Origin: Chrysemys picta bellii
Taxonomy: Eukaryota
DNA: 64,000 nucleotides
Assembly (NCBI RefSeq): GCF_011386835.1
Contig: NC_088795.1
Location: forward strand, 135,718,001-135,782,000
Direction: 5' to 3'
How positions within the stretch are numbered: the first letter of the stretch is position 1; every line of letters starts with the position of its first letter. The position numbers and the translations under genes are program-made. Under the pieces are notes generated by a model. The model searched no databases. It was not told where the DNA came from and worked only from the letters and a program-made list of their open reading frames with translations. Of the stretch, positions 1-64,000 are shown piece by piece.

Positions 1-394
1 ATCTTCCCTGTGTGATACCAGAGTAGTTCAGATTACTTGTTTAATCAGGAGGGGCTGGCAGCAGAGTGACTTCAATGAAGGGTCCTTGTCTCTAGAACTA
101 AATCCCCCCATTGGTCCAGCAGAGACTGGTTTTGTTGACCCTTGATTTCTGCAAGGCTTTCTGTGGGAAAAAGAGCTGAGTGGGTGGTACCGGGTGGTGT
201 GAGAGTCCCAGTTTGAGTGGGGCTGGGAGGACCTTGTATTTTGGACATTGTTTCTAGTGTGTTTATGACTTCAGTGTTGTCTGGGTGCCCAGAGCTTGGG
301 ATGGGCCCAGATTGAAACAGAGCAAAATAAATACATTGAGAACAGATGTCATAGGAGAAGGGAAAAAATAGGCTGAACATCAAGAGTAAAACCT

Positions 395-585
395 TCTCTG
401 GCAATGAGATTGCTTAATCAGTAGAACGGTCAGTTAAGAAAAGCGGTGGAAACTTTGTCCCAGGAGACATTGAAAATTAAACTGGACAAATGCCAAAAGC
501 ATGTACTACAGGGAATTACCCTGCTATGGAAACTGATGAACTAAATGGGCTCTAGTAGGTCCTCTCCATCTCTGACTTCTGTGAG
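395..585 (+). mobile_element. Old CR1 3'-end fragment
   Basis: Degraded similarity to CR1 3' ends seen elsewhere in the window (gacattgaaaattaaactggacaa...gtcctctccatctctgacttctgtga). Confidence 0.6.
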
Positions 586-651
586 CCAACTGAATTGTGC
601 TTTTAGATTAATTTACTAGTCTCTAGTTCAGAGGCCTCAGTGAGAAGCAAT

Positions 652-790
652 GTAACTTAGCGGACACTGGACTAGGATTCAAGAGACTTGGGTTCTGTTC
701 CTTCGCTAGCCAGCAGGGTGACCTTAGACACCGCTCTGTTCCTCAGTTTCCCCACTAGTAAAATAGGGGTAATGATATTTCCTTTTGTCA
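652..790 (+). mobile_element. CORE/MIR-like SINE fragment
   Basis: ggacactggactaggattcaagagacttgggttc...gtgacctt...cctcagtttcccc...gtaaaataggg. Confidence 0.6.
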
Positions 791-1090
791 AGCTGTTTAA
801 GATCTACTAGGGAAAAGCTTTATATAAGAGCAAAGTGTTATCAATAACTGTATTGGACAAAGTCATTGAGTCTATTCTGTAGAGTGAAATCCTACAATTG
901 TTCCCTGCATGTGATGGGGCGGAGAGATGGACTAACTAACCATAGTAGTAGGACTTTTCCTTCTCAGTCTTCTATCCTCCTGGATGTGGGAGTGAGTAGT
1001 GGTTGGTAATGCACCCTGTGATCGAGCTGATATGGGGAAGTGCCACAGGATTTCTAATACAGCATGTTCACTTTTTTTCCCCAGGTCAAC

Positions 1091-1163
1091 ATGGATTCGT
1101 GGTTCTTTGTCCTCTTGCTTGGAAGTGGCCTGACGTGTCTAGGTGCGCACATCACTACCTCAG
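1091..1163 (+). CDS. PTPRA: PTPRA coding exon 1 (signal peptide [24 protein letters not shown])
   Basis: Acceptor tttttttccccag ends at 1084, ATG at 1091, donor CAG|gtgaga, end phase 1. Confidence 0.95.
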
Positions 1164-4100
1164 GTGAGACATGTTCATCGCTTCCTCTCCTGGTTGTAAA
1201 CAGTAGTCGGGATTGAATGAGGAGATCCTCAAATCCTTAGTGACTTACTGCCCTCATCCCCTTAATTACCTGCCATGAAGAAGTGTCTGACAGGAGTTGC
1301 AGATGGTAGAAGATGATCAGTATATGGTGTCTGCTAGAAGATAATGCTGGGCCTGCAAACATCGAAGATCCTCACTTATTGTGTTTTTTGTTTGTTTTTT
1401 TTAATTAGTCATGCTCCTAGTTAAGGTAGCAAAGGCAGGGGATAATATCTGTCTAAAACATCTGCTCTTCTATTGCCCTTATCACTGCAGTATCTAAAGC
1501 CATCTCCATACTGTGGGATTGTGTGTTTTTTGCACTGATGTCGCTACAGTAGTGCAAATCTCAAGTGTACATGTGATGCAAGATGGGGCTTGCATTAGTG
1601 CGACATACCCAGTGAGCTACTGGGATAAGATACATTGGTGCAGGCCCTATTGTGCACCAGTGCCGTGTGTTTATATTAAGTGAAGTTCGACTGCAAATTC
1701 CCCAAGGCTAAGCAAGCCCTATATGCTGATTAACCAGTCTTACCAATGATCCCACTGAAAAATTCTTCCTTTCCAGACCCTAAGTCTAGTATGTGTTTAG
1801 AGACCCTGAGATTGAGTCAATGTGTGTGCACTGGATGCATCTATCACTGCCGATGCATGCAAGGTAATAGGTGCTTTAGGAATACACAGATACTGTATCA
1901 CCAGGGTTTATGCAAATTCTTTTTAATCCTTGGTTCATTGATTCCATTCAGGTGGACAATCCTGATTGCCTGATGGGGACAGGACAGAAGTTTTACCCCA
2001 CAGTGTGCTGGCTGGAACCCTGAGGCATTTTTTGCCTTGCCCTGAAGCATTTTTTGGGGGGCACATCCCACCTGACCAAAATCCTGCAGTTGTGGATGAT
2101 GGACATTGGTGGCCTTTGTGCCTTCCTGTTGGCAATATCCCCCCACTGATCTTACTGCCATGATAGGGAATATAGTGGGAGGTCATCTTTTCCTCCATTC
2201 AGATTCTCCCACAGTGCCAAGTGAAACTATATTTGGACTCTGATAACTCAGTGCAAACATTTGCTGGGTCAAATGAAAGCTGAGGTCAGCTGCATTTAAT
2301 ACTGAAAACCTGCCTTTTAAATAATCTGTGGCTGAGAATGAATGGGAAGGATTGAGATTGTCACACATCCCTGGTTGCCTAGAGCCAGACCCAGCTCCCA
2401 TTGAAGCCATTGGAAAGACTCCCAGGGATTTCAACGGGAGCTGGATCAGACACCTACCAGTCACTGAACTCCTGCGGTTGAGATGCAGGGCCTAATTCTC
2501 CTTTCACACCAGTGTTATTTGACTGAAGTCAATGGCGTTACACTGAAGTAAAGCCAGAGGAGAATTGGTCCGATCTGGTGTTCCCAGGTTCAGCTGCCCC
2601 AATGCTGGGGAGGGGAAGGAATAAAAGGACATTGGAGGTTATCTTGTGCTTTGTTGCTTCCAGTGCCACCGTCCATAGAGCACACCTCTGCCATGCATTC
2701 CACGAAAGCCCCTACATCAGAGCCAGATGGCAGAAAGGGCACTAGTCCAAACAGTCTGAACGCTAGCTCTTCAACAACCGTAGTTACCAAGGCGCCTGGG
2801 CCTACTACCATGCAAGCCACAGAGCTCCCTCCGAACACCACTGTCAGCTTGCTGGGCAATGAAAACCGCACCATGAGGACAACTGTGCCTGCACCTGGGT
2901 CCACCTCCAGTCCACCCAGCACCACATATTCTGCTGCACAAACAGCTTCAGAAGACATAAAGACAGTGCCCGCAATGGGGAACATCACTATGGCAGTAAC
3001 TTCTCCAGAAACCATTGTCACTTCAGGTATGGCAAGGACACTTTTCATTCCTTCCTCTTCTTCCCTGTGCTCCAGGCCCCTCGCCCCTTTAATACCTGGC
3101 TTTATTCTACTTTCTTCTGTTTCCTGAGAGCATTTGGAAACCAGAAGTAAACTTTTTAGGGCCAGCGCCCCAGCTGATGTAGACTGGTCCCTCTCCATTG
3201 AAATGAATGGAGCAAAGTTGACTTACACCAGCTGATGATCTGGCCCTTATACTTAGAAGCCAGGGAAACAAAACTCAGGCTGTGTCCAGGGAAGAACAGT
3301 GGTATGTGGCTAAGGCACAGGACTGGGATGCCAAGAGTCCTGATTTCTAGTCCCATTTCTGCCACAGGTTTTGGGCCAGTCACATCACCACTGTCTCTTT
3401 CCTCATGGGAAGGAAAAAGGGTCTAGTGATACCCAGTCCCATTGGTTGTGAAGTCATTCTTTAAAAGAACACACAAGCAAGAAAAAAAACCACTGGGATC
3501 CTGCTCAGCTGAAGTGCTTTAATGGTCCAAAGGGCAGATATTATCACTACGTATTTGTATTTTGATAACACCTAAGGACCCCAGTCAGGGAGCTAGGGAC
3601 TCAACGTATGAAAAACACAGTCCCTGCCCCAAAGAGCTGATGATCTAGGTCACAGTTCTGAATGGGATCCAAGAAGGAATTGCCCAGGAAAGGAATCAGT
3701 GCCCCCTAGCAGTAGGCACTGAATAAGCAAATAACACAGTGGCAGTCCCTGCTCCAGAGAGCATAAAGTAAAGGCCACTTTTACAAATGTGGCCCTTGAT
3801 TTCTGTGCTGCAGTTTTTGTGTAAACTGAGAGACTGTGGTTCGGTGGCTAAGGCACTGGCCTGGGGGGCAAGAGACCTGAATTCTTTTCCTAGCTCTGCC
3901 ACTGACCTGCTGTTTAATCTAGGGACAGTCATTTCATCAATCTGTGCTTCAGTTTCCCATCTGTATAATGAGGAGAATACTTCCTTTTGGGGGAGATTCT
4001 CTGTTGTGTTATGCTGTGGGTCTGACTAGATGGTCATAGTGGTCCTTTCTGTTCTTAAAATCTATGATCATATAAAATGGGGAAGACCACTCTGACACAC

Positions 4101-7100
4101 AGGAGGGTTTCAAGCACTTTGTGAGCCACAGATGGAAGGGGCTATAGAAGTGCTGGGGATTGGAATAACAAAGTCTGGTGAAAGAAGTAAGGGTTCAGTC
4201 ACTGACACTCATTATGGTTTGTTTTGCTTTCTCTAGGTGAGCCATCAAAAGGCCCAGGTAAGCACTTACCATTAGACACTCTTTCTCTAACCTAGGGCCT
4301 GACTGGTTTTAACTGAACCCTTGGTTCGATCATTCTTCGTATTAAGATACCATTAATATATATTTTATAAAGGGTTAATAAATGACTGATAAATGTTATA
4401 TGCATGTTACAGACACAAGTAGCATATGCTATCAATTGTTATAAGCACCACACTAAAAAGTGTTTATAGAGGTTCATAAGCCATGGTTATAAGCAACCTG
4501 ATGGGACTCAATAACAATCAATTAACAGTTTATTAAAACATCTAGTAGTTTATCAACCCTTTGTAAACTTATTTATAAATGGATTCGTATGGGAAAGTGT
4601 GAGCCTTGTTTCTACATGGTTGGTTCTACCTTTTCTGACTCAAGCTTCGTCACTTGTACCATGTCTCTGCCTTGCCGTTCCCAGGAGGGAAGTGGGTCCA
4701 TGGAAGGAGATGTGGGTGGGTTTTTTCCCTAGCATGAATGTTCAAAAGAAGCTGGCTTTGTAAAAGCTGGAAACTCTGGGAGAAATGCACTTTAAATCTC
4801 ACTTTGTGTTCCATGAATTATTTGGTTCTTTTATGTTTTGGAAGCAGTACCTGTTCATCCCCTCGCCTCCTTTTCTCCTCCCCACCTCCTCCAGCCCATA
4901 TGCCATGTGCATGTCACACTGTTTTAAGGAAGACAATTGTTTTACACTGCTGCTGACTTATCAGGAGATACTACAAGTAAGACAAACACAAACAAGGATC
5001 ACAGAAGTTAGAGGCTGAGAAAGACCTATTAGGTCACATCTGGTCCACCCTCTGCCAGTCCATAGCTGTTCCCTACAGTGCTTTGGCTTACAAGTGTGTG
5101 TCTTGAAGGTAACCATTCCTAGAATTCTTGGACCCAGCTTCTTTATTGGATCAGGTCCTCAGCTGATAAAAATTGGCATCGCCCCATTAAAGGCAATGGT
5201 ACTATTCTGATTTACACCAGCTGAGGATCTGACCCATAGTCTTTAGAAGCATGCATGCACATGGCCACTGTTCTCTGCTGCACTGGTGTAGAATTATGCT
5301 CTGCGAAGCTATGTGCAGTCACATTCTTGTCCCTTCTTGTCTTTCTCACTGAGCCTTGGGTGGTTCAAACTAACCTCAAATTTTACATAGCAGCAGCCCC
5401 CATTTCAGAGTCTGCTCAGCCTGACAGTAATCTCTGGATTCATCTTCCTGTCTGGCAGCACGTTTTGCTTCATCTTCCACTAGGCAAAGTTAATGGGGCA
5501 AGAACAGGACTCCCTCTTAAAGGGGCCATAGAATCATTATGTGCTGAGAAGCTGAGACCCCAGTGTGAGGTTAAGTAGCAATAAAAGTGAACAGGATTCT
5601 CAGTGCTACAAGCCAGCATTCATTAGAATGTAATAAAAAGTTTGAATTCCATTTGAAAATGGTATTTGTCATACTTCCACTGTTTACAAACAAGTGATTT
5701 CTTTGCCTTAAGAATTTCCTCAGTCTTGTGTGCTAGTTTTACTCCTGTTCTATTTGCCACTGCTATTATATTTTTATACAAAATAATCTTGAGTTCTTCT
5801 CAGGTTATTTTTTATAGTCCATTTCAATAGCCATTGAAATCTTTATCTGCCCATCCTTCCTGGACCTGGTGAGTGGTATGTTTCTAGCAATACCAACCCC
5901 CAAGTGCTCAAAAATCATGAGTCAGATCTCAAAAACATAAGATCAGTTCAAATGTAATGAGATTTGGAGAAAAAAAAAGTTGCAGTTATTTTATTTGGTT
6001 TCTGAGACATTAGGGCTCACTCAAATCATGTTTTCAAATTTTTCTCCACAACCAGAATAGCTAGAAATGTACTTTTTTTCTTGAAATGAAAGCTGAGGTT
6101 CTCATGTAATCACAGCACTCCAGCAGATAGGGCATTAAAAGAAGAACCAAATATTGTGAGGCTGGCACTAAAATCACAAGGGTTAATTGTCACAATATTG
6201 TTCTGTCTCAATTTCTACCCTCCCCCTGCTGCTTCTTACAATTTGTATTTCTCTGGGGCTAAGGTATTCTTGTTTTGTTCTTTTTTTGTTGTGCAGGTGA
6301 TTCTGATCAGGAGAGAAGAGGTGAGAAGTTCACATCTCATTGCCATGTTATGTCAGTATACTGTGTATTCCTCTGCTAAGCATGACCAACTGTGCTTTGG
6401 GATTTTTTTAATAGTATTTGAAAGAACAGAATGCATTCTTAGGGGCAGGATATTGAAAGTCCTCAGGGGCCAGATTTTCAAGAACTCAGCACCTATTATT
6501 GGACTAGATGAGCTCAGCTTCCATTTAGACATCCAAGTAAGGTCCAGATTTTCAGAAGTACTCAGCCATCCAGCAGCTCCTAGGGTGACCAGATGTCCCG
6601 ATTTTATAGGGACAATCCCAATATTTGGGGCTTTTTCTTATATAGGCTCCTATTGCCCCCCACTCCCTATCCTGATTTTTCACACTTGCTATCTGGTCAG
6701 CCTAGCAGTTCCCCATGTGACCATTCTGATCACATTTTTGAAAGTGCTTTCTGCCTAATGTGTCTGGGCTCTATAGAAAATCTGTCCCCTGTTTGGCACC
6801 TGTGGATGTTAAATTCTTTTGAAAAAATTACTTCTATTGGGAGTTCTAAACTCTTTTGAAAAATCTGGCATTAGAACCTCCATAGAGCTGGGTGAATAAT
6901 TTGTATCTATGGGAGCTATTTGAAGAACTTCCCCCTCCTTTTCTGCTTGGGAATTGCCTGTTAATCATGATTTCCCCTAATGTGTTCATTTTTCAAAATT
7001 ATTTGCCGAATAATTCCTGTGAATAGTTCTTGTTCATGAGCAGATCTGGTAGCAAATAATCAAAATTCCAGCTGTTTTGATTATGATAGGTCATTTGGTC

Positions 7101-10100
7101 TGTTTCTGTCATGTGATCGGTTGAGCTTAGCTGAGAGACTCAGGTTTCCCACTGGAATATTTGCAATTACAAATTAATTCAGAAATATAGGAATTGCCAG
7201 ACCGGATCAGACCAATGGTCCTTTTAGTTTGGTTTTCTGTACTTTGAAATTAGCTTTCTGCAGCTATTTTAGCAGTACTCTGTTCAGTGTTTCAACTAGA
7301 TTAGATTACAAGGTGCTCCAATTAACTTGGTTAGATTTGCAACTCTCATGATGCTATGCACAGTGTAAATAACTAGGTAGATACTCTGTTTCTGCAAATG
7401 TTCTTGTCAATAAACATGTTTGCTAGAAGGTTCTCAGAAAGTGAAAACAAAAGGGATACAGGCCAAGTGAATTCATTTTAAAAGTTGGTTGTACACCTAT
7501 GGAAGCTTTCTGCACAATTCCCCTACCTCCAGCACAGCATGTGTATTATTCAGTGCCCTCTCACACCTGCAGATGCTGAAACAAAAAATTTGATTTACTT
7601 TTCATCTCTGCTGCTGTTAATTTATTTTTTGCACTTCACTGGCTTGGACAGTTAAACTAAGCCAGTCAATTTCATTTCCTGGTTCTCAGGGACCAGTGAA
7701 AGGTGTTGGTGTTTTAAGTAATGCAAGGGGGATATTTAAACAAATACCCACATTTGTTGAGTTGGGCTTTTTTTTTTTGTTTAAGTCTCATGGAAACGCT
7801 TTTGTTCCCATTAGATACAACAAAACATTTTTATTGCCTGAACCTAAATTTTTGCCATCTGTGAGGTTGCACTAAGGGTACCTGAGAGCAGAATTTTATC
7901 CTATGAACTAGATCTCCTGTTGGTGTAAATCACTGTAACTCCATTGAAGTCAGTGAGTTACATTGATTTATACCTGCTGCAGATCAGGTCTCATATTTTC
8001 ATTCTGATTTTACTCTTCTTTGTGTCTAGATACTCTAGTTGTGGTGCTTGAACCTGCATTATTTACTCATGCAAGAACTCCCATTGGACCTGGTTTGATT
8101 TCTCTTACAATGATGTGTACATTAAGTAATTCCATTGAGTTCAGTGAAGTTATGACTGTGAAACCATGACAGAGATTAAAATCAGGCTCATTGGCTGACT
8201 TCATCAGGACTGGTTGCTGCAGGATCAGGCCTGTTATGAATAGAGCATCTTTGAAATTACACTGGAGTTTTCCTTTAAATCTAAGGAGCATTGTGAGCAA
8301 ACATTATGAAGAGTTTATAGGGAAGTGAAAACTTGGAGCAAAAATAGTTGTTGTCTTCTTTGAAGTCAGGGCAAATACCTATTGGGAGCTACTTACATTT
8401 TTTTAAAGTATCTAGTATCAGGAAGAGAGAAATTGCTGGTACACTTGTAAAGAAAGTTACAGCAATATCTTTAACGACACTTCAAAACTTACCCCTCTTA
8501 ACAAATTGCTAGTGATGTCTTTAATGCAAGTGAAATAAAGGAGCTTTCACTGGAAGTGAGTGAAAATGTTCTGTATTTTTCCCCCCGTGATCATTAAACT
8601 TTCAAGAGGAGTGGTACAAGATGGTAAATGTTGAAGAATAAATTATTTAGGGCTGTTATATAAAAAACAAATAACCCTTTCATTTTACTTATACACTCTG
8701 TGTCTGTCTCTCTCTTTCATATGTACACCTATAGCAGCGTCTGTATAAGATATGTTCCTAGAAACCTGAAAGAATTTGGTTTCTCTGTTTGTTTTTTAAT
8801 CCTCAGATGGCTGTAGTTTGGAATTCCAAGTGCTACTGTAAGATTCATTACTGCAGAACAAGTTGAGCTTGATGGATTATGCCAGAGAATTAATGCCTCC
8901 TTGTTCTTTGATTTGTTTCTTTAAATATGGTATTTTCAGAATGAAAATATGTATATCGTACCAGATCTTGGTTTTATAGCATTGTCACTACATTGCACAC
9001 AACAGGGCCATTCAGAACTTCCTCAGGACTAGACCCAGAACCACCTGTTTCAAAAGCAGAGGCCCCTACTAGTTGAGTTAGAGGAGAATCTCCTTTAGCT
9101 GACAGCAATATAGGGGCTACAATACAAAGTTGAGCAGTTCTGATTCCATCCAGCAGAAGATAGTGGGGGGGGGGTTGCATTTGTAGACACACGTGTGTGC
9201 ATGCACACACATACATGCCAGTTCATTACAATATGTACAAAGATAGATATATTATCTAGTAGTTGGGGCAAAGGACTGGAAGTCAAGACTCCTGAGTTCT
9301 TCAGGAGATCAGTTCACATCTGGCTCACTGTGTGATTTTTTTTTTTTATACAAGTCACCTAGATTTATAGATTTTAAGGTCAGAAATGACCATTATATTA
9401 TCAAGGTTTACCTCCTGTATAACACCAAACAAGTAATTTCCTCTTGTGACTCCTGTATTGAGCCCAGTAACTTGAGTTTGATTAAACCATATCTTCTGGA
9501 AAGACATCCAGTCTTCATTTAAAGACAAGAGATGGATAAGTCTCTGCGTCTCCATTTTTCCATCTGTAGAATGGAAATACATCTCTACTTTATAAGGGTG
9601 TACTGAGGCTTAAATAACGCAAGTAAAGTGCTTTGAGATCTTGGGATGAGACGCATCATATAATTGCAAAATATTGTTTTTCTTAGGTATTGCTGAATTT
9701 TATTAAAAATTCCTAGTAATCCAGCAACTCACAGGAGGCCCATTGTACTAAGCAGCCTCCAAATGTATCCCTGTATCCTGGGGCTGACAATCTAAGAAGA
9801 TGAGCAACATGTAAACAGTTGGGGAGAAATATGCAATAACAAATACAGAATTTTATAGTGTATCAGCCTATTCCAGTTGCCCCGCAGCTGCTTGCTCTTC
9901 ACCTCTAGTTTCTTGCAGGTATCTCAGCAGAGGTGAGCATTGAGAAATATGGAGGAGAAGGAACTTGGCCCTATGGATCAGTTCAGGGAGGACGTTATGT
10001 ACATACAGGGAGACATGGAGAACAGTGCTTCATCCACTAGACCACACTCCCATCTCACTGTCGATTTCCTGGTACTGTAAATATAGAGATTAGGCCTGAT

Positions 10101-13100
10101 CCAAATGCTGTTGGGTATGGGGAAGTTCAGCTCCAGATCCCAACTATGCAGCCTGCATGTACCTATTAGGGCTGTCAAGCGATTAAAAAAATTAATCGCA
10201 CTGTTAAACAATAATAGAATACCATTTATTTAAATATTTTTGGATGTTTTGTATGTTTTCAAATATATTGATTTCAATTACAACAGAATACAAAGTGTAC
10301 AGTGCTCACTTTATATTTTTTATTACAAGTGTTTGCACTGTAAAAAGACAAAAGAAATAGTATTTTTCAATTCACCTAATACAAGTACTGTAGTGCAATC
10401 TCTTTATCATGAAAGTTGAACTTATAAATATAGAATTATGTACAAAAATACTGCATTCAAAAATTAAACAATCTAAAATTTTAGAGCTCGCAAGTCCACC
10501 CAGTCCTACTTCTTGTTCAGCCAATCGCTCAGACAAACAAGTTCGTTTACATTTTCAGGAGATAATGCTGCCCAATTCTTGTTTACAATGTCACCTGAAA
10601 GTGAGAACAGACATTCTCATGGCACTGTTGTAGCCGGCGTCACAAGATATTTAAGTGCCAGATGTGCTAAATAGTTATGACCCTTCACGCTTCAGCCACT
10701 ATTCCAAGGGACATGTGTCCATGTTGATGATAATGGGTTCTGCTTGAAAACTATCCAAAGCAGTGTGGATCGACGCATGTTCATTGTCATCGTTTGAGTC
10801 AGATGTCACCAGCAGCAGTTTGATTTTCTTTTTTGGTAGTTCAGGTTCTGTAGTTCCTGCATCGGAGTGTTGCTCTTTTAAGACTTCTGAAAGCATGCCC
10901 CCTAATTAATCCCTCTCAGATTTTGGAAGGCACTTCAGATTCTTAAATCTTGTGTCGAGTGCTGTAGCTATCTTTAGAAATCGCACATTGGTACCTTCTT
11001 TGAGTTTTGTGAAATCTGCAGTGAAAGTGTTCTTAAAATGAACAATATGTGCTGGGTCATCATCCGAGACTGCTATAACATGAAATATGTGGCAGAATGT
11101 GGGTAAAACAGAGCAGGGGACATACAATTTTCCCCCAAGGCATTCAGTCACAAATTTAATTAACACATCATTTTTTTTTTAATGAGCGTCATCAGCATGG
11201 AAGCATGTCCTCTGGAATGGTAGCCAAAGCATGAAGGGTCATACGAATGTTTAACATATCTGGCACATAAATACCTTGCAATGCCAGCTACAAAAGTGCC
11301 ATGCAAATGCCTGTTCTCACTTTCTGGTGATGTAAATAAGCGGGCAACGTTATCTCCTGTAAATGTAAACAAACTTGTTTGTCTTAGCGATTGGCTGAAC
11401 AAGAAGTAGGACTGAGTGGACTTGTAGCCTCTGAAGTTTAATGTTTTGTTTTTGAGTGCAGTTATGTAACCAAAAAAAATGTACATTTGTAAGTTGCACT
11501 ACAGTATTTGTATGAAATGAATTGAAAAATACTATTTCTTCTGTTTATCATTTTTACAATACAAATATTTGTAATTAAAATATACACTTTGATTTCAGTT
11601 ACAACACAGAATACAAGATGTATATGAAAATGTAGAAAAACATCCAAAATATTAAATTAATTTCAATTGCTAGTCTCTTGTTTAACAGTGCGATTAAAAC
11701 TGCGATTAATCACGATTAATTTTTTTATCACGATTAATTTTTTTTTAGTTAATCGCGTGCATTAACTGCGATTAATCGACAGCCCTAGTACCTATATGTA
11801 AATCTTATTTTTGTATGCATGTATGTGCTGCAGGATCATGATACAGCCTGGGAAAGGCAGGTCACATCAGGAGAGCAGTCCAGGAAGGAGCTAGGAACAT
11901 GTGGCATGGAGCCAATGGAGAGATGAGTCTGGTAATAGGTGGAGGGAGGTAGTTGGGAAGCCATGTGGCTTGTGGTTGGAAAGAAAGTAATGTGTGTGAT
12001 GGCTTATGGCAGGGAGTTGGGAGCAAGGGAGGAGACAGGATTCCTGTTGGAAGGGGAAAAGAAGAGAGGCTGGTTATGAGTCCCTCTGTATACTACTCCT
12101 TAGAACAGTGGTCCCCAAACTTTTAGTCGTGTCCCCCTTTACCCAGTCCGCGCCCCCCTGGGAGCCATGGTCAGGGGCCCAGGGTAGGGGCTGTGGTTAG
12201 GAACAAGGCTGTGGTCAGGGCTAGAGCTGCGGCCAGGAGCTGGAGCCAGGAGCCACGGCTGGGGCTGGGGGCAGAGCAGGGCTGGGTGGTGCTCCCTTCC
12301 CACCCCCAATAGGGGCTGACCAGGGCCCTACTGTGCTCCCCTGAACATTCCCCCGCGGCCCCTCTAGGGGGCGTGCCCCACAGTTTGGGGACCACTGCCT
12401 TAGAACCTAAGGATGCTACTTGAGAGCGTGGAAGGCATGTATAGAGAATATTGTATTGATTGGTGTCTTAGCCAGATCCACTTCAAAGAAAGTGGGTTAA
12501 TCATCTAAGACCCTCTATGGGCTCCAACTTTTCCTTCTCCCCATCTCTGCCAGTTCCAGGGACTGTAGTTGTTGTTGTTAATAACAAAATTGTTTCTGCT
12601 GCTGCCCCCTAGTCCTGAGGAACCTTGTGGTAGCTGCAGTTTGGAATGCCCATCTGGCAGCCAGCTAGGAATCAGGGCAAAAAAAGTGTGCATGCATGCT
12701 CTGCTAGGTTTCTAGAACTGGTCCCCCTCTCCCAGATTTTGCACCATGTTTTTCCACAGCTGGGCAGAGCACTTATCTAGTTTGTCTGGTACTGATTTTC
12801 ATCTCTTCTGATTGATGTGTCTGCTATGAAATGTCAGCAGGGATTCCAGAAAACTCTGAATGCAAACCTGTTTATTAGTGAACACTCCCAAATGAAGCTT
12901 TACATCAAATACACCCTTGTTTAATAGGATGGTAATAGCTTTTCTTTGTTAGCCCTGTATATTTTTATAGATTGAATCATGATCAGACAGGGAATCTGAA
13001 TATGCTGAACCATAGATGCAGAGAGGGCTTTTAGACTCTAAAAGAAAATAAGAGCATGAAGACCTTTAATCTCTTTCCCGGCATTATGATTGTTAATCAG

Positions 13101-16100
13101 TTATTTAATTAGAAATTAGTGAATTAAAACCAGTGAGCCAAATACATCCTTGGAGGTACTGTAATTCCTTAGGACAGGTGGACTTACACCAGGAGTGAAT
13201 ATGTCCCACTCTTACTAGTTTCAAGGATATCACTGAGGTAGACACTAGTTCCTTTTGTGCACTTGAAAGAACTGTCAACGTAAACTTCCTCTAAAATTCC
13301 TTATCTGCAACACCTTGACTAGAGGAAGGATGAATTTGTGGTCAAGGCACTGGTCTGGAAAAATCTGGAGTCAATTCCTGACTCTGCCACTAATTCACTG
13401 TGTGATCTTGGGCAAGTCACTTAATTTCTGAGTCTTCCCTTCCCATCTGTAGAAAGGAGATAATGATCCTTCCTTTCTCCCATCCTTTGTCTTGTCTATT
13501 TAGACTGTAAACTCTTTGGGGAAGAGACTGTCTCTAACTAGTGCATATACAGTATCTAGCACGATGATGCCCTGATTTCATGTGGCTCAGTTTTAATGCA
13601 AATAATAGCTAAAAATGAAAGAAACTTGCTAATGTGAGGTACATTTTCCATAGTGGACTTGAAGCTTTCACCTGCAAAATGTCATGAGTAAATCCCACAT
13701 GTCCTATGGAAATCTGGGAATTGTGAGTCAGCTGTTCCCAACTGGGTGGATTTAATTGCTGCCTTGGCCTTATGTTGGCCCTCTGCTTTGGGGAGAATTT
13801 CACTCAGCTGTGTGCACGTTTCCTGTAACTGTTGCAATCCTTGTAATAATGTCTGTAAATGATGTGCACACATTTTTGCGTGTGTGTATACGTGTGCATT
13901 CATTTTGCATTTACAAACCCCAAACACAAGTGCTGACAAGAGTCTAGCAGCTCCCGTTAACAGGGAGACTGTATTCGACTAAGTGAGGGATGGAACCAAT
14001 AACAATGACTTAATGAGACAGCCTCAATGACTTGCCTTTTTTCCCCCCCTTCCCCCTCCATGGGATTTCTTGACAGTGATGGGTTGCTGTTGACTTTGGC
14101 CTCTTTTGGCCTGTGCTGATTTCTAAAGTCAATATGGCCTTTTCAACTAAAATATCCAAACAAAACACACCTGGTTTATTTTCCCTATTCCCACACCCCA
14201 CCCAACCACACTGTCTATTGCTGGTTTAGGGTGTTGAAAAAGCAACAAGCACATAGCAGTGGGGTGGAGTCTTTGAGCTCCTGGCTTTGTGATTTACTTT
14301 TTCACGGGGCTTTTATGAACAAACTCTTTTTGGTTTATGAGTTGTTTTTATTCTAGTTTCTCTTTTTCTCCAAATTTGATTGTAAAGAGAACTGAAGGGA
14401 GCCAAACAAGGTTGGCAGCATGAATGCCTGCAGCCTCTGGACAGTGTTTAAGAAGTGTGGATGGCTTTGTGGTTAAGGCACAGTTCTGAGTCTCAGGAGA
14501 CTGGGGTGTTCCTGGCTCTGCTACAGACTGTGTAAGACCTTTGACCAGTCATGGGGGCGACCAGTGTGCTGATCTCTCTTGAAAATCTGGCCCTTCATTT
14601 CTCTGTGCTGTCTTTCTTGTCTAATTACATTGTGACTTCTTTGGGACAGGCACTGTTTCTTACTATATATATGTACAGTGCCTAGCACTATCTAAGGTAA
14701 TTATATGCCCCCCGTTACCATAATAATGAGGGCCTCGCTCTTTAGTGTAGAGCTTCTCACAACACTGTCAGAATAGGGAGGTACTATCCCCATTTTACAG
14801 ATAGGGAACTGAGGTTCAGATAAACTAAGTGACATGCCCAAGGTCTCACAGAAAATCTAGGGCAGAGCAGAGAATTGAACCAAGTCTCAGATTCCAGGCT
14901 GTCTCTACCCATTGGACCATCTTTGCAGTAGGACCTATATCTCAGTTGTAACTTCTAGGTTCTATCGTAATGTGAATAATTAATAACACCACTGTGTTTT
15001 GCGTGTTAACTGGATTCCACTGAAACCCGCTTTCAATTTTAGCTAAGTTTTTTGTGCATGAATTTCCCTGTCTATTTTTAAATGAGCACCAACGTTTGAA
15101 CTCCTTTGTGCGTTTAGAAAGTGTGTGCAGGAGGGGAGCCCTGCTCTCATAGGAGCTTTTGAGACCCACCAGATCAAGGCTCTCTTGCTGCAGAGACTAG
15201 CAAGGGCATAGGAGGGATGTGTGACCATGAGATATGAACTGTGGGAAGGAATGGAGGGGGCAGTGGGAAGGCTTCTATCCAAATAGTGAACTTTAAGCAC
15301 TCGGCCTTTTGCTGGGCCCCTCTGTCTGCCCAGGTCCCCTGTGCGCACACACATTCTATGCCTCCATGGTCCTGCATCCACCTTCTGTGCCTTTTCTCCC
15401 CTGCCCTATTCCATGCTAACTCCCTTTTGTCCTCCAGAGGTCCCCACATGCCCTGAATCACCCTTCATGTCTCACCAGTGCCGTTCCTTCTCCTCCTGCC
15501 TTCCCAGAGCCCAGAGGGCACCACTCCATGTGTGCACTATCACCCCACTCTGCAGCTCCCTCCACTGGTTCATGTCCCTCCCTCAATATTGCCAACCCTA
15601 CATGTTCAAAAATCATAAGATTGGTTTAAATATCATGAAATTTTATTAATTTTATAAAAATAAATATATGGTTTGTTTTCTTTGCCTTTTGTTTTCTGAG
15701 CCATTAGGGTGCACTCAAGTCACATTTTCAAGCTTTTCTCTGCAACCATGAGGGCTAGAAATTTAATTTAATTTTTAAATGAAAGTTGATATGTTCACAT
15801 AATCACATGACTCCGGTAGCTGGGGCTTTAAGAAAAAAGAACCAGCTATTGTGAGACTTGCGATAAAATCGCAAGTTTTGGTTATGCTGCCTTCTGTATC
15901 ATGTCCTTTCCCAGATTTTGTGCCTCTCCACATTTCCCTTTAGTCTCCTTCTCTGAAGTCCAGGCCCTGGCCTGTCACCTACCCCCCTCCCCACCCCATC
16001 TGGCTCAGTCTACCAGCTGAATTCAGTTTATGTTCATAAACTTTTCTCTGTATGTACTTAACAACCCCAGCCCCAGCCCTCCCAAAACCACAAAAAGACC

Positions 16101-17731
16101 CCTTGCCTCAGCAAGGCCAATGAGTATCTTGGCCAACCATTTTAGGGATATAATTTAATAATATCTAGCTCTTATATAGTGACTTACAAAGTATCATTAT
16201 CCCCATTTTACAGATGGGGAAACTGAGACATGGGAGAGGAAGTGACTTGCCTAAGGTCATCCAGCAGGCCAGTGGCCAAGGCAGCAATAGAACCCAGGTC
16301 TCTTTAGTCAGTTCCATTGCTCTGTCTGCTGGGCCACACTGCCAGAATAAACAACCTCTACTTTTCCAAGCATAAACTAAAAGCGCATTTTCAGAACACC
16401 GTCACTTTAAAAGTCTTGCTTTGATATTTACTAAACGTCCCATGATGGGATGCAGTGTGCAGAATTTCAGGAGATTCAACTTCTTGGTAAGGCTCTTAGA
16501 GAGGGGGTGAGAGAGAGGGGGGGTGAGGGTCCAGACATTTTATTATCTGATGCAGCTCCTGCGAATGTCAATGGAATGACTTCTGTTGACATTAGTGGGA
16601 ACAGAATTTAGCCCACAAAGAGGAGCTAGCTTTAGTCTTAACTATAGACCAACTTGCAACTCCTTTCCCTCCCCGGGCCCGCAAGCACGAAATGTTGGTG
16701 GTGGTGGTTCATTTCACTTCCATTCACTGGAAATGCAGCCCAAATAAAGAGACCAAGCTAATGATTCCCTAGAGCAGTAGTTTTCAAGTTCTGGTCCGCA
16801 GATCCCTGGGTATCTGCAGATTATGTCTAAGATTTCCAAAGGGGTCCACACCGCCATTTGAAATTTTGTATGGGTCCGCAGATGAAAAAAGGTTGAAAAA
16901 CACCGCCCTAGAGCCCTAGAGCAAACCCTTCCAGCTGCTGTTGGCAGGTGATTGGTGTGAGGCATGATTAATAGGCAGTGGCTTTGAAAGGGAGCACATC
17001 TAGCAGCAGGATGCAGGAAGCTTGAGGGTTTTCACAGCTATACTTTTGACATTTCTGGCCTGACAAGTTAGAGCTTTTCTACTGTGGCCGTTAACTGTGG
17101 TCCCGCTGCCTGGCCCACCTAGAAAACCCCAAGCAGGAAACAAAATGGAGAGCCCCCTATCTGCTCTCCCCCCCCCCCCCCCCCCCCCGCAACCCCCATC
17201 CCAGAAGATATTGCATGCTGTGTGAACCTGCTGCTGCTCTCAGTGAAGTCAATGGCAAAACTCACACTGGCTTTCACAGTAAAGGATCAGGTCCTCTGTG
17301 AGCTAGCGTTTCATGATGAGTTAACATAGGGAGAGCGCTTTTGTGACCATGTCTTGCACAGGGGTTAGTGATTGCTAAATGTTGTTGAGAGAGAGGAGAA
17401 AGTAACTCCGTACACATAGCCATAGCTGACTGTGAATGCCCCTGAAAATGCCACCAGATGGTATTGTTGGCATCCCTGCTTGCTCCAGCTCATTACAAAT
17501 GCACAGCATATGCCCTTCAGGGCTACTTCACTGTCTGTTTGACTTTGCCTGGCTCCCCATCTCTCTCCATATAGGTCACTAGCACCAGCAACCAATTTGG
17601 CAGCTCTCAATGGTCAGCTGCAAGCACCTCATTTGTAAAACCTGTTGCATGTTTCAAAGGATGAGAGCATTTTGTATAGTTAATTCTGCAGTGAATTTGC
17701 AAAGGAGTCTCACATTTCCTGCCCGTGAAAA

Positions 17732-17798
<67 letters not shown>

Positions 17799-20700
17799 CT
17801 AACAGTTAAACAGTTTTACTAAAGTTTTAGCTAATAACCTACAAGTGTTAAGTGCTACAGCATATATAGTGGCTTGCTTAGAATCTCATTCTCAATAAAT
17901 TAAATATCCGTAGGGAGAGAGAAATAGAGATGTGAACCAAAACCCATCTCTGAGTTTGCTCACCCCCCTCTCTGTGATGGGCTGAAATTGATGCTAAATT
18001 TAATCACCTTGCACTCTGGGAAATTTTGGATTTGGATTTGAACCCTCCTACTTCAGAAGTGTCCAGGTCAGGGGTTTGTTTTGTTCATATTGCCCTCTCA
18101 GTACATAGGAGAGGGAGATGGGCCCTGAATCAAAACCATGATGCCACTAAACTTTGGATGTGGATTCCAACATAGTGACTTATGCTCATCATGCCTCTAA
18201 TACACGTAGAACAGGGGTGAGCAATAATTTTTGCAGGGGGGGCCACTCCATGAATTTTGGTACGTTGTCATGGGCTGCACATTTCTACTATATTAATGGA
18301 GGAGGTGCGGGGTCTGGGAGGGAGTTTGGATGCAGGAGGGAGCTCTGGGCTGGTGCAGAGTGTTGGGGATGCAGGAGTGGATGAGGGGTGTGGGCTCTGG
18401 GAAGGAGTTTGGTACAGGAAGGTGTTCTAACCTGGGACAGGGGGTTGGGGTGCAGGAGGGGGTGCGAGGTGCAGGCTCTGGCCAGGAGGCGCTTACCACA
18501 GGCGGTCCTGGCTGGTGGCACAGCAGGGCTCGGGCAGGGTGCTTGCATGCTATGGCCCCACGCTGCTCCCAGAAGTGGCCGCTGCTGGCATGTCTCTGTG
18601 CGCCCCTTTGGGGGAGGGGACAGCAGGTCTCTGTGCACTGCCTGCGCCCACAAGCACTGCCACCTAGCTCCCGGAGCTGTGAGGACGATGTTGGGAGTGG
18701 GGGCAGAGCACGGAGCCACCTCCCCCCCCTGCCAGGGGTGTGCAGAGACCTGTCAGCAGCACCCGGCCGCTTCTGGGAGCAGCGTGGGGCCACAGCAGGC
18801 AGGCAACCTGCCTGAGCGCCCCACTATGCCGCGGGACTTTTAGCAGCTAGCAGATTGCGAGGGGGCAGCCAAAAAGCCTGGCGGGCCGGACAGAAATGTT
18901 AGACAGGCCAGATCTGGCCCGTGGGCCGTATTTTGTCCGCCCCTGATGTAGAAGGAAAGGGAGATATTCCACTGTGTGAAATACCCCTAAAATAGTTCCA
19001 TTCCTAGGGTCAGATCCTGCAGTAAAGGATTTTTCAAGGAAGGTTAGGGTGCACAGAATCAGTATTTAGAATATAAAATAGGATATCAGTCTGGGGCATT
19101 CTGTAAGAGATGAGTAATGCTGAAGTATACCATATGTGTTTCTATCATGTATGACTTGACAATGCATCATTATTAAACAATTTGATCATCTTTAGGCCAG
19201 AAATTGTAGAGTGAGCTGGCTTGTAAAATGATATAACTGGATGTTTTAAGATAATTGCTGATTCTTTTTTAACTGATTCTACTTTTTTGTTTCAGATGAG
19301 ACTCCAATTATAGCTGTAATGGTGGCCCTATCTTCCCTGCTAGTCATAGTATTTATAATTATTGTGCTGTACATGTTAAGGTAAGAAACACTTATAACAC
19401 TCACTTCCCTATGGGATATTTGTGACATGTTTTCATTCTCCTTAAGTTAATTAACATACACTATTAAGCAGATGGCTTGCAGCTATGCTAGCTTGGGCCT
19501 TTTGTTCTGTTTCCTAAGCTAAGCAGGGCTGGCTTAGCCAGTATTTACAAGGGAGATGCTTTTTCCCTCTGGATCAGTGTAAAGTAAATCCTCATCATAA
19601 AGGTGGTGCTGTGCCACTAAAGATGGATTCTTTGAGATTATAGGTCCCGACTCCTGGTGCCATTAAAAGTCTGTTGATACTTTTTGCAAAGGTAAGGGTG
19701 CTACCGATTAAATATTATTTTGGGTAACTATACTCACTGACTAAAATCCCTCTGCATTTAGAGCTGGAGATTATTATTTTTTTCCACTTCAACCTTGATT
19801 CAAAGCCCATTGAAGCCAGTGGGAGTCTTTCTATTAACTTCAATGCGTTCTGCATCAGGCCTTGAAACAGTGGCCCCATTCTGCACTAGAGGTGGATGCA
19901 TGTAATAGGTGTGTGAAGTGGGCTCTCTGATCTGGAAAAAGCTTTGGAACCCTTCAAACTGAAAGATGTTGTAGACATGATATATTTTGATATTAGTAAG
20001 GCTTTTGTCACAGTGCCACATGACAGTTTTGTAAGCAAATTAGGAAAATGTCTAGGTAAAATTACTATAAAATGGGTGTACAATTGGTTGAAAGACTGTA
20101 CTTAGTGACTGGGAGGGTGTATCTATTGGGGTCCTGCAAGGGTCTGTCCTAGGTCCAGTACTATTTAACATTTTCATTAATGACTTGGATAATGGAGTGA
20201 AGAGCATGCTTATAAAAATGTGTAAATGACACCAAGCTCTGAGGTGTTGCAAGCACTTTGGAGGGCAGGATTAAAGTTCAAAATTACCATGACAAATTGG
20301 AGGATTGGTCTGGAATCGACAGCATGAAATTCAGTAAGGACAAGTGCAATATACAACACGTAGGATACAAAAATCAAATGTTCAACTACAAAATGGGGAT
20401 TAACTGGCTAGGTGGTAGTACTGCTGAAAAAGATTGGGGGTTATAGTGGATCACAAATTGAATATGAGTCAAGAATATGATGCAATTGCAAAAAAGCAAA
20501 TATCATCATTCTGGGGTGTTTTAACAGGAGTGTTGTCCCACTTGCTCGGCACTAGTGAGGCCTCAGGTGAAGTACTGTGTCCAGTTCTGGGTGCCACACT
20601 TCAAGAAAAATGTGAATAAATTGGAGAGAGTTAAGAGGGTTAAAATGATAAGATTGAGAAAACCTGACCTATAAGGAAAGGTTTAAAAATGGAGCATGTG

Positions 20701-23700
20701 TAGTTTTGAGAAAAGACTGAGGGGGGAACCTGACAAAAGTCTTCAAATGGGTTGAGGACTGTTCTAAAGAGGACTGTGATCAGTTGTTGCCCATGTCCAG
20801 TGAAGGTAGGACAAGAAGTAATGGGCTTCATCTACAGCAAGGAAGATTTAGGTTAGTTACTAGGAAAAACTTTCTAACAATGAGGATAGTTAAGCACTGG
20901 AATAGGTTTCCAAGGGAGGTTGTGGAGTCCCTGTCTCTGGAGATTTTTAAGAAAAGGTTAGACAAACTCCTGTCAGGGATGGTCCAGGTTATTTTGGTCC
21001 TGCCTCAGTGCATGGGGCTGGACTAGGTGATCTTTCAAGGTCCCTTCCTGCCCCACATTTCTGTGATGTGTTCTATAAATGTAGCTTATTAGTGAGAGCA
21101 GATGACAGTCAGTGGAACTATATTTTAATGAAACTTTCTTAAGTACATTTTTAAAGACACAAAGCATTAGATTGGACCTTTCTGAATTGTAGCCTCATTA
21201 ACTGCTCTCGCCTTGAATGCAAATGGTCAACTAGGAGTGAGTGTTTATTCACTTCCAGTAAACATTTTATTTAATTGCCGGAATGTTTAGTCAATTTAAA
21301 AAAAAAAAAAAAGCAATTTCCTTTGGTGATGGGAAAATTCCCTTCATTTCTTGGCTTGGGCCCAATGCGGCCCCGAAGGAAGTAAATGGGAGTTTTGCCT
21401 TTGATTTCAGCATAAGCATGATTTGGGCCCTGACCACCTGGAACTTCAGACAACTGTTAGCTCTTATAAAGCAATGTCAGTAGCCTCTCTCTTTCCTGCC
21501 ACTTACAGGCCTTTATTCAGCAAAGTAATTAACCCTAAGCCAATGGGTCTTAAACATGTGCTTGAAGTAAAAAGTGCCTGGTTAAATGTTTGGTTGAATA
21601 GGAATGAATTTAAGCATGTATTTAAGTGCTTTGCTGAACCAGGCCACAGAACATATGCTTCTGGGGTACCCCATTCTTAATGCTTGTCATTCTCACTCAC
21701 CTCTGCATTAGGTTTCTAGAATCCTTTGAATCTCAGCTGGTTGAAGGTTAGATGTGTCTCTGTGTTAGGGTTTTCTATAGCTCCTATCACCATGGTATCT
21801 AAGAGCATGTGATGCTAATGAGCGTGTGGTGGTGAATTCATGAAGGTTTCAGAAAGGGAAATACTGCAGCATCTCAGCTGTTCTCCGAACTGGGGCTTCT
21901 GGCCTCCAAAGGGGTCAACAGGCATTGTCAACTGACTTCTGGAGAAGCAAATTTGCTCTGCCATTTCCTACCAGATGCCACAAGTGTCTCCTAAATTATG
22001 GTACAGATCCCCAAGGCCGCTGTTCTGAAGCTTAGTGGTAACGGATGTATGCCTGAAGAGGCCACATTGTGACTATGGAGGTCACTGTGTGAATGGGAAC
22101 ACGCCCTGCTTCCCTATTGGGCTGTGCTGTTAATGACTAGCTATGTAAACTAGTGGTCTGAGCACTGAATTGGGAGCCAGGAACTCCCCAGTGTTAATTT
22201 TAGTTTACTGCTGACACTAAATAATAATATATGGAGATATACCTATCTCATAGAAGTGGAAGGGACCCCGAAAGGTCATCGAGTCCAGCCCCTGCCTTCA
22301 TTAGCAGGACCAAGTACTGATTTTTCCCTAGATCCCTAAGTGGCCCCCTCAAGGATTGAACTCACAACCCTGGGTTTAGCAGGCCAATGCTCAAACCACT
22401 GAGCTATCCTCCCCCGACCTTGGCCTCTCTTTCCCTGTGTGTAAAATAAGGAAAATCCTACTTCCTACAGTGCATGGGGACTGTGAATCTTGCACCCAAA
22501 TTCTGTCCTAAGTTACAACCTGTATGACCCCAATAAATTCCTTTAAAGGTGTAAAGTACTCGGTACTGGATGAGAGGTAGTATTGTTATTTACAAGAAAC
22601 CTCAAAATAACTGACTCCAGGACTAAAAGCTGTTGAGCGGCAAGGGGGAGAAGAAACACATAGTGAAACTTGGGTATATTTCTCACCCAAATAAATCAAT
22701 CTTAACTGATCTCCTTCGATGGGCAGCTGCTGATTTTCTGAACTCTCTCCTTCATTAGGTTTAAGAAATACAAGCAAGCTGGGAGCCATTCCAACTCATT
22801 TCGCTTGTCCAATGGCCGAACAGATGACACAGGTGAATCTTTGCTTTTCATTCTCTGGGATCCCCCCCACCCGTCCCAGAGAGAATGTGGATTTTGTCTT
22901 CCTCTAGTGACTAGCTCATATAATGGGTTAGTGAGTTTGCTTCAGCAGCTAAATTGGGAACATTTTCCATAAGCTCAAGCAGTAGGGGCGCAGGCTGTTA
23001 CAACTGAAAGTCCTGAGTTCAAATCTTGCTGGGTTGGTTATGAAAGACTCAAGGAGCTCATCTGTTAGCTTAAAAGAAGGTTGAGAAATGACTTGATCAA
23101 TCTACAGGTACCTACATGGGGAGCAGAAACTTGATAATAGAATGCTTACCAATCTAGCAAACAAAGGTATAACAAGAAACACTGTCTGAAAGTTGAAGCT
23201 AGACACATTCAGACTAGAAATCGGCTGCAAACGTTTAACAGTGAGAGTAATTAACTGTTGGAACAATCTATCAAGGATTGTGGTGCATTCTCTATCACTA
23301 GCTATTTTTAAATCAAGGTGAAATATTTTTCTAAAAGATCTTGCTCTAGTTCACACAGGAATTAATTCAGAGAAGTTTTCTGGCCTGTGTTATACAGTAG
23401 GTCAGACTAGATGATCACAATGGTCTCTCCTGGGTTTATAATCTATATATAATGGTACTAAGTGTAGCACCTCTTGTAGTTTTCATTAAACTGATACAGC
23501 TCTCCCCCTGTTTTTGGAGTAAATTACGTTGTCCCCTTTTCTACTGGGATGAAAAAATGTTTGTTTCCATGTTTTGTAGAGATTAATTTGTTTATAAAAT
23601 ATAGATATACTTTCACTATTCATCATTGTGCTTGATTGCAGCTAAACAGAGCTTAGCTGGGTTAGCTGTTGCATGGGAATCCTCCAAAGAAAAGCTAAAT

Positions 23701-26700
23701 ATTTCTTCCTTCTGAGCCATCCCTGCACCAAATACCCCTGGAAGGCTGTTGGGCTCAAAGTGTTGCATTGTATGCTAGCGCCTGTGGGTTAGGGGACTAC
23801 ACCTCCATGTGAAGAATTAATGGCAGCAGTCAGTTCATTTTATGGTAGCTAGGTGCAGTCTTCAGGCTCTTGGGAAGTTGTCTATGCAGCCCTCAGTTGG
23901 GCAAAAGTTTGGGCACTGAAAAACGTGCGCGCGCACAAATTTTCAGATTTCTTTTGTTTTACATTTTGATCAGCTCTGAGATGGTTTCATTCTGCTTGTT
24001 TGCCAAATTGAAATTGTTCATTTTCCAAAATTTTGCATGGAATCTTTTACCCAAAACGTTTTCTCAAGTTTTGAAATAAACTGAACATTTTCAAAAATAA
24101 TTAAAAAAACCACAACTTTGTCTAAACCAACTGATCAAAAATAGCAGTAACTCTCCCCCAAATGAAAACAAAACCCCAAAATGATAAAATTAAAAACCAG
24201 AAAATGCCAAGAAAATCAAAATATTGTCACGAGTTTCTTTTAAAAGGCTATTTTGCACTAAACTTTTCTTATTTGAAATAATTTCAAGCAGCTCTACACA
24301 CAGAGGCTTTGATCCTGCAAAGACCGATGCTCGTGCTTAACTTTACACGCTGTGAGTAGTCTTATTGACTTCAATAGGACTACTCAGTGCATAAAGGTAA
24401 GCCTACGGTCTCCTAGGGGCAACTGCAGTACAAATAATAATAATTATTATTATTATTAATGTGTACGTCTTTTCAGAATTAGGACAAAAGTGGTACCTGG
24501 CATCACCTTGTATAGGAGTTGAGAGTGAGAATATAAGCTATCCTGAGTTAGAAAGGGCACCCTCATTTCTCAAACATCAGTTTGAGGGGTAATTTTGTGG
24601 CAAGCTGCAAAGATGGGGGGGGAATTGATCTTATCCCCCTTTTCACATATTTATGATGTATGGAAGGCCTGAAAGAGTGGTGGTGGTAAGGTTACAGTAG
24701 AGTCTGGAGGCCCCGTCCAATATCTGGACCCCATTGGACCAGACACTGTACAAACCCGAGACTCTGAGGTGCCTGGAGAAATAGTGACATTAAGGCACCA
24801 CAAATATCAATCAACAGATAACTGAGCGGGGAAGCGATTTGCAGGCAGTACAGTGATTTTTTTTTCCCTCATGAAATATTTTCCTGAAAAGCAATTTTTT
24901 TCTATTTTCATTTAAAACTTTCTTTTATTTTTTTAGGTTTTCATTAAACAAAAAAATTGGTTGGTGTGTTTGTTTTGTTTTGTTTTGTTTTTTGACAAAA
25001 TCGAACTTGTTTTGCAAAAATTTCCATTTAGTTGAAAAGGTATTTTCCAGTGAAAGAAACATTCCAGTGGAAAATGTATGACCACCTATAATAATCAGAC
25101 AGTTGAAAATTCCTCTTCAGTTTTGTTAATACAGACGCTCCCTGGGTTACGCAAACCCGATTTACGCAAATCCACACTTACGGAAAAAGTTGCGTACTTT
25201 TTGGTTTGGTTTGGTTTTTTGTGTAATTGTCAGGTATACGTTCCCGACTTACACAAAATTTGACTTACGCAAGGCGTAACGGAACGCTTGCATAAGTTGG
25301 GGAGCATCTGTACCTGTTTAAGTCCCATGACCAACATTTTGGAGAAAAGACCTCGTTGTTAAAGTTCCAACAGCCCCATCTGCTTCAATTCAAGGGTAAG
25401 AGCTGAATAGACCTCTGTGAGACCTTTTACGAGGTCATCCAGCAAAACCAGGGGAGACCAGGTTTGACATTTCTGATATTTCTCAGCTAAAAAAAAAACA
25501 CAGGAAAAACACCCCTTGTTCTATTTTTAAAAATCTTGGACACTTATTTTTTTCCGTCCTAAGGTGTCAAAAAAGGGTACAAGCCCAACTTTACAAGTCT
25601 ATTGCAAGTCCCTTTTAAGGCATATGACTGAGAGTCATGACACCTGGCTTCCCTTCCTTTCTCTGCGGGTGACTTGCTTTGTGACTTTGGGCCAAAACTT
25701 TCACAGTTGGGTGCCTGAAGTAGTCACCTAAATCAGAGCTGTAATGTGTGCTCTGCTCCTCTGAATTCTGTTTAGGTCCTTGAACTTGAGCGCATCTGCA
25801 TGGTATTGGAATACCCTTCAGTAGCACATTGAGCCTGAAAATCAGCCTCTGTTTATCATGATGCTTAAGGCCTTGTCTGTATAAGAAACTTATACTGGTA
25901 TAAACTAAGTTGTGAATTTAAATTTCTGTGCTTACACCGATATAACCCCCATGTGGCCACTCTTACTCTGGTGTGAGGGCCTTTTTTTGGCTTAGCTAAC
26001 GTTGCTTGGAAAACAGTTTCTACATAACCAAAAAAAGCTACTCTTCTACCAGAATGCGTTTCCATGTGCGAGAGTAATAACAGTAGAGTGTATAGTATGA
26101 CTGGGAAAACTTTCCCACATAGACAAGGCCATAGTATGAATTTAAGTGACTTAATTTTAGGTATCAAGGTCAAAAACTTAGCCTTGCTTGTACTCTGTTG
26201 TAGTTCTTTAAAATGGGGACAATAATACCCACCCCACGGGGATGTTGAAAGAGTTACTTCGTTAATGTTTGCAAAGCATTGGGACATCCTTACATGGCAG
26301 ATGCTGTAGAACAAGGGTGGGCAAACTTTTTGACTCGAGGGCCACATCGGTGTTACAAAACTGTATGGAGGGCTGGGTAGGGACGGCTGTGCCTCCTCAA
26401 ACAGCCTGGCCCCGCCCCCTCCCACTTCCCACCCCCTGACTGCCCCCCTCAGAACCCCCGACCCATTCACGCCCCCTGCTCCTTGTCACCTGACACCCCC
26501 CCTCCCGGGACCCCTGTCCCTAACTGCCCCCTGGGACCTCACCCCCCTATCCAACCCCCCCTGTTCCCTGACTGCCCCAACCCCTATCCACACCCCCCCC
26601 CCAGACAGGCCCCCCCATGACTCACATGCCTATCCAACCCCCTCCCCCCCCCCCCGCTCCTTGTCCCCTGACCACCTCCTCCTGGGACTCCCAGGACCCC

Positions 26701-29700
26701 ACCCCCTATCCGACCCCCCCGCTCCCTGTCTCCTGACTGTCCTGACCCCTATCCACACCCCTGCCTCCTGACTGCCCCCCAGGACCACACTCCCAGTCCA
26801 ACCCGCCCCCCCCCCCGTCCCCTGACTGGCCTGCCCCCTATTCACACCCCCGCCCCCGATAGCCCCCTCCCTCCCCCGGATTCCCACACCTATCCAACCC
26901 CCCCGTTCAACGTCCCCCAACCACCACCCCCAGAATCTCCGCCCCATCCAACCGCCCCCTGTCCCCTGGAACCCCCTGCCCCTTATCCAGCCACCACCAC
27001 CTTTCCATGCTACTCAGAGCAGCAGGAGCTCGCAGCCCTGCCGCCTGGCCGGAGCCAAACACGCTGCCCGGCAGGAGCGGCGGGCCAGAGCGCTGGCGGC
27101 ATGCTGCGGCTGAGGGGCCGGGGGCTAGCCTCCCCGGCCGGAAGCTCAGGGGCTGGGCAGGACGGTCCCGCGGGCGGGAGTTTGCCCACCTCTGCTGTAG
27201 AAGGAGAAAAGGATAACAATCATTCTGTCAGAGATGCAAAGTTGTCCTGAAAATGTACCAAACATAATACCAAACTTTACCAAACATAATTCATTTGCTC
27301 AGCTTTGCCAGGACGATGTCAGTGGAGAAATGAACACCATTGTAATAGTCTGTGTGATATTGCAGAGCCGCAGAGCATGCCGCTCCTTGCCAGATCGCCC
27401 AGCACCAACAGGAAGTACCCGCCACTGCCTGTGGATAAATTGGAAGAGGAGATTAACCGGCGAATGGCAGACGACAATAAGCTCTTCCGGGAAGAATTCA
27501 ACGTGAGTGCTTTGTTAATGTCTATCTTCTGAACGCGGTTCAGTCATGCAGGGGATTGCAGTGGGTTGAACAATGAAAGGGATGTTTTGTTTATCAGGTA
27601 GAAGTACTTACCATAGCAGATTGAGCCAAATCAGTCTAGACTGCTGTTCACCTCTCAAGCTAATCAAGACGGTTTCTCTGTAGCTCTGCAAAGCAAGCAA
27701 TGTTAGATGTGGTTACAATATTGTAACCAATCTATCGCCTGTTAGGGACTTCACAGTTGTTGCTATGCTACATGTCAAGGCCACCCAGAAGTTCGCAGTT
27801 ACAAGGATAGAATTCTCATCCTCCTGTCTCCTCAGTACAGGCCCCAACTGCTTGAGCTAAAAGGGTAGCTGTTGGAGGTATAGGGCATATGATCTACAGT
27901 GGGGCAGTCTGATCTTATCCAGCAGGGGGCAGTGGTGCACAGACACACCAACCAGTTTTGTATAGAACAAGTGAATAGGTTGATACATTTCTGGCTGGGC
28001 AACATGGGTCAGAAACAGTGAAGAGGATGTCCCCCTCTCTGTGTTTGAAAGAGTACTCTGTTTATGTGACTGTCGTCCACACACCCAGCTGTTCCGGATC
28101 AGCAGGGCTGCCAGCTTTTCCTAACTTGACCTGCTGCTTGGGCCCCTTCCAGATTCCTTCACTCCCTCTTCCCCTGCATCTTCCTGTTTCCTTTGTTAAA
28201 ATAAGTCCCTGCATTATTAATTTAAACCCAGGGCGTGACAATAATTGTATTTCCATTGGGGGTTCCGCCTTCTCTGTACCATTTGCAGCCGTGTTCAGTG
28301 TTAGCCATGATGGGATGATTGCATGAATGAAGAAGTGTAATTGTGCTGATAAGACAAGATAATGAATAGGTCTCTGTTTCCAGTAACAGGTGTCCAGCTT
28401 CAGAAGAGCTGGCCCTGGAGCGTAACAAGTGGGATTCCATATTATCTGGGCCAGTGGAGAGCTAACACAGTGCAAGCCATGTCTTGTGATTAGACAGTGG
28501 GACTGGGAGTGAGCAGATCTGGAGTCTATTCCCAACTTGGCTCCTGACTCTGAGTGACTTTGGACAAGTCCCTTCAGCTCTCTGTGTTTCTGTGTATCCA
28601 CCTTCAAATCAGAGATAAGAACACCCACCTACACCTCACAGAAGTGTATGAGGCTTAATTTGCTAATGTTTAGAAAATATTTAGAGACTGACCGCCAGAA
28701 GCTGGGACTGGGTGACAGTGGATGGATCACTTGATAATTGTCCTGTTCTGTTCATTCCCTCTGGGGCACCTGGCACTGGACTAGATGGACCATTGGTGTG
28801 ACCCAGTGTGGCCATTCTTATGTTCTTAATCTCAAATAGAAAGTGCTATAGACAAGACCCTGTGTATGCGGTGGTTCCATCACTGTGGAGCGGGGCCCCA
28901 AAGTGTAAGCTTAGTTTTTCTAGTCTTTATGGCTGCAAAGAGAACTTAAAAAAACATGACATGGATGTTAAAACAATGCAGTGTTGCCTTCCAGAGTCTA
29001 CAGACTGCCAAAAACAGGAGCTGTAAGTGAGAAAGAAACTATCCTAGTTATTTCAATGTAGTGTTGTGACGTTGTGCAGTCTATATGGTTTTATAAAAAC
29101 TTGATAATAAGTTAATATAATGTAACTGAGATAGTTTTAGAGAAAATACGGTAATAAGTGAATGTAAGTAACTGGGATATGCCTCATGCAAAAGGTCTCT
29201 TGTAAGGTATCATTACAAAGCTTATAATCTACTGAGTGTGATCATCTGATTTGTATAAATGTACCACTCTTGTATCTAAAACTAGAAATATAAAATTTAA
29301 CTCTGAGGGCCTATTGTGATTGTGTAAAGTGTGGACCATTAATGATGGTTTGGAATCTTGATGACTCCCATTGTCTGCAGATGGCTGTATTTACCTGTGA
29401 GTCTTCCTGTATATGTGTGTGCTGGCAAGTGAGTAATGAAGTCTTGCAGTGACATGTGATTATGTCACCTGAACTGGAATCCATCTTTAACCTGGTGCTT
29501 TTCCAGTGAGGGGGGGTGGAAACCCAGAGAGACAAAGAGTTCCCGCCTTATGCAAAAGATATATAAAGGGGGGGAAGAGAACAGAGAAGGGGAGAAGCCA
29601 TTATGAAGAATCCCCTAGCTACCACCTGAGCTGCAACAAGAGCTGTACCAGGGGAAAGAATTGTGCCCAGGCCTGGAAGGTGTCCCGTCTGAGAAAAACT

Positions 29701-32700
29701 TACTGAAACATTTCTGAGGGTGAGATTATCTGTATTTAGTTTGATTAGGCATAGATCTGCGCATTTTATTTTATTTTGCTTGGTGACTTACTTTGTTCTG
29801 TCTGTTACTACTTTGAACCACTTAAATCCTACTGTCTGTATTTAATAAAATCACTTTCTATTTAGTAATTTACTCAGAGTATGTATTAATACCTGGGGGA
29901 GCAAACAACTGTGCATATCTCTCTATCAGTGTTATAGAGGGCGAACAATTTATAAGTTTGCCCTGCATAAACTTTATGCAGGGTAAAACGAATTTATCTG
30001 GGTTTAGACCCCATTGGGAGTTGGGCATCTGAGTGCTAAAGACAAGCTGTGAGCTGTTTTCAGGTAAACTTGCAGCTTTGGGACAGGAGATTCAGATCCT
30101 GGGTCTGTGTCTGGAGCCAGACGGGAGTGTCTGGCTCAGCAAGACAGGGTGCTGGAGTCCTGAGCTGGCAGGGAAAACAGAAGCAGGGGTAGTCTTTGCA
30201 CATCGGGTGGCAGCTCCCAAGGGGGTTTCTGTGATCCAACCCGTCACAAGTGTTAACTCAGAAACCTAATGGTGACAATTGAAACATCAGCACTGCTACC
30301 ATTTTCCTCACCAGTCATTTCTGCTGGCATATCCAGGTATTGGGCTTATCTCACAATCCCAAATTGTCTCCCATGTCTCTCAAAGTGCCTGCACTCAGCT
30401 GTCCCCTGTGCAGTGGTAAAACCTACAGCTTTCCCTGACTACATTGCTGATGCAGTTAAACCTTGCCAATACAAAAATCTTTGGCACACTGAAAATTAAT
30501 AATGTAGGGGGCAAAGTAAAATAACTGAGTTAAGTATCGAAATAAAGTGCTTAGGAGCTGCTGTACTGAATGGATTCTCCATTGTCATGATTAATAAAGA
30601 AAATCTCTGAGAACTGCTACAAGATTTTCAGCACTGAGTTACAGAATTTAGGTCCGGTTTTCCCCAGGATACACAGGGCCTTGGCTGTAGAATTACAATA
30701 CCTTACTGTTAGACAAACCCACCAGAATTCCTTGTGCCCTAGCCAAACATTTCCCCTCTCCCAACTGCTGTTGGGCCAGTTGGTTGCTGCCTTGCACCAC
30801 AGAAGTGGCTGCATTTCAGTAATTGAGTGTTAGTGTAGTCAGTAAACTTCTTTGGGATCATTTCTGCTGAAATGTGAATTGCACTCTGGACTTCTGTCCC
30901 CAAAGCACAGGCCACTGTCTCTTGAGCTAACGGAATGACTCTTTAGTTGATAGCAGCAGTAGGTTCTTATCCTCTTGTGTGGACAGCCAGTAGAGGAAGA
31001 CACTGAGCTAGTGGGCTACATAAGATCACCAATGCTGAGAAACCCCACTCTGTCTCCCCTCAATCTTGAATACCTGCTACTTCCCCAGTTGTGGACCAAA
31101 TCACATTGTGATCATATCTGATCTACTGTGATTGAAAGTTGTCACCCTCTGCCATCTATTTGGTGGCTTGCATGGAACAACTCAGTAGGTTTCAGTCCAG
31201 TTCCTCCTGGAGATGGGTCTGCATCACAGCACTAGCACATTTAGCTCCAGTTGGCCATCTTGCCAGAGAGGCCTAGGACTGCATGGGTTGTGGGGAATGA
31301 ATCCCCTGGGAAGGGGTCTATCCAGGTCCCGGTTGGGGTGAGTTGGCAAGGCAGAGTGGGGAAGCTTGCTCAGTTGCTGTTTGTGCTCTGTGGAGAGAGG
31401 ACGTTACTTTCCAGGGCTCTCAGGCTGCTATCTTTGAATCAACCCTCAATTCACTTGACTATTTTTTAAAGAAGAAAAGCCCATTGCCCCTGTGCCCAGA
31501 ATTGGCTCATGGTACCATAGAATGTTCCACCCATCTGATATGGGGTGGGGGTAACTAATGGGATAGGGCTCCAAGCCCTAATTCAGTCTGCTCTATCACT
31601 GGTGGCATTTGGGATCTAACAAACTGCGGTAACGGGAAAAGAGCTGAGCTGCACCTACCCTGTGTCGGATGTGCTGATGGGATGGTCCGGTTTGTGTTGG
31701 AGGAGGATTTGCTGCCACCTTGTGTTTCTGGATAATATGGCACCTTATTTCATATTGGGTGAAGATTTGCTCCCTGCAAGGAGGCCTTAGCTTGTGTAAA
31801 CAGTTATCTGAGCCTCTATTCCATCGCCTTCCCCTCCATCTAGACAGGCTCATTTTTCATTAACCATTTTCCATCTTGAGATGTCTGTGTTCAGAAATGA
31901 ATTGCCTCTGTGAATAGTGCTAGCAGAGACGTGCTCTCCTGCCCTGCTGCAGTAGCAATAGGGCATCTACAGATCCTAAAGCACTTCACAAAAGGCACTG
32001 AGCATTATTGGAACTATGAAACCCTAATAGTTCATTTGTGCCTTCTGGCTTTGGGAGAAGGGATGGGGAGATGGTGGAGGATTGTGAGCCTCAAGTGTAG
32101 AGGGGCTTCCCCTGGTCATCCTTTCTAAGGGCCTCCCACTGTACTCATGTAAGAGCTCAACAGAGCAGAGTTGCACTAAACTGAGCCCTTGCTATTTCCC
32201 ATGATCCCTTTGTTGTTACAGGAGCATGTGCTGTCCCTTTGCTCTATGTACCCCCTCCCACTCTTCTCCTGAGCTAGCCAGCTTCTCTGAAGGGGACAGG
32301 AAGATGAGCCTTCAGCATTTCCCTTTGACAGTGATCTGTTATGGAGGGAGCAGTGTTTGCCTAGAGGTTAGAGCAGGGGTCTGGGAGTCAGGACTCCTGG
32401 GTCCTATTCCTAGCTCTTCCAGTTGTCATTTGTGTCATTTCCATTGTGTCATCTTAGGTAAATCCTGTAACCTCTGTGCCTCATTTTCCCCCAAATGAGA
32501 GGCTACTGACTTACCGCCTTTGAGATCTTGGATGAAAGACCCTCGAGATACAGCAGGGCTGATCACTGTATAGAATTGCTGGTCGGTTTGTGTTTATTAC
32601 AATAACATGTTCTCCCCCAACCTTGCGTACTGTGGAAATATAACAGGAAATCTCATTTCTCCTGCCCTTTCAGGCTCTCCCAGCGTGCCCCATCCAGGCC

Positions 32701-33929
32701 ACATGTGAAGCCGCCTCCAAGGAGGAAAACAAAGAGAAGAACAGATATGTGAACATTTTGCCCTGTATGTATTTGCTCCCAGTGCAGCTCCATTGAGGCT
32801 TGTGGGGGTGGTGTAGCCAATTGTGGCTGGTGCTTCTGCTGTTGGCCTGTTTCTCCATTCTATATGGCTGTTATGGACGGAAGTGGGGAGTGTAACAGGC
32901 CTGCTGAGCGGTGATTGCTAAGTAACAGGAAACCACATACCAGGTGTTGAGTTAAAGCAATAGGAGAGGTCAGGTTGGTTCCCACCACTGTGCAGGCTGC
33001 TTCGTCCGATGTAGGTCCAGTTAACACGTAGTAGAAAGAGCTCCCTGCAGCTGTAGCCCAAGCGGGAAAGACTCAGGACAGTTTCTATTGGACGGGTGTC
33101 CATGCTGTTGTAACGACCCTAGTGGCAAAGATTGAATGGGCCCTGGAGAGTGAACTCCTCTCTCTTGAGCTTGTCTAGACTAGGATTTAAAGTGTGACAT
33201 TTGCACTTCTTAGCTAACACATGCTATCTAACACATTTGCAAAGTCTAGTGTAGACAAGGCCACCTGCCTTTTAACACGTCAAGTTATAGCCTGGAAGGA
33301 TGCAGGTGTACATCATAGGCAGTAGCTAGAGCACAGGTCGTGGTGGGAAGGTGGGGAAGATACAAAATTAAACTGGACAGGAGGCCAAGAACTCTCAATT
33401 GCCTGAATATAACTGGAGAGAGACAATGTATTTGCATAGTCAAGGGTTGGATGAGCACTGGGCATGGAACCCTCTTAGTTTAGACACTCTGCAGGATTTA
33501 TCACATCTGTAGGCTTAAGCACATGATGATTTCAGTGCATAAAGCTTTCTATAAATGCAGTGAAGTGAAACCTTGGGAACCTATCCAGCCAAAGGCTTCC
33601 TCTACCTGAGACACCAATCAGATAATCAGCTTCCTCTGGATATAGAAGTTCATTAACATCTATTTAGTTTTTAATGCATAGTTTTGATTTTTCTCCAGAT
33701 GATCATTCCAGGGTTCATCTGACTCCCATCGAAGGTGTCCCGGATTCTGATTACATTAACGCCTCCTTCATTAATGTAAGTTCCTGCATGGACTTTGTTA
33801 CTGATTGGTTTGAAGGGTGCCTGGTCCTGTGATGCCTAGTGGCCTCACTCCAAGTGAAACAGGCCATGTACCTTACGTGGAGTGTGGTTATGGTCAGGAA
33901 AGGGACTGCTAAGATATGTCCCCTTGGTA

Positions 33930-33981
<52 letters not shown>

Positions 33982-36900
33982 CATGTCTGCTTAGTTCACT
34001 GGACAAGAGTTGTTATGCTGTTGTCAATGCTGTCGTGTCAATACACCTGTGGGAGAGGGAGCTGTGTTCTGTTCTGCCTCATACATCCACAAAGGGAATG
34101 TGGTCTTAGAGCAAGGGGCTGAGAGCAAACACCACTGTTCCTTGCTCTGCCACTAATGTGCTGTGTGACCTTGGTCACGTTTCTCTGTGCCTTTGTTGTG
34201 GAGCTTAGCTTTCATATTTGGAAAGGGCTTTGTGGTCATCCCTGGTTGAAAGACAAATTTTAAGTGAAGGTGATTAACCATTGGAACAAACTCCCCAGGG
34301 AAGTGGTGGATTCTCCATCTTTTGATGTCTTCAAATCAAGACTGGATGCCTTTCTGAAAGACACCATTTAGTCAAGCACCAATTACTGGGCTCAGTGCAG
34401 AGGTAAATAAATGAGTGTAATTCTCTGGCCTTTGTTATACAGGAAGTCAGACTAGATGATCTCATGGTCCCATTTGGCATTTAAAATCTATAAATTACTG
34501 AGGACCCAGTCCTGCAATCCCTCCATGTTCAGAGCTCCCTTCGTAGCCAGTGGGAGCCAGGCAGCCAAAGGACTTGCAGGATTGGAAACAAAGTGCATGA
34601 AAAAACAACCAGCTGGCTAGCTAAATTCTGCTTACAGCACCTTTGGGTCTGCTCTGCTCCCATTAGAGTCCATGGGAGTTTTGCTGTTGACTCAGATGGG
34701 ATAAGGAGATCATGGCTTTTGCTAGTGAAACATGGTGACAGATACCTATTTTGATGCATGAAATGTGTCCCTTTCTGTGACAGGTCACTGAGTGAGCGAT
34801 TAATCCAGAGTGCTGTCTATAGAGTTACTTCCAGAAGTTGTTTCCCTTTAAATAAACAATAAAGTATAATCATTGCACAAATGAGTGTTACTAGAGAGAA
34901 GAGGGGTGATCTTGTGGGTAGAACACTGGCCTGGGACTCAGGAAATTTGGGGGTCAATTACTCTCTCTGCCACTGACTTTCTGTGTGGCCTTGGACAAGT
35001 CGCTTAATCTGTGCCTCAGTTTCCCATCGGTATAATGGAGCTAACAATACTTTTTCTCACAGTGTTTGTCTGTTTAGATGGTAGATTTTTCAGGGAAGCG
35101 ACTGTTTTACAATGTATATGTACAACACCTAGCATAACAGAGCCCCAAATCATTTGGGACCTATTGGTGCTAACGTAATGCAGATAATTAATAGTAGCAA
35201 TAAGAACTATTAAGAGGAGCAATATGTTCTCCACGTATTTTAAAAGGAGTATTAATGCACCAAAAGAAAAGCAAGGTGAGCCAGGAATGAAATCAATTTT
35301 ATTCTCTCTGAAGTACAAATTGGCATCAACAAGAAAAGCAAAGAACCCTTTAAACACTCTAGCCAGGAGCCTGCAGGGTGTCTGCTGACTTGTGTGGACG
35401 CTGAGTGGTGTTCAGACTGTGGTGCCTGAGCTCAGCTGTAAAGTTATCACACATCACTATGCCTGTGCTTTGGGGGAAATTCCTTACTTCAGCCCCTTTG
35501 ATGGGCAAATTCAATGACTCCGCAGATCATACAAGGCCAGACTGTGCTTCCTTCAGGGAGGGGATCCTCTGGTCCTGGTCCTTGCCTGGCTTGGGCACTG
35601 TTTCTCCAACCAGAGCCTGCTGGGCCCATGCTGATGGGTTTGGGAATGGGACTGGTTGTTGGGAAGAGTGGGCAGGTCAGCAGTGGAGTAAGTGAATGTC
35701 AGCTCAGTTTATTAACCACTTGGGAACACGTCATGATTCTTGGTCTCCCTTACACTCCGCTGTACTGCATTCTTAGCACATCTGCTTAGGCCTGGGGGCA
35801 GGGATTCCAAAAGCCTTTCTCTGCACTTTCCACTAGCAGCGCACCCAGCCACAGACTGCTATAACACAGCACTTCCAGCTGCTGACCCATTCCTCATATA
35901 AAGCCAAGCACCATCTACTGGTGGAATAATGTATGATGTTTGTCATCCCAAAGGATTCCTAATTTATTTTACAATCTTAGGAGAGATTAGATTAGGGGAG
36001 AGAGAGTTTGTAAAATGCTGTAGGATCCTTCAAGATGAACGTTGCTGCGTTATAAATATGGATCACATCACCCACCATGGGACTGAAGCTATCTCGGGGG
36101 TGCAACACAGTAACTGCTTTTTAACAGCTTACAGCTGGACGAGAAGCAAATGAAGAACACCATATCCAATTGAAACTGCATTGTGATTGCTAATGGGGAA
36201 AGATTTCCTTCAACTCTGAGAGCTAGGATTAACAGGTCACTCTGCAGCACTAATACAAGGTTCCTCTTGTATGGATGCTGCCAAGTTGCCAGGGTCAGCG
36301 GAGTTGTGAGAGCGATGTTGTGTGGTCTCAAAACGCACAGTGAAGGGAATCCTTGTATGTTTGCTGATGTGAACACCGGGCACAGTGCTCCAGAGAGAGG
36401 GAGACTGAGATGCACCCAGCTTTGTCTTGAAGTAAGGCTGCTCTTTCATTGTGGTGTTCCTTTTTCTTTTTGTCTCTCTGCAGGGGTACCAAGAAAAAAA
36501 CAAGTTTATTGCTGCACAAGGTAAAATCTGTAGTCTGCTCTGGTTACTGTGTCAAGCTGATGGGGGTAATTCTTCCCTGATCTATGAAATTGTGAAATTT
36601 TACCTGTGGCTCAACAGCCCTGTACAAGTTCAGTGCTAGATGTGTCAAAGGAAGGCATCGAACTCCAGGAACCTATCTCTGCAATACTGGATCTTAGGGA
36701 GGAAGTCAAGTCAATTCCTTCCTGACCTCAGCTGGTGTTCAGCTTGTGCCCTGAAGCATGAAGATCATGGGTACTTACAACCCCATGTCTCTGCTAGTAT
36801 AACTGCCGGGCTGTTGTGATTCATATAGGCCTGTAGCCCTTTCTGGAAATGGTGTAAGCTATTGGACTCAATCAAATCTCATAATAAAAGCACAGGCGTC

Positions 36901-39900
36901 TACTGATGTGAAAACAGTTTCAGGCTTATTTGGTCTAATCTCCACTCCTTTTGTACATCAGTAGGCAATGGTGTATCATTAAAATGTGGTGCATCAACAG
37001 AGAAAAACTTAGTTGCAACATTCACTATGGCGAGACTTTTCCTTCATGACAGGGGGAGGAGTGTTGGATACTAACAAGTGGGCGAGTTTCTCAAATCTTG
37101 CCAAACCCTTCCTGTCTCCCACCCCCACAAGCCAGTCCAGAGCAGGGGTTGTGCACCATCTGTACCTCCTTGGCACTGGTGGATTTGCAGCATTGTATGT
37201 GGTACTGACCACGCTGCTGCATGCCCAGCAGACTGTGGCCCTAAAGCCATGGGAGGACCATGCCAGTAAAGGAGGAGGCTCTGGTGGTGTAGAATGTGTA
37301 GCAGCTCCTACCCTACCCCACCACCCTTTATCCCTGCTACTGGCATAGGGGGCTTCCCTACACGCTGCTGATCACCACCCGCTGTAACAACCCCATGGGC
37401 CGGTGGCAACTGTTGTAACTTGGAGCAGTGTTACAGCTAAGTCATGTTAGAGGATGGGCCTGGCATTCAGCCAGCCCAGCAGAAGGGATGGCAATGCCCG
37501 TACTGTGTGTTGCCCAGCCATAGCCTGGGGTTTGGGTCAGGATGTTTAGGTTCAGTTCAGCAGCTTGTCTGGTGGGCGGTCAGTAATCTCTCTTCTGAGA
37601 GAGCCCTGCAAATCCGCGAATATTCTCTTTTTATAGCCGCAGATAGCTACGTCCACAGACCATTTTGGTGGATCGCAGATCAGATGCACGTATAAATTTT
37701 GTATCCGTACGGGGCTCTACTAATGAGTACCTAATTTAAGGAAGCTCTTGCCGTTAAAGCACAGGACTGGCAATCAGGACTCCCAGGTTCTGTTTCTGGC
37801 TCGGTCACAGATTCCCTGTGTGACCTTGGGCAAGTCATTTGATTGCTCCGTGCCTCAGTTTCCCCCTCACATTGATCCTAGTGTGCATTGCTACAAATGT
37901 AATTACTGGTCATAAAATGTATCCAGTCCCTTTTAATAATACAGCTATATATAGAGGAATTTGAGTGCTCTTTGCTGCCACTTAGTGGGGAAAAAGTGGA
38001 AAACCTGTTACATCGCTGCACAGTCATTAACAACTCTCTTGGGGCATAAGCTTTCGTAGGCTAGACCACTTCACTAACACGGCTACCACTCTGAAACCTA
38101 TTACCAACTCTGTATGTGCCTCTCCCTGCTGGTTCTTACTAGGAGAAAATCTGGCACTGGCTGGATGATGCGCCCTTCCAGTGCATAATACCTCTGTTTG
38201 GTCTTTGTCTTTTTAGGACCAAAAGAAGAAACAGTAAATGATTTCTGGAGAATGATTTGGGAGCAGAACACAGCGACAATCGTCATGGTGACTAATCTGA
38301 AAGAGAGAAAAGAGGTGAATGTCAGGGAATACTACCCACATGGACATGTTTAACCTGCTGTGATGGTGAATGGAGGCATGGGGAATTCCTGGGCTTGCCA
38401 CACGCTGGACAAGCACATGAAAACTGGGCAGCTAGGCAAGCGGTTACTTCAATTGTATGTGCCCATGGGAACAAAGCCCCTAGAGGGGCTGTCTGTGAGA
38501 TGGAACATGGGACTTCTGGATCTAAAAGCATAAGCTTCTACTGCTTGCATTAAAAGACCCCATCCATTAGCCTGCAGACAGTAGTAAACTTGTACACTTT
38601 TATATGTGACCCAGCCACTAGAGAGGGACAAGGAGCTGCAAGTTAGCTTGCGTTATCCATGTGTTGCGGTCTGCAGATATAATTGATACATGAGCTTCTG
38701 CACATTTCCCCATAGCTCCTCTGCCCTTAACAGATGTGACAAACATGCACTCCACACACAAGGAAGCAAACAGTCAGGGCCTGCACTGCTCCCATTGAAG
38801 CTATTGGCCAAACTCCCCTTGTTTTCAACAGGAACAGGATAGGGGACCAGATCTTCAGCTGGTGTAAAACAGCATAACTCCATTGACTTCAGTAGAGTCG
38901 ATTTACAGCAGCTAAGGATCTGATCCAGTGTCTTTATTTTTGTTACAATTCAGCTGTAAACTCATAGGGCCCAGTTCCCCACTGCGTTACTGCAGTGTCA
39001 CTGCTGGGCTCCCTGGGGAATTGGTCTAATCCAAGATGGCAATTCCCAGGTACTTTTACCAGGCTCATCCTTGGGTCTCTAGACACTGGGCTTTCATAGA
39101 TTCCAAGACCAGAAGGGACCACTATTATCCTCTAGTCTGACCTCTTGCGTAACCCAGGCCAGAGAACTTCCCGAAATAATTCCTTGCCTTGCTTTTGTAT
39201 CATTTCTCTCCAGTGCAAATGTGCTCAATACTGGCCAGATCAGGGCTGCTGGACTTATGGAAACATCCGGGTGTCTGTGGAGGATGTGACTGTCTTGGTT
39301 GACTACACAGTGCGAAAGTTCTGCATTCAACAGGTACCATGGTTCACTTACTCCCCTTCGCTTCCTTACTACCATCACCGCTTTCCGTCACAGAAAGCAG
39401 GAGAGAATTAAGGTGCTTCTGCCTGTAGCGAGGATTGTCTGACTCACTACAAAGCCCCAAACTTTCACAATGCCCCCTTGGGGCGCAGGTTGGGATGGTT
39501 TGTGTGCCTCTTTGAAGGACGCAGTCATGGTAAAAATTATATACTTTAAAAAAATAGTTCTTCCTGTGTGGTTAATTGCGCCCTGAGTTTTGAGAGTGAA
39601 ATAACTAGAGTCCTCACTCGGTTTTCACCATAGCTTTTTGCATTTAATTCAGCTTAGTTAGTTAAGGCCACATCCTCAGCTGGTGTAAATCTGCATCGCT
39701 CTGTTGGAGCCATTGGAGATGCCCTGATTTGCACCAGCTGAGGATCTGAGGATGGGCCAGTGTTGCTTTAATAGTTAGCATACACAGTTTTACATGTGTA
39801 TTTGCATGTGCAGTTACCACAGTTGCATGTGGAAGTAGGGCAGGTGCAGACCCGGATGGGCCAGTAAGGGCCTAAATTCCCCCTTGTGCATGCAGTTTCC

Positions 39901-42900
39901 CAGTGTACACACACTGCTACAGTCGTGCATTTGCTTGTGTATTTTTGCACTTGGGCCCTCACTCTCTGTTACGAAGCATGTGGCCGCGTGCACTTAGCAA
40001 AATGTTAGACATCTCAAGCGGAGCGGAGATGGAATCCAAAGCTGCAGTTATTTCCCCCCCCCCATTTCTATGGTCTCACTTGCCATAGAATCTGAGCACC
40101 TCATGATCACTAATGGAGTTTATGCTCACAATCCCCTAGTGGGGCAGGGCAGTGCTATTATGGGGAACTGAGGCAACTTGTCCAGTGTCACACAAGCAGT
40201 CTGTGGCAGAGCTGGGAATTGATCTTGGATCTCCTGAGTCCCAGTCCCGTGCATTGACCATTGGCTCATCCTTTCTGTGCTTGGCGCCTCTCTCCCCTTT
40301 ATACAGTTAGGACAGAGGTTAACAGGAGAGCTGTGTGAAACGTTTACAGTGGATTGGAACAGTGAAAACGTGCCCTATTATGAATCCAAGTCTTGCTAAG
40401 TGAGCCACTCCTGAGAATGCTGGGTCACTCTGTGCCCTCGGGTGCTGTAGGAGTGAAACGCAGCAGCTTTGACCTGGTTTGATTCAGCTGGAAATGCAAA
40501 GTGAAATTCCTGGGGTGGTAGCCAAGCAGCCAGCAGGATTCCTGACCAGCCCAGACGTCGGCTTCTGGGTTTGGAGTCTCCCTTGGCACTACCTTATTGA
40601 GAATGCACTACGGGACAATTGCAGGCTCCAAAAAGCCTTAGAGGAATTGTGTGGGGCCCATCTAGTTTTTGCCCCCTCCCTCAGTAAACACCAGGAGGCA
40701 CAGAAGAGATTGGCCTACCTCCATTGACTTCAGTGCCGCTGAGACTCTGGTCCTAGGACTTAAGAAACACTGAGGTATAAGCTAAGCAGTTCCTTGAGAT
40801 TCCATAGTCTTGGAGTTTGGGGCACTAGTAGGATGCAATACCTGATTTTCAGCCATCAGGCTTTTGGAACCAACCCTGAATCCCCAAACCGGCTTCAACC
40901 CCCCCGAACTTTAGGGCTGCTTGAACCCCGGACTGGAAGCCCCTCTCTGCTCTGTTTCTGGGGGAAGGTAATGAAGCTGAGTGTGTGACAGTAACCAAGG
41001 CATGTGATCTCCCCACAGGTAGGTGATGTCACAAACAAAAAGCCTCAGCGCCTGGTGACCCAGTTCCACTTCACTAGCTGGCCTGACTTTGGGGTCCCCT
41101 TCACCCCTATTGGGATGCTGAAGTTCCTGAAGAAGGTGAAGACGTGTAACCCCCAGTATGCAGGAGCGATTGTCGTTCACTGCAGGTGAGTCCAGGGCCA
41201 TGTCTCCCAAAGAGCCCTCCCTCCTCCTCCTCCGTGTATCTCTGCCTGACTGCTCTTGGGGGATACCCGGAGAAACCTGTTCTATCTCCCGCGGAAGGTT
41301 GGCAGGGGCAGGCAGAGGGGGTCCTGGCTACCCGACGCTGGATTCGCAAGCAACAGACGTAGACACACATAAATCACATGCACGGGAGCTGGGACTAGAG
41401 CCCTGCCCTTTCACCTCCAAAAGCACAGGCCTCACATGAGTCATGGTGACCAAAGAAGATTGCCTGTGACTAGCAGGAGTAGTAGTAACCGCTCACTTGG
41501 CTGCTCTGTGGACCCAGCCACCAGGGGGTAATATCACAGCAGGCTAGAACATTTCAGCATCCTGCATTTGAGATTTGGGCTTTAACCCTTACTGGAGTGG
41601 ATCCCAGACACAGCAATGAGCTCCAGGCTCTCTCTCTACCTGGAATACCCCAGGCAAGCTCTGCAGCTTCTTTGTTAATAGCCACCATATTTGCATGCCC
41701 CACCCCTGGTTCTAGAGCACTGCCAGAGAGGGTGGGAGCCAGCCAGGCATCTTGACTTGCTCAGGGTCATGGTGGCAAGTGAATGGCAGAACCAGCAGTT
41801 GGACCCAGCTCTCCTGACTCCCATTCCCCTGCTCTGGCCATGAGAAAATGCTGCCTGTAATGCCGTTCACTTCTGTAGCCCCTTTCATCCTTCACAAACT
41901 AGAAGGACCCAGCAGAACTGATATGCAGCCACCTCTAGAGAGGAGCGTGGCAGCCAGCGTAACAGGGTGAGCTAGAGAAGATTTGATTGAGGATGTTGGG
42001 CAAATCCCTCTTGCATGCCAAAATCACACACTCTCACTCACACACTCACTGTAGTGCATGGTACTCAATGTGTCTCCCTCAAGCTCCCTGACAGGTCTCA
42101 AACTTGCAACTCCAAGCAGTCTGCGTGATTCGAGCTAGTGCGAGAATCCACCCTGAGCCTCTCCAGCCCTACAAACACTTCCATGAAACGTTCCCACAAG
42201 CCTGACCTTCGCTTGGGCTCCTCTCCCCCTTGATACATTGAGAGCTGAGCACTGAGAACAGGAACCCAAAGCATGGCCAGAGCCCGAGAGAGGAGCGACG
42301 GAGCTGGGCTCTGGCCTGTCCGAGTGACGGCTGCCATGGGCCCACACCTGGAGGGGAGAGGGCAGGCTGGAAGGAAGCTGGGGGCAGAGGACAGCCAGGC
42401 AACAGCCACAGGCAGCGCTTCAAGACACTACCAGTCTGAATTGACTCCGGGGTTCACTGTGGCCTGCTCTGTGCTCTCGTGCATGAGTCCCAGGGGGTGG
42501 GATTGTTGGAGTCTAGAAATGTCTGTCGCCTTTGGACCCAAGAATAGCCTCTGCTGTAGTTGGGTATGAGTTCGAGCTCCCTTCTTCTTTCTTGTCTGGA
42601 ATGGGTTGAGCTGCCTGCTGTCTAGGGTGAGTTGTTGTAGCCTCTTGGCTCTTTCTGGTGCTTTGCGCAGCAGTTAACCTCCCTGAGCAGGTGTGGGGCA
42701 GTGGAAGGGGCCACACTCCAATGGCAGCTGCACTGACTGCGTGTTCCTCTGGTGTTCCAGCGCCGGAGTAGGACGCACAGGCACTTTTATCGTCATTGAT
42801 GCCATGCTGGACATGATGCATGCAGAGAGGAAGGTGGACGTGTACGGTTTCGTGAGCCGGATCCGGGCTCAGCGCTGCCAGATGGTACAGACAGATGTAA

Positions 42901-45900
42901 GTCCACTCCAAGGGGCTGGAGAGGCGCTCTGTGACACTGGGCACTTACATAGCACTTCCCACGCTCGGAACACTGCAGACAGACGCTAATCAGTTGCAGC
43001 ACCCCTGTGAGGTGTGTCAGTCTCACCTCCATTTCACAGAAGGGGCACTGAGGCACAGACAGGTGAGGTGATTTGTCCAAGGGGACACAGCAAGTACGTG
43101 GCAAAGGCAAACCTACTGACTCCCAGAACCTCCATTCATTCCTCCACACCATGGCACTATCCAGCTTCCACCCATTACTGGAGCATGGCTGATAACACTT
43201 TGCCCTCTGTAGCAGTGGTGCACAGACTCTTCCAGTCGTGCCCCCTTTACCAGTAATGGAATCTCCTTGTGTCCCCCCCTTCCCGCATTACTACACAGCC
43301 AAGGCTTCCTCCAGAGCAGGCTCCTTCTTCCTTGCAGCCAGGCTGCACTGCTAGGGCAGGGCCAATACCTGCCCCTCCCCCATCGAGTGTTCAGGGTGGG
43401 GGAAGGCACGTCTCTGGGGGTGGAGCCAGTGCTGGGGGTGGAGGCTGCTGGGAGTGGAACTAGGTGCCGCACACTGACCCACAGGCTGGGTGGCCTGCTG
43501 AGGTGAGTCGGGTGGAGGTGGTTTTCCCTCCGTGCCCCTTGTGGGGGCTGGCATGAGCCACCTGACATCGCTGCTTGGCCTCCCGAACATCCCTCTGTGC
43601 CCTGCTAGGGGGCACGCCCCACAGTTTCAACACCGCTGTTACATATCACCTTTCATGCAAGGATCCCCAAACCCTTTGCAAACCTTAACTAAGCCTGTGT
43701 TGCAGGCAGGTATCACCATCCCCGTTTTACAGACAGTGACACAGAGGCACAGTGAGGGCAAGGCCAATATTCTAACAAGTAGCCTCTGATTCAGGATGCA
43801 TCCGTGTTCCAGAGTCCAGCCCTGGACATTCAGTAGCAGCAGCCATGCTCAGCCATTTAAACAGCGCATGTGGCCTTCCCCATTCTCCATGGACAGGGGA
43901 AGTCCTGTTGCTCCAGCTGAACCTGCGTGTGAACACCAGAGCTCCCCAGGCAGCCAGGAGCTTCCTCGCTGAGCCACTCTGCATTGTTCCATGCATACCA
44001 GGTCTGCCCTTGTTCCCCCACCCTGTTTCCTTCAGCCTTGAGCATCTCCTGATCTGCCAGCCCATGGCCCCACTCTGTAGCTGCTCACGGAGAACATGTT
44101 ATAAGAGTTTGATCCTCTCCCAGATGGGGGGAAAGTTCCCATTGACTTTAATATGTGGTTGTGCTGATGTTGGTGCCTGGACTTTGGGTTCCATCCTTTC
44201 CACACACGCTCTCCTAGAGTGCGCTCAGTCTAAAGACAGAGAGCTGAATGGGTTCAGAGCATGGTACGGAAGCTGCCATCTCTCCCTGTAACCTCTCTCT
44301 TCCCTTTCAGATGCAATATGTTTTTATATACCAAGCACTTCTGGAGCACTATCTGTATGGAGACACAGAGCTAGAAGTGACCTCGCTAGAGACCCACGTC
44401 CAGAAAATCTACAACAAAGTGCCCGGGACCAGCAGCAACGGGCTAGAGGAGGAGTTCAAGGTGGGTTTGCCAAAACCATGCTGGCTCAGTGCCCTTGTAA
44501 AGAGAGACCAGGACCAGGTGTTTCATGAAAGTTGCATCCAATCCCATCCTGAGCCAGCAGGTTCTCCAGGGAGAGTGACAGCCAGACTCGACAAAATGCT
44601 AGGCAGTGCCTGCAGAGGGAACAGCCCTCCACTGGCACGAAGAGGCTGGATGATCTGTTTGTTCCTTAAATATCTAATAGAAGGGGGCCCTTAGTTCCCC
44701 CAGCAGGAACATTTCACTGGAGTGTGTTTGTTGTAACCAGTGCAGTTTCTCTGTAAGTGACACCTGGAAGCCAGCTGGTTTGAGGGTTTGGAGGAGACCT
44801 GTAGGGGAATGCTAGCTCAAAGATTAGGGAAAGCAGCTGTCAGCTGAGAAGCGTGGCCTGGGACTCCTGACACGAGGGAGTCCTTCAAAGCCAAAGCACA
44901 CCTGAGCTCCTAGTGCCCCCTGTCTTCCCACTGCTGGTTCCCAGCTCAACAGCCAGGACTTAACAGGAGGAGGCAGGGCTGGGGACTGGGTACAGTAGAG
45001 TGGATTCTCTGTCTAGCCACTTTTATGGCCCCCATTGCTGTAGTGTCAATGTCTGTGTCTTGCAGAGATCAGCACTAGGGAACTGTTACTATCCCTGTCT
45101 GACAGATGGGCCTCTGGGGCACACACAGATGAAGTGACTGGCCCAAGGCCACATTGGGAAACTTTGGCAGAGCCAGGAATTGAGCCAGGTCTCCTGACCA
45201 TCCTTATGAGAGTACAGAGGGGGATCGTAGCTCTGACAGCTCCATTGCAGAATACAGTGTGCACAGCTGCATACGATGAGACACAGGCCGTGGCATCATG
45301 CAGAGACCCGCCTCAAGGCTCATTATTTAAAGGAGGGGAGGGATGGCCTAGAGTAACAATGGTGAAAGCGTGAGCTCTCTCTGCTGGTGCAGATCCCAGT
45401 GGCTGGGAACTGCTGGCTTGAGGCAGGTCACTCAGACTTGGCAGATGGCTTGGATTGGCACAGGGCCTGGGCAGGCGTGCAGGCTTGGGGCGATTGGCTT
45501 GGACTGGTGTGGGGCGTTTTGACTGTTATGGTCTTGGCTTCTTTTGGTCATTTGAAAATTGTAGGTTGATTTTATTGTCCCCCATGCAGAAACTAACTTC
45601 AATCAAAATCCAGAATGACAAGATGAGAACAGGCAACTTGCCGGCAAACATGAAGAAAAATAGGGTGCTTCAAATAATTCCATGTGAGTTTTTCTTCCTT
45701 CCTGCCCAGGGCAAAGACACACTCAGGGGACAAATGAATAAATATAGAGGGTGAGTCATTTGGGAGGCAAGAGGCATCAGCAACTGCGGAGAAGGTGGCT
45801 CTCGCACCAACAGTAGTTAGTGAAGGGGATGGGGAGGAACCACTGTGAGTGGAGGGAGCAGAGTGGTCAGCATAAGATGGAAGGCTTTGAAAACAAATGA

Positions 45901-48900
45901 GGTAAATTTGAAGTGGATCCTGAAATGAATGGGGAGCCAGTGGAGGCATCTGAGCATTGAGACTGTAGCTGGGCTTACCCAGTCTGGCTTTGAGCCCTGC
46001 CCTTGCCTCAGTTTCCCCTTCTTCTCCAGTTTAGACAGGTGTTTTCTCAATAATTCTCCCCTTTTGGGAGTCTGATTTATTAAAAAAGTTGAAAACTTCC
46101 CCCAGTCTTCCTAGCTGGCTCATACCCTTGGTGGAGGGCTCTTAGACATGTCCCTGCCAAGGCTTTCCTCTAGCAGGCTGGCTCCCCACTCTCCAGCCCC
46201 CTGACCCCTTGCCTGGAAGCTAAGGGGCCTGTGACTCTGTACAGAGCAGCTCTTCTTCTCCTTTGAGTCTCTCTTCAAACTCTCCCTCACTGAGTTCATG
46301 CTGCCTTTTACATCTTCTAGTATAACTGGTTCTGAGTCATATGCTTTGATCACGTGACCTCTGTATTCATTCCCTCCACCTGGGGAGATGGGCAAAGCCT
46401 GGCTGTTGGGGCCACCTTACTCTGTGGCAGGCCATGTGCTCACGCTTCTTGGTGTTTGTGAGAAGCTGGGCATCAGCATGCAGACTAGAAGAGATGACTC
46501 ATTGCACAGTAAACAAAGTAGCCTGCCCAGGAGATCATTGAATCATAGAAGATTAGGGTTGGAAGAGACCTCAGGAGGTCATCTAGTCCAATCCCCTGCT
46601 CAAAGCAGGACCAACACCCACTAAATCATCCCAGCCAGGGCTTTGTCAAGCCTGACCTTCAAAACTCCTAAGGAAGGAGATTTCACCACCTCCCTAGGTA
46701 ACCCATTCCAGTGCTTCACCACCCTCCTAGTGAAATAGTTTTCCAAATATCCAACCTAGACTTCCCCAACTGCAACTTGAGACCATTGCTCCTTGTTCTG
46801 TCATCTACCACCACTGAGAACAGCCGAGCTCCATCCTCTTTGTAACCCCCCTTCAGGTAGTTGAAGGCTGCTATCAAATCCCCCATCACTCTTCTCTTCT
46901 GCAGAATAAATAAGCCCAGTTCCCTCAGGTGCCCGGGACCAGCAGCAACGGCCTCTCTTCATAAGTCGTGTGCCCCAGCCCCCTAATCATTTTTGTTGCC
47001 TTCTGCTGGACTCTCCAATTTGTCCACATCCTTTCTGTAGTGGGGGGGCCCAAAACTGGATGCAATACTCCAGATGTGGCCTCACCAATGCCGAATAGAG
47101 GGGAACAATCACTTCCCTCGATTTCCTGGTAATGCTTCTACTAATGAAGCCAATATGCCGTTAGCCGCCTTGGCAACAAGGGCACACTGCTGACTCATAC
47201 CCAGCTTCTCATCCACTGTAATCCCCAGGTCCCTTTCTGCAGAACTACCGCTTAGCCAGTCAATCCCCAGCCTGTAGCAATGCATGGGCTTCTTCTGTCC
47301 TAAGTGCAGAACTCTGCACTTGTCCTTCTTAGAAATCTGATGAGGTTCTTTGGCCCAATCCTCCAATTTGTCTAGGTCACTCTGGACCCTATCCCTACCC
47401 TCCAGCATATCTACCTCTCCCCCCAGCTTAGTGTCATCTGTGAACTTGCTGAGGGTGCAATCCATCCCATCATCCAGATCATTAATGAAGATGTTGAATA
47501 AAACCGGCCCCAAGACCAACCCCTGGAGCACTCCGCTTGATACCGGCTGCCAACTAGAGATCGAGCCGTTGATCACTACCCGTTGAGCCCAATGATCTAG
47601 CCAGCTTTCTATTTACCTTCTAGTCCATTCATCCAGTCCATACTACTTTAACTTGCTAGCAAGAATACTGTGAGAGACTGTATCAAAAGCTTTGCTAAAG
47701 TCAAGGTATATCACATCCACCGCTTTCCCCCATATCTGTAGAGCCAGTTATCTCATCGTAGAAGGCAATCAGGTTGGTCAGGCATGACTTGCCCTTGGTG
47801 AATCCATGTTGACAGTTCCTGATCGCCTTCCTCTCCTCCAAGTGCTTCAGAATGGATTCTTTGAGGACCTGCTCCATGATTTTGCCAGGGATTGAGATGA
47901 GGCTGACCGGTCTGTAGTTCCCCGGGGTCTCCTTCCCTTTTTTAAAGATGGGCACTATTTGCCTTTTTCCAATCGTCGAGGACCTCACCCGATCATCACG
48001 AGTTTTCAAACATAATGGCCAATGGCTCTTCAATCACATCAGCCAACTCCCTCAGCACCCTCGGATGCATTGCATCCGGCCCCATGGACTTGTGCATGTC
48101 CATCTTTTCTAAATAGTCCTTAACCTGTTCTTTCACCACTGAGGGCTGCTCACATCCTCCCTATACTGTGCTGCCACGTGCAGCAGTCTGGGAGCTGACC
48201 TTGTCTGTGAAGACCGAGGCAAAAAAAAGCATTGAATACTTCAGCTTTTCCACATCAACTGTCACTAGGTTGCCTCCCCCATTCAGTAAGGGTCCCACAC
48301 TTTCCCTGACCACCTTCTTGTTAACATACCTGTAGAAACCCTTCTTGTTACCCTTCACATCTCTTATTAGCTGCAACTCCAATTGTGCTTTGGCCTTCCT
48401 GATTATACCCCTGCATGCTTGAGCAATATTTTTTACTCCTCCCTAGTCATCTCTCCAAGTTTCCACTTCTTGTAAGCTTTCTTTTTGTGTTTAAGCTCAC
48501 CGAAGATTTCACTGTTAAGCCAAGCTGGTTGTCTGCCATATTTGCTATTCTTTCTGCACATCAGGATGGTTTGTTCCTGCACCCTCAATAAGGCTTCTTT
48601 AAAATAAAGACAGCTTTCCCGGACTCCTTTCCCCCCTCATATTAGCCTTCCAGGGGATCCTGCCCATCAGTTCCTTGAGGGAGTCAGTCTGCTTTTCTGA
48701 AGTCCAGGGTCTGTATTCTGCTGCTCTCCTTTCTTTTGTCAGGAGCCTGAACTCGACCATCTCGTGGTCACTGCTGCCCAGGTTGCCACCCACTTCTACT
48801 TCCCCTACCAATTCTTCCCTGTTTGTGAGCAGCAGGTCAAGAGGAGCAGAGCCCCTAGTTGGTTCCTCCAGCACTTGCACCAGGAAGTTTTCCCCAACGG

Positions 48901-51900
48901 TCTCCAATAACTTCCTGGATTGTCTGTGTATTGCTCTCCCAGCAGATGTCAGGGTGATTGAAGTCCCCCATGAGAACCAGGGCCTGTGATCTGGAAACTT
49001 CTGTTAGTTGTCCAAAGAAAGCCTCATCTACCTCATCCTCTTGGTCTGGTGGTCTATAGCAGATGCCCACCACAACATCACTCTTGTTGCTCTCACCTCT
49101 AAACTTAACCCAAAGACTCTCAACAGGCTTTTCTCCAGTTTCATGCTGGAGCTCTGAGCAGTTATACTACTCTCTTACATACAGTACAACTCCTCCAATT
49201 TTTCTCCCCTGCATGTCCTTTCTGAACAGTTTATACCATCCATGACAGTACTCCACTCATGTGAGTTACCCCACCAAGTCTCTGTTATTCCAGTCACATC
49301 ATAGTTCCTTGACTGTGCCAGGACTTCAATTCTTCCTGCTTGTTTCCCAGGCTTCTTGTGTTCGTGTGAAGGCACCTAAGATAACTAGCCGATTGTCCTT
49401 CTTTCTCAGTACGATTCAGGAGGCCTCCCCTGTTGCACCCTCCTCCTTGTGTCTCCTCCAGGTATCCCACTTACCTCAGGGCTTAGGTCTCCATCTCGCG
49501 GTGAACCTAGTTTAAAGCCCTCCTCACTAGATTAGCCAGCCTGCCTGCGAAGATGCTCTTCCCTCTCTTCATTAGGTGGATTCCATCTCCTCCTAGCGAT
49601 CTTTGTTCCTGGAACAACATCCCATTGTCAGAGATCCAAAGCCCTCTCTCCGACACCACCTGCATAACCATGCATTTACTTCCACAATTCGATGGTCCCT
49701 ACTTGGGCCTTTTCCTTCAACAGGGAGGATGGACGAGAACATGACTTGCACCTCAAACTCCTTTATCCTTCTTCCCAGAGCCATGTAGTCTGAAGTGACC
49801 CGCTTAAGGTCATTCTTGGCAGTATCACTGGTGCCCATGTGTAGAAGTAGGAAGATGAAGAGCCAGAGCCATGCAACACGTCATGCAGATTTTTTTTCCA
49901 TCTTATCCACCTGTTGCCTTCCATCTGATAGTTGTCTGGGACAAGGGACTGCCTTTGTTAGTTATCTGTGCAGTGTCTAGCACTGATCCGTGATCCTAGA
50001 TGCTACTGCAATACAAATTAATAATACTAATGATTTAGGCCATGTGAATTTTGGCTGTGCAAACCGTGCTCCATGTGCTTGCAAGCAATTATTCTACAGT
50101 GCCTAGATACTGATATGTGAGGGTTCAGATTGGGGGAAAATAAACACTAGTACTCTCCTAAGCCCCACTCTCTGTTGACACGAAAATGACAAGTCACCCT
50201 TAGCAGACTCTGCTGGAATTCAATGGTCTCTCTCCTTCCAATCTTTGATCCATGAAATAGTTAGCAGTTCTGACTTTTAAATTGTCATCATTGGGCTTCA
50301 GAGTCAACACCCCATTGGTCTGAAAAGGAGTGGTTCAAACTGCTGTGTAGACAGCACTGCATTAGTTCCTGGATTCACAATTCAGGTTGCAACCATGAAG
50401 GCTAAAGACTTAACCTCAACTTTCATTTAAAAGAATTAAAATGGTAGTCACTGGGGGAAAGTGCAATCTTGAACTGAGATGGCAAATGGGTGAATATTTG
50501 CTGTGTTCATGCTAAAGGAGGCAGACCATGCTGGACAATGTCCATTCCCAGTATGGTTTAGGAACCGAGCTGGTCAACATTTGAGATTTCTGGTTCATGA
50601 GAAATTTTGATGTTTCAGAATTTGAGTACCACTATTCATTTTTTTCCAGTGAAAATTTCTGACCAGCTCTATTCCGAAATAGTTTCGCCCAAGGCACAAA
50701 CACTTCACTCTGCTTTAGTGTGTCATTAACACTATGATTTATCTGTCCAAGAGCCCCAGGGTTTCCATTACTATCCATTATCTGAGCCCCCCACAATCTT
50801 TAATGAATGTATCCACACAACACACCAGTGAGGTAGGAAAATGCTGTTATCTCCAATATGTAGATGGGAACTGAGGTACAGAGAAATTAAGTGACTTGCC
50901 CAGGGTCACACAGGGAGTCTGGGATACAGCAAGGAACTGAATGGAGGTCTCCCAAGTCCCAGGCTGAATGGAGGTCTCCCAAGTCCCAGGCTCCCTGGTC
51001 ACCGAGCCATCCTTCATGTCAGTTGTTTTAATCTGATGGCACCCTTGGGAATCCTAAAGTTGATGCCCGAGTAGCAAGTGTCTGTGTTTTGAAAGTATTC
51101 CCCAAAACTCCAACCTGCTTGTCTGGCTTCTATTTTAGATGAGTTCAATCGAGTGATCATTCCAGTGAAGAGAGGTGAAGAGAACACAGACTATGTCAAT
51201 GCGTCCTTTATTGATGTAAGTTCTTGTTTCCTGTTACTCTAACCATAGACTCCACAACCTGCAGCCAATAACCCTCCACCTCAAACACAGCCAGGATGGG
51301 CCTAGTCTTGAAATGCTTGCTTTTTAGTGTGTTGGGGGTTTTTTATTGTATTTAGAGCTGATGGAAGGTGCTAGGCTGACTGGGGACTGGAGTCCCCTGT
51401 TTATCCTGATAACTTGTACAGCTCTGGCAGAAGCAGCGTGAGCTTCCATCCTGCCCCACCATGACCTGAAGAGACGCATCTCAGGGTGATTTCAGCCCCG
51501 TTAGGGTCCTCCACTGAGCCCCCCAACGAGTTTGATAGTGACTCTAATGATGTGGATAACGGTCTGCTAGGCATAGAACAGGGACTACCAGCTCCTTTCA
51601 TTTGGCCACTGAACATCCACCAGACAATGCAATGTAATAATAATACACGGCTCTCAAAGCCCTTGACAAAGGCAGATCAACCTCATTGTCCTCAGACTGG
51701 AGTAAATGAGGCAAAGAGGTTAAGTGATCTACTCACCAAGGGCTAGATCGCACAGTCCTTGCTGACAGGTAGTCCTGTTGGTGTCAACGGGAAGCCTCTC
51801 ATTAGTATTCATCTACACGCAATCCACCCAACAGTGAGTAAGTGCTATAGGACCCAGGTCTTTTGAAACCCAATCCTGCCTCTAACCCCAGGATGACAGT

Positions 51901-54900
51901 TGCTCCCGAAGGCAAGTCATTTTTGATGATGATTGTCCTGGGCTAGATTCGAACCCGTCATTGAGAGGGGAAAGGCACTGTTATCACATTCATAATGCCC
52001 TGAGCTATCTATCCCCCTGCAGTGTAATTTTCTAATGAGTATCATCCATAACGGGTGAGTCCCGCTATGCTGATCTGTCATTACATTCTGACTCTGTTTC
52101 AAACAGAGCGCAGTATAAGCAGCCCTCCTGGCATCCAAGCCCTGTTTGTTTGTCATGAATCTAGGTCAGAAAGCCCTTGATGCGGTGTAGGCAGCTTTGT
52201 TGAGAATTCAATTTCCTGCCTCTACTGAACTTTGCTTGACTGAGACGCTCCACATGACTAAGCATCTTTGTGTTCTCACTGCAAACTCTGATGAAAAAGA
52301 ACAACAGAAACTTTGTCAGAAGGAGGAATGTTTCTTGGTTGTGGAACAGCAGTTGTCACCTTGTAATGGAGATTGCAGTGTAGGCCTGGTTTTGCTCCTC
52401 TCTGCTTAAAATTCACAGTAAAAGCTACATCGTTAAAACTGGTAGGTTAGGTCTGGGTCCAGGGTAAAATTTTTCTACAAAATTTGAACTGACTCAAACA
52501 AGGGGTTCCTGAATTATGACATCCTAAAAGCGGGTGTTCTCCATGGTCCAAAGAGGCTTCTGATGTTTTGGTCATTTCGTGGTGGTGGTTTTTTGCCTCT
52601 CTGTAGCCAAAACAAAAACTGCAAAGAGGAGAAAAACTCTTAGTTTGTTTGGCAGCCCTGGCAGTGAGCCAGTGCCCAGGACCAATATTTAGCTGACTAA
52701 AGCGTAATTTCCAAAGACCTCAACTTTTTAATTTGGACCATCACTGTGGATTGTTGGCTGTGCTTACCCAAGCACAGCCTCGCTGGAGACATGAGCTTTC
52801 CTCTACAGAAGCAGTAAGGTCTGGTCCTGATTTAACTATGTTACGTTAGACACTGAGTTAGTTACTTTGGTGTCATCCCCTTGTGTGGACACTTTTAAAC
52901 TAGAATCTGAGTGTTCACACAAGTGACCAGCAGCTGTTTACTACATCAGTTTCTAAAGCAGTATAGTTAAATCTGAACCATTTTCTTTTGTAGACAAGAC
53001 CTAAGTCTGTAGCCCCTTACTGTGCAGAGACAGAGCTCAGATTTGATGTCACTGCATCACCGTGAAGGCTTCTTACTAGAATAAAGACACATTTCTACCA
53101 AAAGCCTCATCAGCCCCCAGACAAGCTTGCTAAGGACTGGCAGACCTACCAAGGCTTCTAGGGACTTTGAGTGTCCCCAGTTAGCCCCCTGAGGCTGGGT
53201 GGGGTTCTCTTTCATGCAGACCTGGGTAGGTCCACAGGAAGAGGATGCCAATTTGATTCCTCCAGGTCCCCTGTGCAATCCATTCCACATCCGCCTGCAG
53301 CCTTCCTAAGGTCTGCAGGAGCCAGGCTATGTTCCTACCACTGTTGGGACTGAGCGACTCAGGACCACAGACCCTGCCCCGCATTCCTGTCGACCTCTAT
53401 ATGCCTCAGTCTTCCCCCCACCTGCAAAATGAGGACAGGAACACCCGCCTCACAATGAGGCTGGGAGGCTTAGTGAGGGTTTGTCAGGCAGTTTGAGATC
53501 CACGGGTGGAAGGTACATGAGAAATAGGACCATTGTGTGGTACAGAAAGCTGGAAACCCGATCTCTGGCTCTTCGTACCGTGGGTTACAGCTCTCATGAG
53601 CAACATGGGCTACTTACAATGCGTGGCAAAGACCCAAAAGGAGACGCGCTGCCCAACACGAGAGAGGCACATGCTTGAGATGCTGTAAGGCTCTTTACGT
53701 AACATGTACACGACTCTTGATCATCTGTTTCCTTTGTGTTATCACTAATTTACTGGACCACCCTATGTGGGGCAGAGTGATTGAATCGCTAAGCTCAATG
53801 ATGTGCCTGTGATGAGTCATAGCTGAAAAGTGGGCCTGGGAAGGCGGGATGCATTGGAATTAAAGCTACTTTGGGGTCAGAATCAATGCTAAAAAACAAG
53901 GTTCCCCAGGAAGGGAAAATGTTTTGACTATGTCTAAGTAATGGCCTGTAGTGTGAGTCCTCACCATGGAGCATGACTGAGGTAGATTATGAGGCATAAC
54001 AGAGCTGATAGAGCAGAGATGAGTGATGGCAGAGCCTTGGCAGAGCAAGAGCTGTTGCCATCTTGACTTTTTACGTTTGGATAATGGGATGAAAGGGCAG
54101 CCTCCAAATACGTCAAGGGTGTAGGTGCCAGAAGGGGAAAGCAGTTACTTATGTGATATACTGGGGATAAGCCGGAGTGATGGGTTTACGTCATAATAGG
54201 GGAGATTGGAATGTGATGTATTGCCCTGTGGAACAGTCTCCCTGTGGTGGAAGCCTCATCACCTGGGACATTTAAAACAGATCTGCACCCCCTGTCTGAC
54301 CCTGTACTGGCAGGGAGGGTATAAAGGGCCATTTCTATCTGCCGTGAAAAAGATAAAAAACCATGTGCTACACAGCAGAAGATCTACACCAAGTAATTTG
54401 TACAAGAAGTTGTTCAAGCGTCCAACTTCTGAATGAAAAGGAAACGGGATCATAGAAGTTAGAGATGAAAAAGGTTTGTTGCAGCACTGATCCCCTTCCC
54501 TGCCTGTGCAGAAGACAGCCAAGTTCACAAGCCTTGGGCAAACAAGGACCAAGTTTTTCAACTGCCACCAGGAAGGGATTTCAGGTTCTGGTTGGTGTGG
54601 GGAGAGAATGGGCGAGACTGAGCTTTGGTGCGGTTTCCTCCTGAAACCAAACACATTGGTTTCATATGAGCTGTGCTTTGGAGCCTGTGATCCACCCACA
54701 GAACTCTCCCAGTGAGTTCCCACCCAGTTCCCCACATTGGTGCCCACTGTCACCAACCCTTCACACTTCTTGTCCATATGCTCTGCACCATCTGATAGTA
54801 ATCTCTTTGTGGGTGAACTTTTCAAAGTGGCTGTGAGGGAGTTCATTGCAGCATAGCTCTGTGTCAGGTAAAACAGCTGTTGCTGCAGATGCTGATGGCA

Positions 54901-57900
54901 CTGGGGTGATTTCCAGTCTGCATCAGTTCTGCCGCCCCAACAACTATGGCTTGAAATTGCAGGGTTATCGCCAGAAGGACTCCTACATTGCTAGCCAGGG
55001 CCCTCTCCAGCACACAATAGAGGATTTCTGGAGGATGATCTGGGAGTGGAAATCCTGCTCTATAGTTATGTTAACAGAGCTGGAAGAGAGAGGCCAGGTA
55101 AGTGCCTGGGATTAACTAATCCTGCAGCTGGTGGGAAAGCAACATCATTATGACTACATCACTGGTGGGAAAAATCAATGCAAGGCCCTACAGCCCTTTG
55201 ACGGCCCTATTACTTGTTCCCAACACATCCCAAATTATGTAACTATTTAACTCGCACGCACCCAACCTTCTCTGGAGAACCTCGTGCTGCAGCCCAACTT
55301 CCAGTTTTACCCCCAAAGAATCCACGTGCTTATAGACACAGTATAAATTTCAGACGTGAGGAGACGGGACAAGGACCCAAGACATTGCGCTCCCAAAACA
55401 CTTCTTGAGCTAAATGGCCACTCACTAGTTACTGTCTGTGTGCTGGCCAATGGAGAGCAACATCACTCATGCACAAAGCTAGAGAGCAGCATCCTAATTC
55501 CCCTCTAAACCTCTGAGTACCGTGGCTGGCCTACCGAGGCCGCCTCGTAACAGACCCCTCAGGCCAGGATGGGGAGGAGGGGATTTCACACTGCCACATG
55601 AAGGTTTCTCACCTCGTCACCTCATGCTTTCTCAGGAGAAATGTGCCCAGTACTGGCCTTCTGATGGCTCTGTGTCCTATGGAGACATCACCATGGAGCT
55701 GAAAAAAGAGGAGGAATGTGAGAGCTACACAGTGCGGGACCTGCTAGTAACAAACACCAGGGTAGGAGTCTCTCTCCCTCACCATGGAAGGCAGCTGTGG
55801 GATCTCTGGGCACTTGCTGTAGTTAACCCCTGGTTCTGTCTATAGGTGCCCTGTTTCCCCTTGCTCCTGCAGCCCTGTCCCAAATGCTGATTCTCCCCCT
55901 TTCCCCTGGCCCCTCCTCAGCTTCCATATCCTTTCACAATCGCCCCAAAATGACACCTCCACTGTCAGTTCCCTCCCTCTTCACCCCACTCCCTGCATAC
56001 TGCTGTCCTATCCCCTTCCCCGTTGTTAACCCTCCTCTCCCACTGACTTCTGGTCATGCCTCCCCCACTGCGGGGTTCCCTTCCCCCACCAGAAACTGTT
56101 ATCCACTCCCTGCCCCCCACCTCCCTGCTGCCATCCAGCCCATACTCTTTCCTCTGCTGGCTCCCTTCTGGGCCACCCAAACCCTCCCTGGTTTCCAGTT
56201 CCCAACTTTGTCCCCCAGGGCACCCCCCACCAACCGACTCCCTGGCACACTGCCACTGGTCCTATTAGGCATCGGCTGCCACTGCCCTTCTGATCATTCT
56301 CTTCTAACCTTTCTTCCCAAGCCCTTGCAACAGTCTGTTTCCAGCTATGCACCTGGACTTAGGTTGGTCCAGTGGAGTGAAGTTGTCATTGTTTTTCTCC
56401 TGCAAGGAAAACAAGAGCCGGCAGATTCGACAGTTCCATTTCCATGGCTGGCCGGAAGTTGGAATCCCTAGTGATGGGAAAGGAATGATCAATATCATTG
56501 CAGCTGTGCAGAAACAACAGCAGCAGTCTGGGAACCATCCAATCACTGTGCACTGCAGGTACAGCCCCGTCAGGGCAAGGGACTGGACACAGCATTGCTC
56601 TGGTCTTGGGTAACTGTGATAGATCTGCAAGCCAGTGAAAGGGACTGGGCTGGTGACCAGCGTCCTCAGCCCACTGATCAGGAGCAGCACAGACAGCTGT
56701 GGTGCCAGGTTCCCTCGCGCTGCCCCAGCCAATGTGCCTCAACCTGGAGCTGGAAGGGTCCGGGAATAATTCTGTCACCAGGCCCTACTCAGTCCTTGGC
56801 GTCTCTTCCTCCTATATCAGGGACAATTGAGTTTGTGGGGGGTTTTGATGTGGAGAAATTGGGAACTGGTCTGAGACCACTCAGCTCATGTCATAGGATG
56901 TCCAAACCTTCTTCACCATCTGACTAGCTGTTTGACCTCCTAATTCTGGCCAGACATGAGCTGGTGCCCAAAAGAGGAGGGAACAATGGATAGTTAGTCC
57001 GATGGGATGCTTCACATGAAAACAATTGTCTATAAATGGTGGTTAAACTAGAAAGCACAAAGGAGACTGTTCAAGATGTTCACGTTCCCCAGCATTTCCC
57101 TCCCACTGCCTGAGTTGGAGCATCCATGCAGCCAAATGAATGTGCTCTGTCCTGATGTTCACTTTTTCTGTGCTCTTCTGTTTGTCTCTTTGCCAGTGCC
57201 GGGGCAGGAAGAACAGGAACCTTCTGTGCACTGAGCACTGTCCTGGAAAGGGTTAAAGCCGAGGGGATTCTGGATGTCTTTCAGACAGTGAAGAGTTTAA
57301 GATTACAGAGGCCGCATATGGTGCAGACACTGGTAGGCACGAGTTATTGCGTCTTCACTACCTAGCTCCCTTCATGCCTTAACAGATCTCAGTTGAGATG
57401 TGCCTGCAAATTTTCCTTCCTCTCAACCAAGTTTTTTGAGTGGAAATTTCCCTAGTTAAAATAGTCCTAATGGTGGGGAGAAGGAGGATTCTCTCCCCTA
57501 CCCCCTTCCTCCTAACAACCGGAGTTCTACAGGAAGGGAGAACTGTGCTAGGAATAAGGAGACCTGATTCTGTTCCAGACACTACCACTGACTTTCTTTT
57601 TCACCACGGGAAGTTACTTACAGACAGAAGTGCCAAACATCCGTAGCTTCTGCCGAGCTACAGATGCCCAGCACCTTTGAAAAGCAGGCCACTAGCCTCT
57701 GCATGACTCAGTTTTGCCCATCTGTACGATGGGAATAATGGTGCTTCACCCTTCTCTTGTAACGTACTCTGAGATATGCGGTTGAAATTGTTTTGATACA
57801 AGACTGGAAGGACCACTATGATTATCTAGCCTGACCCCTTCATAACACAGGCCATAAGTGCAAAGTACCTTTCCTCATCTAATGCTGTGCTTTTCCTCTC

Positions 57901-57988
57901 CCAAACATCACAGGAACAGTACGAATTCTGCTACAAGGTGGTGCAGGAATACATTGACGCCTTCTCAGACTACGCCAACTTCAAGTGA
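1091..57988 (+). CDS. PTPRA: Receptor-type tyrosine-protein phosphatase alpha, complete spliced CDS (22 coding exons, 815 aa with both micro-exons)
   Basis: Manually spliced GT-AG exons keep phase throughout and translate [14 protein letters not shown]...[48 protein letters not shown]...[15 protein letters not shown]...[10 protein letters not shown]...[10 protein letters not shown]...[14 protein letters not shown]. This matches the vertebrate RPTP-alpha sequence as I recall it. Confidence 0.98.
2664..3026 (+). CDS. PTPRA: PTPRA coding exon 2 (Ser/Thr/Pro-rich mucin-like ectodomain, 4 N-glycosylation sequons NAS, NTT, NRT, NIT)
   Basis: Acceptor ttgttgcttccag, 363 nt open (ORF track 2651..3127), donor CAG|gtatgg, phase 1 to 1. 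Confidence 0.93.
3830..3975 (+). mobile_element. CORE/MIR-like SINE fragment
   Basis: gtggctaaggcactggcctgggg...ctctgccactgacctgctg...tgtgcttcagtttcccatctgtataatg. Confidence 0.65.
4237..4257 (+). CDS. PTPRA: PTPRA 21-nt micro-exon (GEPSKGP), probably alternatively spliced
   Basis: Acceptor gtttgttttgctttctctag, donor CAG|gtaagc, frame-preserving phase 1 to 1, no stop. Confidence 0.75.
4323..4605. mobile_element. AT-rich fold-back (MITE-like) element
   Basis: Arms tttataaagggttaataaat (4364-4383) and the reverse complement of gtttatcaaccctttgtaaa (~4548-4567) match at 17/20, with degenerate outer arms. No TSD recognised. Confidence 0.55.
5882..6180. repeat. Interspersed repeat, same family as 15585-15890 (probable DNA-transposon derivative)
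   Basis: Both copies share ccaaccc...aaaaatcat...actcaa.tca..ttttcaa..tttt ctc..caacca...gctagaaat...aatgaaag.tga...aatcac...ttgtgag in the same orientation. Confidence 0.65.
6297..6320 (+). CDS. PTPRA: PTPRA 24-nt micro-exon (GDSDQERR), probably alternatively spliced
   Basis: Long U-rich acceptor ttctttttttgttgtgcag, donor GAG|gtgaga, phase 1 to 1. Resembles the mammalian 9-aa alternative stalk insert as recalled (GNSDSKDRR). Confidence 0.85.
6581..6704. mobile_element. hAT-type MITE (124 bp)
   Basis: TIR TAGGGTGACCAGAT / ATCTGGTCAGCCTA (1 mismatch), 8-bp TSD GCAGCTCC / GCAGTTCC. Confidence 0.9.
9359..9530 (-). mobile_element. CR1 3'-end fragment nested in a CORE/MIR-like SINE (host ~9260-9660)
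   Basis: The CR1 tail motif tagatttatagattttaaggtcagaa interrupts the gggcaagtcac...tttccatctgtagaatgg SINE core. Confidence 0.65.
10167..11787. mobile_element. Non-autonomous hAT DNA transposon (1621 bp) with transposase C-terminal remnants, fold-back architecture
   Basis: TIR TAGGGCTGTC...GACAGCCCTA, perfect 8-bp TSD GTACCTAT (10159-10166, 11788-11795). Minus-strand remnants [18 protein letters not shown] and [12 protein letters not shown]-like resemble the hAT dimerisation domain. Confidence 0.93.
12106..12397. mobile_element. hAT-type MITE (292 bp, GC-rich)
   Basis: Perfect 16-bp TIR CAGTGGTCCCCAAACT, perfect TSD CCTTAGAA. Confidence 0.93.
13336..13470 (+). mobile_element. CORE/MIR-like SINE fragment
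   Basis: gtggtcaaggcactgg...ctctgccact...gtgtgatcttgggcaagtcactt...cccatctgtagaaagg. Confidence 0.65.
14770..14920 (-). mobile_element. CORE/MIR-like SINE fragment
   Basis: ccccattttacagatagggaactgagg...aagtgacatgcccaaggtc...gcagagcagagaattgaaccc. Confidence 0.65.
15585..15890. repeat. Interspersed repeat, same family as 5882-6180
   Basis: See partner copy. Boundaries are approximate. Confidence 0.65.
16170..16330 (-). mobile_element. CORE/MIR-like SINE fragment
   Basis: ccccattttacagatggggaaactgagac...aagtgacttgcctaaggtca...atagaacccaggtctc. Confidence 0.65.
16775..16905. mobile_element. hAT (Charlie-like) MITE (131 bp)
   Basis: Imperfect TIR CAGTAGTTTTCAA / TTGAAAAACACCG, TSD CCCTAGAG on both sides. 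Confidence 0.85.
17732..17793. repeat. Compound microsatellite (GT)n(GA)n
   Basis: Directly visible. Confidence 0.97.
18212..18945. mobile_element. Non-autonomous hAT element (734 bp, GC-rich)
   Basis: Termini CAGGGG...CCCCTG, TSD ACGTAGAA / ATGTAGAA (one CpG-type change). Confidence 0.88.
19296..19380 (+). CDS. PTPRA: PTPRA exon 5 (transmembrane helix [28 protein letters not shown])
   Basis: Acceptor ttttttgtttcag, donor AAG|gtaaga, 85 nt, phase 1 to 2. Confidence 0.97.
19965..21076 (+). mobile_element. 5'-truncated CR1 LINE (RT C-terminal part and 3' end), degraded
   Basis: Translates [31 protein letters not shown] and [30 protein letters not shown], and ends in a CR1-type 3' tail (ttctgtgatgtgttctat). 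Confidence 0.92.
22219..22415 (-). mobile_element. Tortoise-type tRNA-derived Pol III SINE with CR1-like 3' tail
   Basis: The reverse complement begins GGGGGAGGATAGCTCAGTGGTTTGAGCATTGG...GAGTTCAATCC (A and B boxes) and ends in a CR1-like 3' segment with a TA-rich tail. Confidence 0.88.
22759..22832 (+). CDS. PTPRA: PTPRA exon 6 (juxtamembrane [25 protein letters not shown])
   Basis: Acceptor ctctccttcattag, donor CAG|gtgaat, 74 nt, phase 2 to 1. Confidence 0.97.
23050..23447 (+). mobile_element. CR1 3'-end fragment
   Basis: aagttgaagctagacacattcagactagaaat...ggtcagactagatgatcacaatggtc...ataatctat. Confidence 0.8.
25132..25310. mobile_element. Tc1/mariner (Tigger-like) MITE (179 bp)
   Basis: TIR CAGACGCTCCC / GGGAGCATCTG flanked by TA on both sides, internal repeated ACTTACG motifs. 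Confidence 0.85.
25868..26150. mobile_element. Palindromic MITE-like element (GGCCTTGTCT...AGACAAGGCC termini, possibly PIF/Harbinger)
   Basis: Perfect 10-bp terminal inverted repeat. Related GTCTACAC/GTGTAGAC-ended short elements occur near 33170-33262, 52815-53005 and 59095-59178. Confidence 0.6.
26312..27194. mobile_element. Non-autonomous hAT element (883 bp) with internal C-rich tandem repeats
   Basis: TIR CAAGGGTGGGCAAACT / AGTTTGCCCACCTCTG, perfect TSD CTGTAGAA. Confidence 0.92.
27366..27502 (+). CDS. PTPRA: PTPRA exon 7 ([46 protein letters not shown], wedge region)
   Basis: Acceptor tgatattgcag, donor AAC|gtgagt, 137 nt, phase 1 to 0. Confidence 0.97.
28484..28680 (+). mobile_element. 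CORE/MIR-like SINE fragment
   Basis: gacagtgggactgggagt...gagtgactttggacaagtccc...tctctgtgtttctg...acctcacag. Confidence 0.55.
28690..28827 (+). mobile_element. CR1 3'-end fragment
   Basis: Ends ggactagatggaccattgg...ggccattcttatgttctta, the same subfamily end as the element at 62681. Confidence 0.85.
29065..30248 (+). mobile_element. Solo LTR (1184 bp) of an LTR retroelement (Gypsy or ERV type not resolved)
   Basis: TGTGACG...CGTCACA inverted termini, perfect 5-bp TSD AGTGT, TATA-like TATATAAA at 29560, AATAAA at 29844. Confidence 0.9.
32674..32764 (+). CDS. PTPRA: PTPRA exon 8 (D1 start, ALPACPIQ...KNRYVNILP)
   Basis: Acceptor cctgccctttcag, donor CCT|gtatgt, 91 nt. Confidence 0.97.
33699..33775 (+). 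CDS. PTPRA: PTPRA exon 9 ([26 protein letters not shown])
   Basis: Acceptor tttttctccag, donor AAT|gtaagt, 77 nt. Confidence 0.97.
33935..33977. repeat. (CT)n microsatellite
   Basis: Directly visible. Confidence 0.97.
34235..34491 (+). mobile_element. CR1 3'-end fragment
   Basis: ccattggaacaaactccccagggaagtggtggattctccatc...agactagatgatc...aaaatctat. Confidence 0.8.
34900..35060 (+). mobile_element. CORE/MIR-like SINE fragment
   Basis: aacactggcctgggactcagga...gtgtggccttggacaagtcgcttaatctgtgcctcagtttcccatc. Confidence 0.65.
36484..36520 (+). CDS. PTPRA: PTPRA exon 10 ([12 protein letters not shown])
   Basis: Acceptor ttgtctctctgcag, donor AAG|gtaaaa, 37 nt. Confidence 0.96.
37600..37719. 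mobile_element. Short MITE (AGAGCCCTG...GGGGCTCTA termini, ATCCGC repeats)
   Basis: Inverted termini, partial 8-bp flank match CTTCTGAG / CTAATGAG. Confidence 0.55.
38217..38314 (+). CDS. PTPRA: PTPRA exon 11 ([33 protein letters not shown])
   Basis: Acceptor ctttgtctttttag, donor GAG|gtgaat, 98 nt. Confidence 0.97.
39093..39184 (-). mobile_element. Short CR1 3'-end fragment abutting the exon 12 acceptor region
   Basis: ttcatagattccaagaccagaagggaccact...tctagtctgacctc...gccagagaacttccc. Confidence 0.8.
39214..39333 (+). CDS. PTPRA: PTPRA exon 12 ([11 protein letters not shown]...RKFCIQQ)
   Basis: Acceptor atttctctccag, donor CAG|gtacca, 120 nt. Confidence 0.97.
41019..41185 (+). CDS. PTPRA: PTPRA exon 13 (D1 WPD loop, to VVHC)
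   Basis: Acceptor tctccccacag, donor CAG|gtgagt, 167 nt, encodes [12 protein letters not shown]. Confidence 0.97.
42761..42896 (+). CDS. PTPRA: PTPRA exon 14 (D1 P-loop SAGVGRTG to MVQTD)
   Basis: Acceptor ggtgttccag, donor GAT|gtaagt, 136 nt. Confidence 0.97.
44311..44460 (+). CDS. PTPRA: PTPRA exon 15 ([20 protein letters not shown]...GLEEEFK, D1 end and linker)
   Basis: Acceptor ctcttccctttcag, donor AAG|gtgggt, 150 nt. Confidence 0.97.
45590..45683 (+). CDS. PTPRA: PTPRA exon 16 (D2 start, KLTSIKIQ...KNRVLQIIP)
   Basis: Acceptor tcccccatgcag, donor CAT|gtgagt, 94 nt. Confidence 0.97.
46535..49858 (-). mobile_element. CR1 LINE, 3.3 kb, with ORF1 esterase C-terminus, ORF2 endonuclease and RT remnants (frameshifted)
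   Basis: ORF-track fragments [11 protein letters not shown]...[11 protein letters not shown] (ORF1), [34 protein letters not shown] (APE), [49 protein letters not shown] (RT). The 3' tail reads gaatcatagaa on the + strand. Confidence 0.96.
50790..51010 (-). mobile_element. CORE/MIR-like SINE fragment with internal 27-bp tandem duplication
   Basis: gtagatgggaactgaggtacagaga...aagtgacttgcccagggtcacac. Confidence 0.65.
51139..51215 (+). CDS. PTPRA: PTPRA exon 17 ([26 protein letters not shown])
   Basis: Acceptor ttctattttag, donor GAT|gtaagt, 77 nt. Confidence 0.97.
54963..55097 (+). CDS. PTPRA: PTPRA exon 18 ([14 protein letters not shown]...ELEERGQ)
   Basis: Acceptor gaaattgcag, donor CAG|gtaagt, 135 nt. 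Confidence 0.97.
55636..55761 (+). CDS. PTPRA: PTPRA exon 19 ([11 protein letters not shown]...LLVTNTR)
   Basis: Acceptor tgctttctcag, donor AGG|gtagga, 126 nt. Confidence 0.97.
56407..56558 (+). CDS. PTPRA: PTPRA exon 20 (D2 WPE loop, to TVHC)
   Basis: AAG-type acceptor tttttctcctgcaag, donor CAG|gtacag, 152 nt. Confidence 0.96.
57197..57332 (+). CDS. PTPRA: PTPRA exon 21 (D2 P-loop SAGAGRTG to MVQTL)
   Basis: Acceptor tctctttgccag, donor CTG|gtaggc, 136 nt. Confidence 0.97.
57797..57858 (-). mobile_element. Short CR1 3'-end fragment
   Basis: agactggaaggaccactatgattatctagcctgacccc...acacaggccata. Confidence 0.6.
57914..57988 (+). CDS. PTPRA: PTPRA last coding exon ([24 protein letters not shown])
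   Basis: Acceptor aacatcacag, 75 nt ending in TGA. Confidence 0.97.
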
Positions 57989-58500
57989 AAAAACAAAAAG
58001 AAACAAATGACAGAAGAGTTGCCTTCTTTAATATTTTGTAATATTCTGTTTGTTAATATACCCCCCAAAATATGTGTATATATCTTAACTGTTTTAGAGA
58101 TTGGTACCATAGGCTTCATATTAGCTGGAGATTTTATATGTAGCAAAAGTGTTAGCGCGGATACTGTTGGCTCCTTTTTTTCCAATGTTTTATTGGGGAA
58201 TTAAATAGCGTGATGTTTGGATTAATATTGTCAATCCATCTCTCTGCTGGAGAGTTGATATAGGCTGTTGTTTTGTTTGTAAATCTTTTTCTTTTTCCCT
58301 GAGGGAGTAAAGCCTTTTTAAAAATAATAGTATTCCGGATCTCATCTAAAAGCACAAGCTTTTCCGAACCTGTGGGGAAATGGTTTCACATTTTCCTGCT
58401 GTTCTGCTCTTGAAAGAAAGAAAGAGAAAGAAAAAAGCTTATTCTGTATATATCCTAGTTTTTGTATAAAAAGAGAAAAAGCAAAAGTTTCTTTCTCCGG
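57989..58500 (+). other. PTPRA proximal 3' UTR (AU-rich, no recognisable TE), candidate variant poly(A) signal ATTAAA at 58200-58205
   Basis: Follows the stop codon, is U/A-rich, and has a GU-rich tract (gtgatgtttgg) downstream of ATTAAA. The true 3' end cannot be determined from sequence alone. Confidence 0.55.
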
Positions 58501-58866
58501 GACTAAATAACTCTGCGTCACCAACTGAAAATGGTAATGGACTTGTAAGTGGCAGCAACAGTTGGGATTTCAACCAGGAAAAAAAAAGGATTTTTGCTCC
58601 CTAAAGGAAACTTCCCTGTATGTGTGCCAGATTTCAGATTGGTTTTATCTGCCTCTCAGTCACAGCCTTGTCTGGCAGTTATTGGCAGGCAGCACGGTAG
58701 GTCGTTTAGATGTCTAGCTGAACTGCAGGTGCAGTCACATACGTGGATGGCCTTACCTGCTCCTGCAATTAACAAAGGCCATTGAAATCCTCTGGCTCTC
58801 TGTCTGTCCATCTGTGTTCATCAGTGAACAGTAGCAGCTTTGTTGTTGTTAGTATTAAGATTCATT

Positions 58867-58871
<5 letters not shown>

Positions 58872-58903
<32 letters not shown>
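58872..58903. repeat. (CT)n microsatellite downstream of the stop codon
   Basis: Directly visible. Confidence 0.97.
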
Positions 58904-58905
<2 letters not shown>

Positions 58906-59816
58906 CAAAGCCAAATGTTTCACTCTAGCCTTGTGTACTCTGGGAGTTTCAGCCATTGGTGTCCAGCAAGTGGTGTAGCTTCACCAGCACAAATGCTTAA
59001 TGTAGACAGGCAAAGCCTCTAAAAGTCACTGTTTGTACCTCTGCCTGAAACTGGGGTTAAGCTACACTTGTGCAAATCATGGCTTCTTGCAGCTTTGCCT
59101 GTCTACGTGGGGAGTGTGCACTGGCACAGCTCCACCAATGGCTGCAGCTGGGGCAAATCCCCAGTGTAGACAAGGGCTTGGACTGTGTTCTGCCATGAGA
59201 GCCGTGTTTACTTCATGCTTGTCTTACAATTGCCAAGAGTGTTTGTTGGCCCATGTCAGTTATGGGTTGCCCGATCCTGTTTCCTTTATGCCTGGAGGCA
59301 GGAGTGCCATGTGCCTGCTGGCTGTCAACATATCAGAGCCTCCATGGCCAAGAAATGTGTTTAATTTTACTCCTTTCCATTTCTGTGGTCAGAAGGACTG
59401 AGGGAAAGAGAGTGAGGAGGGGCCTTCCTTTCAGTAGATCTCTTCTAGGTGCTGGTGCCATGGTTTGGAGAGAGGATGTGGGACCATAACAATCCAAACT
59501 TCAGCCAGCCATTGATTGTCCCTCAGACATCAAGTGTGATCAGCTCCCCGATGCATCTTTTCCTTCCCTCCACACCCTATGAATGATCCTTTAGCAGCTC
59601 CTGAGCTAGACTTTCCTCTCCTACCATAACTACAATGAAAGCCAAGGATTTACACACAAGTCATACTGGTGGGAATAAGGTCAGAATCAGGCCTGGTGGG
59701 GGGTTCTGCCAAGGATACTATCGGTCCACAGGCCCAATTCTGTATTTCCTTAGCACTGAAGTGAAAATTAAAATAGAGGAGTTGATCCTTGCAGCATTCC
59801 GGGAGGCAGCACTACT

Positions 59817-59862
59817 AATAAAAGTCACCAGGAGAAGGTCTCTAGTATCATCCCTAAATAAA
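59817..59862 (+). terminator. Candidate distal poly(A) signals (AATAAA at 59817 and 59857)
   Basis: First canonical AATAAA hexamers I found downstream of the stop codon. A further overlapping pair lies at 60566-60576. Confidence 0.3.
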
Positions 59863-60578
59863 GATCCTGTTTGCCTGAGTTAATTGTGGAAGACCAGATG
59901 TCTTCTCAGCCCTCCTGTGGGGGAGTTCACACACTCACTCTGTGTAAATCCTCTCCATCCCAGGTTAGTTGTGCAAGGGAAAAATATCAGAAATTCAGGT
60001 TCTTCTAGAGGAGGGTTCTTTTGTTTGGGGGAGGGGTTGTATTTTTAATTTCTACACTGAATGTGATACTGTTGAAAGTGCCAACAGGCTTGGGGATCCA
60101 TCCCCCCTCCCCCCCCCCCCCCCCACACACAATACCCCACCAGTTTGCCTCAGTCCTTGCCTGAAGGGATCATTTCTGAGAGTAAGAGGAGATTTCAGTC
60201 TCCAGGCCTTGTTCACATTGGTCTCTCTACAGAGACAGCCTGCAAAGGCCTCAATTTTGCACTCTGATCCACGCAGTTGAACCCTTATGCCCATGCAGAG
60301 TCCTGTGGATGTCGTAGGGCTCTGCGTGGCCCTGACCCAGGACAGCATGTAAGCCGGCACACACTGTCCCAAATGGGGATGCTTTCCTGAGTCAGGGCCC
60401 GTACGTACACAGGCCTGCCTGCAGGATCAGGGGCTAAAAGCTCCAGTTGGTGCCAAGAATGGTGACATGGATACCTGTCCTCTAGGAGCTAGTCTGAAAC
60501 CAAGAAGACTTCTTGGGTTTTGATGGAAAGGAGGCACCAAGAATGTATCACACTTCACAGATAGTAATAAAATAAATA

Positions 60579-60728
60579 GATCCATAATGTTTAAGGCCAG
60601 AAGGGAACAGGCCATAGAATTTCACCCAGTGATTTTGGCATCAAGCGCACAGTAACTTGTAGCTAAGCTAGAGCAGATCTTAAAGAAAGACATCCAATCT
60701 CGAGCTAGACTTCAAGTGATAGACCCCA
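60579..60728 (-). mobile_element. CR1 3'-end fragment
   Basis: tttaaggccagaaggga...ggccatagaatttcacccagt...aaagacatccaatct. Confidence 0.7.
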
Positions 60729-62680
60729 CATCCCAGCCAGAGCAGAGATGATGGCTAAAGCAAGGAGCCTATTCTCCTTAATGGCAACACTCACTTTTAA
60801 CTGAAAACCATGGAAAGTATTTCCCCTTTAAGGCTTGTTCTGCCCAGGCCGAGCCCTCCCACAGCCACATGACATTATTTGCAGTTTTATGTAGCCTCAA
60901 TCCTATACATTTACATGTCTGAGTAATTTTATTCAAATGAGTAAAGTTACTCCTACACTTAAATATTTGCAGGACCATGTGATGGTCTCCGAAAAGTTTT
61001 CAATTAACCTTCCTTTGAATATGAAATTTTATCCTGGATTTTGTGGCTTTTATTGTAGAAAAATCTTAAAACTTTTAAGACATCTTAAAATTTTTCTGCC
61101 CTTTTTAAAAGGAAGGGTGCAGGTAGCTTTTCTTTCCTCTTTCTAAATATGGTGTTGGTTTGGCTTAATCGTTCGTTCTTTCTAGAAGAGAGTTCTGACG
61201 TGTATCGGTCTTTAAATACTAGATAGACCTTTTCTCTGTGTGTCTGAAGACGACTTTTTTTAATGAATCCTGTTTTTGAGCTCAAAGATTGTAGTTGATG
61301 AGAGAAGAAGGCAGTTGAACTGTTCTTAAAGGAAGAGGCAGGGTAATGTCTGACCTATTCTAATTTACAATGGAAGTTGAATTACAACTGGATTTCAGGG
61401 GTCTAAAATACAGGAAGTAGAGTGAACAATCAGAGCCCACGCTCTGTAGTCCGATTGAATAGGGCTGAGACAAAGCCATTTGAATGCATGACTAAACGGA
61501 AGACTTTCCCAGCTACTGAATTAACCAAGAGAATGCATCTTCCCTATGCATTCAAGTGCCAAGCCAATCCTCTGGGTCCTCAACTACAGCCGGGAAAGAA
61601 TCAATGCGACAGCAGCCTTGCTTGAGAGACACTAGCACCATTCACACTTGTTATTTCGAAGGTACTTTTGCTATTCACAGTTTTATTTTAAGGCTTCACA
61701 ATGAGATCTTTACTAACAAATACCAGTGATAGATTCTTAACGGGCTATGGTGTGGACTCCCTTGGGATTTGAATACCCATGTACCTGCTGGGGGGGCCAG
61801 TCTAGCTAATCCGGTTATGTTCCTGTAGCGAGCTCCTTGTATCGTGCCTGCCTCTAGTCTAGTCTATGTAGATCCTTATACTGCCCTCTTCACCGTAGTA
61901 TCAGAGCACATGCCAGTCGCTCATTAAGCAATGTGACTAACATCTGCCACATGAGCTTTGTTCCTTTCTCTGTCCTCTCCAGAATCTAGCAATGCCAGTT
62001 CAGCGCATGGTTTTATTTCAGCTGGGATATTGCCTGTAAAAAAGGAGCTTGGTTCCCCCCAATAAGGAGCCTGCTTTCCACCACCTCCCATCAATGGGCA
62101 AGTCACCTTGGAGTTGTAGACAAAGAAATGGAGCCTCATTCAGCAAGGCTGACGTTTGGGTTTTACTTTGTACTGGACCCAGGTGCCCTCTGCTTCAAGA
62201 GCTGAGGAAGTCCTGTCCTGGAATGTAAGCACATATTGTCTCCTTTACCTTGGTGAGTAGAGGGGCCAGTAGGATCCCTGTCTAGGGGCCAGGCATGGTG
62301 CCTCTACACCATCAAACTGCTCTCTGCCTGCACCCTGAGGAAGCCCTCCCAATAGCTTGGTGACCTTCACTAAGGGAGGAGAGAGCCCACCACCGGCAGT
62401 GAGTGCTGGCTCAGCACTGCATGTTACAGCACATTCCTACATGCTGTGGAACCCCACCACCGTCAGCACCTAAGAGGAACAGTTCCTGTCAGCATGGCTT
62501 TGTTGGAGCTGTACTACACGGGGCCCCAGAGCCAGGAAGAGGCACTAGTCTTCCAGCAGGTCCCCCAAGATCTGTAAGGCTCAGGGGCTGAATCCCTTGC
62601 TTCTCTCATCAAGGGAGATCTTTCCTCTGATGGAAGAACAGGAAGGAAACTCCACAAGAGGATTGAGAACTTTACATTTT

Positions 62681-64000
62681 AGAAAATAATGGCCATACTG
62701 GGTCAGACCAAAGGTCCATCTAGCCCAGTATCCTGTCTTCTGACAGTGGCCAATGCCAGGTACCCCACAGAGAATGAATAGAACAGGCAATCATGAAGTG
62801 ATCCATCCCCTGTCGCCCATTCCCAGCTTCTGGCAAACAGGCTAGGGACACCATCACTGCCCATCCTGGCAGCCATTGATGGACCTATCCTCCATGAATA
62901 TATCTAGTTCTTTTTTGAACCCTGTTATAGTCTTGGCCTTCACAACATCCTCTAGCAAGGAGTTCCACAGGTTGACTGTGTGTTGTGTGAAAAAATACTT
63001 CCTTTTGTTTGTTTTAAATCTGCTGCCTAGTAATTTCATTGGGTGACCCCCAGTTCTTGTGTTATGAGAAGGAGTAAACAACAGTTCCTTATTTACTTTC
63101 TCCACACCAGTCATGATTTTATAAACCTCTATCATATCTCCCCTTAGTTGTCTCTTTTCCAAGCTGAAAAGTCCCGGTCTTATTAATCTCTCCTCATACG
63201 GCAGCTGTTCCATACCCCTAATCATTTTTGTTGTCCTTTTCTGAACCTTTTCTAAGTCCAATATATCTTTTTTGAGATGGGGCGACCACATCTGCACGCA
63301 GTATTCAAGATGTGGGCGTACCATGGGTTTTTATAGAGGCAATATGATATTTTCTGTCTCATTATCTATCCCTTAATGATTTCCAACATTCTGTTTGAGT
63401 GAATGTTTTCAGAGAACTATCCACAATGACTCCAAGATCTTCCTTGAGTGGTGACAGCTAATGTAGACCCCCCTCATTTTATATTCATAGTTGGGATTAT
63501 GTTTTCCAATGTGCGTTACTTTGCATTTATCAACATTGAATTTCATCTGCCATTTTGTTGCCCAGTCACCCAGTTTTGAGAAATTCTTTTGTAGCTCTTA
63601 GCAGTCTGCTTGGGACTTAACTATCTTGAGTAGTTTTGTATCCTCTGCAAATTTTGCCATGTCACTGTTTATCCCTTTTTCCAGATCATTTATGAATATG
63701 TCAAATAGGACTGGGCCCAGTACAGACCTCTGGGGGACACCACTATTTACCTCTCTCCATTCTGCAAACTGACCATTTATTCCTACCATTTGTTTCCTAT
63801 CTTTTAACCAGTTACCAATCCATGAAAGGACCTTCCCTCTTATCCCATGACTGCTTACTTTGCTTAAGAGCCTTTGGTGAGGGACCTTGTCAAAGGCTTT
63901 CTGAAAATCTAAGTACATTATATCCACTGTATCCCCCTTGTCCACATGCTTGTTGACCCCCTCAGAGAATTCTAGTAGATTGGTGAGGCATGATTTCCCT
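62681..64000 (-). mobile_element. CR1 LINE 3' part (RT), runs off window end
   Basis: ORFs 63598..63945 (YLDFQKAFDKVPH...GPVLFDIFINDL) and 62854..63324 ([13 protein letters not shown]...YEERL), plus a CR1 3' UTR. Confidence 0.95.

What the first reader, a model, noticed from the sequence alone, without database searches (positions are those of the whole stretch)
46929..46951. Exact 23-nt piece of PTPRA exon 15 pasted into a CR1 LINE 2.5 kb downstream
Seen: GTGCCCGGGACCAGCAGCAACGG occurs in exon 15 (44419-44441, encoding VPGTSSNG) and again, identical and on the same strand, at 46929-46951 inside the antisense CR1. The flanks differ immediately on both sides. Removing exactly these 23 nt restores the CR1 ORF2 reading [13 protein letters not shown] (the other CR1 at 62854-63324 has PYEERL...GLFSL), so this is a clean insertion with no deletion, TSD or obvious microhomology. 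A chance 23-mer match in 64 kb is about 64000^2/4^23, roughly 6e-5. Inference: a locally templated insertion from break repair copying nearby DNA or the nascent PTPRA transcript, possibly by CR1 reverse transcriptase. The copy lands directly after a sense-strand ccagttccctcAG, an acceptor-like context. Caution: the piece has the exact form G-N19-NGG (a Cas9 protospacer plus PAM), so an assembly, polishing or in-silico artefact must be excluded.
Basis: partly seen in the sequence, partly recalled or inferred. Interest (0 to 1): 0.8.

Follow-up and report, generated by a model that had tools for sequence, protein, structure and literature searches.

The report
Exon-derived 23-base repair scar in intron
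A 23-base piece of a PTPRA coding exon was copied, long ago and in the germline, into a decayed CR1 retrotransposon 2.5 kb downstream in the same gene; it is a real but ordinary scar of DNA break repair, with no sign of a function.

Summary
GTGCCCGGGACCAGCAGCAACGG occurs exactly twice in the 2.37-Gb assembly: in a PTPRA coding exon (44419-44441) and inside an antisense CR1 (46929-46951). All 28 aligned CR1 paralogs lack these 23 bases and run straight across the site. It is therefore a clean insertion private to this copy, with no target loss, no duplication and 0-1 base of junction homology.

It is not an assembly or in-silico artefact. Contigs from two other public runs, labelled as two other organisms, bridge both junctions. 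One of them carries a CpG-to-CpA change inside the insert, while its exon copy is unchanged at that site.

The best reading is filler DNA laid down when a germline break in the CR1 was rejoined. The filler was copied from the exon 2.5 kb upstream, or from the nascent PTPRA transcript.

- A first-strand template jump by the CR1 reverse transcriptase onto PTPRA mRNA predicts the opposite orientation.
- The acceptor-like context is plain CR1 sequence, present in the paralogs.
- The Cas9-like form has a 1-in-64 chance.

I found no evidence of function. This is a new member of a known kind. First-reader notes elsewhere in this genome list similar scars; I did not check them.

The parts
44311..44460 (+). 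PTPRA coding exon for the end of phosphatase domain D1 and the D1-D2 linker; it holds the donor sequence.
   Evidence: It translates to [50 protein letters not shown]. This matches PTPRA chain 6uzt_A residues 280-329 at E 2.4e-26, well ahead of PTPRE. A spliced contig in run X25 joins 44460 to 45590 with GT..AG ends.
44419..44441 (+). Donor 23-mer, intact in place (copy and paste, not cut and paste).
   Evidence: It encodes part of VPGTSSNG, which is conserved with human IPGTSNNG.
45590..45683 (+). Next PTPRA exon. The insertion therefore lies in the intron after this exon, not in the intron next to the donor exon.
   Evidence: The sequence reads [31 protein letters not shown], with an AG acceptor and a GT donor. 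X25 contig record 20 and the spliced joint support it.
46929..46951 (+). Inserted copy of the exon 23-mer, in the same orientation as the donor and 2,510 bases downstream. Placement may shift by one G (46928-46950).
   Evidence: It is absent from 28 CR1 paralogs. It is bridged by contigs of runs X25 and X1.
46540..49073 (-). Decayed CR1 LINE, antisense to PTPRA, that received the insertion about 390 bases from its 3' end. The right-hand limit given is a minimum.
   Evidence: The CR1 3' tail begins near 46540. RVT_1 matches lie at 47109-47576 and 47701-48033, and an endonuclease match at 48855-49073, all on the - strand. There were 3,277 first-look candidates in the genome. The frame is broken into many short ORFs.

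Best explanation
This is a real, heritable 23-base insertion, and I read it as a repair scar.

Inferred sequence of events: a double-strand break arose in the germline inside an already resident, decaying CR1 in a PTPRA intron. The ends were rejoined by end joining without losing any target base. The gap was bridged with filler copied from the PTPRA exon 2.5 kb upstream on the same chromosome, in the same orientation. The donor stayed intact.

How the filler was made is not resolved. My odds within this explanation:
- about half: a repair polymerase (Pol theta-like, or a replication-type template switch) primed on the exon DNA and then returned;
- about a quarter: the same synthesis used the nascent PTPRA pre-mRNA as template. 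That is possible only for synthesis of the - strand from the right-hand end;
- about a quarter: a free short DNA or cDNA fragment was ligated in.

Shown: the copy exists, it is private to this CR1 copy, it is clean, it is present in other samples, and it is older than the split between the window's lineage and that of run X25.

Inferred: the break, the pathway and the template. The insert has no evident function. It sits in an intron inside a dead retrotransposon.
For: - Exact 23/23 identity, with only two exact copies in 2.37 Gb. About 6e-5 pairs are expected by chance in the window.
- All 28 paralogs lack it and are continuous across the site. There is no target-site duplication, poly(A) or deletion.
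- The donor exon is ancestral and intact.
- Independent samples carry it. X25 contig record 23 (174 nt, depth 26.9, like the single-copy intron depth of 21-26) spans 46886-47054 with only 6 gaps. It has G>A at 46935, a CpG site. The exon contig of the same run shows only 44415 C>T and nothing at the matching exon base. X1 contig record 4 spans 46810-46998 with 3 gaps.
- X25 differs from the window at 10 of about 2,480 unique flanking bases, so it is another haplotype or lineage.
- Among isolated exact repeats of 18 nt or more in the window, this is the only non-tandem direct pair.
- Known precedents: Pol theta inserts of 3-30 bp identical to nearby DNA (PMC7165422); inserts of 2-35 bp templated from adjacent sequence or from many kb away in class-switch joining (PMC7454005); heritable patch insertions without duplication or poly(A), enriched for transcribed donors (PMC5110952); Pol theta end joining as a germline source of indels (PMC4490562).
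Against: - Canonical Pol theta inserts use templates within about 50 bp. Their single synthesis tracts are rarely over 10 bp, and they usually start or end in microhomology (PMC7165422). Here the template is 2,510 bp away, the tract is 23 bases in one piece, and junction homology is 0-1 base. At best it is 2 bases (CT) behind a terminal mismatch at the right junction.
- No deletion at the target is unusual for resected ends.
- No sample with the CR1 but without the insert was seen. Runs X2 and X3 gave no informative contig at the site. So it is not shown that the CR1 ever existed without the 23 bases.
- The evidence from other samples rests on contigs, not raw reads.
Confidence: 0.78

Rival explanations
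1. The piece was added while this CR1 copy was being integrated. The CR1 reverse transcriptase, or the polymerase making the second strand, jumped from its template onto a nearby PTPRA molecule and back.
For: The host element is a LINE with reverse transcriptase and endonuclease remnants, and it sits in a transcribed gene (spliced PTPRA contigs in X25). A jump onto PTPRA RNA during second-strand synthesis would give the observed orientation. No sample with the CR1 but without the insert was found.
Against: - First-strand cDNA of this copy is the + strand. A jump onto PTPRA mRNA would therefore write PTPRA antisense on the + strand, the opposite of what is seen.
- To my own knowledge, known LINE template-switch chimeras sit at the 5' junction. 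This piece is internal, about 390 bases from the 3' end, and the CR1 resumes at the very next base.
- Two precise jumps with no loss of CR1 sequence are needed.
Confidence: 0.1
2. It is an assembly, polishing or in-silico artefact, or an engineered sequence, as the G-N19-NGG form might suggest.
For: The 23-mer has the form of a Cas9 protospacer plus PAM. No run held all sampled words of the stretch, so the assembled sample itself was not examined.
Against: Contigs from two other runs under two other organism labels bridge both junctions. One carries its own CpG substitution inside the insert and 0.4% differences in the flanks. The G-N19-NGG form has a 1/64 chance per strand.
Confidence: 0.02
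3. It is a chance match, or part of the CR1 subfamily sequence, or a common genomic word.
For: The 23-mer is CAG-rich. Its CpG-decayed form has four unrelated near-matches in the genome.
Against: About 6e-5 exact pairs are expected in the window, and no shuffle gave a match. There are only two exact copies in the genome. The 23-mer is absent from all 28 aligned paralogs, and it coincides exactly with a 23-base gain relative to them.
Confidence: 0.005
4. The insert has been put to use, for example as a cryptic exon start behind the acceptor-like CR1 sequence, or as a 23-base antisense match to PTPRA mRNA in transcripts of the CR1 strand.
For: An AG with a pyrimidine tract lies directly upstream. 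A - strand transcript of this copy would carry 23 bases complementary to the exon. The insert is kept in at least two other samples.
Against: - The acceptor-like sequence is in the CR1 paralogs too.
- No joint into 46929 is among those listed for the RNA-containing run X25, though 92 further joints were not shown.
- X25 carries a substitution inside the insert, which fits neutral drift.
- Neither strand of the 23-mer begins with U, as most piRNAs do (my own knowledge).
Confidence: 0.02

Closest known systems
Pol theta-mediated end-joining templated insertions (TINS, 'filler DNA')
   Same: A short insert (here 23 bp, within the 3-30 bp range) identical to other DNA on the same chromosome, with the donor left intact and the event heritable. 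Pol theta end joining is a documented germline indel source (PMC4490562, PMC7165422). Templates many kb away are reported for class-switch junctions (PMC7454005).
   Different: The template is 2.5 kb away rather than within about 50 bp. The tract is a single 23 bases rather than chained tracts of 10 bp or less. Microhomology is 0-1 base. There is no accompanying deletion.
Class 2 templated sequence insertion polymorphisms (Onozawa and Aplan; PMC5110952)
   Same: A heritable patch at a presumed break, with no target-site duplication, no poly(A), a transcribed donor and an intact donor site.
   Different: Those donors are described as distant genomic regions, and in the experimental system they mapped to 18 of 24 chromosomes. 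Here the donor is 2.5 kb away in the same gene. The junctions show none of the usual microdeletion or untemplated bases, unless one G counts as untemplated.
LINE reverse-transcriptase template switching during target-primed reverse transcription
   Same: A foreign, transcribed sequence embedded in a LINE copy.
   Different: The orientation is opposite to that expected for a first-strand jump onto mRNA. The position is internal, not at the 5' junction. The LINE sequence resumes at exactly the next base.
Replication-based template switching (FoSTeS/MMBIR)
   Same: A copy of nearby sequence on the same chromosome, inserted in direct orientation with the donor kept (PMC8421209 describes templated insertions from MMBIR).
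   Different: By my own knowledge, those events normally show 2-5 bases of microhomology at each switch. No such microhomology or further rearrangement is seen here.

Membership tests
Pol theta-mediated templated insertion (TINS) | The insert is identical to other sequence on the same molecule and the donor is retained. | tested here: met
   23/23 identity, with the donor exon intact.
Pol theta-mediated templated insertion (TINS) | Insert size of about 3-30 bp. | tested here: met
   23 bp; the range is taken from PMC7165422.
Pol theta-mediated templated insertion (TINS) | The template lies within about 50 bp of the break. | tested here: not met
   The start-to-start distance is 2,510 bp. Templates many kb away are known only from class-switch junctions (PMC7454005).
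Pol theta-mediated templated insertion (TINS) | Microhomology where synthesis starts and/or where the ends are finally joined. | tested here: inconclusive
   There is 0 nt of homology if G46928 is the original CR1 base. The alternative is 1 nt (G) at the right junction plus one unexplained G at the left. A third reading is CT behind one mismatch at the right junction.
Pol theta-mediated templated insertion (TINS) | Dependence on POLQ. | not testable with these tools
   This needs genetics.
Class 2 templated sequence insertion (TSIP) | No target-site duplication, no poly(A) tail and no LINE endonuclease site signature. | tested here: met
   The flanks are continuous CR1 with nothing duplicated, and the insert has no A-run.
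Class 2 templated sequence insertion (TSIP) | The donor is transcribed sequence and is left intact. | tested here: met
   The donor is a coding exon, seen spliced in run X25.
Class 2 templated sequence insertion (TSIP) | Heritable, and shared between individuals. | tested here: met
   Bridging contigs in two other runs under two organism labels.
Class 2 templated sequence insertion (TSIP) | The donor lies in a distant genomic region. | tested here: not met
   The donor is 2.5 kb upstream in the same gene.
Class 2 templated sequence insertion (TSIP) | An RNA intermediate. | not testable with these tools
   The piece lies wholly within one exon (44311-44460), so it crosses no splice junction that could prove an RNA origin.
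LINE RT template-switch chimera | The foreign piece lies in the same sense as the LINE RNA, as expected for a first-strand jump onto an mRNA. | tested here: not met
   The piece is PTPRA-sense on the + strand, and the CR1 sense strand is -.
LINE RT template-switch chimera | The insert is present in every genome that has this CR1 copy. | tested here: inconclusive
   The two samples with informative contigs both have it. Runs X2 and X3 gave no contig over the site.

The most novel reading that the evidence does not exclude
The filler was reverse-transcribed from the nascent PTPRA pre-mRNA, which stays tethered to the polymerase while the downstream intron is transcribed. On this reading the scar records RNA-templated break repair in a vertebrate germline. 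Pol theta has reverse transcriptase activity, but such repair is not established in vertebrates (PMC9962433).

The same-sense, upstream-exon-to-downstream-intron geometry fits this reading. Unchecked first-reader notes in the same genome list two more exon-into-own-intron copies (s1-323812, s1-318563). A recurrent, transcription-oriented signature could therefore be tested genome-wide.
Probability: 0.2. Interest if true: 0.6.

Novelty: new member of a known kind. Interest (0 to 1): 0.3.

Why it matters
On its own this is a tidy natural example of a short insertion templated from kilobases away. It can be read with unusual confidence because the recipient is a repeat whose many paralogs show the undisturbed sequence, and because the donor is a conserved exon that fixes the direction of copying.

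It also shows that such scars persist. The event predates the split between the window's lineage and that of run X25.

Its wider value would come only from numbers. A genome-wide census of private inserts in repeat copies would give three things:
- the rate and range of templated repair in a slowly evolving vertebrate;
- whether donors are biased toward upstream, same-strand, transcribed sequence;
- possibly a piece that crosses an exon-exon junction, which would prove an RNA template.

Tried and rejected
- **Copies ending exactly at 46928.** CR1 copies matching at 96-97% (93% over the longer stretch) looked as if two elements met at that base. They are simply 5'-truncated CR1 copies that end about 20 bases past the site.
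- **Near-match on contig C1 (L003).** It agrees at 25 of 27 bases, including two flank bases on each side, and both mismatches are at CpG sites. I considered it as a third, older copy. It lies in single-copy, unrelated sequence, and the CpG-decayed form of the 23-mer has four other unrelated near-matches. I rejected it as composition-driven chance.
- **Megabase-scale scan for similar local copies.** A scan of the 109 kb of other loci already held found only tandem duplications and repeat pairs.
- **Other assemblies.** An exact look-up of the 53-residue ORF across the insert found nothing. An exact junction pattern in metagenome contigs found nothing.
- **Runs X2 and X3 (3-7% diverged species).** They gave no contig over 46935 and no 23-base 'left out' call. 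They say nothing about presence or absence.
- **Second run search on junction words only.** It found one holder, X25.
- **Transposon excision footprint.** Rejected: no duplicated target bases remain.
- **Small-RNA origin.** The size fits, but neither strand starts with U, and nothing here can test it.

Full report
**Observation**

The 23-mer GTGCCCGGGACCAGCAGCAACGG is present exactly at 44419-44441 and 46929-46951 on the + strand. No dinucleotide shuffle gave a match. The neighbouring bases differ at once on both sides. The only further agreement is CT two bases beyond the right end. About 6e-5 exact 23-mer pairs are expected by chance in 64 kb. In the whole 2.37-Gb assembly these are the only exact copies. 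Two sites with two mismatches lie in unrelated sequence.

**The donor**

Positions 44311-44460 translate to [50 protein letters not shown]. This matches receptor tyrosine phosphatase alpha (6uzt_A residues 280-329, E 2.4e-26) far better than phosphatase epsilon. The human protein has IPGTSNNG at the same place. The exon sequence is therefore ancestral and must be the source, not the copy.

The next exon is 45590-45683. The recipient site therefore lies one intron further on than the donor exon. I could not check the exon number.

**The recipient**

The region from about 46540 to at least 49073 is a decayed CR1 on the - strand.
- Its 3' tail begins near 46540.
- Reverse transcriptase and endonuclease remnants lie on the - strand.
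- The frame is broken into many short ORFs.

A genome search gave 3,277 first-look candidates. The 28 paralogs that span the site all lack the 23 bases and read straight through. There is no loss of CR1 bases, no duplicated target and no A-run. On the - strand, the pieces on either side of the insert each read typical CR1 ORF2 C-terminal sequence in frame up to the insert. Because a G stands at both ends, the insert can be placed at 46929-46951 or 46928-46950.

Copies that seemed to end exactly at 46928 are only 5'-truncated elements ending about 20 bases further on.

**Real or artefact?**

I laid contigs of four public runs on 44200-47900.

Run X25 covers the unique intron at a depth of 21-26. 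It differs from the window at 10 of about 2,480 unique bases. It also holds a spliced joint from 44460 to 45590 with GT..AG ends, so it contains PTPRA RNA.
- Its contig record 23 (174 nt, depth 26.9) spans 46886-47054 with only six gaps, so it carries the insert.
- That contig has G>A at 46935, a CpG position.
- The exon contig of the same run shows no change at the matching exon base.

Run X1, under another organism label, has a 235-nt contig spanning 46810-46998 with three gaps.

Both contigs have more than 31 bases on each side of both junctions. The insert therefore exists in other samples, and it has had time to pick up its own substitution. It is older than the split between the window's lineage and that of X25.

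Runs X2 and X3 come from species 3-7% diverged. They gave nothing informative at the site.

The Cas9-like form G-N19-NGG has a 1/64 prior and carries no weight once the insert is seen elsewhere.

**Mechanism**

The donor is intact, the target lost nothing, and there is no duplication or poly(A). This is the anatomy of filler DNA at a rejoined break.

Comparison with known classes:
- *Pol theta end joining.* It makes inserts of 3-30 bp identical to nearby DNA, but normally from within about 50 bp, in tracts of 10 bp or less, with microhomology (PMC7165422). Templates many kb away are reported at class-switch junctions (PMC7454005). The pathway is a germline indel source in C. elegans (PMC4490562).
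- *Class 2 templated sequence insertions.* In humans these are heritable patches without duplication or poly(A), enriched for transcribed donors. They come from distant genomic regions (PMC5110952).

This case sits between the two: the size of the first, the clean patch-like junctions of the second, and a donor 2.5 kb away in the same gene.

Junction homology is 0 bases if G46928 is the original CR1 base. Otherwise it is 1 base at the right junction, with one unexplained G at the left.

**Orientation**

Orientation constrains the reverse-transcriptase idea. The first-strand cDNA of this CR1 is the + strand. A jump onto PTPRA mRNA would therefore write the antisense of PTPRA on the + strand, and the opposite is seen.

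Synthesis of the - strand could use PTPRA RNA. That could be second-strand synthesis at integration, or repair synthesis from the right-hand end of a later break. Pol theta can reverse transcribe, although RNA-templated repair is not established in vertebrates (PMC9962433). The piece lies within one exon, so RNA and DNA templates cannot be told apart.

**Function**

None is apparent.
- The acceptor-like ccagttccctcAG is ordinary CR1 sequence, present in the paralogs.
- No joint into 46929 is among those listed for the RNA-containing run, though 92 further joints were not shown.
- The X25 substitution inside the insert fits neutral drift.

**How common?**

Among isolated exact repeats of 18 bases or more in the window, this is the only non-tandem direct pair. 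A scan of 109 kb of other loci found none of this kind.

First-reader notes of this scan list several other templated scars in the same genome. Two of them are exon-into-own-intron copies. They are unchecked leads, and readers notice exons more readily than other sequence, so they are no measure of frequency.

**Verdict**

This is a real, old, neutral repair scar and a new member of a known kind. It is neat because both donor and recipient can be read unambiguously. On its own it is not surprising.

Noticed in passing
L003:1499-1525 (G000:C1:43015011-43015037): A 27-base stretch agrees with window 46927-46953 at 25 positions. Both differences are CpG-to-CpA changes, and two flank bases on each side also match. 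The context is single-copy and unrelated, and the CpG-decayed 23-mer has four other near-matches in the genome. It is probably chance.
   Followed up: yes
window 50937-50990: An exact tandem duplication of a 27-base unit (CTGAATGGAGGTCTCCCAAGTCCCAGG, twice), apparently a simple recent duplication.
   Followed up: partly
window 27710-27729: A perfect 20-base palindrome, TGGTTACAATATTGTAACCA, with unrelated flanks.
   Followed up: no
window 44460/45590: Run X25 holds a spliced contig joining these two PTPRA exons (GT..AG). It also covers the introns at about a tenth of the exon depth. The CR1 with its insert is therefore transcribed as part of the pre-mRNA in that sample.
   Followed up: partly
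window 46965-46968: This CR1 copy reads TCGTG where all 28 aligned paralogs read TCATG (or TTATG, GATG). This is a private A-to-G change that creates a CpG 15 bases from the insert.
   Followed up: no
L028:1501-1800: One CR1 paralog carries a private 10-base tandem duplication (AAACTAAATA) about 25 bases from the position homologous to the insertion site. The same locus also holds a second CR1 fragment.
   Followed up: no
same genome, other windows (notes s1-323812, s1-318563, s1-329900, s1-329967, s1-330036, s1-312535): First-reader notes list further short templated copies. They include 61 bp of a KMT2A exon in its own intron and copies of the 3' end of an exon 12 in intron 12. I could not fetch or check any of them here.
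   Followed up: no
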